A DNA stretch of 64,000 nt, from assembly GCA_030264375.1 (NCBI GenBank), contig JASCQW010000190.1, forward strand, positions 43,588,337 to 43,652,336, given 5' to 3'. Of this stretch, positions 1-64,000 are shown one piece after another (the first letter of the stretch is position 1; each line of letters starts with the position of its first letter). The notes beneath the pieces were generated by a model. It made no database searches. It had not been told where the DNA came from and saw nothing but the letters and a program-made list of their open reading frames with translations. The position numbers and the translations under genes are program-made. Origin of the DNA: Carcharhinus longimanus. Lineage: Eukaryota.

Positions 1-2070
1 GGGCACTGGTGTTGAGGATGATTGTGAAGGAGGTGTTTCTTTTCTTTACTGATTGCGGTCTGTAGGTTAAGTAGTCTAGGATCCAGTTGTAGAGGGAGGA
101 GCTGAGTCCCAGGCCATGGAGTTTAGAGATGAGTTTTGTAGGAATAATGATATTGAAGGCTGAGCTGTAGTCAATAAATAGGATTCTGACATGGGTGTCT
201 TTGTTATCTAGGTTTTCCAGGATTGAGCGTGGGGCCAGGGAGATGACAAATGCCGTGGACCTGTTGCAGCAATATGCGAACTGTTGTGGATCTAGGCATT
301 TGGGGGGCCAGAATTGATTTGTGCCATGACTAACCTTTCAAAGCACTTCATAATGATGAATGTCAGAATCACCAGACAATAATCATTAAGGCACGCTGTC
401 TGGCTTTTCTTCTGTACCAGGATGATGGTTGCCTTCTTGAAGCAAATAGGGACTCAGATTGGTGTAAAGAGAGCTTAAAGACATCTGCGAATAGCCCCAC
501 CAGCTGGTCCGCACAGGATCTGAGTGCTTATCAGGTTACTCCGTCCGGGCTTTCCATGGGTTGACTTTCGAGAAGGCTGATCCAACATCACACAAGATGG
601 TGAACTTGGATACCAGTTTGGTTGAGGCTTCCAGAGTGGAGGCATGTTCTCACTGACTTCTTGCTCAAAACAGCATAGAATGCATTGAGCTCATCAGGGA
701 GAGTTGCTTTGGTGCCAGTGATGCTACATGCCTTCATCTTGTAGCCCGTCACGTCTCGCAGACCTTGCCATAGCTGGTGGGGGTCCATGTCCGTGGGCGG
801 CAAGATAGCACAGTGGTTAGTATTGCTGCTTCACAGCACCAGGGACCTGAGTTCGATTCCCGGCTTGGGTCACTGTGTGGCGTTTGCATGTTCTCCTCGT
901 GTCTGTGTGGGTTTCCTCCAGGTGCTCCGGTTTCCTCCTACAGTCTAAAGATGTGTGGGTTAGGTTGGTTGGCTATGCTAAAATTGTCCCTTAGTGTCCT
1001 GAGATGTGTCAATTAGAGGGATTAGCAGGTCAATATGTAGGGATATGGGGGAAGAACCTGGGTGGGATTGTGGTCGGTGCAGACACAATGGGCCAAATGG
1101 CCTCTTTCTGCACTGTAGGGTTTCTATGATTTTATGTGGCTTGGTGTGGTATTGTCTTTTGGCATCTTTGATGGACCTCTATACATTGTATCTGGATTTC
1201 TTGTACAAGTCAGGATCATCTGACTTAAATGCCTCAGAGCTGGACTTCAGCAAGCAGTGGACATCCCTGTTCAACCATGGTTTCTGGTTGGGAAACACAC
1301 GGATTTGTTTCTTTGGCACACAATCTTCAACACACTTACTAATTAAGTGGCATACTCGTCCAGGTTGGTTGTTGAATTTTTAAAAATTGACCAATACATT
1401 GACTTTAAGCAGTCCTGCAGGAGGTTATCTGATTCCTCTGACTAACGTTGCATGACTTTATCGAATTCTTCTGTTTCAGTTTTTGCTTGTAAGCTAGGAG
1501 CAGGCACACAGCCTTGTGGTCTGATTTGCCAAAGTGTGGGCAGGTAATAGAGAGGTAGACATGTTTGCTATTTCTGTAGCATTGGTCTAGAATGTTTGGG
1601 CCTCTGGTAGAACAGGGGACGTGTTCGTGGTATCTTGGTAGGACACTCTTGAGCTTGGTCTGATTGAAGTCCCCGGCCATGATGAAGCCTTGCGATGTTC
1701 CTTTTCAAGACTATTTGTGGTAGTACGTATTTCATCCAGTGTGATCTGCACGTTCGCATCGGATGGGAAGTAAACTGCTGTCAGGATAACAGAGGTGAGC
1801 TCCCGCAGAAGGTGGTAGGGGCAGCATTTTAGCACCAGGTATTTTAGGTCAGGGGAGCAGAAACTCACCAGTGTTGCTACATCTAGGCACCAAGAGGTGT
1901 TAATTCGAAGGTAGACCCCACCTCCCTAACCATACCCGAGGCCGCTGTATAGTCTATTTGGGGGATTGAGAAGCCTTCTAGTTCTAGGGCATAGTCTGGT
2001 GAAACAGAGCACACAGTAATCTCTCAGTTCCCTTTGAAAAGCGAGTCTGGTTTCAAGTTCATCTAGCTTG
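1..2070 (-). mobile_element. Decayed Rex1/Babar-type LINE (APE endonuclease + start of RT), interrupted by a SINE at ~795-1132
   Basis: Minus-strand ORF fragments AGDFNQTKLKSVLPRYHEHVPCSTRGPNILDQCY, CSPDLKYLVLKCCPYHLLRELTSVILTAVYFP and LPDELNAFYA are typical of Rex1/Babar ORF2; homologous to the plus-strand copy at 22500-24580. Confidence 0.85.
795..1132 (+). mobile_element. tRNA-derived V-SINE (shark HE1-like)
   Basis: A-box (AGCACAGTGG) and B-box (GTTCGATTCC) head, V-domain TTTGCATGTTCTCC...GGGTTTCCTCC...GGTTTCCTCC, CR1-like tail ending TTTCTATGATT. Confidence 0.85.
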
Positions 2071-3698
2071 AGAAGGGCATGACGGACGTGGAGTCAGGAA
2101 CGGGGTGTGAGAATGCTCTGGAGAACGTTAATATATTGAACGAGGAAGTGTTGGGTATCCTAAATTGCATTAAAGTAGCTAGATCCCCAGGCAGACAAGG
2201 AAGAAATAGCTGGGACCTTAGCAGCTTTCGTTCCATCCAGAAGATGGGCGACTGAATATTTACCAGTCTTCTGGAACTTCAATGTTGTTCCATTGTTTAA
2301 GAAAGGAAGAGATAATCCAGGAAATTATAGGTTGGTAGCCTGATGTCTGTAATGCGGAAGCTTTAGGAGAAGATACAGGATGTACGCACATTTGGAAAAA
2401 AATGGACTAGTTAGTGACAGGCAGTGCAGTTTTATATGGGGAAGGTTATGTCTCACCAACTTGAATGAGTTTTTTGAAGAGGTGACAAAGGTAACTGATG
2501 AGGGAGAGGCTGTACATGTAATTTATATGGACTTTAGCAAGGTTTTTGACAAGGTCCTACGTGGCAGACTGGTACAAAAGCTAAAATCACATTGGATTTG
2601 GAGTGGACTGGCTAGATGGATACAGAACTGGCTTGATTATAGGAGAGAGACAGTAGCAGTGGAAGGGTGTTTTTCAGAGTGAAGATCTATAGTTAGTGGT
2701 GTTCCGCAGGGATCAGAGCGAGGACCTCTGTTGTTTGTAGAAGATATAAATGATTTGGAGGAAATGTGGGTGGTATGATTAGTAAGTTTGCAGATGACAC
2801 AAAGGTTGGTGGCATTGCTGATAGTGCCAGGGATTGTCAGAGGATATAAAAAGATATAGATAGACTTGAGACTTGGGCACAGAAACGTCAAGTTGAGTTT
2901 AATTTGGATGAATGGTAGGTGATGCATTTTGGAAGACCAAATTTAAATGTGAATTACATTGTAAATGGCAGAATCCTTAGGAATGTTGACATATGGAGGG
3001 ATCTGGGTGGGCAGGTCCACAGTTCCCTAAGTGATAACACAGGTGGCCAAAGTGATTAAGAAGGCACATGGCATGCTTACTTTCATCAGACGGGGCACTG
3101 AGTACAAGAGTTGGCAAATCATTTTACAGCTATTGAAAACCTTGCTTAGGCCACATCCGGAGTATTGTGTGCAGTTCTGGCCACCACACTACCAGAAGGA
3201 CATGGGAGCTTTGGAGAGAGTGCAAAGGTTCGCCAAGATGTTGCCTGGTCTTGAGGGTGTTGGCTATGAAGGGAAGTTGAATAAACTAGGATTGTTTTCA
3301 TTTGAAAGATGGAGGCTGAGGGTAGACCTGAGAGAGATCTACAAAATTATGGGAAGCATATGCAAGGTGGATAGTCAGAGGCTTTTTCCCAGGGTAGAAG
3401 TGTCAATTACAAGGGGGCACAGGTTCAAGGTGAGAGGGGGAAAGTTTTAAGGGTGATGTGCGGGGAAGATTTTAACGCAGAAAGTGGTGTTGCCTGGAAC
3501 CTGCTGCCAGAGGAGGTGATAAAAGCAGGCACATTAGCAACATTGAAGAGGCATCTAGATGAATAGGGAGGGAATAGAGGAATCTGGACCAGACCAGGTT
3601 AGAAGGTTCTTTTTAGATTCGTTAGGGCATCATGATTGACACAAGCTTGGAAGACTGAAGGGCTTGTTCCTGTGTTGTCCTTTTCTTTGTTCTTTGTT
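2070..3698 (+). mobile_element. 5'-truncated CR1 LINE (RT domain and 3' UTR)
   Basis: Fragments CLTNLNEFFEEVT, VIYMDFSKVFDKV, GVPQGS, KFADDTK, PEYCVQFWPPHY; 3' tail TTCTTTGTTCTTTGTT. Confidence 0.9.
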
Positions 3699-4239
3699 AC
3701 ACAGGCATTTGTACTTGGTCGAGGCTCCAGAGAGAGAGTGAGAGTGAGAGAGAGAGAGTGAGAGAATTACTCCAAGCAGGGCCCAAACATCAGCTGAGAG
3801 CACAAGGGGGTGACACTTCTTGCTTCTTTCAGAACCCAGCAGCAACTGCCTGCTTGTTGTCCCTGAAAGTTTACTTCCTTCCCTTAATACATGACCAACT
3901 ATCAATCAAATAATCAAAGCCCCACTCTGAAACCCCAGGGAGAAATTCAACTAAACAAAAATGCATCAACTCAGATTAAAACAAGCACATCCTTAGCTAA
4001 AATCAATCAATCATTAGCAGTATTCTCAGTATGTAAGCTGCCTGTTTTGCAGATGAATCAGCACTGTGTAAAGCAGCTGAATTTTAAACATACCTCTCAC
4101 AAAAAGTGTGATAATAAATACATTTCTTAAAGAAACAGAACAAATTCCGTATTCCCACAATATTTGTGATTAATCCAGAATGTATCACCCAATTTGGAAG
4201 ATTTCTTGCGCTTCATCCTACTGCACTGATGAGCTTCGA

Positions 4240-4490
4240 CTAGTGGAGTGCCCCAGGGGTCGGTGCTGGGGCCTCAGCTATTTACCATTTATATAGATGA
4301 TCTGGAGGAGGGANNNNNNNNNNNNNNNNNNNNNNNNNNNNNNNNNNNNNNNNNNNNNNNNNNNNNNNNNNNNNNNNNNNNNNNNNNNNNNNNNNNNNNN
4401 NNNNNNNNNNNNNTGAATGGCGGGGCAGGCTCGAAGGGCTAGTTGGCCTACTCCTGCTCCTATTTCTTATGTTCTTATGTTCTTATGATT
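4240..4490 (+). mobile_element. CR1 LINE fragment spanning an N-gap
   Basis: PQGSVLGPQLFTIYIDDLEEG before the gap; 3' end GGCCTACTCCTGCTCCTATT(TCTTATGT)n after it. Confidence 0.85.
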
Positions 4491-6626
4491 GTTTAACATT
4501 TCCCAGAAACTTTGACCAAATTCTGACAGGTAGTGCCAATTGTTATCCAATGGAAAACAATAGTTTTGGTCAGTTTGCAAAAAGGTCTTGCACTGGAAGA
4601 TGGAAGGAGAGACTTGCTGGGCCAAATGGCCTACTTCTGCTCCTCTGTCTTATGGTCCATGTCTTGTGGAGGGGAGATTCTGAAGAGACTTGATAGAGGT
4701 GTTCAAAATCATGGACAGAGTAGACAGAGAGGAACTGTTCCCATATGTGAAATGATCTGGAGACACCAATTTAAGATAATTGGCAAACTGACGACATGAG
4801 AAAAAAAGAAAATAGGTTTTGGAATGCATGGTCTGAGAGTATGATGTAAGCAATTCAACTGAAGCCTTCAGAAGAGAATTGGACAACAGTTCGGAAAGGA
4901 AAAAAACATGCAGGTCTATGGGAAATGACAGGTAAGTAGCACCAGGTGAGCTGCTCTTTCGGACAACTGGAAACTCACCGACAGAAAAGAATTCTCACGT
5001 TCACTTGATCAAAAACAGATGCATTATCAATAAAATATTATTTCATTTGCATAAAAAGCACAAAAATAACTGATACTAGAAACATGAAAGAAATCGAAGG
5101 TAGCCACACAGTACAGTGTAACAGTTTTGATCCCGATGTTATAACTGAATGGGAATATTCCAGAGTGGAACACTGGCTCAAAATACCACAACAAATACAA
5201 TTTTGTTATAAAAGTGGAGAAACAGCATCACAGGATCGTAGGACTGCTAATTCATTAAGAAAAAATGTTTATTAAACATGAAAAAAAATTAATGATACAA
5301 TATGCCTTTACTCACCCTTAAAATCTGTGTACAATTGTTAAATTAAGATTAACATAGGTAACAAGGTACACCTTTAACTACAATGGTCTCATGAACACAA
5401 AATCCTTTTAAGCACACAGGTCAAATATACATACTCCGCTCTGAACCCAAGTTGATGTCTGTGGATTTATCCTCAGGATCCCCTCAGATGACTGACACAC
5501 AAGAATTTCCAAACTCCCCTCCCAAAAACACACTTTAAAATCTTCTTTCATCATACTGCTTTCCATTAGGACTTTACATTCCACACTCCAGGTTATGTTT
5601 TCCAAATTACTCTCTTAAACAAAGCTTCCACTTCACTTTTAACAGTGAATCCAATCCAAGGTCTACACCAACCCTTTGACTGTCTTTGCCTTGACTGCCG
5701 TACAAACTATTCATAATTGCTTTAACTCTGAACTCCTAGACTATAGTAAAATGACATCAAACTTCTGATATACCTTTGAAGTCTGTTGCATCACTTTAAA
5801 TCTGGTTACTGCAATTGTTTCTTTAACTTTGTGCACTTTTCCTCGAATTCTTCTGAACAATATCTTGGCCTCTGTTCTCTTAACTTCAGTTCTCTTAAAA
5901 CATTCTTTCTGTCCTAATTCCTTGGTTACCTGGGCTGTAACTGGTCCCTTGGAAGCTAGCCGTCTTTGCAGCTCCCTTTCCTGACTAGCATCTCCTGGTA
6001 GAGTTGAGAAATGTTCACTCCCTGATGACCTGTCTCCAACTGCCAGCAAATTCTGCTAAAACGCTCTCTCTGGAAAGTGGCCCTTTGTTGCTTAGCAACC
6101 ACTGCTAGTTTATTTACTTTTCATGCTGTAGTCCTCACTAAGCACAACAGAAACACAACTGGAACTGACCCCACCCATACAAACACCTTTTCTAGCATGA
6201 ATTTAACTATAGGTTTTACCCTTTCTTCCACAGAAACATTAGATTAAACCCACTTTAAACTACATCTTATTTCTAATGTTTACCAATAGAAATATAAATC
6301 CCTTAAAACTATCTTTGTTTTCCTGACACAAGACAGACAAATAGTTCAGTCTTCTAAGGAAGTTTTGACAGGACAGTGTTCTTCATACACCATACACCAA
6401 TGCCCATACACCAAAAAACACAATTTATTGGTGATATGTTGAGCATCATGATCAAATATGACATATCACAGGAATAAACTATTTTTAAGTATAATCACAT
6501 ATTTCTGAGGAAATGCTAAAAACAACATAGCCTGAAAAGACTAAAAATATCTACAGAATCACCAGTATAAATAATGGTGACATACACCAATTTAGTTTCA
6601 ACTTAATCACAAGGTTTGCAAACTGA

Positions 6627-6628
6627 CA

Positions 6629-6666
<38 letters not shown>
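6627..6666. repeat. (CA)n microsatellite
   Basis: Direct run of CA units. Confidence 0.95.
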
Positions 6667-6667
<1 letters not shown>

Positions 6668-6969
6668 TTTTGCTTAATACTCATTTTTCATTTCCCCAAT
6701 TGATTTATTATGATTTTGATAAGATATTTTAATTAACGTTTGGAAGACCTCATCATTTTCAGAAAAGACATGACTTGTTAAAAATAATGTTTTTCATATG
6801 TTTCACATGACTACAACCAGAGGGAAGCATTTTAACCAAAAATATAGATTAAAACGATCAGCACTGTCAAAATAGGTTAACAAACTTGCAGTATGAGCTA
6901 TCTTAACTACAAATTAGTAATAGTCAAACACCGCAGCAATATTAACAGGGAGAGCAGAAATTTCTCATC

Positions 6970-7500
6970 TCTGATAGGTCGTAGAAGTTGGAACTGTTCT
7001 CTCTGGAGAAGTTTGAGAGATTTAGCACAAGTATTCAAAATCATGAGGCTAGAATAGATAGGGAAACACTGTTCACAATGATGGAAGGATTGAGAACCCA
7101 GGGGAACAAATTAAAATTATTTAGCAAAAGAAGTAAAAATAACAGAAGGAAAAACTGTTTAGTGCAACAAGTAGTTAGTATTATAAATGCAAAATACTAC
7201 AGATGTGGGAATCTGGAACAAAAAATGGTGGAAAATCTCAGCAGGTGTGACAGCATCTGTGGAGAGATAGTACAGCCAACGTTTCGAGTCTAGATGACCC
7301 TTTGTCAGAACTGACGAAGAAAGTTAGTATTGCCTGAGAGTGTGGTGAAGGTAAGTTCAATTGAAGCATTCAAGAGAAAATTGGATTATCTAAAAGGCAT
7401 AATATGTGCATGGCTATGGAAAGGTGGTAAAGGAAGCAACACAAAATAACAGTTCAAATAACCTCCTTTTGTGCTACAACTGCTCGATCATTCTACAAAG
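6970..7500 (+). mobile_element. Old CR1 3' fragment interrupted by a Penelope-related short repeat (7187-7320)
   Basis: ELFSLEK...IDRETLF...RTQGNKLKL resembles the CR1 ORF2 C-terminus; CR1 sequence resumes at TTGCCTGAGAGTGTGGTG. Confidence 0.6.
7187..7320 (-). mobile_element. Short non-autonomous repeat with a degenerate minimal hammerhead core (probably Penelope-derived)
   Basis: Minus strand reads CTGACAA-AGGGTC ATCTA GACTC-GAAACGTT; same family at 7980-8185, 19017-19160, 45245-45400, 48125-48240 and 49518-49630. Confidence 0.6.
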
Positions 7501-7979
7501 TGTAGCTTGTGTGAAACTTGCTTCTTTATTTCACATAACAGAAATCACCAACAATAAATGACCTTTTTAGCCTTGTGCCTTTATAATTAATGTGGTGGCA
7601 TCCTCTAATAATGCAAACTCTGAAATACAAGAGTCTTGACACACAAAGAGCACACATTGGGAGAATAAATGAGTTTCAAGTTTCCTGAAGAAACTCGCTG
7701 ACACCATAATTTATAACTTGTTTTGATTACTCAAAGAAACAAAGTTCCTTTGATAGCCTCCAATGTTAGCTCAGATAATAGATCAAATTGAATTTGTCTG
7801 CATTGTCATTATGATGTGCATGCAAGAATTTAAAAATTCCATAGAAACACATGTCTGTAGAATTGACCCATTTGCCAACAAATAAAATTTTATCTTGTTG
7901 AATTTCAGAAATTGTAATTTTGAATTTATCATGATCAACCCATTTTCTACAACAGCTACCAGGCACTAACTAAAAGTCA

Positions 7980-8185
7980 AAATACTGCTGAAATCTGTAA
8001 TATAGAAAATGCTAGAAAAACTCCGCAGGTCTAACAGCATCTGTGCAGGGAGAATAGAGTCAATGTTTCAAGTCTAGATGGCTCTGACAAAGGGTCAGCC
8101 AGACTCAAAATGTTGGCTCTATTCTCTCTCCACAGATGCTATCAGACCAGCTGAGATTTTCTAGCATTTTCAGTTTTTGTTTCAG
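7980..8185. repeat. Foldback (palindromic) copy of the same short repeat
   Basis: Left arm GAAAATGCTAGAAAAACTC...CAGCATCTGTG...AGAATAGAGTCAATGTTT is the imperfect reverse complement of right arm AAAATGTTGGCTCTATTCT...CACAGATGCT...GAGATTTTCTAGCATTTTC. Confidence 0.8.
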
Positions 8186-10529
8186 GCAGTAGCTTTTTGC
8201 AACAACCCAGTTTTTCTTTTCACATACCATTGCTCACAATAAAGAACTAACTGCATGCTGCATATGTACCATTTGTGCCTGTGCTGCCACAATAAGACTC
8301 CACATGGTCCCTACTTCTGATGGTGCACCCTTGACAGCTCATGGATCTTAATCCCATTTGCACATTTATTTCTTCTTTGCTGGAATGTCCTGATTCTTTT
8401 GCATCATTGGCCAAAATATCCTAAATCAAGATACCAGACTCAGATAGCATCAGTTTGAGATGTACTCAAAGTAACAGAATTAAATTTCACATGTGGCCCC
8501 AGAGGATCCATGGTCTGCACCAACACAACAGCATACTGGTGTCAGCTGAGAGGAAGTACACTTGTGTTGAGAACTGACCATTTTCCTTTTCATCGGTATT
8601 ACCTCAGCTACAAGCTGCATTGATACTACATAAATTTGATTTGCTTTACAGAAGGTTTATTTGTAAGACAGAATTTCTAGTGCAGTGGAAAATAATAGAA
8701 ATTTCAAATGAGTACATTTCAAACTAACTATTCAAATCATGACAGGGGTTCAAATTAATTTCTGCAAAACTAACAAATCATACCCTATATTCCATATCAC
8801 CATGTGGCTTTCTATACAGCTAAAATTAATGACACAGCTAGAGAATTCCCAATTGTAGAATAATATTCAAAAATAAAAACTGAGCTATGGCTTCGAAGTT
8901 GCAAACATTTTGGCCACCTTCCATCTACAAATCATCAGTGGTTCATTCAACAAGCTTTCCAATGATAATCAAGCTTTCACATAGCTAACAGAATTGGGTT
9001 TAACAAAAAGATTGAGGGAAACAGATCCCATTTTTGCTACCAAAAGCAAGGTAACATTTTAACCTGAATGGGTCTGTACCAATTATCAAAATGCATAATT
9101 TATCACAAGTTGCCACCAATATTGTCTTGCTAGGTGCTGTTACTTTAACAGCTTGGTGTCCTTTGGAGATCTTGTCCAAGAAAAATCAGTTGTAAATAGG
9201 CTGATGTCATGTCCAAAACGCTTATCTCGGAGATGAAGGATGTCAAAGAAATGACAGAAATTCATGGACTGCTAAAGGGATCACTCAAGTGTCAGAGTAG
9301 TATGTGTGTACGTGTACAGTACGAGATCTAGTTTCAATTCACCAGTTTTGACAGGCTGAAGCTGGTCAACACATTTCACCAGCTTGAGAAAATTACAGCA
9401 GGAGAAATAAATTCTAAGCTGCGCACTTCCTAAGTGGAAAAAGAATTGTATGTGCACGCACGCACGTGCACACACGCATATGCACATGGATACACACATT
9501 TTATTTAACTACAGGCATTCTTTTAGAACGATTAATATGTGCATGCAAAATTACTATTGTGACAGAATATGATGTCATCATCAAGAAGAAAATCCCTTCC
9601 CCCACACAGCAACCCCTGAAACACAGGATCAGCTAGAGAACTGGATATAATGCTATGCTAGTGGCTAAGTATTCAGTTAAAACTTGATAATTTACCCTAT
9701 TGCTGTTATTCCCTCACCGCCTTCTTACCATCGTCAAATGTGCACTGATTCGTCTAAACTACAATGCTGAAAATAATTAATGCCCGCTGAGTGTGCACGG
9801 TAAAGGGAATCAGGCAGCTCTTACATTCTCATTGTCTGCTTCAACTGTAGTTCATTCAGGTAGCAAATAATTAGTCACAAGGCACTCAGTAGTAAAAGAT
9901 TCTATAAGGGGAAACAGTCAAAGACAGAGGAGTTGCCATGATTTACAGATAGTGAGCTTGGCATTTCCAGATAAAATCTGATGCTGTCAACTGCTGTGTT
10001 GATTGGCCAAAGTTGAAGGACAAATTCAGCTAGGGGCTTGAATAAATTTAAAATTCTATTGAATTAAATTGATACAATGGCATTTTTCCAGGTTGTCCAT
10101 TACTAGCCACACAAAGTGCTTTTGGTCTTAGTGGATGAAACGACAACTTGAAGCTATCACAAATGATAGTGTGTGATGACAACAAAGCCTGCCCGTGTTT
10201 CAGTCAACTCTCTTGCATAGCTATTCCTGCCATCATGTAACCAATGTTACATTTGTTGGAGAAACATGGTGGAATCTTATTTTGTTGGATTTCAAGGTGA
10301 GGGTCATCAGTACTAAAGAAATAGAGGATTCCTCACTGTTTGTATCTAATCAAGCATTCCCAGGTCAAGTGTAAAACTGGCCACATGCAGAGAAAACATT
10401 CCTTCCCAAAGTTCTAATGTTTTCACTCCCCAGTGAAATAAATGCCCCTCAGCACATAAATTGTAATCTTTCCATTTGCCTCAGCAGTTATTTTTTGAAC
10501 CACAGATTAGAGTTACTAAGAAATACAAT

Positions 10530-12050
10530 AAGAGCCTGAGTAGTCATATGGTCCCTCAAGCCTGCTCTGTAATTTAATAATAGTTGACTCTGGAACTCAG
10601 TTCACTTTCCCACCCAATTCCCACATCCTTTGATTTCCTTACAATTCAAAAATCTATTGATCACAGTAGCAAATGAAGAGGGCACTTTGCAGAGCACATA
10701 CCTCCACCATGATGTGCTGACACAGCAATACAATTATGCAGCTCTTTCTTGAGGCTTTTCTTAGCCTCATTGATGGTCTGTACCTTCAAAGCTGAAAATA
10801 CATTTTTTTATTAAAAGCTTCCAGCTCACTGTGGACGCTTCACGTCAATTCACATCCAACATAGTGCGATGAAAGCTCTGCTCATGTTTTGATAGCTCTG
10901 ACAAATTTCACAACATTCTAAAGTGATCAACAATTTTCCAAATAAGACCATCCATAAGATTCTCTATCTCTCAATGTTAATTTCTCATTTAAAGAATCCG
11001 GATCTGGATCCCACAAGTAATTGCTTGATGTCCTGAAAAATTATTCATCTTTTTTCTACTTCTCGGTTTCTAACTAATCTTCTGTTTTCCCCAACTTCAC
11101 AGGGTTTTATCTTGTGCAACAACTTCGCGTGGTGCCTTGCAAAAAGCCAAATAAACTACACCTACGTTTTCCGTTTATATACCCTACTAATTATTTACAT
11201 TAAAATTCTAATAGGTTTTTCAAACACAATTTCCTTTCTATAAAACCCTGTTGATTAAACAAGATGCCCAGTTACTACAGGCTTATTAAATTATTCCAGC
11301 AATTTCCCAACTGACGACATGCTAACAACTGGCCAGTAGTTCCCCATTTGATCTTTCCCTCCTTATGTAAACAGCAATGTTACATTTGTTATCTTCCAAT
11401 CTACTGGGATGATTCCAGAAACCACGGTTTTTGGGAGATCACAACTAGTATATCCACTATCTCTCCAACTACTTCTTTTCAAAGCCTAGGATGCAGGCTG
11501 TCAAGACCAGGGGACTTGTCAACTTTCAATACCATTTTCTCCAAAAATTAATTAGAATTTATATAATATGAATTTTAAAAAGTAAAGCTCCTTACTGGCA
11601 TTTGACTTTTTTCCAGTATTCAGGTACATCTTTGAGTCTTCTCTTGTCATGTCTGCCATTTCTTTTCTCCCCCACTATTATTTCTTCTGTCTCAATCTCT
11701 AGCTTTTACTTTTTTTTTCTATACCTATAGAAACTCTTAATTTGTTTTTATATTTCTGATTGGTTTACTATTTTCTCCATCTTTATTATTCTTTGGTCAA
11801 TCTTTGCTAATATCTAAAAACTTGCATATCCTCATGCTGACTATTCTTCTTGGCAATGTTATAAGCTTCCTTTAATCCAAAACTATCCTTAGCCTTCTCA
11901 GTTAGCCACTGATGGATTTATTTTCCCACAGAGCTTTCACTCTCCAATGAAATGTGGATTCATTAAGCATTACAAAACATTTCTTTAAATGTTTGTCATT
12001 GCTCACTACCACAAAAATCTTTAGATATACCTCAACCAATTTGTATCCCC
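10530..12050 (-). mobile_element. Highly decayed CR1 LINE fragments
   Basis: Reverse-complement CR1-like stretches (e.g. CTGGCCAGTAGTTCCCC, ATCTACTGGGATGATTCCAG, CCAGGGGACTTGTC) and a CR1 3'-end-like piece near 10530-10660. Confidence 0.6.
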
Positions 12051-12076
12051 AACAGTTGTATAATTGATTTTACTTA

Positions 12077-12212
12077 GGGGCAGCACGGTGCCAAAGTGGT
12101 TAGCACTGCTGCCTCTCAGCGTCAGGGACCTGGATTTGATTCCCAGCTTGGGTCACAGTCTGTGCAGGGATTTTTACAGCAAATTCAAAGCCGACTTGTG
12201 ATACTAATAAGT
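12077..12212 (+). mobile_element. Internally deleted tRNA-derived SINE
   Basis: GGGGCAGCACGGTG...GTGGTTAGCACTGCTGCCTC head joined to a CTTGTGATACTAATAA tail like that of the 17718 copy. Confidence 0.7.
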
Positions 12213-12404
12213 TAAGTACTCTAGTTTTAGACTTGGGTATGTCACTCTCAAGCTCAATGAGAAATGTATCGACACCTTAAAAAACAAAATATAGCACAAA
12301 AAGAGAAGAAACTATTGGTCAAATAACAAAAAAAGGTCAAAGTTTTAAGCAGTGTATTAAAGGAGAAAGCTAAAATAGAGAGTCAGAGAGATTTAGGGAG
12401 GGAA

Positions 12405-12840
12405 TTGCAGAGTTTGAGGGGGTTGAGCTATGAGGAGAGGCTGAATAAACTAGGCTTGTACTCGTTAGAGTTTAGAAGAATGAGGGAAGATCTCATTGNN
12501 NNNNNNNNNNNNNNNNNNNNNNNNNNNNNNNNNNNNNNNNNNNNNNNNNNNNNNNNNNNNNNNNNNNNNNNNNNNNNNNNNNNNNNNNNNNNNNNNNNNN
12601 NNNNNNNNNNNNNNNNNNNNNNNNNNNNNNNNNNNNNNNNNNNNNNNNNNNNNNNNNNNNNNNNNNNNNNNNNNNNNNNNNNNNNNNNNNNNNNNNNNNN
12701 NNNNNNNNNNNNNNNNNNNNNNNNNNNNNNNNNNNNNNNNNNNNNNNNNNNNNNNNNNNNNNNNNNATCTTACTGAATGGCGGGGCAGGCTCGAAGGGCT
12801 AGATGGCCTACTCCTGCTCCTATTTCTTATGTTCTTATGA
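12405..12840 (+). mobile_element. CR1 3' end (mostly N-gap) inserted in an L2 remnant
   Basis: GLSYEERLNKLGLYSLEFRRMREDLI; tail (TTCTTATG)n. Confidence 0.85.
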
Positions 12841-12844
12841 AACT

Positions 12845-13795
12845 AATGATGGAATAATTATAATCTGGGGTATTAAAGATACCAGAATTAGAGGAGAGCA
12901 GAAATTATGGGATATTGTGGGACTAGAGAATATCAGAGAACTAGGGAAGGTGAGGTCATGGAGGGATTTGAAAACAAGGATGAGAATTTAAAAATTAAAA
13001 TGCTGTCTGACCTGGAATCAATGTAGGTCAGCAGCACAGGGCTGGGAGGGGAATGGGATTCGCTGCGAGTTACACCATGAGTAGCAGATTTTTGGATGAC
13101 TTCAAGTTTACAGAAGGTATAATATGGGAGGCCAGCCAGGATTACATTGGAATAGTCAAGACTAAAGGTAACAAAGGCACAACTGACAGCTTCAACTGAA
13201 ATGGGGGCCAAGTTACAGAGGTGGAAAGAGATGATCATGCTGATGGCACAAATATGAGGTTGGAAGCTTATCTCTGTGTCAAATGTGACACCAAGGCTGT
13301 GAACAGACTGTCTTATTCTCAGACAACTGCCAGGGATGGAGTTGTAGCTAGGAAACAGAGTTGGATGCAAACAATGACTACAGCCTTCCCAATATTTAAT
13401 TGGAGGAAATTTCTGTTCATCTAGTTCTGGATGTCAGATAAGCAATTTTATAATTTAGCAACAGTGGATGAGTTAAGAGAGATGGTAGGGAGGTAGAGCT
13501 CGGTGTTGTCAGCATACGTGTGAAAACTATCACTGTGCTTATGGATGATGTTGCCAAAGGGCAGCACGTAGATGATAAACAAGAGAGAGACAACAGAGGT
13601 AATGGTGCAGGAGCAGGAAAAGAAGCTAGTGCATGTGATTATCTGACTCTGATTAGATAGTTATCCAAGGAACCAAGTGGGACCAGCTATATCCAGCAGG
13701 GCAGCAATGGAGAGGCATTGGAGCAGGATAGCGAGGTCATCTACATCAAAGGCTGCAGATAAGTTGAGAAGGATGAGGAGGGAGAGCTTACCTCT
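12845..13795 (-). mobile_element. L2 LINE RT C-terminal remnant
   Basis: SLGVTFDTEISFQPHI...FHLCNL...AFVTFSLDYSNVILAGLP...KLEVIQKSA is a typical L2 ORF2 C-terminus. Confidence 0.8.
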
Positions 13796-15559
13796 TTCTA
13801 TATAAACCTTTATCTCTGTGTGCCATTAGTTTATCTTATGAATGCTTTGTGTATTAAGATAAAACACAACAATGTTAAAACTTTCTACCATCTTCCCTGA
13901 TTTGACCTTATTCATTGATGCACTATTACCATTTTCTTACCCCTCCATGTCACACTCTGCTCATATTCACCCAAAACACAACAATACTGAGGCCTTGATA
14001 TTTCTCTTCAGATATATAAATTTCTCCACACTTGAACTTTCTGAACCCCTTGCATTTTAGTTTAAAGCTGCACCTAAAGTTTAGTACACATCTCCAGGAC
14101 ACTAGTCCCAGGTGGTTTTAAGTGGAGCACATCCCAACTTTGTGCTTTCAATGAGCAATTCTATGCAAAGGTTAATTGCAGTCTATGTTAGGAATGGTCA
14201 AATTATTTCACTTCAAGACCTCACTGACAGTACAATGTGGATTCGTTTATCCCGTCAGTCTAGCTGGATACAAGCCCAGGGACTGAAGGCCCACAATCCA
14301 AACCACTGAACCTGCATTCCAAGTTTAAAAAGTAACAAAAAGGCATTTATATAATTTCACACCTTGGCAGCACTGGTCAAATAGAGAAGCAAATAGTATT
14401 TTGACCATTGATAATTTGGCGAAACCATGTTTTCAGTTCACCTCCATTTTCACTTTACTGGTATAGGATGAGATTTTATTTAAATTGCAGAATCTCTCAT
14501 TTCAGCAAGGCAAATAATACACAAATAGTGGCACAGTAAAATAATCTGTTATACATCCAAAAGATTATGTCAAATGCTGGAATCAGCGAGATGGATTCAA
14601 TTTAAAAAAACAGAACGGAAGACTACTGTGCACAAATAAGTCACATTTCCCTTTTTTTCAGTGCATAGCATGCCTGCCAAAAGCATTTAAAGACAGCATC
14701 CGTCCTTCCTTTCCAAATGGAACAAAATCACATCCACTTCATGCTTATTTAGACAGGAACACTCCCCAAAGGTTTTAATCGAAAATTCATCAAAATAGAT
14801 AAATATAAAACACATTTGCTTTCAAGAGATCAAGTCTATTTCCTGTTAATAAAGGATTACTAAATTATAAGTACCATTAAGTTGAAGGAATTGTGTATTT
14901 TCCTCCCTGGAGTCACAGTTAACTTATCAAACATCAATCTTTCTGCTGACACATTAAATATTACATAAAGACACAAATTAATAAAAAAACACAAGGTTGT
15001 TCTACTTTTCCCAAATATATGGTGCTTGGCAGGTAACTTATTTGATCAGTCCACAATTTCTATTCTACGCTATCCTGGTGAAAGAATTTTTATGTTGGTA
15101 AATAGCAATTACAATAAATAAAAAAGATTCATTTGATGATTCAGTGCCAGTTCTTTTAATTACACATCTCAGTTTTCAAAACTTAGCCTTCTGCAGCAGT
15201 CACATAGACATTGTCACTGACGTATTGCTTAAAACAGTCTCAGCAAATACCAAACCTTCTGATTTAGTCACTGACCTGCATAGCTTTGACTGATTTGAGT
15301 TCAACAAGACATCAAATTTCTTCAAAGCTGGGCCTAACTCAATGACAATATTACCTGACAGTTATTAAGTAGCCAAATGTCAATTTCTCAATCAAGTGTT
15401 TGCACTCTCTTAGGAAGCTACAATCTCAGTTCTGCATCTCATAAGTCACATACTGCCATTCTCCCAAAAAGCGAGATGTTGTGCTCAATGGCTTTAAAAA
15501 TGTGGATTTAAAGTACTTACTTAATCTTGGACCACAAGGTTAAAAGCATCACACAATTC

Positions 15560-16024
15560 GTCAGACCGTAGATTCTGCTACAGTCCCAGCATATTGGAAA
15601 ACTGCAAATGTAACACTTCTATGCAAGAAAGGAGCGAGTCAGAATGCAGAAAACTATAGGCCAGCCAGTTTAATAGCTGTCATTTGGAAAATGCTTGCGT
15701 TATTAAGGAGGTGTTGGTAATAGGATATTTAAAAAAGTATAATGCAATTTGGCTAAGTCAACATTCTTCTGTGAGAGGAACATCATGTTTGACAAATTTG
15801 TTAACGTTCTTTGGGCATGCAACAAGCAGGGTGGATAATAGGGTAAGAATGGATTTGTGTATTTGGTTTTCCAAAAGACATTCGTTAAGATGCCAGATCA
15901 AAGGTTACTACACAAGGTAAGAATTCATGACTGTTAGGGTGACAATATTAACATGGATAGACAATTGTGTAGCGAACAGGAAACAGAGGGGCAGGGTAAA
16001 TGGATCATTTTTGGTTTGGTAAAT
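15560..16024 (+). mobile_element. CR1 LINE RT fragment
   Basis: WKTANVT...ENYRP and SCLTNLLTFF motifs; runs into an N-gap. Confidence 0.8.
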
Positions 16025-16454
16025 NNNNNNNNNNNNNNNNNNNNNNNNNNNNNNNNNNNNNNNNNNNNNNNNNNNNNNNNNNNNNNNNNNNNNNNNNNNN
16101 NNNNNNNNNNNNNNNNNNNNNNNNNNNNNNNNNNNNNNNNNNNNNNNNNNNNNNNNNNNNNNNNNNNNNNNNNNNNNNNNNNNNNNNNNNNNNNNNNNNN
16201 NNNNNNNNNNNNNNNNNNNNNNNNNNNNNNNNNNNNNNNNNNNNNNNNNNNNNNNNNNNNNNNNNNNNNNNNNNNNNNNNNNNNNNNNNNNNNNNNNNNN
16301 NNNNNNNNNNNNNNNNNNNNNNNNNNNNNNNNNNNNNNNNNNNNNNNNNNNNNNNNNNNNNNNNNTGGTAAATTGTAACTCATGGTATGCCACTGGGTTC
16401 AGTGCTAGATCCTCTAGTGGTTTGGACATACCAAATTTAAGTATTTGCTAAAAA

Positions 16455-17050
16455 AAAGCCGGAACTTTTCATCTTGCGTTCATCAGGATACACAGCAGAA
16501 ATACCATATGAATTTATACCATATGAATAAAAAGATCTGATTGATTGGTAGAGGTATCATCAGGGAGACTGTACCAGGTGACTGATAGTTAACTACTAAG
16601 CATCGTTTAAAATTTAAACAAGGCAGTTTGACCCTGATCGGTCAAAGCATTATCCTAAAGAATGGGTCAGTGAATAGCTCACTTATTTTGTTCAGCTGAA
16701 ACTAGCACGATATTTGTACATGTTCTTTCTATCTGCACAGAACACAGCTCTGTATTGTTACGTAGCCTCCAGTACACACAAAAGTGCCACACTGCAAACC
16801 TGACTGAAAATCTTAATTGGCTATCAGCGTAATTTTTAGCACACTGAGGATTATTTAGTAAATGTTGTCCCAATCACAAAATCACTTCTAATGTTGGACA
16901 CTTGGTTGACTGGGCACTTTTCGGGCTGAAAGTGACTGCCTTTGGCCCATGCACGTGTATGAAAGATATAGTGTGAAGTGATCTGCTCAGAGTGGCCATT
17001 ATCCGACAGGATGCCTTTGATGTGCCCTATTTCAGCACTGAAGCTAGCTG
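16455..17050 (-). mobile_element. Penelope-like element remnant (RT thumb to GIY-YIG C-terminus and 3' region)
   Basis: Minus-strand fragments AEIGHIKGILSDNGHSEQI and IGQHLLNNPQCAKNYADSQ resemble the conserved PLE 'EI..IK.IL..NGYP' and 'SAIG.HL..N..C..NY' motifs. Confidence 0.7.
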
Positions 17051-17079
17051 TTCCGTATATTTTTTTCCTTTGTTTTTGG

Positions 17080-17440
17080 ATTGTTAGCAAGGCCAGTATT
17101 TGTTGCCCATCCTTAAACTGAGTGGCTTGCTGGGTCGTTTCAGATGCCAGTTAAAAGTCAGCCACATTGCTGTGGGTCTGGAGTCACATGTAGACCTGGT
17201 AAGGATGGCAGATTTCCTTCCCTAAAACTGACAGTAGTTAACCAGATGGGTCTTTGTTTTACAACAATCATGATAGTTTCACGGTCACCATTACTGAGAC
17301 TAGCTTTATATCCCAAAGTAATAACTTGAATTTAAATTCCACCAGCTGCTGTGGTGAGATTTGAATACAAGTCCCCAGAGCATTACACTGGGCTTGTGGC
17401 TTAATAATCCAGCGATATTACCACTGTACCACCATATCCC
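17080..17440 (-). mobile_element. tRNA-derived SINE with CR1-like tail
   Basis: Minus-strand head ATGGTGGTACAGTGGTAATATCGCTGGATTATTAAG...TTCAAATCTCACC; related pieces at 25430-25680 and 26480-26600. Confidence 0.6.
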
Positions 17441-17717
17441 CAAATATTTGAAACAACTAAAGGCAGGATTACTTACCTTTAAATACTAGGCATCTGACTT
17501 TGGCCCCCTCTTGTGGGCAGGCATTACGTATGTTGCTTTCCATAATAATGGGACAATACCAGTTGACTGGCACAATAATTGGGGTAGAGTTTCTGTATCT
17601 GAAGAACTTTCACAAATTATTTCAGTATCTGTTTCCAGGAACATATATTCCAAATATTTATATGTTTTTGCACAAGTGCAGGGTGCAAATGCCATCACCA
17701 TCATAGAGACTCACTTT

Positions 17718-17990
17718 GGGGTGGCACAGCTGCCTCACACCAGGGACTTGGGTTCGACTCCTGGTTTGGGTCACCATCTCTGTGGAGTTTGTATGTTCTC
17801 TCCATGTCAGTGTGGGTTTCCTCTGGGTGCTCTGGTTCTTTCAGACTGTGGGAGGAAAAGCTTGGCCATGCTAAATTCTCAGTCTACTCGAACAGGTACC
17901 AGACAGTGGCAACTGGGGATTTTCACAGTAATTTCATTGCAGTGTTAATGTAAGCCTACTTGTGACACTAATAAATAAACTTAAACTTAC
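17718..17990 (+). mobile_element. V-SINE (tRNA-derived) variant
   Basis: B-box GGTTCGACTCC, V-domain GTTTGTATGTTCTCTCCATGTCAGTGTGGGTTTCCTC, tail CTTGTGACACTAATAAATAAAC. Confidence 0.75.
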
Positions 17991-18534
17991 ATTTGTTACA
18001 TCCATCCTCAGTGATACATATTTTATCCCGACATTTACATAAGCACATACATTTTTAATTTCAAAACAATGAAAATGTTGGTTAGCTCATTTTTGTTTTG
18101 TAAAAAATTTCTCTAACAATAAAAATACATTTTCCATCAATTGCATATAGAGAAATCAAAAATTCTCTCAAGCTTACTGCAGGGCAAATCTGCACTTGTC
18201 TTTTTTATGACTTTGATAATGCTGTTTATAGGGGGAACAATTTAAAACAGGACACATCAGTTCTAAAATCCATAAAAATAGAACCTTTTCATCTTATAAT
18301 GGAAGGAAAAGTGCAGCAGGTGCAGGAAATCCATGTTAATAGTCACAATGGGATTGTGGGCACAATGCCTATAGTACATGTTTCCATCTCAGACAACAAG
18401 AGTGCAAGACAGCAATCTTTGCTTGGAACCCTCTTTCTCTAAGCATTGTTCATCTTTCATATAATTTGGGGGCAGGCCCGTCAGCCTCTGGGAGGAGATC
18501 ACTGAGGCACAGATCTTTCTAGAGTTTCAAACTC

Positions 18535-18810
18535 AGAAAACATAACAGCTTACATACATACAGCACCTTTAGTGTAGGAAAATGTCCCAAGATACTTCAC
18601 AATAGTGATTATCAAACAAAATTTGATACAAAGAGATATTAGGGCAGATGATAAAAAGTTTGCTCAAAAAGATATATTTTAAGGAGTGTTTTAAAGGATC
18701 AGAAAGTAGAAGAGCAATGGAAAGGTTTAGAAAAGGCATTCCAGAGCTTAGGGCCTTAATAACTGAAGATACATCTGTCAGCACTGGGGTAACAGGATAG
18801 AAGATCACAC
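18535..18810 (-). mobile_element. L2 3'-end remnant
   Basis: Resembles the reverse complement of an L2 3' end (CAGCACCTTTAGTGTAGG...ATTCCAGAGCTTAGGGCC); similar to 12320-12410 and 31580-31700. Confidence 0.6.
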
Positions 18811-19016
18811 AATGTGCTATATTTTTTAATTCTTCCAAAAAACAGCCTGTCTGGGGCTGGGTGAATAGTGTCTTGAATCAGGGAGGCTGAATGGGAAAAG
18901 GTATTCTCTTGTCCTCCTGAAACAAACAGTACTGTGGACGACAACAAAAGGGAAACCTGATTGGATCTGGGGGGAGAGAGGAAAACTCAATCAGAACAAG
19001 GCAGAGGTATGATCTC

Positions 19017-19165
19017 AGAAAATGCTGGAAGATCTCAGCAGATCTGACAGCATCTGTGGGGAGAAACGAGAGTCAACATTGAGTCCAGGTGACCCTTTGT
19101 CAGAGATTTTCCAGCATTTTCTGCTTCTGTTTCAGATTCTAGTATCTGTAGTATTTTGCTTTTAT
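19017..19165. repeat. Foldback Penelope-related short repeat
   Basis: CAGAAAATGCTGGAAGATCTC ... GAGATTTTCCAGCATTTTCTG inverted arms; central GACCCTTTGTCAG core. Confidence 0.75.
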
Positions 19166-21317
19166 GATAGTGTCATAAAAGTCTGAAAATGGAGTGTCCC
19201 ACACCGGTTTCAGTGTTCCACACTGGCTTTTTGGACAAGTTCAGCACTGCAGACTTCCCACTCTCATCAGTTTTTCTGACAGCTGGGAGATTTGCACCAT
19301 TTTTTTGGCGGGGGTGCAGAAAAAGTCTAAGTACACTGGGGAAGCCAACTGCAGAGCGCTGAGGTGAAAATGCACAGGGCTCCAATCCCTCTCCCCCCAT
19401 AGACATCAGACCTCCCTCCCCCATTATTGGCAACATTCTCTCCCACACCAACTGGGATCCTCTTGATGAGTCCCCTGGCAATTCCCTATGCACAACACCC
19501 CTTGTCTCCACCCTGCAAAGCACATAAGCCCCCCTTTATTGTGCCTATCCACTCTTCCCCCAGTCGTAGCCCCAACCTCATTTAGGACCCACCACACCTA
19601 TGGTGCCTAAGTGGGCACTGCCAATGCGTATGGCCCAGCAATGCCCTGACCACCCAGAGACTTCAATGACCTCCACTGAAAATTCCAGGCTAGAAGACAC
19701 TGCGTGGGGTGCAGGTACGCTCTCTTAACTTTCGCAGATCGATTTTGCATCCCTTCTAGGCAAGAAGCCTATCTTGCCAGCAAAAAAGAGGCAGCAGGTT
19801 AGCAATTAACATAAATCAAATTTTTATCCTCTCCCGCGACCTTTCCGGCTCGTCACGCTGATTGACCAGAGCGGTGAGTAAGGTGGTGCCCAGTATGTTA
19901 AACATTGTATCTCTGAAACTTAAGTCATTGTTGCATTTTGTAAAGAGCAGTTTATACCAACATATTTCCCAAAGGGAGTTGTGACAGTGTGGACCAAATT
20001 ATTCTGAGGCAAAGGTGATGGACAGTGCAGGAAAAGTTAAAGAATAGTTGAATAGGTATTGGAGAAATTATTTTTGGGGCTGACCAGCTGGGCTGCTTAC
20101 TCATTTCTAGTCCCATACTTGCCAATGTTCCTGTCTGTTCTTTCTCTAAGCTCACACAAGTTCTAACAGAGTTATACTTGAAGCTCTGATGGAACAAGTG
20201 CGGCAAATAATACAATCTTATCAGATCAGAATTCATGGATGGATAGTATAACTAGGCATCATAAAAAGCCAACCTCTTTTATTTGACATTTTCATATTTC
20301 AAATGATTTTCACTCAATGTTAAATAATTCACCTGTTTTCAGAATTACAAATCATCGTATCGTCTTTAATAAACATTTTGAGGATAACATATGGTTACTG
20401 TGCTGTAGTGAAAGAGAGACTCTAATTCAAAGGGGGAATTACTTAGAAACAAAAATACCAGGGAATATATTCTCCTGAAGGACTAGCTTACAACCATGAC
20501 ACTTGAGAATTGTGAACTCAAAAGACAAGTTCCATCACAGTGTCACTTTTTGAATGCAGAGCCTCAGCCTTCCATGAAAATTCCACTAGTTCTGCCTTCT
20601 GAAGTGCCATGTGTGAGGCCCAGGTTATTATATCTGAGTGATCCATTGCCTTTTCAAAACATTCCGACCAACAAGGGAGCAGCACTGGAACTGAATTTTT
20701 CAACTCTAAAACTTAACTGAAATTAGATTTGCAGCCCTCTCCCCTGCAGAGTGGGGAGGGTGTTTCTGAAATGTCACCATATCCGCAGGCAAGGACCCAT
20801 TTAAATGGCCCTGTCTTTGGGATTTCAGGCACAGTCAATGCGATAGCAAATGGGCAGAATGCCTGCTTGGGATCAGCAAGCTCAGCACCAAATGCGTAAG
20901 AACCTGATACCTTCTTGGTCTGCAGAGACTCGGCTATTCATTGGTTCAACATGACGACTGGCATTTTACTTTAATTGTGAAGTTCTCCAAGCCTCAACAG
21001 CAAGTCTCTGACTACAAAGCCAGAACAATTTTGCATCAGCCATTAGAGGGATCATTGTTGAATAATCTAAGAAATGTAATCATTTTTTATTAACTGCTCT
21101 CAACATTATTAGGAAATTACTTTTCAGTCCTAAGGGAATAAGTCGATAGGGCAGGTATTCTTTCATTTGATCACACAAACTATAGACTGCTGAATTTGTC
21201 ACTGAGTCGCAATTTCAATATTTTTTCAGGTATGCTTAGAAGTTACTGAAACCCAATTAATCAACAGAAGCGAAATAAATATTATGAAGCAGAAACTAAT
21301 ATTTTCAAGACCAAACT

Positions 21318-21640
21318 TGGGTGTCGAGTCTTAGTTCAGTGGTAGCACTCTTGGAGACCCACCTCACTTGGGAGGTTTTAGTGCATGATCCAGACTGGCA
21401 ATGCGGTGCTGTATTGAGTGAGAGCAGCATTGTTGGAAGTACCATCTTCTCAGGTGGAAATACAATATCACATACACTATTTGAAGAAAAAAAGGCAATT
21501 GTTCTTGAGTCTTGACCAATATTCACTGCTTAAATGTCATTAAATTATCCAGTTATTTCATTGCTAATTTTGGGGCCTTCTCATGTGCAAAATTATTTCT
21601 TCACATTACAACAGCCACAGTGCTCCAGAAGTGCTTTTTG
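21318..21640 (+). mobile_element. DeuSINE/SacSINE1-like SINE
   Basis: tRNA-like head TTAGTTCAGTGGTAGCACTCT and Deu-domain-like CACTATTTGAAGAA...GTCTTGACCAATATT; related to 34965-35400. Confidence 0.55.
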
Positions 21641-21974
21641 GAGATGCCCCGAAGTCCCTCTTCAACATTAGTTTCATGAATTTTCAAATTGAATATTTAG
21701 ATTTTAGAATCAGGACAGCGGCTTGGACCATGACGACAGAGGTCATGAACGTTCCTTGCTTCAGCAATTGCAAAGCACTTACGGCACAAGTGCCTGTGTT
21801 GACAGCCCTGAAAATATAATTACAACTGAAGAAATGATCTCACTTCAGCTGCCCAAGACTCAGAAGTGCTTTGGTGCAAATAGAGACATAATTAGTGTCA
21901 TAAAATGACCAGACCAAATAATACCTGTGGAGATGGAAACTTGGACTGACAAGCAATTCAAACACTATACTTAC

Positions 21975-22000
21975 CTTAGTTTCAATTACAGACTGAGAAG
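21975..22000 (-). CDS. Candidate 26-nt (or 18-nt) microexon of the host gene, (A)SQSVIETK
   Basis: Consensus donor AAG|GTAAGT; pyrimidine-rich upstream with AG acceptors; the phase 1-0 reading would follow the 28690-28733 candidate. Confidence 0.25.
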
Positions 22001-22499
22001 CTTAATATAAAAGCAACAGAAGTCAAAGAGCTAATGTTTTATGTAATAAGAAGCAACATGCATGCCTACCAGCATCTAATGGATGCCCGAATTACGGAGG
22101 ACACTTGCAACAAGGCAAGCTGTATTAATATACCTGGAAACAAAACATCTTCAAGTTCAGAACCACTATATTTCAGACTGCTTCAGGTCATCATCTGTTT
22201 CTCCATTAGTTTTAATTAATTTATGAGAAATAGATTCTAGGAATAAAAAAAGCTGAGAGTCCTATTAGAAGAAATTAGATCACATTGTTTAACATTTAGT
22301 AAACTGCCTTCAGCTGCTGGAGCTGAATTTCTCCATTGTACAAAATAAGTGAGCTGTACAGTTGTGTGTTTAATTTGCATAAAAGCACTGTTGTTACATG
22401 ACTTGCTTCCTAGAATGGTTGGAATGACATGGCACAGTCAATCAAAACAATCCAAATGCACTTTAAAAAGGCACAAAGTTCAAACAGCTTTATAATCAT

Positions 22500-24582
22500 G
22501 AATGAGATCACAGACCTCCAGAAATTTAAAGGACATATAAAGACAGTACTGGACCAAGCCAGAGTCCACACTGATCCCCACCAAATATGGCACGGTCTGC
22601 AAGACATAACAAGTTACAAGATGAAGGCATGTAAAATCGCCGGCTCCAATGCACTCCTCCCTGATAAGCTCAATGCATTCTACGCTCATTTTGAGCAAGA
22701 GTTTGCCCTTCACCCTGGAAGAACTTGTATCTGGGGTCACCACTGCCGAAGTCAGAGCAGCTTTCTCAAAGGTCAACCCACGGAAAGCAACTGACCCGCT
22801 TGGGGTATCTGGACGAGCACTCAGGTTCTGCGCAGATTTGCTGGCGGGGGCATTCACAGACATCTTCAACATCTCTTTACAACAATCTGAGGTCCCTATC
22901 TGCTTCAAGAAGACAACTATCATCCTGGTACCTAAGGAAAACTAAGCAGCATGCCCTAATGACTATCAGCTGGTGCCTCTGAAATCTATCATTATGAAGT
23001 GCTTCAAAAGGCTAGTCATGTTACGAATTNNNNNNNNNNCCACAGCAGAGGCCATCTCTCTGGCCCTGCACTCAACCCTGGAACATCTAGATACAAGGAC
23101 ACCTATTTATTGACTAAGCTCAGCCTTCAACATCATTATTCCCATGAAACTCATATCCAAACTCTGTGGATGGGCCTCAGCACCCTTCTGTGACTGGATC
23201 CTGAACTTCTTAACTCACAGACCACAATCAGTAAGGATAGGCAACAATACCTCTTCCACGATCATTCTCCTGTGCCTGACAAGGCCGTGTTCTCAGCTCC
23301 CTACTATACTCCTTATGCACTTATGACTGTGCGGCCAAATTCCCCTCCAATTCGATTTTCAAGTTTGCTGACGACACCACCGTAGTGAGTCGGATCTCAA
23401 ACAATGACGAGACAGAGTAGAGGAATCAGATAAACAATCTGGTGATCTGCTGCGGCCACAATAATCTCTCCTTCAATGTCAACAAAATGAAGGAAATTGT
23501 CCTTGACTTCAGCAAGCATAAAGGAGAACATGACCCTGTCTACATCAATGGAGATGAAGTAGAAAGGGTTGAGAGCTTCAGGTTTTTAGGTATCCAAATC
23601 ATCAACAACCTGTCCTGGTCCCCGCATGTCAACACTATAGTTAAGAAAATCCTCCAATGTCTCTACTTTCTCAGAAGACTAAGGAAATTTGGCATATCAG
23701 CTTTGACTCTCAGCAACTTTTACAGTTGCACCATAGAAAGCATTCTTTCTGGTTGTATCACAGCTTGGTATGGCTCCTGCTCTGCCCAAGACTGCAAGTA
23801 ACTTTGAAAAGTTGTGAACGTAGCCTAATCCATCACTCAAATCAGCCTCTTATCCATTGACTCTGTCTACACTTCCTGCTGCCTCAGCAAAGCAGCCAGC
23901 ATAATTAAGGACCCCACACATTGTGGACATTCTCTCTTCCACCATCTTTCATTGGGAAAAATATANNNNNNNNNNNNNNNNNNNNNNNNNNNNNNNNNNN
24001 NNNNNNNNNNNNNNNNNNNNNNNNNNNNNNNNNNNNNNNNNNNNNNNNNNNNNNNNNNNNNNNNNCTTCCTGCTGCCTCAGCAAAGCAGCCAGCATAATT
24101 AAGGACCCCACGCACCCCAGACATTCTCTCTTCCATCTTCTTCCTTCGGGAAAAAAGTCTGAGGTCACGTTTCAATCAAATCAAGAACAGCTTCTTCCCT
24201 CTTGCAGTCTGTGAGTTAAGAAGTTCAGGATCCAGTCACAAAGGGAGGTGCTGAGGCCCATGCCACAGAGTTTGGATATGAGTTTCGTGGGAATAATGAT
24301 GTTGAAGGCTGAGCTTAGTCAATAAATAGGAGTCTGACATAGGGTGTCCTTGTTATCTAGATGTTCCTGGGTTGAGTCAGGGCCAGGGAGATGGCATCTG
24401 CTGTGGACCAATTGTGGCTGTAGAATGGACGTATCTTGCATTAAGTTGATCTTTCTCTGCACCCTACACTACATTCTGCACTCTCGCCTTTCCTTCTCTA
24501 TGAACAGCATGTACAGTGCGCAAGAAACAATATTCCTCACTGTATGTTAATATATGTGACAATAATAAATCAAATCAAATAT
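22500..24582 (+). mobile_element. Decayed Rex1/Babar LINE (RT to 3' end)
   Basis: VNPRKATDPLGVSGRALRFCADLLAGAFTDIFNISL, KFADDTT, LYFLRRLRKFG, ESILSGCITAWYG; tail AATAAATCAAATCAAAT. Confidence 0.92.
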
Positions 24583-25049
24583 TGGTTTGTGTGGAATATA
24601 TTTGTTTTACAATATTTTGAACATCCATCTTCTTTTTTCTGACTTTATTATATTAAATGCCACCGAATCTCGTTCACAGAACTAATGTTTATTAAAGAAG
24701 TTCACATTTTAAAGGAACATATCATTACAAATGGTAGATTCACACTGATGTCTAGGTTGCATTTACCACTCCAATATTCCATCAGATGGAGTAGCCATAA
24801 GAACAGAAGAAATTGTACACATGGCCTGTTGAGCCTACTCTGCTATTCTATACTGTCAAGCTCAAGCTTTATTGTCTCTAACAAAGGGGTACCAGTAATT
24901 GAGACTACCGATCTGTCTCCCAAATTTAGATTTCTCCAGCCTTTCCTTAAACAAGGAAGACATAGCTATGCTGTTACATCATATTTTTTGAACAATGAAC
25001 AAGATGTCAGGCAGTGAAAAAAAATAAAGTCCAACCAAAATTGAAAGGT

Positions 25050-26450
25050 CAAGTAGAATGGGTCTATGTTCTCTGGCGTTTAGAAGAACGACAGGCGATC
25101 TCATTGAAACACAAAATTCATGGGGGGCTCAACAGGGTCAATGCTGAGAGACTGGTTCTCCTAAAATCTAGCACTGGCTGTCGGGATAAGAGTTCAACCA
25201 TTGAGGAGGAGAAAATCCTTTGCCTAGTTAGATGTGAATGTTTGGAATTCACTCACCTAGAGAACTACGTATGATTGGTTCATGAATATATTCAAGACAG
25301 AGATTTATAGATTTTTGAACTTTTAGGAGTAATGGGGATAGGGCAAACAAGTGGAGTGGATATAAAAATCAGCAATGATCTCATTAAACAGTGAGTTCGA
25401 CGGGCCAATCTTTGCTCATTTTTTAAAAAACTCATTCATGGGACATGAGCGAAACTAATTTGTTGCCCATCTCCAATTGCCCTGGAGAAGGTGGAAACCC
25501 ACCTATTGGCAATAAAGTGGCTTGCTAGACAATTTCAGGAAGCATTTAAGAGCTAACCACATTGCTGTGACTCCTGAATTCATAAATAGGTTCAATCAGG
25601 TAAGCACAGCAGATTTCTGTCTCTAAAGGGATATTAGTGAAACAGGTGGATTTTTATGACAATTTACAAATTGAAACCTTCTACCCTTACCTGGATTGGT
25701 CTAAATATGACTGAACAGCAATGTGGTTGATTCTTAAATGCCTTTTGAAATGGCTTAGCAAGCCACTCATCTGTATTAAATCACGATAGAAAATCAAAAA
25801 GGATTGAAAGGAAATACAGGTTGACCAGCATCACCCTGGTCAATGGAAACCATGACAGAATTACCAGCCCTGTCGATCCTGAAGGTGCCCTTTACTAACA
25901 TCTGGGGGCCTGTCCCAAAATTGAGAGACTGGTCAAGTGACAGCTTGACATAGTCTTATTCACAGAATCATAGCTTACAAAGTCTCAGTCATTTTCATTC
26001 CTGGGAATGTCTTGACCCATCAGCACAATAAAGGAAAAAGCAGCTCACTTAATTGGCACCACATTCACCACTTTAAACATTTGTTCCCTTCAGCACAAAT
26101 GCAGAGTTGCAACAATGTGCCCTACACACAAGATGCACTGCAGCAACTCCTTTGACACATCCTCCAAAGCTTTGATCGCTATCTAGAAGGACACAAGCAA
26201 TGGATGCTTGGGAACACCACATCTACAAGTTCCTCTCCAAGACAAAAATAATCCTGACTTGGAACAATACTTTCACTATGTCTGAAACAAAATCCTGGAA
26301 TTCTCTCCCTAATAGCACCATGGGTCGACCTGCACCAGATGGACTGTAGCTATTCAAGAGGATGGCTTATCACCACCTTCTCAACAGCACGTAAAGATGG
26401 ACTACAATTACTGGCCAAATCAGCAATGCCCACATCCCATGAATGAATAC
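25050..26450 (+). mobile_element. Mosaic of old CR1 3' fragments and SINE pieces
   Basis: CR1-like GATCTCATTGAAACAC...AGGGTCAATGCTGAG and a 3' end AAATCCTGGAATTCTCTCCC...CACCACCTTCTCAA...CCCACATCCCATGAATGAAT. Confidence 0.55.
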
Positions 26451-27984
26451 ATTGTAAAAGCATTGCTGGGACAAGTTTTGTGCCAGATTTATTTAACTAA
26501 CTGAATTTAAGTTCTCCAGCTACCATGCTGGGTTCTGAATGCTTGTTCCTAGATTATTAGTCCAGGCCCCTAGGATACTAATTTAGTAATATAAATAGAG
26601 AGGAACAGCAGTATAGTGGTTATGTGCATATGTTCAAAATGATGCTACCCAGCAGCAGTAACGCAAGGGGATTTGTTTTTGCTCTGCCAATGGAACTGGT
26701 GTTCAATACAAACTTGATATTTTTAGGGGCCAGATTCTAGTCTGGCTGTACTAACTCATAATTAGCACTCCAATTTTCCGCCAGAGGAAACTTTCTGAAG
26801 ATTAAAGTACAGCACTATGATTCCTTGTCAGCACCTGGCAAAACTGATCCTCTATAAACAGGAACATTTTCTTTGCAACAAGATGACAGTCATTAGTTCC
26901 CCAAAGCCTTGCCAGATGCAAATTATCGAAATGTATCTTTGGAAACCTGTGGCTGCAAAAATGTCCCTGAGAAATGGCAGAATTTATAAATGTATATTGC
27001 TTGCATGTTTAGCACATACATGCCTACAGAAAAAAGGCCGAAAATGTGAGGAAGTGAAAACATGTAGGAAAAAAACTGAGCACATTAATTCAATTTCTTG
27101 GCTGCTTCTTAAGTAAATGACAAGCAAATCCTAAAATGAATGTACCTTAAAGCACTGTTCAGCTCATCTTAAATATACTTTGTCATTCTTCCATCTCACC
27201 GCAGTTAAATGGTTCATGAATTCACATTCACTTGCATGTATTTGGTGAATTTAGCGTGAAGATTTCAGAACAAAGTTCTCTTGACAAAGTAAAAATAAGA
27301 TCAAAAATACTAAGAACACTTTTCTTATTGGTGAAAATGGCTAAACAACAAAAAGAACTTGGTATTCAATCATAAAAAGGATTTAAAATTATTAAAATGT
27401 ATGCAATGTAAATTGATCCAGATTTTTATTGGCCTGGGAATAATGGTGCGCTTTTTTAATTCTTTGTTATAATAGAAGTGAGAGCAATCACCTATGCAGC
27501 TAGAAACTAATCAGTGTTTTTATCCAGCTGGGGACTTGTGAATTACCTAGATTATAAATTAATTTTCTTACACACCATTTGGATTAAATCAAGCACTGAT
27601 CTAGCACCAAGAGTCTATCAAAAAAGATTTGTCAGACATAGCCGCTTCAGATGCTTACAAGCTCTGCTTACAGTAGACTTCAATTTTGCAGTGAATTTAA
27701 TATGGATTTAACTTAATTTTTCATGTGAACCATCTACTTCAAAAGCTGCCAGGATCAGCTTTCTGCCCCAAAGCTGATTTCAAAGGCAAAAATTCAAAAC
27801 TATGCTGTGCCAGTGTGGAAATAGGAAGAAGTGGTTGAATTCTAAGTAACTTGAAACCATGTAGAGTTTTGAGACTTTGGACACAATTTGAGTACAGATA
27901 CTATCTGAACATTGCCTTCAGGCAAATCAAATTAGAAATCTTGAATTTTGGATCATAACTTACACTGTAGATCTACCTACAGCA

Positions 27985-28453
27985 ACGGGGACGAAGGAGA
28001 AAGGGTTGAGAGCTTCAAATTTTTAGATGTCTAGATCACCAACAACCTATCCTGATGTCCCAGGCCGACACTATAGTTGAGAAAGCCCACCAACGCCTTT
28101 ACTTTCTTAGAAGGCTAAGGAAATTTGGCATGTCAGCTACGACTCTCACTAACTTTTACAAATGCACCACAGAAAGCATTCTTTCTGGTTGTATCACAGT
28201 TTGGTATAGCTCCTGCTCTGCCCAAGACCATAAGAAACTATAAAAGTTCACGAACGTAGCCCAATCCATCACGCGAACCAGTCTCCCATCCATTGACTCT
28301 GTCTACACTTCCTGCTGCCTTGTCAAAGCAGCCAGCATAATTAAGGACCCCACACACTCTGGACATTCTCTCTTCCACCTTCTTTCATTGGGAAAAAGAT
28401 ACAAAAGTCTGAGGTCACATACCAACTGACTCAAGAACAGCTTCTTCCCTGCT
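27985..28453 (+). mobile_element. 5'-truncated Rex1/Babar copy
   Basis: KAHQRLYFLRRLRKFGMSATTLTNFYKCTTESILSGCITVWY. Confidence 0.9.
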
Positions 28454-28689
28454 NNNNNNNNNNNNNNNNNNNNNNNNNNNNNNNNNNNNNNNNNNNNNNN
28501 NNNNNNNNNNNNNNNNNNNNNNNNNNNNNNNNNNNNNNNNNNNNNNNNNNNNNGATGAAGTCGGGACTGTCAGTGCGAACCTCTCTGCTGCTGCTGCTGC
28601 TGCTGCTTGGGTTAAAGTGAAAGTGGGATTGAGCTTGGCAGTGAATTCCCTCCATGAAAGCTCTGCGTTTTTTGGTGACTGTCACCCAC

Positions 28690-28733
28690 CTGGAGTCCCA
28701 GCCGTTCCCAGAGGCCCTGGAATGAGTCCGAGG
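28690..28733 (-). CDS. Weak candidate 44-nt host exon, (G)LGLIPGPLGTAGTP
   Basis: Acceptor TTTTACTCCGTTTCTCAG, donor CAG|GTGGGT; open in the phase left by exon 29800-29928; could instead be repeat-derived. Confidence 0.25.
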
Positions 28734-29004
28734 CTGAGAAACGGAGTAAAACACTCATCAAAATAACATCAGATTGAGTGGACAGATTTCATCACAAATC
28801 ACACCAATAACAACAAGTGAGTGAATAGTTTCATCTGGTATGTCCAGTACTCTAGCTTTTTCCAATCTTTCTCACCAAAGATTCCAGTCAGGACTTGAAG
28901 AAATATTTGGACTCTTTACATGTGGGGATTTTCCCAGGAACGTTGCATGTTGTGAGAGAAAGAAACAAAGTGAGGGACTGACCAAGAGACAGTTTACATC
29001 TATG

Positions 29005-29652
29005 GGAATGGGGACGAAGTAGAAAGGGTCGAAAGTTTCAAGTTTTTAGGTGTCCGGGTCACCAATAACCTGTCCTGGTCCCCCCGTGCCAACACTAGAG
29101 TTAAGAAAGCTCACCAATGCCTCTGCTTTCTCAGAAGACCAAGGAAATTTGGCATGTCAGCTGCGACTCTCACCAACTTTTACCGATGCACCATAGAAAG
29201 CATTCTTTCTGGTTGTATCACAGCTTGGTATGGGCTCCTGCTCTGACCCAGGCCACAAGAAACTACAAAAGGTGAATGTAGCCCAATCCATCACACAAAC
29301 CAGCCTCCCATCCATTGACACTGCATCGGAAAAGCAGCCAGCATAATTAAGGACCTCACACACGCCCCGGACATTCTCTCTTCCACTTTCTTCCATTGGG
29401 AAAAAGATACAAAAGTCTGAGGTCACATACCAACTGACTCAAGAACAGCTTCTTCCCTGCTGCCATCAGACCTTTGAATAGACCAACCTTGCATCAAGTT
29501 GATCTTTCTCTACACCCTAGCTATGGCTGTAACACTACATTCCGCACTCTCTCGTTTCCTTCTCTATGAACGGTATGTTTTGTCTGTAAAGCGTGCAAGA
29601 AACAATACTTTTCACTGTATACTTAATACATGTGACAATAACAAATCAAATC
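29005..29652 (+). mobile_element. 5'-truncated Rex1/Babar copy with intact 3' tail
   Basis: Same region as 27985-28453; ends GTGACAATAACAAATCAAAT. Confidence 0.9.
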
Positions 29653-29799
29653 TCCAGTTTGTGAAATATATAAAAATGATAAGCAGCTAACCAAACAACT
29701 ATCACATATTCCAGAATTTATTCATATTTATGATCTGCTTTGAATGGAATCAAGACAAGTCAATTTCAAACCATGTGATGCACGGCAATCAGTACTTAC

Positions 29800-29928
29800 C
29801 CTGAACCTGTAGGAGCTCCCACTTCTACAGGTGGTGGTGCTGCTGGAGAACCATTTCCCTGAACCTCATTCTGGTTTTTCAAAAAGGTTTTGGCTTCTTT
29901 GGAAGTAGCATCCACTTCTTTAGTCACC
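29800..29928 (-). CDS. Internal coding exon (129 nt, phase 2-2) of an unidentified host gene: VTKEVDATSKEAKTFLKNQNEVQGNGSPAAPPPVEVGAPTGSG
   Basis: Acceptor TTTTGTTTTATTCTGCTTTAG, donor AGG|GTAAGT, only one open frame, length divisible by 3, non-repetitive sequence. Confidence 0.75.
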
Positions 29929-30832
29929 CTAAAGCAGAATAAAACAAAATGGTTAGATTTCGTGCAAAATCAAAGTCACTACTTTTTTTTTTCCCCACTC
30001 TGAAGTCCCTTATTTTGTTTGTACAAACAGAAGATAGCTCAAACAGGTTTCAAGTACTATGACTTGAGTATTCAACTAAAAAACCTATGGACCAATCTCA
30101 AAGCCAGGTTAAAAACTGAAGATAAAGAAATGTGTATGATACTTTTCACAACTCAACCTCAATGTCCTGTAGTGATTTAGAGTTAATGAAGTACTTCTTC
30201 GGCCCTGGTATAATGTAGGGAAACACAGGAATCAATTTATATACAACAAGGTTCCACAAACAGAGCTCGTTTTGGAAAGGGAGGTTAGCTGAATGATGAA
30301 TATTGAACACTGGGGAGAATTCCCCTCCTTTTCATAGGATCTTGTGATCTTTTCTAGCCACCTGAGAGGGCAAATGAGACGGTACATACAGTACGTACCA
30401 TTCCCCTGACTTACACAGCATTACTTGTGGTTCTGAGTGAACAATCCTTTTGTGCTAAACTATCCAGCCATTTAAACATTTGGGTTAAAATTGCCACTGA
30501 TTTCACATTCAATCCTTAGCAGTAGTCAAAACTGCAAATAGCTTTGTATTCATCTCCAATGTCAGATTAATATTCAAGATTCCAGCTGTGAATCAACAAT
30601 ATCTTTACCTTGCAATGGATCTTTCCTTTAATCAGTATACTTGTTGGTTCGGCTGACAGCTTATTTTTGAAAAAACAGCCCAAGTTCAAATACACTGTAC
30701 ATCTCAAGATGTATGCCACTACCATGAAGATCAAATTTAAACTTCATTAGATTTCAAAACAGGTTTCCTTAGACTTTACACATTCCCTCCCAGGGGCACT
30801 TGCCATTTTCTATCCAGGGCTAGCATGTTTGA

Positions 30833-31160
30833 ATCATAGAATCAAACCATAGAACCCTATAGTGCAGAAAGAGGCCCTTCGGCCCAACAAGTCTGCACCG
30901 ACCATAATCCCACCCAGGCCCTACCCCCATACCCCTACATATTTTATCCGCTAATCCCTCTAACCTAAGCATCCTAGTACACTAAGGGGCAATTTCAGCA
31001 TGGCCAATCAACCCAACCCACACATCTTTGGACTGTGGGAGGAAACTGGAGCACCCAGAGAAAACCCACGCAGACACAAGGAGAGCGTGCAAACTCCACA
31101 CAGACAATGACCCGAGTCAGGTATCGAACCCAGGTTCCTGGAGCTGTGAAGCAGCAGTGC
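30833..31160 (-). mobile_element. HE1-like V-SINE
   Basis: Reverse complement of the 795-1132 family (GCAGCAGTGCTAACCAC; GAAACTGGAGCACCCAGAGAAAACCCAC). Confidence 0.88.
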
Positions 31161-31579
31161 TAACCACTATGCTACCGTGCCATGGGGTACCTTTTCAAAG
31201 AGCCAACAGACGGCACCTTGCCCACACTTCAAGTCTCCCAACTCATCTGCATTCTGGGGGAATCTCAAAATTATGCATCTTACTCCACTGTTTGCTGTAC
31301 CGTTATTCTATCAGTTAGTTTTCCTCAAGTCTACCACTAGTGCCTAAAAAAGCAGTAAGGAAGTAACACCATTGTAAGGTTCCTGGTCAATGCTACCTTT
31401 ATAGTTTTTACTTCAAGGTACAGAGGCATAGCACAGTTTTTTTTCCCACTGATTTCCTTCAATTGATGCTAGTTGTACCCATCTATAGCACAGGCATAAT
31501 CAAACAACACGACAGTTTCCTCCCGTAACAGGGCAATATTAAGCCAGGTGATCACAGACTTGGTCAGAGATAGGACTTC

Positions 31580-32010
31580 AGATTCTTAAAGGAGGAATTA
31601 AAAGAAAAAGAGATGGAGAGGTGTAGGGAGGGAATTGTGGAGCTTAGAGTCTTGGCACTTAATGTCATGGTAATGATGGTGGAGCAATTAAAATCAGAAG
31701 GCTAGGATTAGAGGATCACAGATATCTTGGCAGGTTTTAGACCTGGAGGAGATTGTAGAAAGGGAGGGAAAAGGCCACAATGTTGTCTGAAGACAAGGAT
31801 GAGAATTTTAAGTCAAGGGGTTGCTTAACTAGAAGCCAAAATTTTTCAGGGAGAACAAGGAATAATGGATTAAAAGAATAGAACTTAGTATGAATTAGGA
31901 CAGGGTTTTAGATAACCTTAAATTTACAGAAGGTAGAATGCAGGAAATCAACCAGGAGTGTGTGTTCAAATTGTCAAGTCTAGAGTTGTTATAAGTATGA
32001 AGCTTAAAAA
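31580..32010 (-). mobile_element. L2 remnant
   Basis: Similar to 12320-13170 (GGGAGGGAATT..., ACAAGGATGAGAATTT, TTTACAGAAGGTA). Confidence 0.65.
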
Positions 32011-32063
32011 GATTATTATGGTTTAGGACTGTCTCTTTATTTTAGAGCAAGATGAAGGAATCG

Positions 32064-32121
32064 GGTGGGGGGGGGGGTGTGGTGGTGTGTGTGTGTGTGT
32101 GTGTGTGTGTGTGGTGGTGGT
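32064..32121. repeat. G-run plus (GT)n microsatellite
   Basis: Directly visible. Confidence 0.9.
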
Positions 32122-34599
32122 CATGTGAGCTATTGTGCATTTTTCCAACAAGCATCTTGGGTGCCTTGGTAGTTTGAGATTAATGGGGGGAGGTGCATGG
32201 GCAGAGGCCCAGGTTGTCTTAGTGGGAAGAAGGTGTGATACATTCACATCTATAAACAATGGCCCAGGTAGCAGTGCTGGTCATGGAAAAACTGTTCACT
32301 TCCAAGTCCCAAGGAGGTATTAGGAAGGTCATGTTTCGTAATCAGTTATACTTTGACCTCTATTTAATTCCAAGATGGGAATCCACATTAGCATTTTTAC
32401 CTGGATACAAGTTCCATGTGATTCATGTTGCCAAGGGGATGGGCCCATACGATGCCACTATAGGACTGGGTTGTAATTTTTCCTAAACAATATCACTGAA
32501 ACTTGCTGATGGAGAGGGGTGTGTGAGGAGAGAATTCGAGGCAGCAAGTCTCTGTTCACCATGCAGGATGCATGAGGGAGCTTGCACTAAGATCAAGCTC
32601 ATGATGGGTTAAGCAAAACTGGTAGATTCACTTAGTTTTGGATGGGGAGGGTGTGGAGAGATCAAGCAAGCGAGAATGATGGGTCCTTCACAGTGAAAGT
32701 CAGTTTGGGGAATAGGAGTACTTCAGCTCAGACAGGGGCTAAGAGTACCTTTGGAGTGGCTCCTGTAGAATGAAATATCCACCTCAGAGAACACAGTATA
32801 ACCATGGCAGAGGGATTATTTCTGTTGTTGTAAAAGTTAAAAACGGGAACTTTTCTGTAGTTAAATCTTAAGTTGCCTACTGAAATATTGCTTCATTCGT
32901 TACGGTAAAAGTATGAATACTTGAAACCTTGGAGGGTGACCCTTAAAGCCATTCACTGGAAGTTTAAATTTCTTGGTTTTCAGTCTCTTCGGGGATAGTA
33001 ACAAAGGCATGGATGGCAAACAGTACATCAGTGCACTAATCAGTAACTAATGGGTGGCATCCTTGGCTTGCCCATTATCAAATGCATTTTGTAAACCATC
33101 TGAATTTTTTTGACCTTTAAATGTCAATACCACTAATGGCACTCCTTTAGAATGAATCAGAACCAAGCAAATGGATTTTTAAACATCATTGTGCAGTTCA
33201 ATTCCTCTTTCTGAAAATCTTTTAACAATTAAAAAACTTTATTGATTTTCATTTTTTCTTCCATGACTGCTTTACATATTTAACCTTCAATCTTGGAAGC
33301 TACTGGGTACAGGATTATCAAAAAAGAATGAAAACAATCGCCCTGAATAATTTGTAGCTTCAAGTTGACTCGATCCATTATTTATATCCTCACATCCTCT
33401 CGGAAGGGTTAAGGACATTGAAGCAGGATGAACAATGTTTCTTTTAAAGCAAACAACATGATAATTAAGCAATAATGGACAAGCGTGAGTATAAGCAAAA
33501 ATCCACAACCAATGCCCACACAGACTCATCTTTCAGCAGGGGTCACAGAATGGTGATCAAGCACCAGACTTTCTGCCAAAGCTGCACACTATCTCTGCAG
33601 GGATTCTAATTGTGGAAAGACAGGTTGATTGAAAGACAAAATTGCAGGTTGTACGCATCAGTCAAGCTTCCCTGTTCTCAACTGCAATCCCTGCAGGATC
33701 ACATGTCCATGACTACTAGTAAATCACCTGAGAAGAGGTTCAGGATTTTATTCCAGATTTTTTTTAAGAAAAGAATGCTGCATTGTTTATACAGTCTTTT
33801 GTTCCTATTGGCAATCAAACTGGCTAAAGGTTTCAGCTCATTCCATTCTTCGGATGATGATGAAATCAAATCTTCAGACAGCCTGAGAAACAATGAAGAC
33901 TGCAAAAGGAGAGAAAAAAAGCCACGGAAAAGCAAAGATATTGAAACAGAAAACACAAAAGAATCTGAATAACAGAAGATATTCACACTGAACTCCTCCC
34001 TCTGGTGCATAATATTAATAGTTAGCTTTTGAAACAGAGGCAAGGGAAGGGGGAATCAATTTTTATTACAATCTGGTTATACTTTTTCATTTGATCTACT
34101 ATTCTGAGAAGCAATGAAGAGTTAAGCACAAAATACTAACCACTGAAGTGTTTTAATTCTTAACAGATTCTATTCCTTCATTTTCATACAGCATAAGCTG
34201 TACGAAAATCTTCTAGCAAGAAATAATGATTAAGAACATTGGGGGTGCACAATTGCATGCAATAAGCAGTTTCTTTTCTCCCTCAAGTTTTATTCATTTC
34301 CCCCCCAATACCAAGATATGATTCCATGATAACAGTGACCATCCAATACCTCATCGAAGAAGCTGTTCTTACGTGTGACCTTAGTAATCAGTGGGCTCTT
34401 TTACTACTGGCGCTTCACAACAGAGCTTGATTAATTCCCAAATAACACCAAACAGATCTTTAAGCAGTGCACCAGGCTGCACTCTCCTCTGTAGGCTTTG
34501 GCCACAATTTTCAAAAAAGCTTCCTTAGATGTGCAAATTGAAGAATGGAATTGGAGAGTGGCCAGCGCAGCATTTGAAACATGGATGTTAAGATTTTGG

Positions 34600-34950
34600 A
34601 GGTTTTTAAGATTAATGAAGGATTTTGTTAAAGTGAATAGGGAGTACCAATCTCCTCTGGTAGGGAGCCAGTGATAAGGATTTGTCTTCGCTGGGCGTGT
34701 GAAGAAAGGAGTTCAAGAACATGCTTATGCAGTAGATTTTGCAGCATGGAATGCTTTGCCATGAGGATTGGTTGCGGCACAAACCATTGCATGTTTTAAG
34801 GGAAAACTGGATCAAGATTGAAAGCAGAGAAGCATTCATGGCAAGAGGGAGAGAGCAGGGAAGTTGGATTAATTTTAAAACACTCAAGCAAAGCAACAGC
34901 ATAGGTGATGATAGGTTGAAAGCCCTTCCACTTCTATAGAGTGGATGAGG
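34600..34950 (+). mobile_element. Old CR1 3' fragment
   Basis: CR1-like GATTTTG...AATAGGGAG...TTTAAGGGAAAACTGGAT...GAGAGAGCAGG. Confidence 0.5.
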
Positions 34951-34964
34951 AGTCAATCCTATTT

Positions 34965-35400
34965 AGTGTCAGCCATGGCTCACTTCACAACACTCACCTC
35001 TGAATCAAACGGAACCGAACTTGATCACAAAAATCAAGGCTGACACAAATGCATTACTAAGGGAATGCTGCACTGTCAGAGATGTTGTCTTGGGTTGAGA
35101 TGTTAAACCAAAGCCCTATCTATCAAATTAGATGGACGTAAAAGGTCCTATGGTATTACTTTGAAGAGAAGGGGAATCATCCCCAGGGAATTATCCTGGC
35201 CAGTACTTGTCCCTCAATCAACATCACAAAATTGATTATTTAGTCATTATCACATTGCTGTTTGTGGGAGGTTGTTGTTTGGAAATTGTTTGCCATGTTT
35301 CCTACATAATAAGTGACCACACTTCAAAAAGTATTTAATCGGCTGTAAAACACAGATATTGTCATGGCGCTCTTTAAATGCAAGTCTTTCTTTTTTTCGA
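34965..35400 (+). mobile_element. DeuSINE/SacSINE1-like SINE
   Basis: GGCTGACAC...GCTGCACTGTCAGAG...GAGATGTTAAACC...TCCTGGCCAGTACTTGTCCCTCAA resembles the Deu-domain consensus; L2-like tail AAATGCAAGTCTTTCTTT. Confidence 0.65.
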
Positions 35401-38400
35401 TGCACCAATGCAAATCACTGTCCTCCTCAAATGCACACAACTTAAATTAAGCATGTGGCATTTATATGGAACATAACAGGAGAACAATCAATAACTAGGA
35501 TATCATTGAATGACAAGATAACATTACGGTGAAAAGAAGGGATGGTACATAAAACATTCAAAAGACACTAAAAGCAACTTATTAACTTTTCACCTTTCCT
35601 CTACATATAGTCCACTTCTCTTGGTGCTAATGACAACTATAGCATGCCAAAAGTAGTCGCCAAAATTTGACAATTTAATCATAATTAAAATAACCTATAA
35701 TTGAATAGTTAGTAACCAGACAATGTCTTAACACAGGTAGTGATGTGAAGGCAAAATAAAGGATTAACATTCAGATCCCAAGCACATGACCAAAGCATTC
35801 CATTCAGTAGACATTTGATCCTAAGGTGAGTACAGCTTTTCAGTGCAAGTCCTGGGTTCTACAACCTTAGAAGAATTTGTGAGCCATATCTACATTTCCA
35901 AAATTCATAACAAAAGGAAATCCAGACATCACTTAGACAGGATGGTGGGAAAATTGCTCTTGGCTGAATTTTGCATTTGAAGCTTTGAAAATTCAGAACA
36001 TAAAATTACCATTATGAATCCTTTTCTCCAAAAGAATAAAGTTTCAATTAGAAGTAGATATGCTTTGGAGGGTGGTCTTGTGGCACAATAGCATCCTTGA
36101 GCCTGAACCAGAAGCTCCAGGTTCAAATCCTACCCCAGGTAGGTGTATTCATTACATGCTGGCACTACTTCCCTTCCCCAAATAGGTTGATTATTAATCC
36201 GCAAAACCTTCCAACACATCTAAAAGCAGGCAGTAAGACAAAAGATTTCTGGTCAATCATGTGATGGAAAGAAAATCTGAACCTCTACCAACACTATCCA
36301 TAGCTCCAGACTACAACATGCAAGTAACAGTGCATATTGCCACAGCACTAGGCTGGGTTCTTTGGCTGCACTCGCCTAAAAACCGGAGACTCCCACCCAA
36401 CTTCGATGAACCTTTACATGGTCCACCCCTCCATCTGCATTTAAGCTAACTTGGGGGTATAGAGAAAAATGGGCCAAATGCAGGCAATTGGGACAAGCTT
36501 AGGGGTTTTAAAAAAAAAGGACAGCATGGACAAGTTGGGCCGAAGGACCTATTTCCACGCTGTAAACCTCTGAGTCTATCCGCTAGAATTGCAGTGGCGG
36601 GCAAGATGGGAGAATTCTGGCCTCTGACAACAAGGCAAACTGTAACACACTACCATCATCATGCTTTTGGAGACTTGTTCTAACTACAAAAGGAGTCAGA
36701 TTAGACAGTTCCTGATTAGACAGAATCCAAATTTAATGAGACATAAAAATGGAAAATATCAGTTTACACTATTTCGCCAGCTCTATTTTTTTGATCACAT
36801 GTGTAAGTGATCAGATATTCACTAATTATTTCCTAGGTTCAGGATTCCTAAAATGAGTAGTGGCCTGATAAATATTTACATAGAAGAATGAATAACAAAT
36901 AAAACACCTGGCCTCAATTAATTCAAACTGCTGTACCTTCCTCCACATTTCTTGTTCCTTCACTTCTTCTTCCTTCCCTCTTTCCTGCTCCCAGACTCAT
37001 ATGTTTGCTCATGTTGCCCCCTCTTTCTCATCACTCACTAATTTCCCAGTCTGTTGCATACTTTCTTGTTCCCAGTCCCTCACTATCCTCTACGAAACAC
37101 ACACAACACCCCACCTCCTCCCTCTTTTACTACCTCACTCATTTACTCCACATTTATTGTCTCCAATGACTTGTTACTCTGTCCCAAAGCATGGAGAGAA
37201 TGGAAAGTCAATGGTGATAGGAGGATGGCACCCTGCAATACCAATATTAGAATGTAGTTTCTGATTAATTTATAATAAAGGATCTAATACTATCAATACA
37301 TATTCTCAGATAGCATAAGTTGTAATATTAAAGTTAATATTAACTTGTAATATTAATATTAACTTGTAATATTAAAGTCATCCAGACAGTACAGCTAAAT
37401 TTAATGTACCATGCTGGGACATGGTCTCCAACATTATGGGCTTGAATACATTTACAAGTGGCAAGGGAGACTTTTTATTTATATGCTGGCGCAGACATTT
37501 TCCCAATACAAGCTTCAATGCACTGCTTTCCCACAGGTGACCCCATATAGGGTTATTCCCTTTTTTATTTCCACTACGTCAGCACCATCCACAGTGTGCT
37601 TCACTTATTAACAGGAAGGTGAAAGTAACCTGCAGGCATATACAAAGGGAGCAATTTTTGATCCCAGAAAAGGACAGAGTAGTACTTGCTCTCATGTTGC
37701 CAGAATAGCCTCCCGGGTATAATAAAGTCATCAGACTGCAATGCTGAAAACATCATCAGTCAACCCTCCAACAAAGTGTAATATTAGCATTATTGGCCTC
37801 AACAGAAGTGCCTATATCATAAAATAGTTTGCAAAGGGTGATGTAATTGGGCAATAGTTCAAACACTACAGTCCTCTGATGTTTAATTACTGGTTAGTAT
37901 TTTTCATAGACAGCACGCCACGAATTGAAAAAATACAATAAGAACAGTGTTTTCAAACACTACTATAAGATTTTTTTAAAAATTCCTCTCGTTACAAATT
38001 TCCATTTGAGTGTTTAATACACACAAGGGAAATAATTTACACAATCTTTCTCTGACAAAGACTTATTTGGAACAGAGCTGTCTACCAGATTATAAGTTCA
38101 AGAACTTAAAAATTACATTATTTATTAAGTAAAACAGTGAACCATGTCCATGGAGTGAATACCTGAATAAATGTTAAAATATCAAATCACTCAGCACATT
38201 AAATCCTAGCTGGAGTTTGAAATACTGCCTTTTATCACTTTTTTAATATAAACAGGCAGATGCTTTGTTTCAAGATATTCATTCAGTTGCATCTTTTCTG
38301 ATATATTAACTGTTAAACAACATGGGTTAGTTACATCCAAGTAGTGCAGCCCATACTTCATTATGGTACTAATCACTATTTATTGAGCATATTAAAATGT

Positions 38401-39334
38401 TACATGCAGCCGTTAATTTTAGGCTAATTTACCAATGTGGAAAATGTGTGCTGTACACATCGAATCCCAATGGTTTTCAATTACCTAGATAAATATTTGG
38501 TTGAAAAGTAAAATACTCAGACGGGGTAGCTAGACATGTCTTCCTTTGTAGAAACCTCATTGACTTCATTCTAAAAGATGATTGCATCTCAAACACAAGG
38601 GCTGTCCTTCATTGCTTCAGCTGGTTCTGATAGGTTTCGTGGGAAATGTCAGAGTCATATGAATTAACTACATTATTTATGAACTATGTAACCTAACCCA
38701 GTGCTCAGAGACCTCTGGATTGATCAATGATTCAATAAGTGATCACTTACATCTCCACCCCGGCCCCAAGGGAAGCCCTTCAATCCCAATATTCACAAGG
38801 GAACCACAACTGCATTTCACAACCTGTCAATCAAACATTTTATGTTTCATTTATAGACCTTCTGAAAGCCATCGTGCTCTCAGTCAGAGACTTCTTATGG
38901 CACCATATCTGTCTTTTGGAACAATGNNNNNNNNNNNNNNNNNNNNNNNNNNNNNNNNNNNNNNNNNNNNNNNNNNNNNNNNNNNNNNNNNNNNNNNNNN
39001 NNNNNNNNNNNNNNNNNNNNNNNNNNGCCTCATTTGTGATGCTGATCGACTTTAGCACTTGCAAACATTCTACCGTCTCTGACAACCATGTAAGCTACAT
39101 TATAACACAGGTACTGGCAGTAAATCTGCATGGGAAAAGGCAAATGAGAAAACGGTTGTTACATTTAGGAAATGGGAATAATTTAGTGAAGATACAGCAG
39201 CTAAGATTTTTTGCCAAAGGTGCACCAGTTTCCCAGCATAACTCCGACAGAAATACACAAAAACAATGAACTGCAGCACAGTTTTGATGAATTCAATATC
39301 TTCTGGATTGTAACAAAGATAGCAACTTATTTAT

Positions 39335-39590
39335 ATAGAAATATTGAAACTAGAAGTAAGAATAGGCCATTCGGCCCTTTGGGCCTGCTCCACCATTCAT
39401 TTAGATCATGGCAATCATCAAATTTAATATCCTGATCTCCTCCCCCCACCACCACAATATCCCTTTAATCTCTAGAGCTACATCTAATTTCTTCTTGCAA
39501 TCAGGCATCGCTTTGACCTCAACTACTTTCTGTGGTAGTGGACTCCACACATTCACCACTCTCTGGGTAAAGAAACTATTGCTTAGATTT
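39335..39590 (-). mobile_element. CR1 3' end
   Basis: FFTQRVVNVWSPLPQKVVE motif; AGGCCATTCGGCCC terminal hairpin region. Confidence 0.8.
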
Positions 39591-42139
39591 TTTTTTAATA
39601 CAAGGTGACAACACAATAACGAACTTGAAAGGAAAGGGAGGTTGGAGATGGGGTAGTAACTTATAAGGACAGAGAGGAGTCATGGGTATAATGGGTTGGA
39701 TCTTGAGATAATTATTATTATCAAAGTAATAGATTTGGGCAAGAGAGGAATAGTATCTGAGGAGAGGGAACTGTTAACACGTCAACCAAAGTGAGTGCCA
39801 GGAAGAGAAGCTGGACGTTTGGTGGGAATAGAGTCAAAAGTGTCAAAGTAGCAGGAAGTGGGCCTCATGGACAAGGTGAACTCAAGAAGAGCACAACAAG
39901 AAATAGGAAGAACTCTAGAGAAAGATGAGAGATGTGAGCAATGGCAGGAAAGGAACATTAGGAGATGTTTGGTTTAGTGGGCCAGGTAAAACAAATGGCA
40001 AATGATCAGTGTCAAAAATATTCATGAGATCTTTGCACTTGTTACAATTTCAAGGCGGACGAGGCGTGGAGGTTACTTGAGAAGGCAGGTTTCCAGTGGA
40101 GGAGTGAATATTAGAAGTGACAGGTTACTAATGTCAGGAAACGGAGGTAGTTTTAAGTGATCTATTTTTGTATTTGTTGGATAGTAGAAATAAGGTATGG
40201 ATTTGAGTTTAATTTAGTGTTTGTATGTTAGAAAGAATAAAACTCTAGCTAGATTCATGTTAAACAAAGGTGTTTGCATATATAGGGGCTTTTGTGTTTT
40301 CATTTTAAGCACAAAAGAGATATATTTTAGAGCGNNNNNNNNNNNNNNNNNNNNNNNNNNNNNNNNNNNNNNNNNNNNNNNNNNNNNNNNNNNNNNNNNN
40401 NNNNNNNNNNNNNNNNNNNNNNNNNNNNNNNNNNNNNNNNNNNNNNNNNNNNNNNNNNNNNNNNNNNTCTCAGACACAATTTTATGCCACAGAGAAAAGA
40501 AATGAAGCAGAGTTCATTCAAATGCAAATAAGATGGATTTCTCAGAAAACAATAATTTGGGATATAGTATGCATGACGTGTGGTAAATGTAACAAACTCT
40601 TTGAGTCAAGTCCCAGGGGGCCACCTTCAAATTTGGGTTACGCAGAGGTTCATATCAGCCAAGGACATCCAGTTTGGTACATCAATTTGTCTCTAAGTAA
40701 CCCAATATGCCTACAAACTCCAATACTTGCTGCAACACTTTCAGTTACAAATACAGAATAAAAAAAACAGTAAAAAAACCATTGAGATCACAGACCAGAA
40801 CCCCCATTTTATGCCAAGACCCAGTTTGGGAACAATAAAGTTTTATTTAACATAGACAAAACTTTGAGATTCAATGTACTAGCTCATAGAATAAGGCCAC
40901 AAGATTCCCTGGGTACTGAACAATCAAAGATAAACTTTACAATACAAAGTCAGAAAGATGAACAATTTACAATATCTATATTTCACTCTAACATTCAAGG
41001 TTAATATGAGGTCATGTGAATTAACAGGCAAACTATGATCAAATACACCACACTGCACAATAAATTGCAGATGTGACCAAGATAAAAAAATCCATGGATT
41101 TCTTAACAACCTGACCAGATGTTAGTAAACACAGTCAACCAATCTCACCGAAACTGTCTCACTCAAAGGTTTGAAGATTTAACCTGGAAATTCTCTCCAA
41201 AACTTAGTCCACCTCTGAGGGCAGAATGACAGTCCACCCCCCAAGACTTTAATCGCGTTTCAAGATTCCATCTCTGAATTTCCTGAACTCACAACAGGTG
41301 TTCGGCTGCACCAAACAGAACACTATTACTCCAAAGGGGTACTGCAACTTTGCCCCAATAATCATTAGCCCAAAGTCACCAACCTTCTGCTGCCTACTTG
41401 GAACTTCAGGACTCCTCCCCAAGTCCTCTTCATTTAAAAATATGCTAACTACAACCTATTTCCTGCCTGAAACCTATTTCTCTGCTCCTTTCTTTTCAAC
41501 TTAATTGAGACCGCTCCTGCTCGGGACTCTTATCCAAAATGGTGCTCCATTCCCAGTCAGATGACCCAGGTTTTCAGAATTTTCCCTTTTTACATACACA
41601 GTCTCGAAAAAGCCCCAAAACAAGGGCCGACGTATATTTTTTCCATACATTCCACATGTACAATCTTTGTTTATGCACGTGTGAAAATTCCGAGGACTGT
41701 CGGGACTTGGAGTTTCTAACCCCTCCTCTCACCTTCAAGTCTGGCTTTCATAACAATACAGTTTACATTGTGTTGGCCTTGAAAAAGACTTGGGTTGATC
41801 TTGAGAAAGGTGGAATTTTGCACAGGAAAAACAGTAATCTTTCTCAGCTTAGCATGCGGTTTTCAGTGGTGCAATACAGTCCGCCATGTCTTTAATACAG
41901 TCAAACATGTTTTCAATGTTTTCGTGCTGTAGTGCAAAATTCCAGGGCACCTCTACAGTCTTTGCGCTACTGGCCAGGAAAACTGGCAGGTGAACATTGA
42001 TTGGACTCTTCAGGACCATCAGACTCCTTGACCGAAGAGTGTGCTACACCTACGATGCTATCAGATCTGTTGCACATCTTACGACAAAGTCCACCTGCAC
42101 CTCCAAATTCCATGTTTGTCACTGCCATAATTTACTTAC

Positions 42140-42712
42140 CATGAAGGAAAAGTGCCTAGTCAGTCATCAGATTATTTCACAGCACCCAGTGTTTCCTCGT
42201 TCTCATCATCTTGTTCAGCTGCACTTATTTGAACCCAGTATGGTTGACGCAGCTTGCGTTTGTGGCCTCCTTTACTATCTTCTAAAATACCTCTCTGTGC
42301 ATCCTCATTCAAGATGCGTGCATATTCATTTAAGAGGTGGACAAGACCCAGACGGTAAGATCCTCACCACTACAGAGCTGAAGACAATGTTTTGCCCAAT
42401 ATTGAATCAGCCCAGCCACCAGTTGCTGCCCACTGAACCACATGGCGCCCAGCTCTTCGACTCCCCTATCCTGAAGAATTGGGCTAGAATGTACTCTGCT
42501 CAGACTGCCTTGAACCAGGTTTCTTCGAGGTCGAGGCATGCAGCTGTTTTCATCCTCTTCCTTGCTGGAGTGATCCTGTTTGTTCCAAGATGCTCTCCTG
42601 GATTTTCAGAACAATAGTGCATCTCCCACTCTTTCACAATATCTGCGTGTCTCTTCACGTGAGTTTTCCACCTGCTCTCCAAATCAACATTTTTAACTTT
42701 CTCACAGATTTC
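42140..42712 (-). pseudogene. Decayed Tigger/pogo-type (CENP-B HTH) DNA transposase
   Basis: Frameshifted minus-strand pieces RKRMKTAACLDLEETWFKAV, PILQD...EELG, SNWWLG*FNIGQNIVF and CSGE match the Tigger HTH_Tnp_Tc5 pattern RKR.K...DLE..L..WF / PILQ.KA / ASNGWL.RFK.R.NI.F. Confidence 0.6.
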
Positions 42713-44019
42713 GGGCCCAATTTTACCAAAACTTCATGCCCAAATTGTGGCAAATTCGGGCGTTGGACCTGCNNNNNNNNNNNNNNNNNNNNNNNNNNNN
42801 NNNNNNNNNNNNNNNNNNNNNNNNNNNNNNNNNNNNNNNNNNNNNNNNNNNNNNNNNNNNNNNNNNNNNNNNNNNNNNNNNNNNNNNNNNNNNNNNNNNN
42901 NNNNNNNNNNNNNNNNNNNNNNNNNNNNNNNNNNNNNNNNNNNNNNNNNNNNNNNNNNNNNNNNNNNNNNNNNNNNNNNNNNNNNNNNNNNNNNNNNNNN
43001 NNNNNNNNNNNNNNNNNNNNNNNNNNNNNNNNNNNNNNNNNNNNNNNNNNNNNNNNNNNNNNNNNNNNNNNNNNNNNNNNNNNNNNNNNNNNNNNNNNNN
43101 NNNNNNNNNNNNNNNNNNNNNNNNNNNNNNNNNNNNNNNNNNNNNNNNNNNNNNNNNNNNNNNNNNNNNNNNNNNNNNNNNNNNNNNNNNNNNNNNNNNN
43201 NNNNNNNNNNNNNNNNNNNNNNNNNNNNNNNNNNNNNNNNNNNNNNNNNNNNNNNNNNNNNNNNNNNNNNNNNNNNNNNNNNNNNNNNNNNNNNNNNNNN
43301 NNNNNNNNNNNNNNNNNNNNNNNNNNNNNNNNNNNNNNNNNNNNNNNNNNNNNNNNNNNNNNNNNNNNNNNNNNNNNNNNNNNNNNNNCCTGCAACGTGA
43401 TCTGCATCCAAAACCGGACAGATCGCGCCTTTACCAATACCTGATTTGGGCACGGGTCTGCTCTGCGCCCCAATCAGGCAACACGTCAATTTAAATGCAT
43501 TAGCATGCATTTAAATTGACTAAATGAACCATGTGCTTAACTCTACCGCCAAACCTCACTTTACCGTCTTTGGATCCGTTTCGGATCTGCGCTGCTATCC
43601 ACCGGTAGAATAAAAATCCGAAGTGGATTCCTATTCTGCAGGGGGAACTCCAAAGTGGATTCCTATTCCGCAGGGGAATTTCCGAAGCGGATTCCTAATC
43701 TACAGGGCTGCCTCCCAGGAGGGGTCTGATCGGGAGGGCCTGCCTGCCTCCCAGGGGAATCCGATCGCTCATCCTCCCTCCCCCCTCTCTCTTCTGTTTT
43801 TGTCTTTCGTGCCCGGGCACTCTGTTTCAGTTTTTTTTTGAACTGCACACGCGCAGTTCAGAGCTCCAATCGCTCCAGCAGTGCTAAGCCCCACCCCACA
43901 GCGCGAATCGGACTGGAACCGGCAAAAAGCACATGGGCGCGCTCGAACAGGGATTTCGGGCTTGGATCCGTTTTACTTACTGATCTGGCACTTAGCCTCC
44001 GAATGGTAAAATCTGGCCC
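42713..44019. mobile_element. Non-autonomous TIR element (PIF/Harbinger-type MITE) with 3-bp TSD
   Basis: Left end GGGCCCAATTTTACCA; reverse complement of right end GGGCCAGATTTTACCA (14/16); TTC on both flanks (42710-42712, 44020-44022); N-gap inside. Confidence 0.8.
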
Positions 44020-44475
44020 TTCGTCATAGCTTCATACAATGTGCAACACTTCACGAAATCTGAGCCATTCTGATTGGCTGGTGAGGTCACATAATTCTGA
44101 TTTAGACACAACTTATCTTGCTGGTTCAAACAAGTCTATCATTGCAGAATTTTAGCTAATCATTGTTTCACACTTTTGCTACTTTGCTGGCAGGAATGGC
44201 TGATAACTTCGTCACAAGCTGAATATCTTGTCACCCAAGTTTAGTCCATTAAGATTTCACTGAGTGGCAGACTCGAGTGAATTTGGACCCATGTTTCCCA
44301 AAGCTGTCCACTGCTGGGCTTTTCATCTGAGTCTGGTGCAAATCAATTGTTGCTATTGATTGCTGTTAACTAATGACTCCATTATCACTGCAACACGTGA
44401 CCACCATAATGATAGATGGTAATATTTATATGAACAGAGACTGGATGAAACAAATTTCACCGAAGTGATGGAAGT

Positions 44476-44725
44476 ACATAAGAACATAAGAACATAAGAA
44501 ATAGGAGCAGGAGTAGGCCATCTGGCCCTTCGAGCCTGCCCCGCCATNNNNNNNNNNNNNNNNNNNNNNNNNNNNNNNNNNNNNNNNNNNNNNNNNNNNN
44601 NNNNNNNNNNNNNNNNNNNNNNNNNNNNNNNNNNNNNNNNNNNNNNNCTTTGAGTGAAGAAGTTCCTCCTCAACTCCGTTCTAAACCGCCCCCCCCTTTA
44701 TCTTGAGGCTGTGCCCCCTAGTCCA
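44476..44725 (-). mobile_element. CR1 3' end across a gap
   Basis: (ACATAAGA)n tail, AGGAGTAGGCCA, RRNFFTQ. Confidence 0.85.
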
Positions 44726-46967
44726 ACTTCTTTCTCTCAATGCTCCTAAAGCAAAACACCCCTTGCTTTTGAAAACAAACATGTTCTGCTTGCTTTGGGG
44801 GCTTTACTTCACTGAACAACAAGACAGATAAAGGAGGTCTGTTCTTCTAAACAACCTACAACAAAGTATATGGTTCCTGACTCTACACAGGCACTGACTA
44901 CTCAAAGCAATCTTGGACTGATCACAAAGGTTTCTTTCAAGAAGGAAATACTCAGTCACTTAAGAGATAACATACCCATAAATAAATAAAAGAATCAATG
45001 ACAACAAAAAATAGATGAAATTTCTTTCTAACATTGAGAATCGGTGGAATGCTATTGTGAATAATCAAGGGAAAAGAATGTTGAACTACAAAAAACATCA
45101 AAACAGTCAGTGTCTCAAGGTTTCCGACTGGATGATGGATTTAAACACCATCAAACGTGAAGCACAAATGAATATTAAAAAAGGGATTTATCTTGTGTCT
45201 TCATTAACTGAGGCTTATCCTCTATTGAAATTAAAGAAAAATCACAAATGCTGAAAATCTGAACAGAAAATGCACAATGGATCAGCAAGCATCTGAAAGA
45301 GCAAATATTCAATGTTTCAGGTGAAACCTGATAAAAGGGTCTTATTCGATTTTCTCTTTTAGATGTTGTTGAATCCCTGCATATTGCGAGCACTTTCAGT
45401 TTTTATAATAATAAATTGTAATGGGGAAGTTACCATGGATTGCGACATAAAAGTTGATTTGGCAGGCAAGCTGATTTCATTTTTATCAGCTCCAAAAAAT
45501 GTTTTTACGTATACTCAGGTATGAGTCAACCCCTCCCTTTTCAGCCATGGCATGCTATATTCACATAACTGCCCAACAAATCCATGTTTATTTACCAGTA
45601 CCTCATAATTGAGTACACAAGATCAAGCAAGTGACACAGGAGGTATTGTGAAGATGTACGGGAGTTTAAGGCACGCAACACAGAGCAAACCCCACGTTGT
45701 GACTGATAAAATGGCAACCGCCCACAGTTCACTAGAATACTTGGCAGACAAATCAACCCCCATTTTGTGAGGATTTTGAGAGGCTTCTACACCAACGTAT
45801 ATTGTAATGTTAAGTACTGCTGTACTTGGGCATCCAATAATTGCAGCTAACATTGCTTGGTCAAGTAAAGCAGTGAGATAATCTGCCCAATGCCAAAATA
45901 AAATGGCACTGTTCATTCCTCAAAGCATCCAAACAAGCAAAATTGCCACCTTTGTCAATAATTCAGAGCATTTTTGCAACATTAGTGCACATACACTTGG
46001 AGCCCGACTGAGGACAGAGGAAGGACAAACTTACACATGATCCTTACAGCAGCCATACAACGCAGCTTTGAAAGGTGTAATTCTGTGTCAGGCCCGATAC
46101 TGTCATTTCCGGTTGAAGGATATTTAACCTCAATACAAATCCAAAAGAGAGACAATAACCCCCAGCCCCCCAACACAACTGCAACAGCTCTTACACTGTG
46201 CAAAAACCATGGACGCAGACAAGCATTCCCATCTTTTTAATTATTGCAGAATTAATCATGTTTCAAAGGTGATTGAATGTAAAGTTTATCAAAATACAAA
46301 ATCTAGTCACTTGTAGAAAGAAATAATGGGAAGGAGTCAAAATTATATGTGAATAAAAAACTTCAAAGGATTAAAAGCACATGAAAGGTAAGTAACTTTA
46401 TTTATTCCTTGATTCGTTAATTCTAAACTTATATTAGAACAAAACCACAGCTAGCCTTTCATCTGTGACCTGAGTTGAAAATCAACCCAGACTGGTGGGA
46501 TAAAAGGCAAGAGCTTTTATATAGTATCCCTCAGTACTAATGCACTGAAGAAGTATCACCTTTAGAAGATAAAATGCAAATTATGTTGATGAAAGTAAGG
46601 GTAGGTCAATTAACCACCTGACCCGATCGAGTCAAAGGCAACTCTTGGTATTGACAGACAGAGAATTCTTTAACAGTTCCTAGTCTAACAATCTATCATA
46701 GTAAACATTTATATTCTGCAGCTATTCAGAGTAGCTAGTAGAGAAATCGAAATCTCCAAAGCTCCATCTCGTCAAGTTCAAAAATATTTGTTTTATTGGC
46801 AAGTATAACATGATTTGATAGTGAAACCTGTATTCAGTCTCCAAGAAATCTGAAATGAGAATAATTGTGGATCTGTGATCCCTTGGGCAAGATGACATTT
46901 TAAGATCTCAAACAAATGAAATCACTCATCATGAGTCACAGGTTATGCAGTTGCAAATACGTCTGTT

Positions 46968-47250
46968 TCATAGAATCCTACAGTGCAGGAGGCAGCCATT
47001 TGGTCCATTGAGCCTGCACCAAGCACAATCCCACCCTGGCCTTATCCCCATAACCCACGCATTTACTCTAGCTAGCCCCCCGACACGAAGGGGTAATTTC
47101 ACATGGCCAATCCACCCAACCTGCACACCTTTGGACCGTGGGAGAAAACCACGCAGACATAGGAAGAACATGAAGGCTCCACAGACAGTCACCCAGGCTG
47201 GATTGCTAGCGCTGTAAGGCAGCAGTGCTAACCACTGTGCCACCATGCTT
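46968..47250 (-). mobile_element. HE1-like V-SINE
   Basis: CATAGAATCCTACAGTGCAG...GGCAGCAGTGCTAACCACTGTGCCACC. Confidence 0.85.
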
Positions 47251-47664
47251 CCCTCACTCTTTCAATTAGGGCCAAGAGTTAACAAGCTATAGTCAGCCAG
47301 AGTGATTTCAGTGACGCCAAGTTACAATATCAGATTGACAAAAGACATCTTTATCTGACTTGCATTGCATAAAGTAGAAAAACTATTGGAGTTTTTTTTA
47401 AAAGTATAGCTTTCGGCATTAATATTTGCCTAATAGCTCCTTCCAAGTTTCCTTCATGGTTATTGGTACAAAATGTAATAATTCAACTAAAAATTACGCT
47501 GCCTTTCAAAAATAGTTCTTACTTATAATATCAAATTGGAAGGCTATCCAATGTGTTTTGGGTGTCAGTTATAAATAACAAGAAGCAAAAAACATATAAC
47601 TGAAGATAAAATTAAACAAACCCATGTTTCCTCTTCAAATGCCTCTAACACAATACTCGATCTT

Positions 47665-48153
47665 GATTCAGCATCCGGAGTATTTTGCTTTTACTTTAAA
47701 ATTATTTGGTGATGTTTCGTAAATACAGCGTGTTACATCAGTAACAAGTAAAGTTTTAAAAAATTATAGTTTTAGATATTGTTGCAATTTCTACTCCCTT
47801 TTGAGAAATAATCTTAAAAACCACAGCAAAAAGAATGGAAGCATCTGGAAGGGTTGTATCATTTAAATATACTAAAACATTCCTCTTAAGTGAATGTGTT
47901 TAAATTCATGACTTGCATTCAGCTACTCCCACCAGACTTGGAACAAATGGTACAACTCTTCCAGATGCTTCCATTCTCTTTGCTGTGGCTTTTAACATTA
48001 TTTCTCAAAAAGGAGAAGAAATTGCAACAATATCAAAAACTTAAAGTAGAAATTTTTAAAACTTCACTTGTTACTGATGTAACATGCTGTATTGGCAAAA
48101 CTTCACCAAATAGTTTCTAAAATAAAAGCAAAATACTCCGGACGCTGGAAATC
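47665..48153. repeat. ~200-bp imperfect inverted repeat with ~80-bp spacer
   Basis: Arm 47665-47864 is the reverse complement of 47945-48153 (e.g. AAGAATGGAAGCATCTGGAAG / CTTCCAGATGCTTCCATTCT; TGTTACATCAGTAACAAG / CTTGTTACTGATGTAACA). Confidence 0.92.
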
Positions 48154-48654
48154 TGAAATAATAGAAAAGAGTTTTGGCAGCATCTGTGGACAGAAACAAA
48201 GTTAACATTGAGTACATGTGACTTCTTCAGAGCTGAAGAGGGGTAGAAATTTGATGAATTATATGGGGGGTGGGGAGGGTGTGTGGAGAAGGTGGAGCAG
48301 AATAGGATATCCAGAGAGGTTTACCATAAAGAACATTTCAAACATTATGGTTTTTATAGGTTCATGCCCTAAATTACTTTGTTGATGTTATACAAATTAA
48401 AATATTAATAGGCCCTTTCTAGTCTTCAGTCTTTCAGCTAAAAGGCTGACAAATAGCAAGCCCTGCTTCGCTCAGTATGGTCATTCATGTCATCAATCAT
48501 AAAAACAATCAGGGTTGTAGACTGGAAAATTTTAGTTGTTCATTTCCAATAGAACTTGATGACAATGGGACACAAGCTGTAAGGTTGTTTAAATCAGCCT
48601 AAGTTTATAACCCCATCACAAAGTCCACCTAGTTCCACCTCTAATNNNNNNNNN

Positions 48655-48925
48655 NCTACCTGCATCGTTGTTTCACTCCATTTGTTCCTGAAACTCTTAT
48701 CCTCATCTTTGTCACTTCTGAACTCAACTACTGCAATTCCCTCTGGCCTCAATATACTTCCACTCATACAAAACTTTGCTGGCCATATCCCACTTCACAC
48801 CAAGCTCCACTCATCCAACAGTCCTGTTCTTATTGAGGTACCTTGGCTCCTGCTTCTGAAAATGTAAAATTTAAAATCATGTCCTTTTTATTTTAATCCA
48901 TTCATTACCTGAGCCTGCTATTTAT
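48655..48925 (+). mobile_element. L2 C-terminal remnant
   Basis: ETLILIFVTSELNYCNSLW...LIQNFAGHI resembles L2 'LIHAFVTSRLDYCNSLL...LIQN.AARI'. Confidence 0.55.
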
Positions 48926-49710
48926 AAACAGACATACACAGACATACTGACAAAGACAACCTTCTTCCACCAGTGTTTCAATCTCAAACTCGAGGAGGTC
49001 AGTATCAGTATGGCTCTTCTTTCCTTTCACTAACCATCCTTGTGGTCTCATTCTCATTACACTTGTCAACTTAATATCAAATTTAAAATAGTACTGGGGC
49101 CCACATTCTTAAGGAATTGATCTGAGAACAGTGTTTGCCACGGGTATTTTACAGCCAGCAGAGGGAAGAGAAGAATTTTATGGAATCAACTGGAGGTGGA
49201 TTGGATTTCATGTCCTTGGCAGGAAAGGAGAAGGTTCTAAATCACTGCCATATCCAGTCCTAATACACAGTGTATATTTCTATTAGTAGGCTTGAAAAAG
49301 ACAAAAGAAGTGTACAACTTATTTGTCTTTTTTAATCGAGATCTACACAAAAAAAGGATTGGTCAGATGAATTGCTCATTAAAAACCAAGCATTTTGAAT
49401 CCCAGTTACTCCACCAAAAGCAATCACCATATTTTTCCAGAACATTAGCTAAAATGTAGATTAATGTTTCATCAGGAGTGAGAACAGTTAGAGATGAAAT
49501 TTCTACTCAACTTTTTCCAGTTCTGATGAAAGCTCACAGGACTGATTCTCTCTCCACAGATGTTGCCTGGTCTGCTCAGTATTTCCACATTTTATTTTAG
49601 CTTTCCAGCATCCACAATATTCTGCTTTTCGAAAATTAATATTGCCATGCAAAGTCAATGGTAATGACTGCTGAATGAACAAGTAGCACACTCTGTGCAG
49701 TTTTACTTTT

Positions 49711-50020
49711 GATGTGGGTATGCCAGCGTTGGACTGGCGTAAACACAGTAAAAAGTCTGACAACACCAGGTTTTAGTCCAACCNNNNNNNNNNNNNNNNN
49801 NNNNNNNNNNNNNNNNNNNNNNNNNNNNNNNNNNNNNNNNNNNNNNNNNNNNNNNNNNNNNNNNNNNNNNNNNNNNNNNNNNNTCTCTGTAACCTGTGAT
49901 CAGTGCTCCTTCCACTCACATTGTCAGCCACTTCAGGTCTTGAACAGCAGGTTAGGTGTAGTGAGTCTATTATCAAATAAATCAGCTGGACTAAAACCTG
50001 GTGTTGTCAGGCTTTTTACA
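49711..50020. mobile_element. Young short element with internal inverted repeats (probably Penelope-associated)
   Basis: AAAAAGTCTGACAACACCAGGTTTTAGTCCA ... TGGACTAAAACCTGGTGTTGTCAGGCTTTTT; CAGTTTTACTTTTGA on both flanks; near-identical start at 55908. Confidence 0.7.
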
Positions 50021-50959
50021 GTTTTACTTTTGACAGAGTGTGTTGACATTCAGGTACAATCCATTCAAACCAAAGGGCATCCAGCAAGTATTTAATTACT
50101 GCAGCCAAACACACGCGACAGAAGCAAGAAAAAGCACAAGATGTTGGAAAGACACAGGAGGTCTGTCAAACCTGGTGTTGTCAGACTTTTTACGGACAGG
50201 TTAACACATTTGTTTGAACACTCCCTCAGTTCTATTCAAAAATGTTACCAAATTGCTGTGCATTTAGGTTCTTGTTTTAGATTTCCAGCACTTGCATTTT
50301 CAATTTTTTTAAAATTTGGTGATGGAAGATATTTCTTTAGCTATATACAGCTGAACTATGTTTCAGCTATTTGACTCTAGACATTGCCGTTTAAGTCAGT
50401 TGGTTAGAAGAACTCAAGAGAAATGTTGCCATTTACTGCTTGCACCATCTATAACCTTCCAAGTAAAAGGGAATCACAGTATGAAAGAGTATATATGTAG
50501 CATAGACTGCCAATTAACTCAGTATAAACCATTCCACATTTTACTGATGTGTCATCAGGTCCCCTGCAAAAGAATTACTTGTTTTGCAGAAATTAGGAAT
50601 GTCCAGGACAAGAAACAACCATTGTGGTCCAACTGGACAGTTCCAGGGCTCTGCATATTAAATGCTTACCCTCTTGAATTTGCTGACACAAATTTTGACT
50701 GTTGTTCCTGGCGGCCCATTCCATTTTTGATCCTGACACACATGGGCTTTTAAAAGGAAAGGCACAACTTAACCGGCATGGTCAGCAGTAATATAACCAA
50801 ATGAGCAATTCTACTACCAGTCAGTTTTTTAAAAACTCAGCGAACTAGCTACCCAGTACTTCAACATTTAAAATAGGAGCAGACCACTGCCATGCATTCC
50901 CAGTCTCCAACGGGTAGAGTTCACTTTTCAGGCAACACAGTATAATAGGAACATGCCTT

Positions 50960-51490
50960 TTTCCTTTTATTCATTCAAGGGACACAGGCTTTGCTGGCAA
51001 GGCCAGCATTCATTGCCAATCCCAAATTGCCCCTTGAGAAGGTAGTGGTGAGGTGCCTTCTTGAAGTATTACAATTCACCCACAGTATTGCTTGGGTGGG
51101 AGCTCCAGGATGTTGACCCTGTGATAATGAAGGAACAGCAAGATACAAGTCAAGATGGTAAGCAGCCTGGAGGGGAACATCCAGGTGGTGGTGTTCCCAA
51201 GCATCTGCTACCATTGTCCTGTGCATCTGTACTAGAGGCAGCAAATGTTTAAGGTGCCAATCAAGTGGACTGCTTTGTCAAGTTTCTCAGGTGTCATTAG
51301 AGCTGCAATGATTCAGGCAAGGGAAGACTATTCCATCAGCTCCTGACTTTTGTCTTGTAGATTGTGGACAGGCTTTGGGGAGTCAGAATGTGAGTTACTT
51401 GCCACAGGATTTCTGACCCCTTGTAGCAATAGTACTTATATGACCAGTCGAGTTGAGTTTCTGGTCAATGGTAACCCCCAGGACATCGAT
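50960..51490 (-). mobile_element. CR1-type LINE 3' remnant
   Basis: Reverse complement of the 26200-26450 type 3' end (CCCTTGAGAAGGTAGTGGTG...GGTGGTGGTGTTCCCAAGCATC). Confidence 0.7.
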
Positions 51491-51978
51491 ATCATTCTCC
51501 CCACCCCCACCCAACGTCAGATCTTGAGTAAAATCGAATCGGTTGGCTTAAAGTATTTGACTTAAAAAGAAGTAAAATCCAATTACTTAAAGTCTCCCTG
51601 ACAGGAATCAAAACTGCTTCTGTTCTGTGTGTAAAACAGTCAAAAGGGATCAAAGTTCACTAGAATTCTTCAAATAGCACAATATCCCAAACTTATTTAT
51701 GTGCAACTCGCCATTTTGGGTACACAGGAGTTTACTTACTTATTGCATTTGTATAATTGGTTACAAGGGTGAAGTTCTTAAATTCAGTAGGAAATTGTTA
51801 CATAAAGTAGTTAATTTACTTGAAGATATACAATGAGAAAAGAATTACACAAGAGAACCCTCAGCTTCAATCACTGTACACTACCATGTGTTTCAGATGC
51901 CCAGCAGCTGTCCTGGCTAATGGAGCTCGGAACCAAGTCTGGTTTTTTGCATTGTGTGCATTGCACTATATCTGGGGC

Positions 51979-52476
51979 TGTTGGAATAAAATCAAAATTA
52001 AAGGATACAAAATGGTCACCTGGCACAAAATGAACTCTGGGAAAAGACATTAAGATGTGCTGACTTGGGCACAGACATTGCACAACAGAGTTAAAACCTG
52101 TTAGTGTCTAAATTACTGTAGGAAATAGACCAGACTTTAAGGCACCTTAGCTTGAGATAAAGCAGAGCCAAAACAATGAGTTTTGGTAATGAAATCAGTC
52201 ATTGATGGGAGGCATAAATGTATCTATTCTATGTACAACGATGTGCTAACTGCCGATGTCCGAACTTGTCTACTCTATGTATAACTGTGTGCTAATAGCT
52301 AACGTCCGTACTTGTCCATTATTTGAAAATGTATAAAAGATGTTCAACTGCCATTTTAAAGTTGAGAAGGTGACTGCATGCACCGCAGAGAGCCCAGCGC
52401 TTCTCCCGAAGCTTTGTCCGATAAATCTGCGTGTTGAATCTTGGATCTGACTCCGAGTGGTGATTTTCCCACAACA
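51979..52476 (+). promoter_or_regulatory. 5' LTR (498 bp)
   Basis: Starts TGTTGG after GGGC, ends CCACAACA before the PBS; TATAAAA at 52332-52338; ~47-bp tandem repeat in U3. Confidence 0.92.
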
Positions 52477-52479
52477 AAA

Positions 52480-52498
52480 CGGCGTAGTCAGGCAGGAT
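52480..52498 (+). other. Primer-binding site complementary to tRNA-Ser
   Basis: CGGCGTAGTCAGGCAGGAT vs expected TGGCGTAGTCGGCAGGAT (complement of vertebrate tRNA-Ser 3' end ...ATCCTGCCGACTACGCCA): one substitution and one inserted base. Confidence 0.85.
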
Positions 52499-52984
52499 CT
52501 CACTGTTGGTGAGTTAGTTGGTTGGCTTCGATAGGCGAACTGGAGTAGAGATGATCGAATCTATGGGAATCAGACTGAGCCAACAATGCAATTAAAAATG
52601 GGTGAAAATTAGGGAAATTTGTGGTACTGTCAGATAGAAACAGGAACCGATTGCTTGTGCTGATCGACTAAGGACAAGGAAGTGCCTGTCTCAAATGTAG
52701 CCTTAGACCGGTTGTTAAGAGGGGAAATCCCCCACACGAAGGTCAGGACCCTGAAGTGGGTATACAGGCACCAAGGCACTTAGGATCATGAAGCATAAGT
52801 GATAAAGGTCATTTAGCATCAAACTTTGTAGTGGCAAACAAACAAAGTTTGCCACCTGTTCACATAAAAGTTTGTGTAGTTTGTCTACTTGTCTGTTACG
52901 TTATAAAGCAGTGAGGTAAGGAGCTGATCACTCTGACCTAGAGCCGGACTCCAGTGGAGGAAACAAGTTGCCAAGGAGGTAATC

Positions 52985-54411
52985 ATGGCCATGGGCATAA
53001 ACAGAAATCCTAATGGTGGAAAAAACACGTTGCTAAGGGAGTAATCACGGCCAGGGGTGTAGAAGTCTGCAAGGTGGCAGGTAGAAAAACTAAGTGGGGA
53101 CCTGCGGAATCCCTTGTTGATAAATATATGACAGACAGACATGAGCTGATTAAGAAGATGCAAAGGGATGGCTGGGATGTTCTCAGACCTTAGAATAACA
53201 GAGAAAGTGGGTAAATGGGGACAAAAAAGAGACAAAACAAAAAAGGCAGGGGTCTTATTAGTACATCAATTAGCTGGACTAATTGAACAAGTAGTCGCTT
53301 CCACTAAAAAAGTGGAACAAAGATAAGGATAAGATTAAAAAATTAGAATCCAGAATAAGGGAATTGGCGAAGAGGAATCAAGTATTAGAGTAGAATCAAT
53401 GGGGAGGGGAAACTGTAGCTCTGCCCCCTTATGAGTCCACACAACAGGGACCAACCACCTCTCCAGAGGAAGGGGAAGCGCTAGAACTCAACTTGGCGCC
53501 AGTGACCCGAGGGGGAATGGACGCGCAGCCAACAGCAAATTACAAACCATCAACCCGGGCAAAAGACAACAGATAATGGCCTCCCTGGGTAAACTACAAC
53601 CTAGAAGCGCAAATACGAAGTTTTGGGATGAATTAGATACGGTTTGGGTAGGACACCAACTGCACCTAAGGGATATACACCAATTGGTTAGGGCCGTATG
53701 TCCAGCAGATAACTGGAGGCAGGTAGCCGGAGGGCCTGCCATTCCCCCAGCACAAGATTACAGTGGGGGACATTGGACACATGCAATCGCCCTAACAGCA
53801 GAAATAGATGCCCAACAGGCACCCTTCACCCTGTTTAAAACAGAAGTCCAAAGAGTTTTAGGAAATGCTCCTACTAATTGGAGTAGAATCGCAATGACCA
53901 AACAGCGAAAGGAGGAAGGAGCTTCTGAATATGGGGAACAGTATACCAGGAATACTCAGGGCAAGGAAACCCAGGCCGTGGGGATTGAGCTTTTATTCAA
54001 GCTTTCAAGGATGGGCTCTCCAGCACTCACCAAATCATCCTAAAGATGGGCGTGATCATGTGCCATGATTAGGATGAACTGGTGGAATGGACTAGTGGTG
54101 CACTTGGAGGCAGGAGGAGAAATCTCAGACGAGGACAAAACAGGAAAGGGTAGCCGCATCTGGTAGCGGGAGTGGACCTAAGCCCAAACTGACCTGCCAC
54201 AATTGTGGCCAACAAGGGCACTTTGCAAAGGAATGCTGGGTCCCAAGAAAAGGAAATAAATTTGGAAACAGTGGGAGACATTGTAATCATTGTAATAAAA
54301 ATGGACACACAGAAGCAATATGTTGGGACAAACATGGGAGACCCCCTGCCCCAATCCATGTCCATAGCAGAATTGGAGGAACTAAGGAACCTCGGAGATC
54401 AGCAAGACTGA
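52985..54411 (+). pseudogene. gag: ERV gag (disrupted); start position approximate
   Basis: Capsid-like ORF 53576-54043 with MHR-like KQRKEEGASEY; two CX2CX4HX4C knuckles CHNCGQQGHFAKEC (54195-54236) and CNHCNKNGHTEAIC (54282-54323). Confidence 0.85.
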
Positions 54412-55898
54412 TGGCCTGCAGTCCCCATTCATAAGGTAAGGAACTACGTGTCTGCATTAGTACAGGGCAGGCGATGTGTGATGCTGGTAGACACAGGAAC
54501 ATCAATGTCTGTCACTGACCTTCCCTTACACAATACAAGTAGGATGATTTATTTAACAGGGATAGGAGGGAACAAAACACCTGCCTACCTGAGTGAGACC
54601 ATGTTGGTAGGAATAAATAATTTGTATATACCTATGAGATTCTATGTATGTAAAAATAACGAGGTTACAATAATGGGAAATGATTTAATGAAGGAGTATG
54701 AAATATTGATTGGCTGGGGGAAGAGAGAATTAATCTGGTCAAAACAGAATGCTGGAAAACCAGAACAGGAAAACTCAAGTCACCTCGAGGCTATCAAGGT
54801 GGCCACAGCCACCACCAGAAATTGGCAACTAGAAACAGAGGGGTTTGGAGCCATCCATCCCTGGAACATGGGCAGAAATGAAATTCGACACTGGCCCAAC
54901 CAAAACTGACCCAATAAAGGTGCCCGGTCCGGAGCACAAATCCCACCGACACTATCCGATAAAACCGGAAGCAAAGGCAACTGTAGTATAAATAGTTAAA
55001 GGGTTCTTGGAGAAAGAAATCCTGAAGGAAACCACTAACTCCCCAACTTGGCCAGTGAGCAAACGCGACAGAAGTTACAGTCTCACGATAGACTACAGCA
55101 GCATCAGTAAAGTCACGTCCAAATTGCACCCCATTGTAGCAAGCCCCTCGACAATCCTGAATGGATTATCACCGGAGCACAAAATCTTTACTGTATTGGA
55201 TATAACCAATGGATTCTGGTCCCTACCCTTGGATCCCGAATCCCAAGACAAATTTTCCTTTACAGTGGGAGACAAACAGTACACATGGATTCACCTACTG
55301 CAGGGATTCCACAATAGCTCTGCTATCTTCCACTGAGTAATGAGTGACATCCTAAACAGGGTAAAACTGCCAGAGGGTAGCACGATTCTACAATACATGG
55401 ATGATATATTAATAGCTTCAGAATCTAAATCAGGACATCAAGGAGCACTACACCTAGTGTTGAATGAACTGAAAACCACAGGGTTAAAGGTCAGCCCCAA
55501 AAAGACACAAATTGGGAAAACACAAGTCCTATACCTAGAACACCTAATATCACAAGGGCTAAAAGAAATGCCAACAGACTGAAAGAAAGCAGTACAACAA
55601 ATGCCATGGCCAGTCACCGTGAGGAGTCAGAAAGGTGCTGGGATTGTTTAACTATAGCCAAAGTTTTATCCCAGAATTCGCAAAATTGGCAGAGCCTATA
55701 CAAAGACTAGTTAAAGAGGGAAAGCCGTAGAATGGGAACCTGAGCAAGAAGAAGCTTTTCACAAATTAAAGACAGAACTGATATCAGCCCCCGGACTGGG
55801 AGCACCAGATTCCAATAAAGATTACCACGTACACTGTAATCATGAAAGGGGGTTCTACTCCACAGTAGTAACGCAAGATCATGGTGATAAACGGAGAT
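54412..55898 (+). pseudogene. pol: ERV protease + RT + partial tether, copy 1 (disrupted)
   Basis: MLVDTG protease site, IMGNDLM, NSPTWPV, LDITNGFWSLPL, QGFHNS, QYMDDILI. Confidence 0.92.
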
Positions 55899-56072
55899 AG
55901 TAGTCATGATGTGGGTATGCCAGCATTGGACTGGCGTAAACACAGTAAAAAGTCTGACAACACCAGGTTTTANNNNNNNNNNNNNNNNNNNNNNNNNNNN
56001 NNNNNNNNNNNNNNNNNNNNNNNNNNNNNNNNNNNNNNNNNNNNNNNNNNNNNNNNNNNNNNNNNNNNNNNN
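55899..56072. mobile_element. Young short-repeat insertion plus N-gap at the duplication junction
   Basis: GATGTGGGTATGCCAGCATTGGACTGGCGTAAACACAGTAAAAAGTCTGACAACACCAGG differs at one base from the 49711 element. Confidence 0.8.
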
Positions 56073-59000
56073 ATAATTATGGTCGACAAGGGCATTTTGC
56101 AAAGGAGTGCAGGATTCCAGAGAAAGGAAATAAATTTGGAAACAGTGGGAGACGTTGTAATTATTGTAATAAAAATGGACACACGGAAGCAGTGTGTTGT
56201 GACAAACATGGGGAGACCCCTGCCCCAGTCCATGTCCACAGCAGAATTGGAGGAACTAAGGAACCTCTGAGACCAGCAAGATTGATGGTCTGCAGCCCCC
56301 ATTCATAAGGGTAAGAAGGAGGGAAGGATCTATGTGTCTGCACTAGTAGGGCAATGTGAGATGCTGGTGGACACAGGTGCATCCATATCTGTCACCGACC
56401 TTCCTTTACCCACTACAAGTAGGATGCTTTATCTAACAGGGATAGGAGGGAACAAAACACCTGCCTATCTGAGCAAGACCACGTTAGTATAATTAAACAA
56501 TTCGTACATACTTATGAGATTCTATGTATGTAAAGATAACAAAAGTACAATAATGGGAAATGATTTAATGAAGAAGTATGAAATTTTGATTGATTGTGGG
56601 AAGGGAGAGCTAATCTGGCCAACACAGGATGGCCGGAAAACCGGAACAGGAAAACTCATGAGCCATGTCGAGACTATCAAGGTGGCCACAGTCACCACCA
56701 GAGATTGGTGACTAGAAACAAAGGGCTTTGGAGCCATTTGTGCCTCTGTCCCTTCAGTTTGGGCCAAAATGAAATTAGATACTGGCCTAACCAAAACTGA
56801 CCCGATAAAGTGGCCCGGACTGGAGCATAAACCCCATCGACGGTACCCGATAAAACCGGAAGCAAAGGCAGCTGGAGTGGAAATAAAGGGTTAGTGGAGA
56901 ACAGAATCCTGAGGGAAACTACAGTACCATTAACTCCCCTACCTGGTCAGTGAGCAAACTCGATGGAAGTAACAGACTCACAATAGACTACACCACCCTC
57001 AATAAAGTCGCGTCCAAATTGCACCCCACTGTAGCGAGCCTCTCGACAATCCTGAATGGATTGTCACCGGAGCATAAAATTTTTACCGTATTAGATATAG
57101 CCAATGGATTCTGGTCCCTACCCTTGGATCCGAATCCCAAGACAAATTTGCATTTACAGTGGGAGACAAATAGTACACTTGGACTCACCTACCGCAGGGA
57201 TTCCACAATAGCCCCGCTATCTTCCATCGAGTAATGAGTGACATTCTGAACAGGGTAGAACTACCAGAGGGTAGCACAATTCTACAATACATGGATGATA
57301 TATTAATAGCTTCAGAATCTAAGTCAGGCTATCAGGGAGCACTATACCTAGTGTTGAATGAACTGAAAACCGCAGGGTTAAAGGTGAGCCTTAAAAAGGC
57401 ACAAATCAGGGAAACACAAGTCCTGTTTCCACGACGCTTAATATCACGAGGGCTTAAAGAAATGCCAACAGACTGAAAGAAGGCGGTACAACAAATGCCG
57501 CGGCCAGTCACCATACGAGGAGTCAGGAAGGTGCTGGGATACTTAACTATAGATGAAGTTCTATCCCAGAATTCGCAAAATTGGCAGAGCCTATAGAGAG
57601 ACTAGCTAAAGGGGGAAAACCAGCTTTAAACTCCATAGAATGGGAACCTGAGCAAGAAGAAGCCTATAATAAAGGCAGAACTTATATCAGCCCCCGGACT
57701 GGGACTACCAGATTCCAATAAAGATTTCCACATACACTGTAATAATGAAGTGAGGTTCTACTCTGCAGTAGTAATGCATGGCGATAAACAGAGACCCATA
57801 GGTTACTATTCAACAGCAGAAGGGTCGGTAGTAACCGACTGCCAAGATGCATAATCGCCTTAGATTGCGCCACCTGGGCCATAAAGGTTAGCGAACCAAT
57901 AGTAATGACACGAAGTATAATCCTCCACACCAAACACACCTTGGTGGAAATGCTAAATACAGGAAAGTTAAGGTCCGTCTTGAACGTGAGAAGGGCCAAG
58001 TGGGAAGTCGTCCCCCTACCTCCCAGCAAATCAGTTAGAATAGTAAGGGACACAGGAGATAACCCAATAGAAGGAATTCTGGATACAGGAGAACCACATA
58101 ACTGGGAGACGTAGATATGGATGTAGGAGGAGGTACGGTAAAGGATGTACTTTTAGCAACAGCTGAGGAGATCCTTTTCATAGATGGCTCACATAAATAC
58201 ATGGAAGGATCGCCCCGGACAGGATGGGCAATAGCAAATGAAAAATTGGAAACAGTAAAGTCAGAAAGAATTGACAGAGATCTATCCGCGCAGGTGGTGG
58301 AACTACTGGCATTCACAAAGGCACGAGAATTGTCTGAAGGAAAGACGATAAACATATATACTGATAGTGGGTATGCATTCAGGGTAATACACGATTATAC
58401 AATGGCATGGGGTAGAAGGGGGTTTGTAATCACGGGAGGAACTCCTATTAAACACCAACAAAGAATCGAGGCATTACTAAAAGCCAGCAAAAAACCCCGA
58501 GAAGCGGCAGTAATAAAAATTAAAGCGCATCAGAAGGAATCAGAAAGGGGTAACCCAGATTGGTTAAATTACAAACAGAACCAAGCCACAGGTAGAGCAG
58601 CGCAATTAGCATTAGAGCAGGAGGCAGTTAGCCAGTTGCCAATAGCAGTAACGAGCCAGACAGAAGGCGAAATAGATATTCAGGACTTACATGAGGATAC
58701 CACGAAAGAGGAAAAGGGGAAGTGGGAAGCACAGGGCGTGAGCAGAGGGACGGATAACATTTGGAGACAAAATGACAAGGTAATGGCACTGGACTGCATA
58801 CAAAACATCCTCTTGGGACTACACCATGGACTCTCACATGCGGGAAGAGAGGTCATGGCAACTAATCTAGGAAAAGAATGGGTGGAAAGGAATGGCAAGG
58901 GACATAGCTCAACACTGTCACCGATGCATGACATGCTCCCAATACAAGCTCAGTCAACCCATAAAAATTAAGATGGGGCATCAGCCCCGACCAAAGGGGC

Positions 59001-59790
59001 CCTGGGAACATCTGCAAATAGATTTCACAGGGCCACTGCCAACAGTCCCACAGCAAAACCTATTGTCTGATTATTATTGACCAGTTCACCAGGTGGGTAG
59101 AAGTGTTCCCTACTAAAAATTGTACTGCTACCACAGTGGCTAGAATATTGGCAGAGGAGGTAATCCCTAGATGGGGAGTACCCATACAAATTGATTCGGA
59201 TCAAGGGGCGACGCATTTCACCAGAAAGGCGGTAAAACAGTGTGCCAACTGATGGGAATAAAACAAAAATTCCACATCCCCTATCACCTGCAGAGTTCTG
59301 GAATGGTGGAACGCATGAACAGAACCCTTAAGATGCACTGGCCAAGGCCATGCAAATGGCAGGAAAAACGTGGACAGAAGTATTACCCACTATATTAATA
59401 AGGTTACGAGCCATCACAAACCGGACAACTGGATCAACCCCTTATGAACTAATGACAGGAAGGGCGATGCAATCACCAGAAAGCATCATAACAGGTGGGG
59501 CCGATGTAGTTCCATTAAAAGATACAATTAAAAGATATGCATCCAACTAAAAGGGATGCATAAATTAGTAAAGGATAATCAGGAAAAAAGAGACGGAGAG
59601 AGAGAGCTTGAAATGCTCCCCGACATCCCAAGTTGCATCATGGTAAAATCATTACCTGAAAAACCAGGGTTTGTACCAAATGGAATGGGCCATATGACGT
59701 CATAATTAGTGGAGATTCTTGTGCCTGTCTGGATATAAGAGGGAAAGGTGTACGGCAACATTGTACCCGGAAATGATTAGTGATATTAAA
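56073..59790 (+). pseudogene. pol: ERV gag C-terminus + protease + RT (copy 2) + RNase H + integrase (disrupted)
   Basis: LVDTGAS, LDIANGFWSLPL, LPQGFHNSP, YMDD; RNase H FIDGS/SAQVVEL/IYTDSGYAF; integrase HHGLSH..CMTC, LQIDFTGPLP, IDSDQG, SSGMVERMNRTLK. Confidence 0.93.
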
Positions 59791-59844
59791 GTGACCAGAG
59801 TGCTTACCCTGAAACAGGTGACGACTACAAGTAAGATTAACTGA

Positions 59845-61339
59845 CATGTTCGGGTTGGCAATACAGCCTTTGGGAAATTGTTAACATAGAGTAATAAGAC
59901 TGATATTTGCGTGTTGCTAACATGTCTAAGATTACATTCATATATATATATTGCATTACTCTATGTTGTCGTGATTGTAAGATTAACAGGGCTATAGGAT
60001 AACTTATTCTACAAGGCTCATGTACATTTATACAGTAATCGAGGTGTTACCCGTTAGCCCAATCTGTAGAGGCCCTATTTGTGGCCACCCCTGGGTGGAC
60101 TGCCCACAACTTACATACGGCAGATACCTTGGACACACCGTGTAAAGGACAAACAGACAAATATAAAAGGGTCATACAGGGAAGACGTGTAAAACTGATA
60201 AACACCACTGCTCCTGTTGTAGGGGGCTCCAGGGAGTGGGAAGAAGAGTATGCTCGGATGATGCAAGCTACCTGCTTTGCTTTTCGGGGCAGGGATGGGG
60301 ATGTGCATATGCCTTGGTCACCAAGAATGTTTCCTGTGTACAAACGCAGTGTGTCTGTCAGCACTGTCGGGTAAACAGAGGCCAGTTCACTTGTACCTGT
60401 AACAGCAAAGACGCCTGAAAGTAGCCGCGGGGAGACAACTTATTTGTGGTCAGTGTAATGGGACTCATGTCAGTTCAGCCGAATGGGCATACCCGTTTGA
60501 CGCTTACCAATTATAGGATCAGGCAGAAAGACAAGCGAACCCACTAATTTGCGGTATATACAGACCAGTAACCAGGATATTAAATGCTACTGGGCCAAGA
60601 AGGGATTTGTGTTCCTCCTTAACAGCACCTTCACAACGGCAACACCAACCCTCCCAAACCTTTTTGCAGTAGGTACAATAGGACCACTCACCATTCCATG
60701 CCCTCAAAAGGGGCATATCTGGGGAAAGATAGTGGCCTGGGCCATCAGGAAGGAATTCTGTGCCAATTGGGAAGTTCCGATCACACTGGGATTGTCATTC
60801 GGCTACAGGTTCCAATAGAAACCATATTATCTGTGGATTAACCATCCTGGGAAACAGTACATCAAAGGCACTGGAGGCCATCAACCAAGAATTGGCTGAA
60901 TTAAGATTATACGCACAGCAGACCCGCTATACCATAGACTATCAGCAAGCCCAACAGGGGCAAGTATGCACAATAATAGCAGACAGATGTATAACACATG
61001 TTACAAATGAATCCTACAATATTAGCCAAGTCATTAATAACATAAGAAAGCAGCTCGATGACTTTAGTCAAGGTCCCAAGAAGGGGAATAGTAGCTCCAA
61101 TGGTTATTGGGGGGATCCGGGGGTACTATTAAATGCACAGACTGATTATTCTCGCTGCAGTAATAATTGTCTGGTGCCGAATTATCGGGTGTCTCAATGT
61201 ATGTTGTAAAGTCATGATGATTCGGATTGTGCCAGGGGCCAGAGTGGTCACCAAAGAAGAACATCTGATGGGAGCTCCCGAAGACACCAAGGATGACGAC
61301 GATGAAGGAAAGGACGAGAAGGTGGGCGTCTACCTGTGA
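59845..61339 (+). pseudogene. env: ERV env (disrupted); start position approximate
   Basis: TM heptad/ISD-like NSTSKALEAINQELAELRLYAQQTRYTIDYQQAQQGQVCTIIADRC, membrane anchor LIILAAVIIVWC, acidic cytoplasmic tail; Cys- and N-glycosylation-site-rich SU fragments upstream. Confidence 0.88.
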
Positions 61340-61431
61340 ACACGTGACCTTTGGTTAGGGTCAGGCATATCAATTGCCGGATCCACGATGCTGCTAATGT
61401 TGATCCATCGGATTAGATCATAATCTTGACT

Positions 61432-61442
61432 AAAAGGGGGAG
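61432..61442 (+). other. Polypurine tract
   Basis: AAAAGGGGGAG one base upstream of the 3' LTR. Confidence 0.9.
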
Positions 61443-61443
61443 T

Positions 61444-61776
61444 TGTTGGAGTAGCTTCAGATAAAGCAGAGCCAAAACAATGAGTTTCAGTAACGAAATC
61501 ATCGATGGGGGGCATAAATGTATCTACTCTATGTATAACAATGTGCTAACTGAGGATTTCCGTACTTGTCTACTCTATGTATAACGATGTGCTACCAGCT
61601 AATGTCCGTACTTGTCCATTATTTGAAAATGTATAAAAGATACTCAGCTGGCATTGTAAAGTTGAGAAGGTGACTGCGCGCACTGCAGAGAGCCCAGCGC
61701 TTATGCTAAAGCTTTGTCCAATAAAACTGCATGTTGAATCTTAGATCTAACTCCAAATGGTGATTTTCCCACAACA
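61444..61776 (+). promoter_or_regulatory. 3' LTR (333 bp; lacks ~160 bp of U3)
   Basis: TGTTGGA...CCACAACA; TATAAAA 61632-61638; AATAAA 61720-61725; colinear with 52149-52476. Confidence 0.93.
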
Positions 61777-62198
61777 GGGCCTAACAGTGAAAAATGGACC
61801 AAGGCTAAAGACAATTAATTGATATATCTTTATGTAGAAACTATCAGCGATCATTCCAAATATTATGCATCTACACTTGATCTTCCAACTTCATATTTGA
61901 GTAAAACTATTAAGCTGGAAGTTGAATATATGTACTATAACATGTACACTTTGTATAACATTTAGGCATTAAAGCAGTTAAAATATGTTGGTTGGGTACA
62001 TGGAACATTGGTTAGTCTGGAAGGGAGGACTCAAAGAAAGTTTGGAGATTTCTGGTATAAACATGCACAAGTCCAAATGCTGCAGAAAAAGTGTTTGAAG
62101 ATACCTCCAATTTTATTCAAGTTCCACTACACTCATTTTTATCAACTTCAAATTATTGATGTGCTAGGTAATTAGACAGAAAAATGAAAAATACTCAC

Positions 62199-62242
62199 CA
62201 ATTGTAGAAATGTTCAACTTTCATTTCTCTTAAGTACAGCAT
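62199..62242 (-). CDS. 44-nt coding exon of the host gene, MLYLREMKVEHFYN(W), phase 0-2
   Basis: Acceptor CCAATTTTACAG, donor TTG|GTGAGT, only one open frame; splices in frame to 29800-29928 (…FYNW-VTKEV…). Confidence 0.65.
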
Positions 62243-64000
62243 CTGTAAAATTGGATGGCTGCTACCCTCTTGTGGTAGCAAATTATAATTTACACTTGAA
62301 TATCTTACATAGTGCCAGAAAGTTGTTGTTTACGTTAGTTTTCTAACAACCAAATTCCTTTATTAAAAAAATAAATTCCAACTTCATGATCTGGGTTAAA
62401 GGTCATTTGCTTATAGATAAGGAACTGGATTCCAAAGAGCTTCCAAAGAAGCTTTACCTGGATTAAAATAAAAACATAATTACTTTACTTGCGCTATGCT
62501 CTGGTTTCTTTTGCCTGCAATATTGGTGTAGCAGGGAATACAGAAACCCCTGCTCTTTGAGAGACTATTAAAACAAAGTAGATTAGTTTAAAATAGAGAC
62601 CACAGTGTGCCTTATAGGTATCACAATGTGCCTCACTTGTATATTTTACGAAGATATTGTCTGTATAAGTTCATATATATTCATGTTTGAACAAGTATTA
62701 TGGATTTAAACTGTATTTTTGTATTTTCTTGAGAGTTTTGGCCAACGAGCAACTTACCCCTAGGCATAATGGGAAATAAGTTTAGCGAGACAGATCGCAT
62801 TATTTTGGAACAATGAAGCAAAGAGCGTATACCATATTATCAGGGGCAGCCCAGGCAGCTACAAGCTACCAAGGTTTTTGAAATGAATAGAAAGATTCAG
62901 CTTCTAGTTGTAATGAATAGACATATTCAGTCTCCATTCATAAGAAGACAGAAAACAGACAAGAAAGATGACTCCCTTATGCAGTCCCTCCATAGGACTG
63001 CAGGTGTTGGGAGCAACCCTTGAACCTACCAGGGGGAGGAAGAGAGAGAAAGAGACAGACAGACAGAGAGAGAAGAACCCCTGGGTTTGGTTGATCAATT
63101 AATTCCTAATTCTGTTACAAGGTAGAATGCTATTAGCCAAAGTCAATAAAGTGAATTAATGTAATTGGACTGTGCTAATATAATGTCAGAGAGAAGTTGG
63201 AATCCTCCATTTCTCTCCCAATACGTGTAGTTCAAACAAAGAATGTCTTTAATTGCACACTATCTTTCGTAAGTTTTTGTGTTAGCTGATATCAGCTGAA
63301 TAAAAGCCACCCCGCCTCCCCAAAGTGGGGCACCCCGAGAAAATCCCCTTACAATTGGTCACTTATGTCTCTAATGTTTTATTCATTATTAATAACTTAA
63401 TCCTTAAATAAGTTTTGGATGATCAGTTCACAAAAGCATACATTGCTTCCTGCCATTGTACTAGATTCAATGAATCTATGGCTTCTTTCTGCTCTGTCCT
63501 TAGCATCTTTTGCCACGTACACAAGATCTATTGCTGGCTCCACTTGTCCTGTGCTCCACTTCTAACAAATATCTCATCCTGTGCACTCTTCAGGAATTAA
63601 TCTCTTTTTTATCTTCTTTGTTTTACTGCTGCCAACTATCAGATTTACAGATTAACTATCACTGCCCCATGCCATACATACCTCCACAATGTTCATTCAC
63701 CTATAAGGTTCTTATCATTCAGATATCTGCTGTATTGGCACTGACAGACACAGAAATCAACTGCTAACTTCTTCATCTCCTCCGTTAGGTGCCTCACCCT
63801 CTTTCATCCCCCACCACTCAGCCAGTTTCCCACTGGCATTAGCAGCACCTATCAGGTGGGATTCTCCCACCATTAGCATTTAAAAATGTTCATAAAGTGA
63901 GGCACACTGGCCAGCATGGCTTTATGGAGATCTTTCTTTACCCAGATCCTTTTAAAGGGTGTCCCCTTTAGGGAGGAGGCTACCCCTCCTCCCCCAACAA

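Follow-up and report, generated by a model that had tools for sequence, protein, structure and literature searches.

The window analysed here, the whole 64,000-nucleotide stretch of DNA, contains what is probably a single ancient and degraded germline copy of a simple retrovirus with an envelope gene, the host being likely a shark. Its Pol appears to belong to an unnamed retroviral lineage found in sharks and teleosts, which likely branches from the class I (gamma/epsilon) stem; in its family both 4- and 5-bp target-site duplications occur. Membership of the Retroviridae is indicated by the paired LTRs, the primer-binding site, the polypurine tract (PPT), and the target duplication around gag-pro-pol-env, all of which are present, and Pol, in which the tether and RNase H are found, clusters with retroviruses and not with Gypsy elements. 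The cartilaginous-fish host proposed in the initial annotation is likely a shark, as the closest named Pol is that of Mustelus asterias (84% over RT), and shark-metagenome runs carry small shares of the window.

Structure of the locus

The locus had been described as a complete provirus with four genes, and gag, pro, pol, and env were all found (Table 1), but it is not complete: it contains an N gap, a doubled stretch of gag end, protease, and RT, a truncated 3' LTR, and stops and frame breaks throughout. The two LTRs, both with TG...CA ends, are 87.5% alike, with an LTR-pair divergence of 0.13. The U3 stretch absent from the 3' LTR is whole in the 5' LTR and in nine of ten other LTR loci, the alignment of the tenth starting only at position 51, and the deletion junction is covered without differences in run X17. 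The repeat that begins beside the gap is very abundant, its bin having a summed depth of 85,000-296,000. Searches of the window for tRNA and Rfam matches found none.

Table 1. Features of the provirus and its flanks, in window positions
Feature	Position	Strand	Remarks
Left target-site duplication, GGGC	51975..51978	+	one GGGC at the empty site, run X10
5' LTR, 498 bp, TG...CA, TATA-like box at 52332	51979..52476	+	left junction bridged in 4/4 runs
Primer-binding site, tRNA-Ser(AGA)	52480..52498	+	two deviations from host tRNA complement
gag, broken, start inferred	52985..54411	+	knuckles 54195-54323; TGA stop 54409-54411
Protease and RT, first copy, broken	54412..55897	+	ends short of RNase H
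Start of abundant non-viral repeat, at contig end	55907..55972	.	98.5% to 49710-49775
Assembly gap, 100 N (nominal size)	55973..56072	.	
gag end, protease, and RT, second differing copy, broken	56073..57794	+	
RT connection, RNase H (about 58168-58554), integrase (HHCC, core, C-terminal part), broken	57795..59772	+	
env, broken, limits approximate	59760..61340	+	gamma-type TM, ISD-like stretch, CX6C loop about 60886-61008
Polypurine tract	61432..61442	+	
3' LTR, 333 bp, about 165 bp of U3 missing; AATAAA at 61720	61444..61776	+	
Right target-site duplication, GGGC	61777..61780	+	right junction bridged in 3/4 runs

The previously claimed LTRs are confirmed, and the GGGC duplication is borne out by an empty site in a related genome (run X10): a contig there tracks the left flank, from which it differs at 33 of 456 positions, and then the right flank with one GGGC, and both provirus ends therefore belong to one insertion. 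The same site rules out GGGC as a chance match between two unrelated halves. The insertion junctions are present in three further runs, which are about 1.5-3% diverged. In run X8 (8% diverged) the insertion is also present, but its contig reaches only 30 letters into the LTR; runs X6 and X7 cover the flanks only in part and are uninformative on site occupancy. With X8 filled at 8% and X10 empty at 7% divergence, the runs provide no clean clock for the insertion, and an absolute age is withheld, since applying the Han 2015 rate would make the insertion implausibly old.

The gag end, protease, and RT are found at 54201-55897 and again at 56075-57794, the two stretches being 84-88% alike (83.8% with gaps), an identity of 88% that rules out two alleles as the source of the two RT copies. 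The doubled stretch most likely represents two differing family copies joined by the assembly, as the RT copies are not sisters, and a similar doubling lies beside N gaps at 5 of 20 other RT loci, with duplicates 81-86% alike. It is possible, though somewhat improbable, that the doubling is real, produced either by an LTR-internal-LTR-internal-LTR tandem hidden by the gap or by duplication during the reverse transcription of two co-packaged genomes; each contig bears the correct flank of a single insertion site, the divergence of the RT copies (K2P 0.136) matches that of the LTR pair, and parts of both copies are found at orthologue-level identity in other runs. Consistent with this, a near-identical twin among the scored candidates was found neither for the right copy (none above 85%; 40 scored of 205) nor for the left RT, whereas the right-junction contig of X17 starts with 193 letters that are not listed as aligned to the window 3' LTR. 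A sliding comparison with 10 paralogues revealed no clear breakpoint. Under the preferred reading of an assembly join, gap-spanning “complete” proviruses of this assembly may hold two different copies.

Coding regions and predicted replication

Matches above the Pfam cut-offs were obtained for the zinc knuckle, retroviral protease, RT, RNase H, and integrase core, and the RT and integrase motifs quoted in the initial annotation are present, as are both CCHC knuckles of the two-knuckle Gag and the PPT that it had reported. The proposed tRNA-Ser priming site likewise matches the 3' end of tRNA-Ser(AGA) genes detected in this host genome, from which it differs by a single substitution and an additional base. 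The Gag of a Heterodontus relative (P0018) aligns to the window gag with an E value of 7e-13; its best score is against SnRV, on a par with an alpharetrovirus, and it scores poorly against gamma Gag, while Gag_p30 has no Pfam match in either the window piece or P0018, and an atlas search with the relative's Gag returned only generic Gag clusters below the 0.9 bar. A TGA stands at the gag-pro junction in all 14 junctions found by blastn, and the knuckle, the TGA, and the protease motif share a common frame in 7 of 15 copies taken without repair.

The env gene that had been claimed is present in a broken form and encodes a gamma-type TM, with the ISD-like stretch and the heptad-repeat TM that characterize gamma-type Env. 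The match to the Ebola-like HR1-HR2 TM (PF22307; cut-off 27 bits) is just below the threshold in the window (23.3) and above it in copy L014 (27.4), and the TLV_coat match is weak. The TM loop is CX6C and not CX6CC, the third cysteine being absent in all five copies found; the CXnC TM is a described minority form in the available part of a survey of anamniote Env (10.1101/2021.11.23.469661).

The layout suggests a replication cycle in which transcription would start from the 5' LTR and a Gag with two CCHC knuckles would package the RNA. Gag-Pro-Pol would be synthesized by predicted read-through of the in-frame UGA, the gag-pol layout of class I also being of the read-through type. Host tRNA-Ser and the PPT would serve as primers for reverse transcription, at the sites that were found, and the TM of the gamma-type Env, which lacks the third cysteine, likely forms no disulfide link to SU. 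The integrase would cut with a 4- or 5-bp stagger, and the family probably underwent a burst of spread followed by decay, with the formation of many solo LTRs.

Copies of the family and placement of Pol

The genome-wide LTR search suggested in the initial annotation yielded many solo LTRs in a family of hundreds of copies, for which the candidates numbered 549 for the LTR (40 scored), 1644 for RT (150 scored), and 522 for TM (150 scored). The LTR tree is star-like, with end branches of about 0.07. Among 27 solo LTRs, the duplication is a perfect 5 bp in eight, a perfect 4 bp in eight, 4 bp with one mismatch in six, and absent in five, so that the 4-bp duplication claimed earlier holds for GGGC at this locus but not as a fixed trait of the family. 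A 4-bp duplication was recorded at three two-LTR proviruses, and all four two-LTR proviruses that were checked look 4-bp, every 5-bp case being a solo LTR, and three of the 5-bp copies cluster in the LTR tree; two integrases using one LTR are possible. Each virus is listed with one duplication length in PMC4422553. Relatives of the family Pol are found in Mustelus, Heterodontus, and cyprinids, and searches of viral_contigs and metagenome_contigs revealed no relative. The papers examined, a survey with Dfam and Repbase outside its scope, describe neither the family nor mixed duplications among its copies and give the lineage no name, which does not establish its absence from print.

In the RT tree, the only one with class II rows, the window RT groups with the Mustelus, Heterodontus, and Pimephales proteins (97*), outside epsilon, gamma, and class II (99*), and P0058 groups with beta. 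In the RT-to-IN tree (870 columns), where natural open-frame relatives stand in for the broken gene of the window, the lineage is grouped with (eel,(Astyanax, class I)) at 99.6/98, and the same class I-side grouping is obtained under a mixture model (98*). By part, this grouping receives 91/75 from RT alone and 92/52 from the connection; the RNase H+IN tree alone places the lineage without resolution, and Heterodontus is misplaced in it because most of that part is absent from it. The cyprinid protein P0003 (Pimephales) is sister to the shark clade (99.6/100). The tree rows are without ERV-L, ERV-S, CmiERV-I, and a labelled lokiretrovirus.

Approximately unbiased (AU) tests were performed on 22 rows, eight being left out of the 30-row Pol set, with constrained trees from fast searches and 5000 replicates. 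Placement inside epsilon, represented by WDSV-type epsilon and three epsilon-like fish ERVs without the published Pol-LE rows, is rejected (p≤2e-4), as is placement inside gamma (p≤3e-5); Pol thus falls outside both groups, in line with the RT comparison of the initial annotation. Its “class III/spuma-like” label for Pol is not sustained, as the lineage groups with class I and the eel and Astyanax elements in the RT-to-IN trees, and the AU tests disfavour a grouping with SnRV (p 0.029-0.031), with SnRV and the frog proteins (p 0.007-0.025), or with foamy viruses (p 0.009 and 0.029). The SH test is compatible with a grouping with SnRV or foamy viruses. The suggestion of a poorly described basal shark lineage stands in part, since the lineage is nameless and outside the genera tested; it is not confined to sharks, cyprinid relatives being sister to it.

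A more specific but rather unlikely reading is that of an undescribed shark-teleost lineage on the class I stem that combines SnRV-like features of Gag and RT with a whole Pol leaning towards class I, a gamma-type Env that is not covalently linked, and one integrase generating 4-bp and 5-bp duplications about equally often; such a lineage would capture the transition from 5-bp to 4-bp spacing. The branch between SnRV or class III-type elements and gamma/epsilon has few described members, to which this family adds hundreds of copies and young teleost relatives, and a family with near-even 4- and 5-bp duplications would allow tests of what sets the integrase stagger.

Alternative assignments and comparison with known retroviruses

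It is doubtful that the element simply belongs to the SnRV-like clade (clade Huo), as CmiERV-I would, and that its separation from SnRV is an artefact of long branches or sampling. The SnRV branch is long (1.76), which may separate SnRV artificially from its real relatives; moreover, among named RTs that of SnRV (L057/P0024) matches most closely (41.7%, against 38% for epsilon), the Heterodontus Gag matches it best (E 1e-8), and it shares an in-frame gag-pol stop, although this is UAG and not UGA. These likenesses in RT and Gag may be ancestral. When the whole Pol is compared, SnRV scores below the epsilon and gamma references (329 against 521 bits), although SnRV has a long insert, and both the support for the class I side and the AU tests argue against a union with SnRV, which is not a sister in the Pol trees. 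SnRV also differs in its single knuckle, its Arg-type primer site, its accessory frames, and its long Env without an ISD or the CX6C loop.

CmiERV lineage I of the elephant shark, as far as the available part of its description extends (Han 2015, PMC4422223), has an identical 18-nt Ser primer site and a 3-nt spacer and, by eye, similar RT motifs and a gamma-type TM in a cartilaginous-fish host, and most chondrichthyan ERV RTs are binned as clade III in the accessible part of PMC11089739. By eye, however, CmiERV-I has one knuckle, a CX6CC TM, and an unrelated, longer LTR, and its RT and RNase H motifs are nearer to the frog proteins P0005/P0006; CmiERV-I itself is outside the present trees. The combination of a Ser primer site, an SnRV-related pol, and a gamma-type env is already found in CmiERV-I, and the feature mix listed in the initial annotation has precedents: CmiERV scaffold-2 has the identical Ser site, and XtERV-S joins Ser priming, a class III pol, and a class I TM.

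A foamy-like or ERV-L/S-type class III identity is very improbable. The integrase motif IDFTGPLP resembles foamy and ERV-L forms, and the 5-bp duplications in part of the family are like those of ERV-L, but the PPT junction lacks GGGTG, the primer is Ser and not Lys, Asn, or Thr, no dUTPase match was found in open-frame relatives, and the MuERV-L RT row differs by eye at the quoted motifs. Foamy identity, already denied in the initial annotation, is largely ruled out by the two knuckles, the AU tests, the primer type, and the PPT junction; foamy-like fish ERVs have a Gag without Cys-His boxes in the part of PMC5210030 available. No ERV-L-type record was found in viral_contigs. XtERV-S and HERV-S, in the available parts of PMC8278194 and PMC5210030, share tRNA-Ser priming and a non-class-I pol with a class I-like TM, whereas XtERV-S has a dUTPase, an ERV-L-type gag and pol, CX6CC, and a uniform 5-bp duplication, and lacks a zinc knuckle. 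The gamma-type TM and the Pol that adjoins class I also speak against a lokiretrovirus, in a tree without a labelled lokiretrovirus row. Lokiretroviruses have an Env like the fusion proteins of negative-strand viruses and a Pol that is sister to all retroviruses.

Class I (epsilon/gamma) is the nearest named clade in the RT-to-IN trees and shares the gamma-type TM; the element differs in its rejected placement inside either genus, the lack of a Gag_p30 match, the two knuckles, and the mixed 4/5-bp duplications. On the same side lies the reading, unlikely though of appreciable weight, that the element has been catalogued before, among the basal epsilon-like class I elements (Pol-LE.1 or LE.2) with a gamma-type Env, so that only the label differs. 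In the accessible part of the anamniote Env survey (10.1101/2021.11.23.469661), ERVs with gamma-type Env are reported from 6 cartilaginous fishes, along with Pol-LE clades and variants of the CXnC type, and the present trees put the lineage beside class I; the AU result for epsilon and the missing Gag_p30 match argue the other way. This reading is compatible with a placement on the stem of class I, and the confidences in the two overlap. The nearest teleost counterparts are cyprinid elements listed among recently invading ERVs, namely Grar.ERVi.1/.4 and Rrut.ERVi.3, whose RT rows, by eye and in the available part of PMC10435555, which assigns them to no genus, are near letter-for-letter those of Pimephales P0003; cyprinid and window RTs are about 49% identical, and these elements, unlike that of the window, have teleost hosts, identical LTRs, and intact genes.

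Structure of the provirus and its doubled middle

The element is a real provirus, decayed and partly doubled (table below). The paired LTRs and GGGC duplication described in the initial annotation are both present, and the two LTRs are 87.5% identical over 329 bp; as the usual family LTR is about 500 bp long, ~165 bp of U3 has been lost from the 3' LTR. The serine primer site is likewise borne out, matching tRNA-Ser(AGA) genes that the host genome carries (eight pattern matches; 4/4 checked by ARAGORN are Ser), with two deviations in the window copy. Pfam supports a knuckle, protease, RT, RNase H, and integrase core; its support for a gamma/filovirus-type TM is weak. Every gene is broken, and the supposed completeness is not supported: a 100-N gap had been overlooked, and the gag end, protease, and RT are present twice. 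No host gene is evident in the ORF list of the window.

Features of the window
Feature	Position or length	Strand	Remark
Provirus	51979..61776	+	LTR to LTR
5' LTR	498 bp	+	flanked by GGGC
3' LTR	333 bp	+	flanked by GGGC
Assembly gap, 100 N	55973-56072	.	gag end, protease, RT on both sides
Short repeat	49710-49775, 49884-50200, 55907-55972		very abundant; contigs break there
Open stretches	3031-3450, 12327-12498		resemble LINE (CR1-type) ORF2 remnants

The copies on either side of the gap are 83.8% alike over 1744 columns, and we read them as two copies joined by assembly. A real duplication of this stretch is possible, if somewhat doubtful: both contigs carry the correct insertion flank, and the divergence of the two copies equals that of the LTR pair, but each RT copy (K2P 0.136 between the two) is at least as close to other family members as to its partner, and supported branches of the tree lie between them. 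Internal duplicates, 81-86% alike, also adjoin N gaps at 5 of 20 other RT-anchored loci (L014, L018, L024, L030, and L032), which both argues against a real duplication and suggests that a provirus in this assembly may often combine two or more copies.

Insertion age and target-site duplications

Contigs bridge the left junction in 4/4 sequencing runs and the right junction in 3/4. Run X17, near-identical to the window, is possibly not an independent sample; divergence in the remaining three is about 1.5-3%, and as they carry junctions, the insertion is common to relatives. In X10, a related genome, a 1358-base contig tracks the left flank and then runs on without interruption into the right one, GGGC occurring once between them; this is the empty insertion site. 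The LTR pair differs at 39/332 sites (23/298 outside CpG), close to the flank difference between window and X10 (33/456), so the insertion is likely about as old as the split from X10. At window 51507-52008, the LTR is apparently present in run X8, whose flank is 8% diverged, and X10 (7%) is empty; rate differences or incomplete lineage sorting are offered as explanations of this order. At the right junction, the first 193 letters of an X17 contig (window 61626-62585) are absent from its listed alignment to the 3' LTR of the window. They could stem from a different allele or a solo-LTR form, from a second piece that is hidden, or from the window LTR being a chimera.

Among 43 LTR rows examined for duplications, 16 belong to proviruses as their 5' or 3' LTR and were left out; the remaining 27 solo LTRs comprise 8 with perfect 5-bp duplications (chance expectation about 1 in 1000), 8 with perfect 4-bp duplications (about 1 in 250), 6 with 4-bp duplications containing one mismatch (about 1 in 20), and 5 with none. 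Perfect 4-bp duplications are found at the window provirus, L126, and L127, and a near one at L025. Each of the two main LTR subclades includes 4-bp as well as 5-bp copies, with 5 changes among 22 labelled rows as a raw count, and three 5-bp copies cluster in the LTR tree. A second LTR subgroup (L025/L153-L182), with 591 candidates, is about 69% like the window LTR and shares its ends and primer site; 30 of its loci yielded two perfect and two near 5-bp duplications and one near 4-bp duplication. The relevant passages of two studies (PMC4422553, PMC3790719) list one length per virus and state that length can vary within a genus.

The family in the genome

Genome searches returned 549 LTR, 1644 RT, and 522 TM candidates; identity among those scored (40, 150, and 150, respectively) is 81-90% for LTRs and up to 85% for RT protein, and the family LTR tree is star-like. 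TGA stands at 14/14 gag-pro junctions, and 7/15 copies have it in register with the knuckle as well as the protease, suggesting that Gag-Pro-Pol would be made by read-through. In 5/5 copies, TM combines an ISD-like stretch with a CX6C motif that lacks the third cysteine, the residue that forms the SU-TM bond according to a passage of the anamniote Env preprint (10.1101/2021.11.23.469661). Spacers at both LTR ends are short (L012-L182), with 3 bases from PPT to TG and 2 or 3 from CA to the primer site.

Phylogenetic placement and known systems

The nearest proteins are, in order, a cluster with Mustelus asterias (84% over RT), an unnamed protein, Heterodontus, Pimephales, eel, and Astyanax. Reference viruses were taken from viral_contigs; snakehead retrovirus (SnRV) was recognised by length and RT row, and the others carry tentative labels based on their motifs, their length, and the clade they fall in. 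The pol had been called class III/spuma-like, and SnRV is indeed the best RT match among these references (41.7%; next epsilon, 37-38%), but RT-to-IN trees favour the class I (gamma/epsilon) stem. In a 48-row RT tree, the window RT falls inside a shark and Pimephales clade (97) and outside epsilon, gamma, and class II (99), with no resolved order of this clade relative to SnRV and foamy. RT-to-IN trees, built from natural relatives as stand-ins for the broken pol, place the clade as sister to (eel,(Astyanax, class I)), with support of 98 and 99.6/98 in two analyses. AU tests under two models reject a position within epsilon (p 1e-5 and 2e-4) or gamma (3e-5 or less), and weakly disfavour grouping with SnRV (0.029 and 0.031), with foamy (0.009 and 0.029), or in an SnRV+frog group (0.007 and 0.025). 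These trees and tests contained no ERV-L/S, CmiERV-I (elephant-shark lineage I), or lokiretrovirus rows; SnRV sits on a long branch, and the constrained trees came from fast searches. The element belongs to an unnamed shark-teleost lineage, for which a position at the stem of class I is likely, in preference to a spuma-like one. The Heterodontus Gag aligns to the window gag, also has two knuckles, and matches SnRV and an alpharetrovirus equally. Two predicted shark proteins, P0034 (Pristiophorus, annotated histidine decarboxylase) and P0054 (Mustelus, chitin-synthase-type Pfam families), contain 70-77% matches to the element's Pol and are likely gene-model fusions that extend the family to sawsharks.

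Precedents exist for most single features, and what is worth following is the class I stem position together with the mixed 4/5-bp duplications. Passages of Han 2015 (PMC4422223) describe an elephant-shark ERV related to SnRV, whose deposited sequence has the same Ser primer site but, on visual inspection, a single knuckle and a CX6CC TM, in contrast to the CX6C without third cysteine here. XtERV-S (PMC8278194) pairs Ser priming with a class I TM and a pol of ERV-L type. Cartilaginous-fish ERVs appear scattered, not basal, in the relevant part of Xu 2018; a cyprinid sister family seems, by eye, to be among the invading ERVs of PMC10435555; and the Env preprint takes in six cartilaginous fishes, and its survey may include the lineage of this element.

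Follow-up and report, generated by a model that had tools for sequence, protein, structure and literature searches.

A gag-pol segment occurs twice in an old provirus within the window (the whole stretch of 64,000 nucleotides of Carcharhinus longimanus DNA analysed here), once on either side of an assembly gap. The two copies, A and B, are separately descended and neutrally decaying, and come from one old class I endogenous retrovirus (ERV) family. Their placement side by side is probably (at about 0.53) an assembly artefact, in which the assembler merged a piece of a paralogous provirus into the sequence. That the locus really holds a two-lineage provirus has a substantial chance of being correct, somewhat short of even. 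The artefact is favoured, although the insertion site is single, because the junction between the copies is hidden and gaps elsewhere in the family show the same pattern. The features of the locus are as follows.

49695..50035, strand not given: second insertion of the same young repeat as at 55898, split by a 100-N gap (49784-49883), from the printed sequence
51975..51978, + strand: left copy of the 4-bp target site duplication (TSD), bracketing the whole element with the right copy
51979..52476, + strand: 5' LTR, 498 bp, the family length
52477..54200, + strand: leader and gag 5' of the overlap, of the o-type sublineage like copy A, with no switch
52479..52498, + strand: primer-binding-site-like sequence, read from the sequence and presumably resembling the end of tRNA-Ser; the same motif lies behind other 5' LTRs
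54201..55897, + strand: copy A, zinc knuckles, protease and reverse transcriptase (RT), with stops and frameshifts
55886..55897, + strand: 12-bp target site of the repeat insertion, recurring on the unplaced contig C34409
55898..55972, strand not given: terminal part of a young inserted hairpin repeat (195 bp), probably Penelope-like
55973..56072, strand not given: 100-N gap of unspecified size, hiding at least about 1 kb
56075..57794, + strand: copy B, knuckles, protease and RT, b-type to 57093 and o-type from 57218
57783..58682, + strand: overlap continued, RT connection and RNase H; second version on C34409
58102..59770, + strand: RNase H (Pfam) and integrase region, the latter deduced from Pol protein P0001, which is 72 % identical
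59800..61443, + strand: decayed env region and polypurine tract, the env match lying under the Pfam cut-off
61444..61776, + strand: 3' LTR of 333 bp; ~170 bp following base 8 are missing, a private deletion
61777..61780, + strand: right copy of the 4-bp TSD

Judged from its sequence, the provirus is a class I (gamma/epsilon-like) ERV and an old insertion. Domains zf-CCHC, RVP, RVT_1 and RNase_H score above the Pfam cut-offs, in that order, and paired TG...CA LTRs are accompanied by a short TSD; an HR1-HR2 env match at 60733-61206 scores 23.3 bits against a cut-off of 27. Pol is nearer to MLV-type RT than to foamy, lentiviral or Ty3 RT (1e-108 for the relative P0001, against 4e-51 for the next group), and among solved structures the RT is closest to that of MLV type. 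Gag and pol share one frame across the family alignment, with a stop between them in 21 of 23 rows, and a Mustelus asterias protein contains an 83 % identical piece. The two LTRs of the provirus are 11.4 % different (divergence 0.125). The CmiERV lineages II and III of the elephant shark have the same LTR-gag-pol-env-LTR layout, with LTR divergences of 0.033 and 0.024 against 0.125 here, and the available text of that account describes no internal duplication (PMC4422223). Among 15 family LTRs scored as possibly solo, the TSD was a perfect 4 bp in three and a perfect 5 bp in four.

The preliminary description had reported a repeat of ~1.7 kb at ~90 % identity. The repeat is real in the assembly: 54201-55897 aligns to 56075-57794, and both comprise two zinc knuckles, protease and RT (Pfam). 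The figure was too high: the copies are 87.1 % identical when gaps are left out and 83.8 % when gap columns count, 90 % being confined to a 500-bp block of RT. The length was too short, as neither end of the segment is visible. Copy B begins at the edge of the gap, and copy A halts at the repeat insertion (55898-55972) and resumes on C34409, which overlaps the left edge of the 100-N gap by 26 exact bases and carries 875 bp matching 57783-58682 (12.8 % different; dN/dS 0.95). Because copy A continues on this contig, the two copies overlap by at least 2.6 kb, and at least 1 kb of sequence must lie in the gap. Both copies were found in each of the four sequencing runs examined, which makes it unlikely that they are alleles, and their single-contig depths are of the same order as those of the flanks, contig depth being a weak measure.

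The junction between A and B falls inside the 100-N gap and is unsequenced. According to the available text of two sources, gaps of 100 bp denote unknown size in RagTag and HiRise (PMC9753292, PMC7757076). At another locus, C61:27.146M, the region from leader to RT is absent behind one 100-N gap, so such gaps can stand for several kb. Contigs of the sequencing runs cover only parts, bridging neither the gap nor the whole of either contig. An exact 20-mer search gave no contig abutting the start of B, and no end overlap of at least 11 bases with it was found among the collected pieces, nine additional family hits among them. In run X19 one contig covers 58510-58828, with 10 differences, and because of this no fusion is placed where C34409 ends.

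The host flanks describe one site. The single TSD reported to bracket the element was verified, with 4 bp matching at 51975-51978 and 61777-61780. A paralogous stretch on C72 follows the left flank to 51974 and resumes in the right flank from 61783 (anchored score 18, against a maximum of 15 in 20,000 random host 60-mers). Both contigs carry host flank without any N, and the left contig is linked to the scaffold upstream of it by the 15-bp target duplication of the repeat at 49695..50035. A search for another LTR with the same right flank gave six other pattern matches, none shown to be a partner.

The earlier proposal that the copies derive from two distinct viral genomes is borne out by the lack of any common indel, by the rare states and by the tree. 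The pair shares two rare states, ranking 187 among 464 pairs, and each copy has about 60 private states; copy B lies inside an 8-row clade (support 100/99) without A. An AU test gave no formal rejection of an A+B clade (p 0.074), and copy A is among the closer relatives of copy B. The TGA common to both copies is present as described (55580/57474), and the suggestion that it could be recurrent gains support from its occurrence in 13 of 30 rows, in both main clades; as a mark of common history the stop is ruled out. Copy B is itself a b/o mosaic, b-type at 11 of 12 sites before 57150 and at 4 of 22 after it, a breakpoint chosen after the data had been seen. It is the only such mosaic among 23 rows tested, 15 of which defined the b/o sites. 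C34409 has the o-type state at 10 of 12 sites. The LTR tree was star-like and uninformative on copy relationships (AU p 0.20), and informative sites were too few to tell whether the lineage stays the same past RNase H, through integrase and env. The family set was compiled without two window loci, L001 and L003, and the trees without L029_b.

That the copies look selected, as was first thought, does not hold. The hand count in the YMDD block (10 synonymous and 8 non-synonymous differences) was exact on recount, and the dN/dS of this block, 0.31, overstates the signal relative to the whole overlap, where it is 0.60 (p 0.001). A calculation excluding CpG sites had been proposed; made without CpG-prone codons, it gives 0.54, which is not near 1. 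The private differences of the copies are 31 % synonymous against 28 % expected, as under neutrality, which rules out selection on the copies after insertion, and the synonymous excess sits in states common to other proviruses. The excess is attributed to divergence of viral sublineages before insertion. Low dN/dS would reflect purifying selection on replicating viruses at that stage, and any two family copies would show it; the median of 368 other family pairs, in a set without rows L029_b and L024_b, is 0.58, close to the A/B value. A dN/dS below 1 between copies requires no host-level selection.

The case for an assembly artefact comes largely from the rest of the family. Overlaps at 82.8-87.8 % identity occur at 11 of the 29 gaps flanked on both sides by family-internal sequence; the 11, of which ten are 100-N gaps, represent nine loci including this one, the eight others lying at C32:8.33M, 37.57M, 41.58M and 60.06M, C72:95.68M and 104.58M, C139:36.75M and C148:20.01M. 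Gap-free family pieces contain 26 distinct forward jumps (deletions) and no backward jumps (duplications). Eight neighbour pairs at six other overlap loci share 0-3 rare states, compared with 11 in a true sister pair. In the window, the true next contig, C34409, is omitted from the scaffold, and copy B is the sole mosaic of its kind among the rows tested. The left and right contigs hold six and eight exact stretches of at least 48 nt, respectively, common to other collected copies. These stretches are places where an assembly path could cross.

Under an artefact, the assembler may have started from both host flanks and worked inward through a family with a few hundred copies, ~87 % alike, and one of the two extensions would have strayed into a paralogous provirus where both have an exact stretch in common. 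The two contigs would then have overshot each other, 100 N would have been put between them, and remnants such as C34409 would have stayed unplaced. False duplications occur at assembly gaps, haplotype-derived ones being nearly identical. The locus resembles false duplications in its overlap across a gap of unspecified size, a pattern seen repeatedly within one repeat family; unlike haplotype duplicates, its copies are 12.9 % apart and paralogues. A path error is needed because the copies are paralogues 13 % apart. If this is correct, 13 %-divergent proviral overlaps across 100-N gaps mimic 'selected duplications' in this assembly, and a matching TSD gives no protection against false doubling.

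Several observations weigh against an artefact. The fusion point was looked for in both contigs, and candidate stretches were found but none was located as the crossing; the left contig shows no b/o switch, and the X19 contig spans the region where C34409 ends. The exact stretch within the b-to-o switch of copy B is common to outgroup-clade copies and not to b-type ones. Among the best 40 candidates scored per DNA search, neither A nor B had a second identical copy. Both contigs reach the one insertion site through N-free host flank, and both LTRs of the provirus carry a U3 deletion found in 7 of 48 LTRs. The error needed here is also harder than at six of the eight other loci, each with an overlapping piece that consists almost wholly of family sequence and has a gap at either end. 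The provirus at C61:27.146M lacks its 5' part, and a search for that part, as direct proof of misplacement, gave no match.

If the doubling is real, two viral sublineages that circulated together are preserved at one site, which would make it a direct fossil of copackaging, or of cDNA recombination, in the shark germline. One route, which we consider unlikely, is a composite that arose in DNA, when a second provirus or a cDNA of the virus recombined into the resident provirus or inserted in it. The order would be LTR-A-LTR-B-LTR or nested, with an inner LTR and about 6 kb sitting in the gap. Such a composite predicts one TSD with two non-sister internal regions, and it is consistent with the extension of A past the repeat, with the start of B only at the contig edge and with the several kb that 100-N gaps can hide, as at C61:27.146M. 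HERV-K(HML-2) at 7p22.1 and at 6q14.1 are three-LTR tandem proviruses with two internal regions per locus, resolved only by long reads (PMC11807958, available text). The window provirus differs in that no middle LTR is seen and its internal regions belong to different sublineages. The two internal regions of an HML-2 tandem pair are near-identical. In the family, env upstream with leader downstream was seen at none of 37 full LTRs, and none of 114 LTR ends (48 5' ends and 66 3' ends) lies in foreign internal sequence, the two flagged being 3' LTRs behind deletions. A strict search by exact pattern gave no middle LTR, and the best candidate, C27289, was rejected with host DNA upstream. The lack, in the readable sequence, of any LTR arrangement or end indicating a tandem or nested provirus argues for the artefact.

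A single provirus made in one reverse transcription is rather improbable. In a particle with two different viral RNAs, RT would have jumped out of register, from gag on one RNA back to pol on the other, doubling at least 2.6 kb. One site with one TSD, two sublineages, a recombinant B (its breakpoint chosen after the data were seen) and a copy divergence (K2P 0.144) slightly above the LTR divergence of 0.125 all agree with this. Copackaging and duplication by template switching are established, with duplications in MLV, SNV and HIV-1, and homologous recombination exceeds the non-homologous kind at least 1000-fold (PMC3187697, available text). Such a rare event, with two RNAs in one particle, would leave a single TSD around a doubled internal stretch. 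With pure o and b RNAs, the second pass through RNase H would have to copy b-type RNA, given RNase H degradation, whereas C34409 is o-type at most sites; an already recombinant partner RNA is required, which is seen nowhere else. The gap-free pieces, with their deletions and no backward junction, also speak against it.

It is quite improbable that the arrangement is both real and common. The family would in that case repeatedly have put two or three distinct viral genomes, with kilobases of overlap, into one insertion site (nine such loci among those retrieved), either by copackaging and out-of-register switching or by recombination between incoming viral DNA and resident proviruses. The loci would then be fossil records of germline co-infection. 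The literature searched, with thin coverage of subscription papers and no supplements, held no report on this family or on two-lineage internal ERV duplication.

A gap joining two intact contigs from different proviral loci, the TSD match being chance, would suit an unsized gap, non-sister copies and a TSD of only 4 bp; this plain join is very improbable and is rejected because both flanks represent one insertion site, continuing into each other in the uninterrupted paralogue, and the 15-bp target duplication ties the left contig upstream. Tandem or segmental duplication long after insertion draws on the common stop, the AU result and the place of A among the closer relatives of B, but is scarcely credible and is rejected, as the copies are not sisters, share no derived changes or common indel, carry a stop found widely in the family, have a dN/dS lower than all 49 within-subclade pairs (0.64-1.07) and are no less divergent than the LTRs.

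The repeat insertion at 55898 is present in run X18, and the orthologue in X1 and X3 lacks it. As a cause of the doubling, through a giant target duplication, it is excluded by its own TSD of only 12 bp, and by the presence of both copies in runs X1 and X3 without the repeat. Rfam gave only hairpin-type matches on the short insert, below the gathering score. Longer relatives give a GIY-YIG endonuclease match (E 3.5e-4; 21.2 bits against a cut-off of 22.6) from one of five frames tried from related copies. The inverted ends and the target duplications of variable length (12 bp and 15 bp) are further features of this hairpin repeat, and the 195-bp element is likely to be Penelope-like.

The element belongs to the class I endogenous retroviruses (ERVs) and is old: its Pol is nearest, among solved structures, to the MLV-type reverse transcriptase (RT), and gag and pol lie in one frame with a stop between them (21 of 23 rows). 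Its parts in the window are as follows.

51979-52476, 5' LTR
54201-55897, copy A of the gag-pol overlap
55898-55972, end of a 195-bp hairpin insert
55973-56072, gap of 100 Ns
56075-57794, copy B, starting right at the gap edge
61444-61776, 3' LTR, about 170 bp lost

Self-comparison of the window aligns copy A, which contains the zinc knuckles, protease and RT, with copy B at 83.8% identity (1744 columns, 16 gap openings). With gaps excluded, 12.9% of 1673 sites differ, or 11.0% outside CpG-prone columns. K2P is 0.144 between the copies versus 0.125 for the LTR pair, which differs by 11.4% over 333 sites. The missing part of the 3' LTR is a private deletion after its eighth base (61444-61460), found in one of 48 LTRs and spanned by a contig of the public run X18. 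An initial search yielded 182 RT candidates and 497 LTR candidates, the best 40 of each being scored. A Mustelus protein has an 83% identical piece, pointing to a shark as the host. A nameless 914-aa Pol protein (P0001), 72% identical to the RNase H frame of the window, shows that public assemblies contain less decayed relatives of this family.

The doubling is unproven, an assembly product being somewhat more likely than a biological one; an assembler path error is given a probability of about 0.53, the weights of all mechanisms being the author's judgement. The main ground is that real duplications should leave some junctions within contigs, and none do: gap-free family pieces contain no backward jumps, versus 26 deletions. 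In the fetched loci, which are the closest matches and not a random sample, 29 gaps are flanked on either side by family-internal sequence: 11 of them have overlaps of 82.8–87.8% identity (nine loci, including the one in the window), and one has an exact 77-bp overlap. All eight neighbour pairs tested, which come from six of the other overlap loci, are non-sister. The eight further loci with non-sister pieces are C32:8.33M, 37.57M, 41.58M and 60.06M, C72:95.68M and 104.58M, C139:36.75M and C148:20.01M, with three overlapping pieces each at C32:8.33M and C32:37.57M. Outer target-site duplications match at two of them, C148 and C72:95.68M. In six of the eight, one overlapping piece lies between gaps and consists almost wholly of family sequence; at C32:60.06M and C139:36.75M both pieces hold 1.4–3.9 kb of other sequence, and these may be further cases like the provirus of the window.

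Against a path error, both contigs in this provirus reach host flank, so one of them would have to have been fused internally. No fusion point was located in either, and some parts remain unbridged by run contigs; a contig of run X19 spans 58510-58828. Both contigs have exact stretches of at least 48 nt in common with other copies. Neither A nor B had an identical counterpart elsewhere in DNA searches, the best 40 candidates being scored in each.

A LINE-like stretch is repeated at 88% identity (23872-23961 and 24066-24155) on either side of the 100-N gap 23966-24065, and overlap across gaps may thus not be confined to this virus family. At C61:27.14M (L102/L103) the leader, gag and RT of a provirus are missing behind a 100-N gap, which shows that a gap of this kind can hide over 3 kb. 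Another proviral copy, at C137:1.428M (L097), has a 250-bp internal inversion beside a deletion.

Foremost among the other explanations, a DNA-level tandem or nested second provirus, its LTR hidden in the gap, is doubtful: gap-free pieces show no middle LTR among 37 and no nested end among 114 LTR ends. Template switching out of register in a heterozygous virion is likewise unlikely. Other copies served to define diagnostic sites for two viral sublineages, b-type and o-type. In B, 11 of the 12 sites up to 57093 are b-type, and from 57218 on 18 of 22 are o-type; in A, 14 of 19 are o-type, and the leader and gag upstream of A have no switch at such sites. Two pure parents would give a b-type second RNase H copy, whereas 10 of its 12 sites are o-type. 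This weakens the model, as does the rarity of non-homologous retroviral switches, at least 1000-fold below homologous ones (PMC3187697). A proviral copy at C142:37.21M (L163) mixes the family's two main clades in a mosaic and is likely a natural recombinant.

That two loci were simply joined is very improbable and was rejected, since a paralogous host stretch on contig C72 matches the left flank to 51974 and then the right flank from 61783 (anchored score 18; maximum 15 in 20,000 random host 60-mers), and the left contig is linked with the scaffold upstream by a target duplication of 15 bp that spans the gap at 49784. Both flanks carry an identical 4 bases, and the family makes duplications of 4 or 5 bp. 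Least probable of all, and also rejected, is duplication after insertion: in an alignment of 32 rows A and B have no indel in common and only two rare states, which places them 187th among 464 pairs, B falls inside an 8-row clade without A (100/99; the same with or without CpG-prone columns), and their common stop recurs in 13 of 30 rows.

In the same 32 rows the private states number about 60 per copy. A tree constrained to unite A and B is worse by 20 log units, at a p-AU of 0.074 that does not reach formal rejection. The copies come from two viral lineages, as the preliminary description had supposed; contrary to its view that they look selected, selection did not act on the copies themselves. 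Their dN/dS is 0.60 (p 0.001) over 545 codons, 0.54 without CpG-prone codons and 0.49 when transitions are weighted less. Of the private differences, 31% are synonymous (28% expected); for differences whose states each occur in at least four other copies, the share is 66%. dN/dS has a median of 0.58 over 368 other pairs and lies at 0.64–1.07 in within-subclade pairs. The synonymous excess therefore reflects selection on replicating viruses before insertion; it is ordinary, as is this class I ERV family itself, and the sequences are real.

Copies A and B and both LTR-flank junctions are present in all four public runs compared (three studies, all short contigs; the closest run may be the source of the window). 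In X1 and X3 the orthologue of copy A passes 55897 into further pol without the insert; in X18 the insert is present. The repeat to which it belongs, represented by 75 bases 3' of copy A, also lies at the gap at 49784. An unplaced contig of the same genome, C34409, overlaps the left edge of the gap by 26 exact bases, completes the hairpin and then repeats the last 12 bases of A (one difference in B). As X1 and X3 hold both copies without it, and given this 12-base repeat, the insert is recent and is not the cause of the doubling. Beyond it, C34409 runs for 875 bp along 57783-58682 (12.8% distance, dN/dS 0.95), which makes the overlap 2.6 kb or longer, with both its ends outside the sequence read.

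The insert (window 55898-55972 plus 876-1021 of the locus L082) is an almost perfect 195-bp hairpin with inverted repeat ends and a short loop; Rfam gave only generic miRNA-like matches, all below threshold. It is likely Penelope-like, since a longer relative gives a weak GIY-YIG match. Repeats of this likely Penelope-like kind, from two or more subfamilies, have inserted into seven proviral copies at one pol position or no more than about 45 bp from it: at 55897 in the window, C32:37.58M (L024), C61:12.91M (L026), C61:27.146M (L074), C148:20.016M (L064), C1221 (L080) and C8750 (L002). This position is a target-site hot spot for such repeats.
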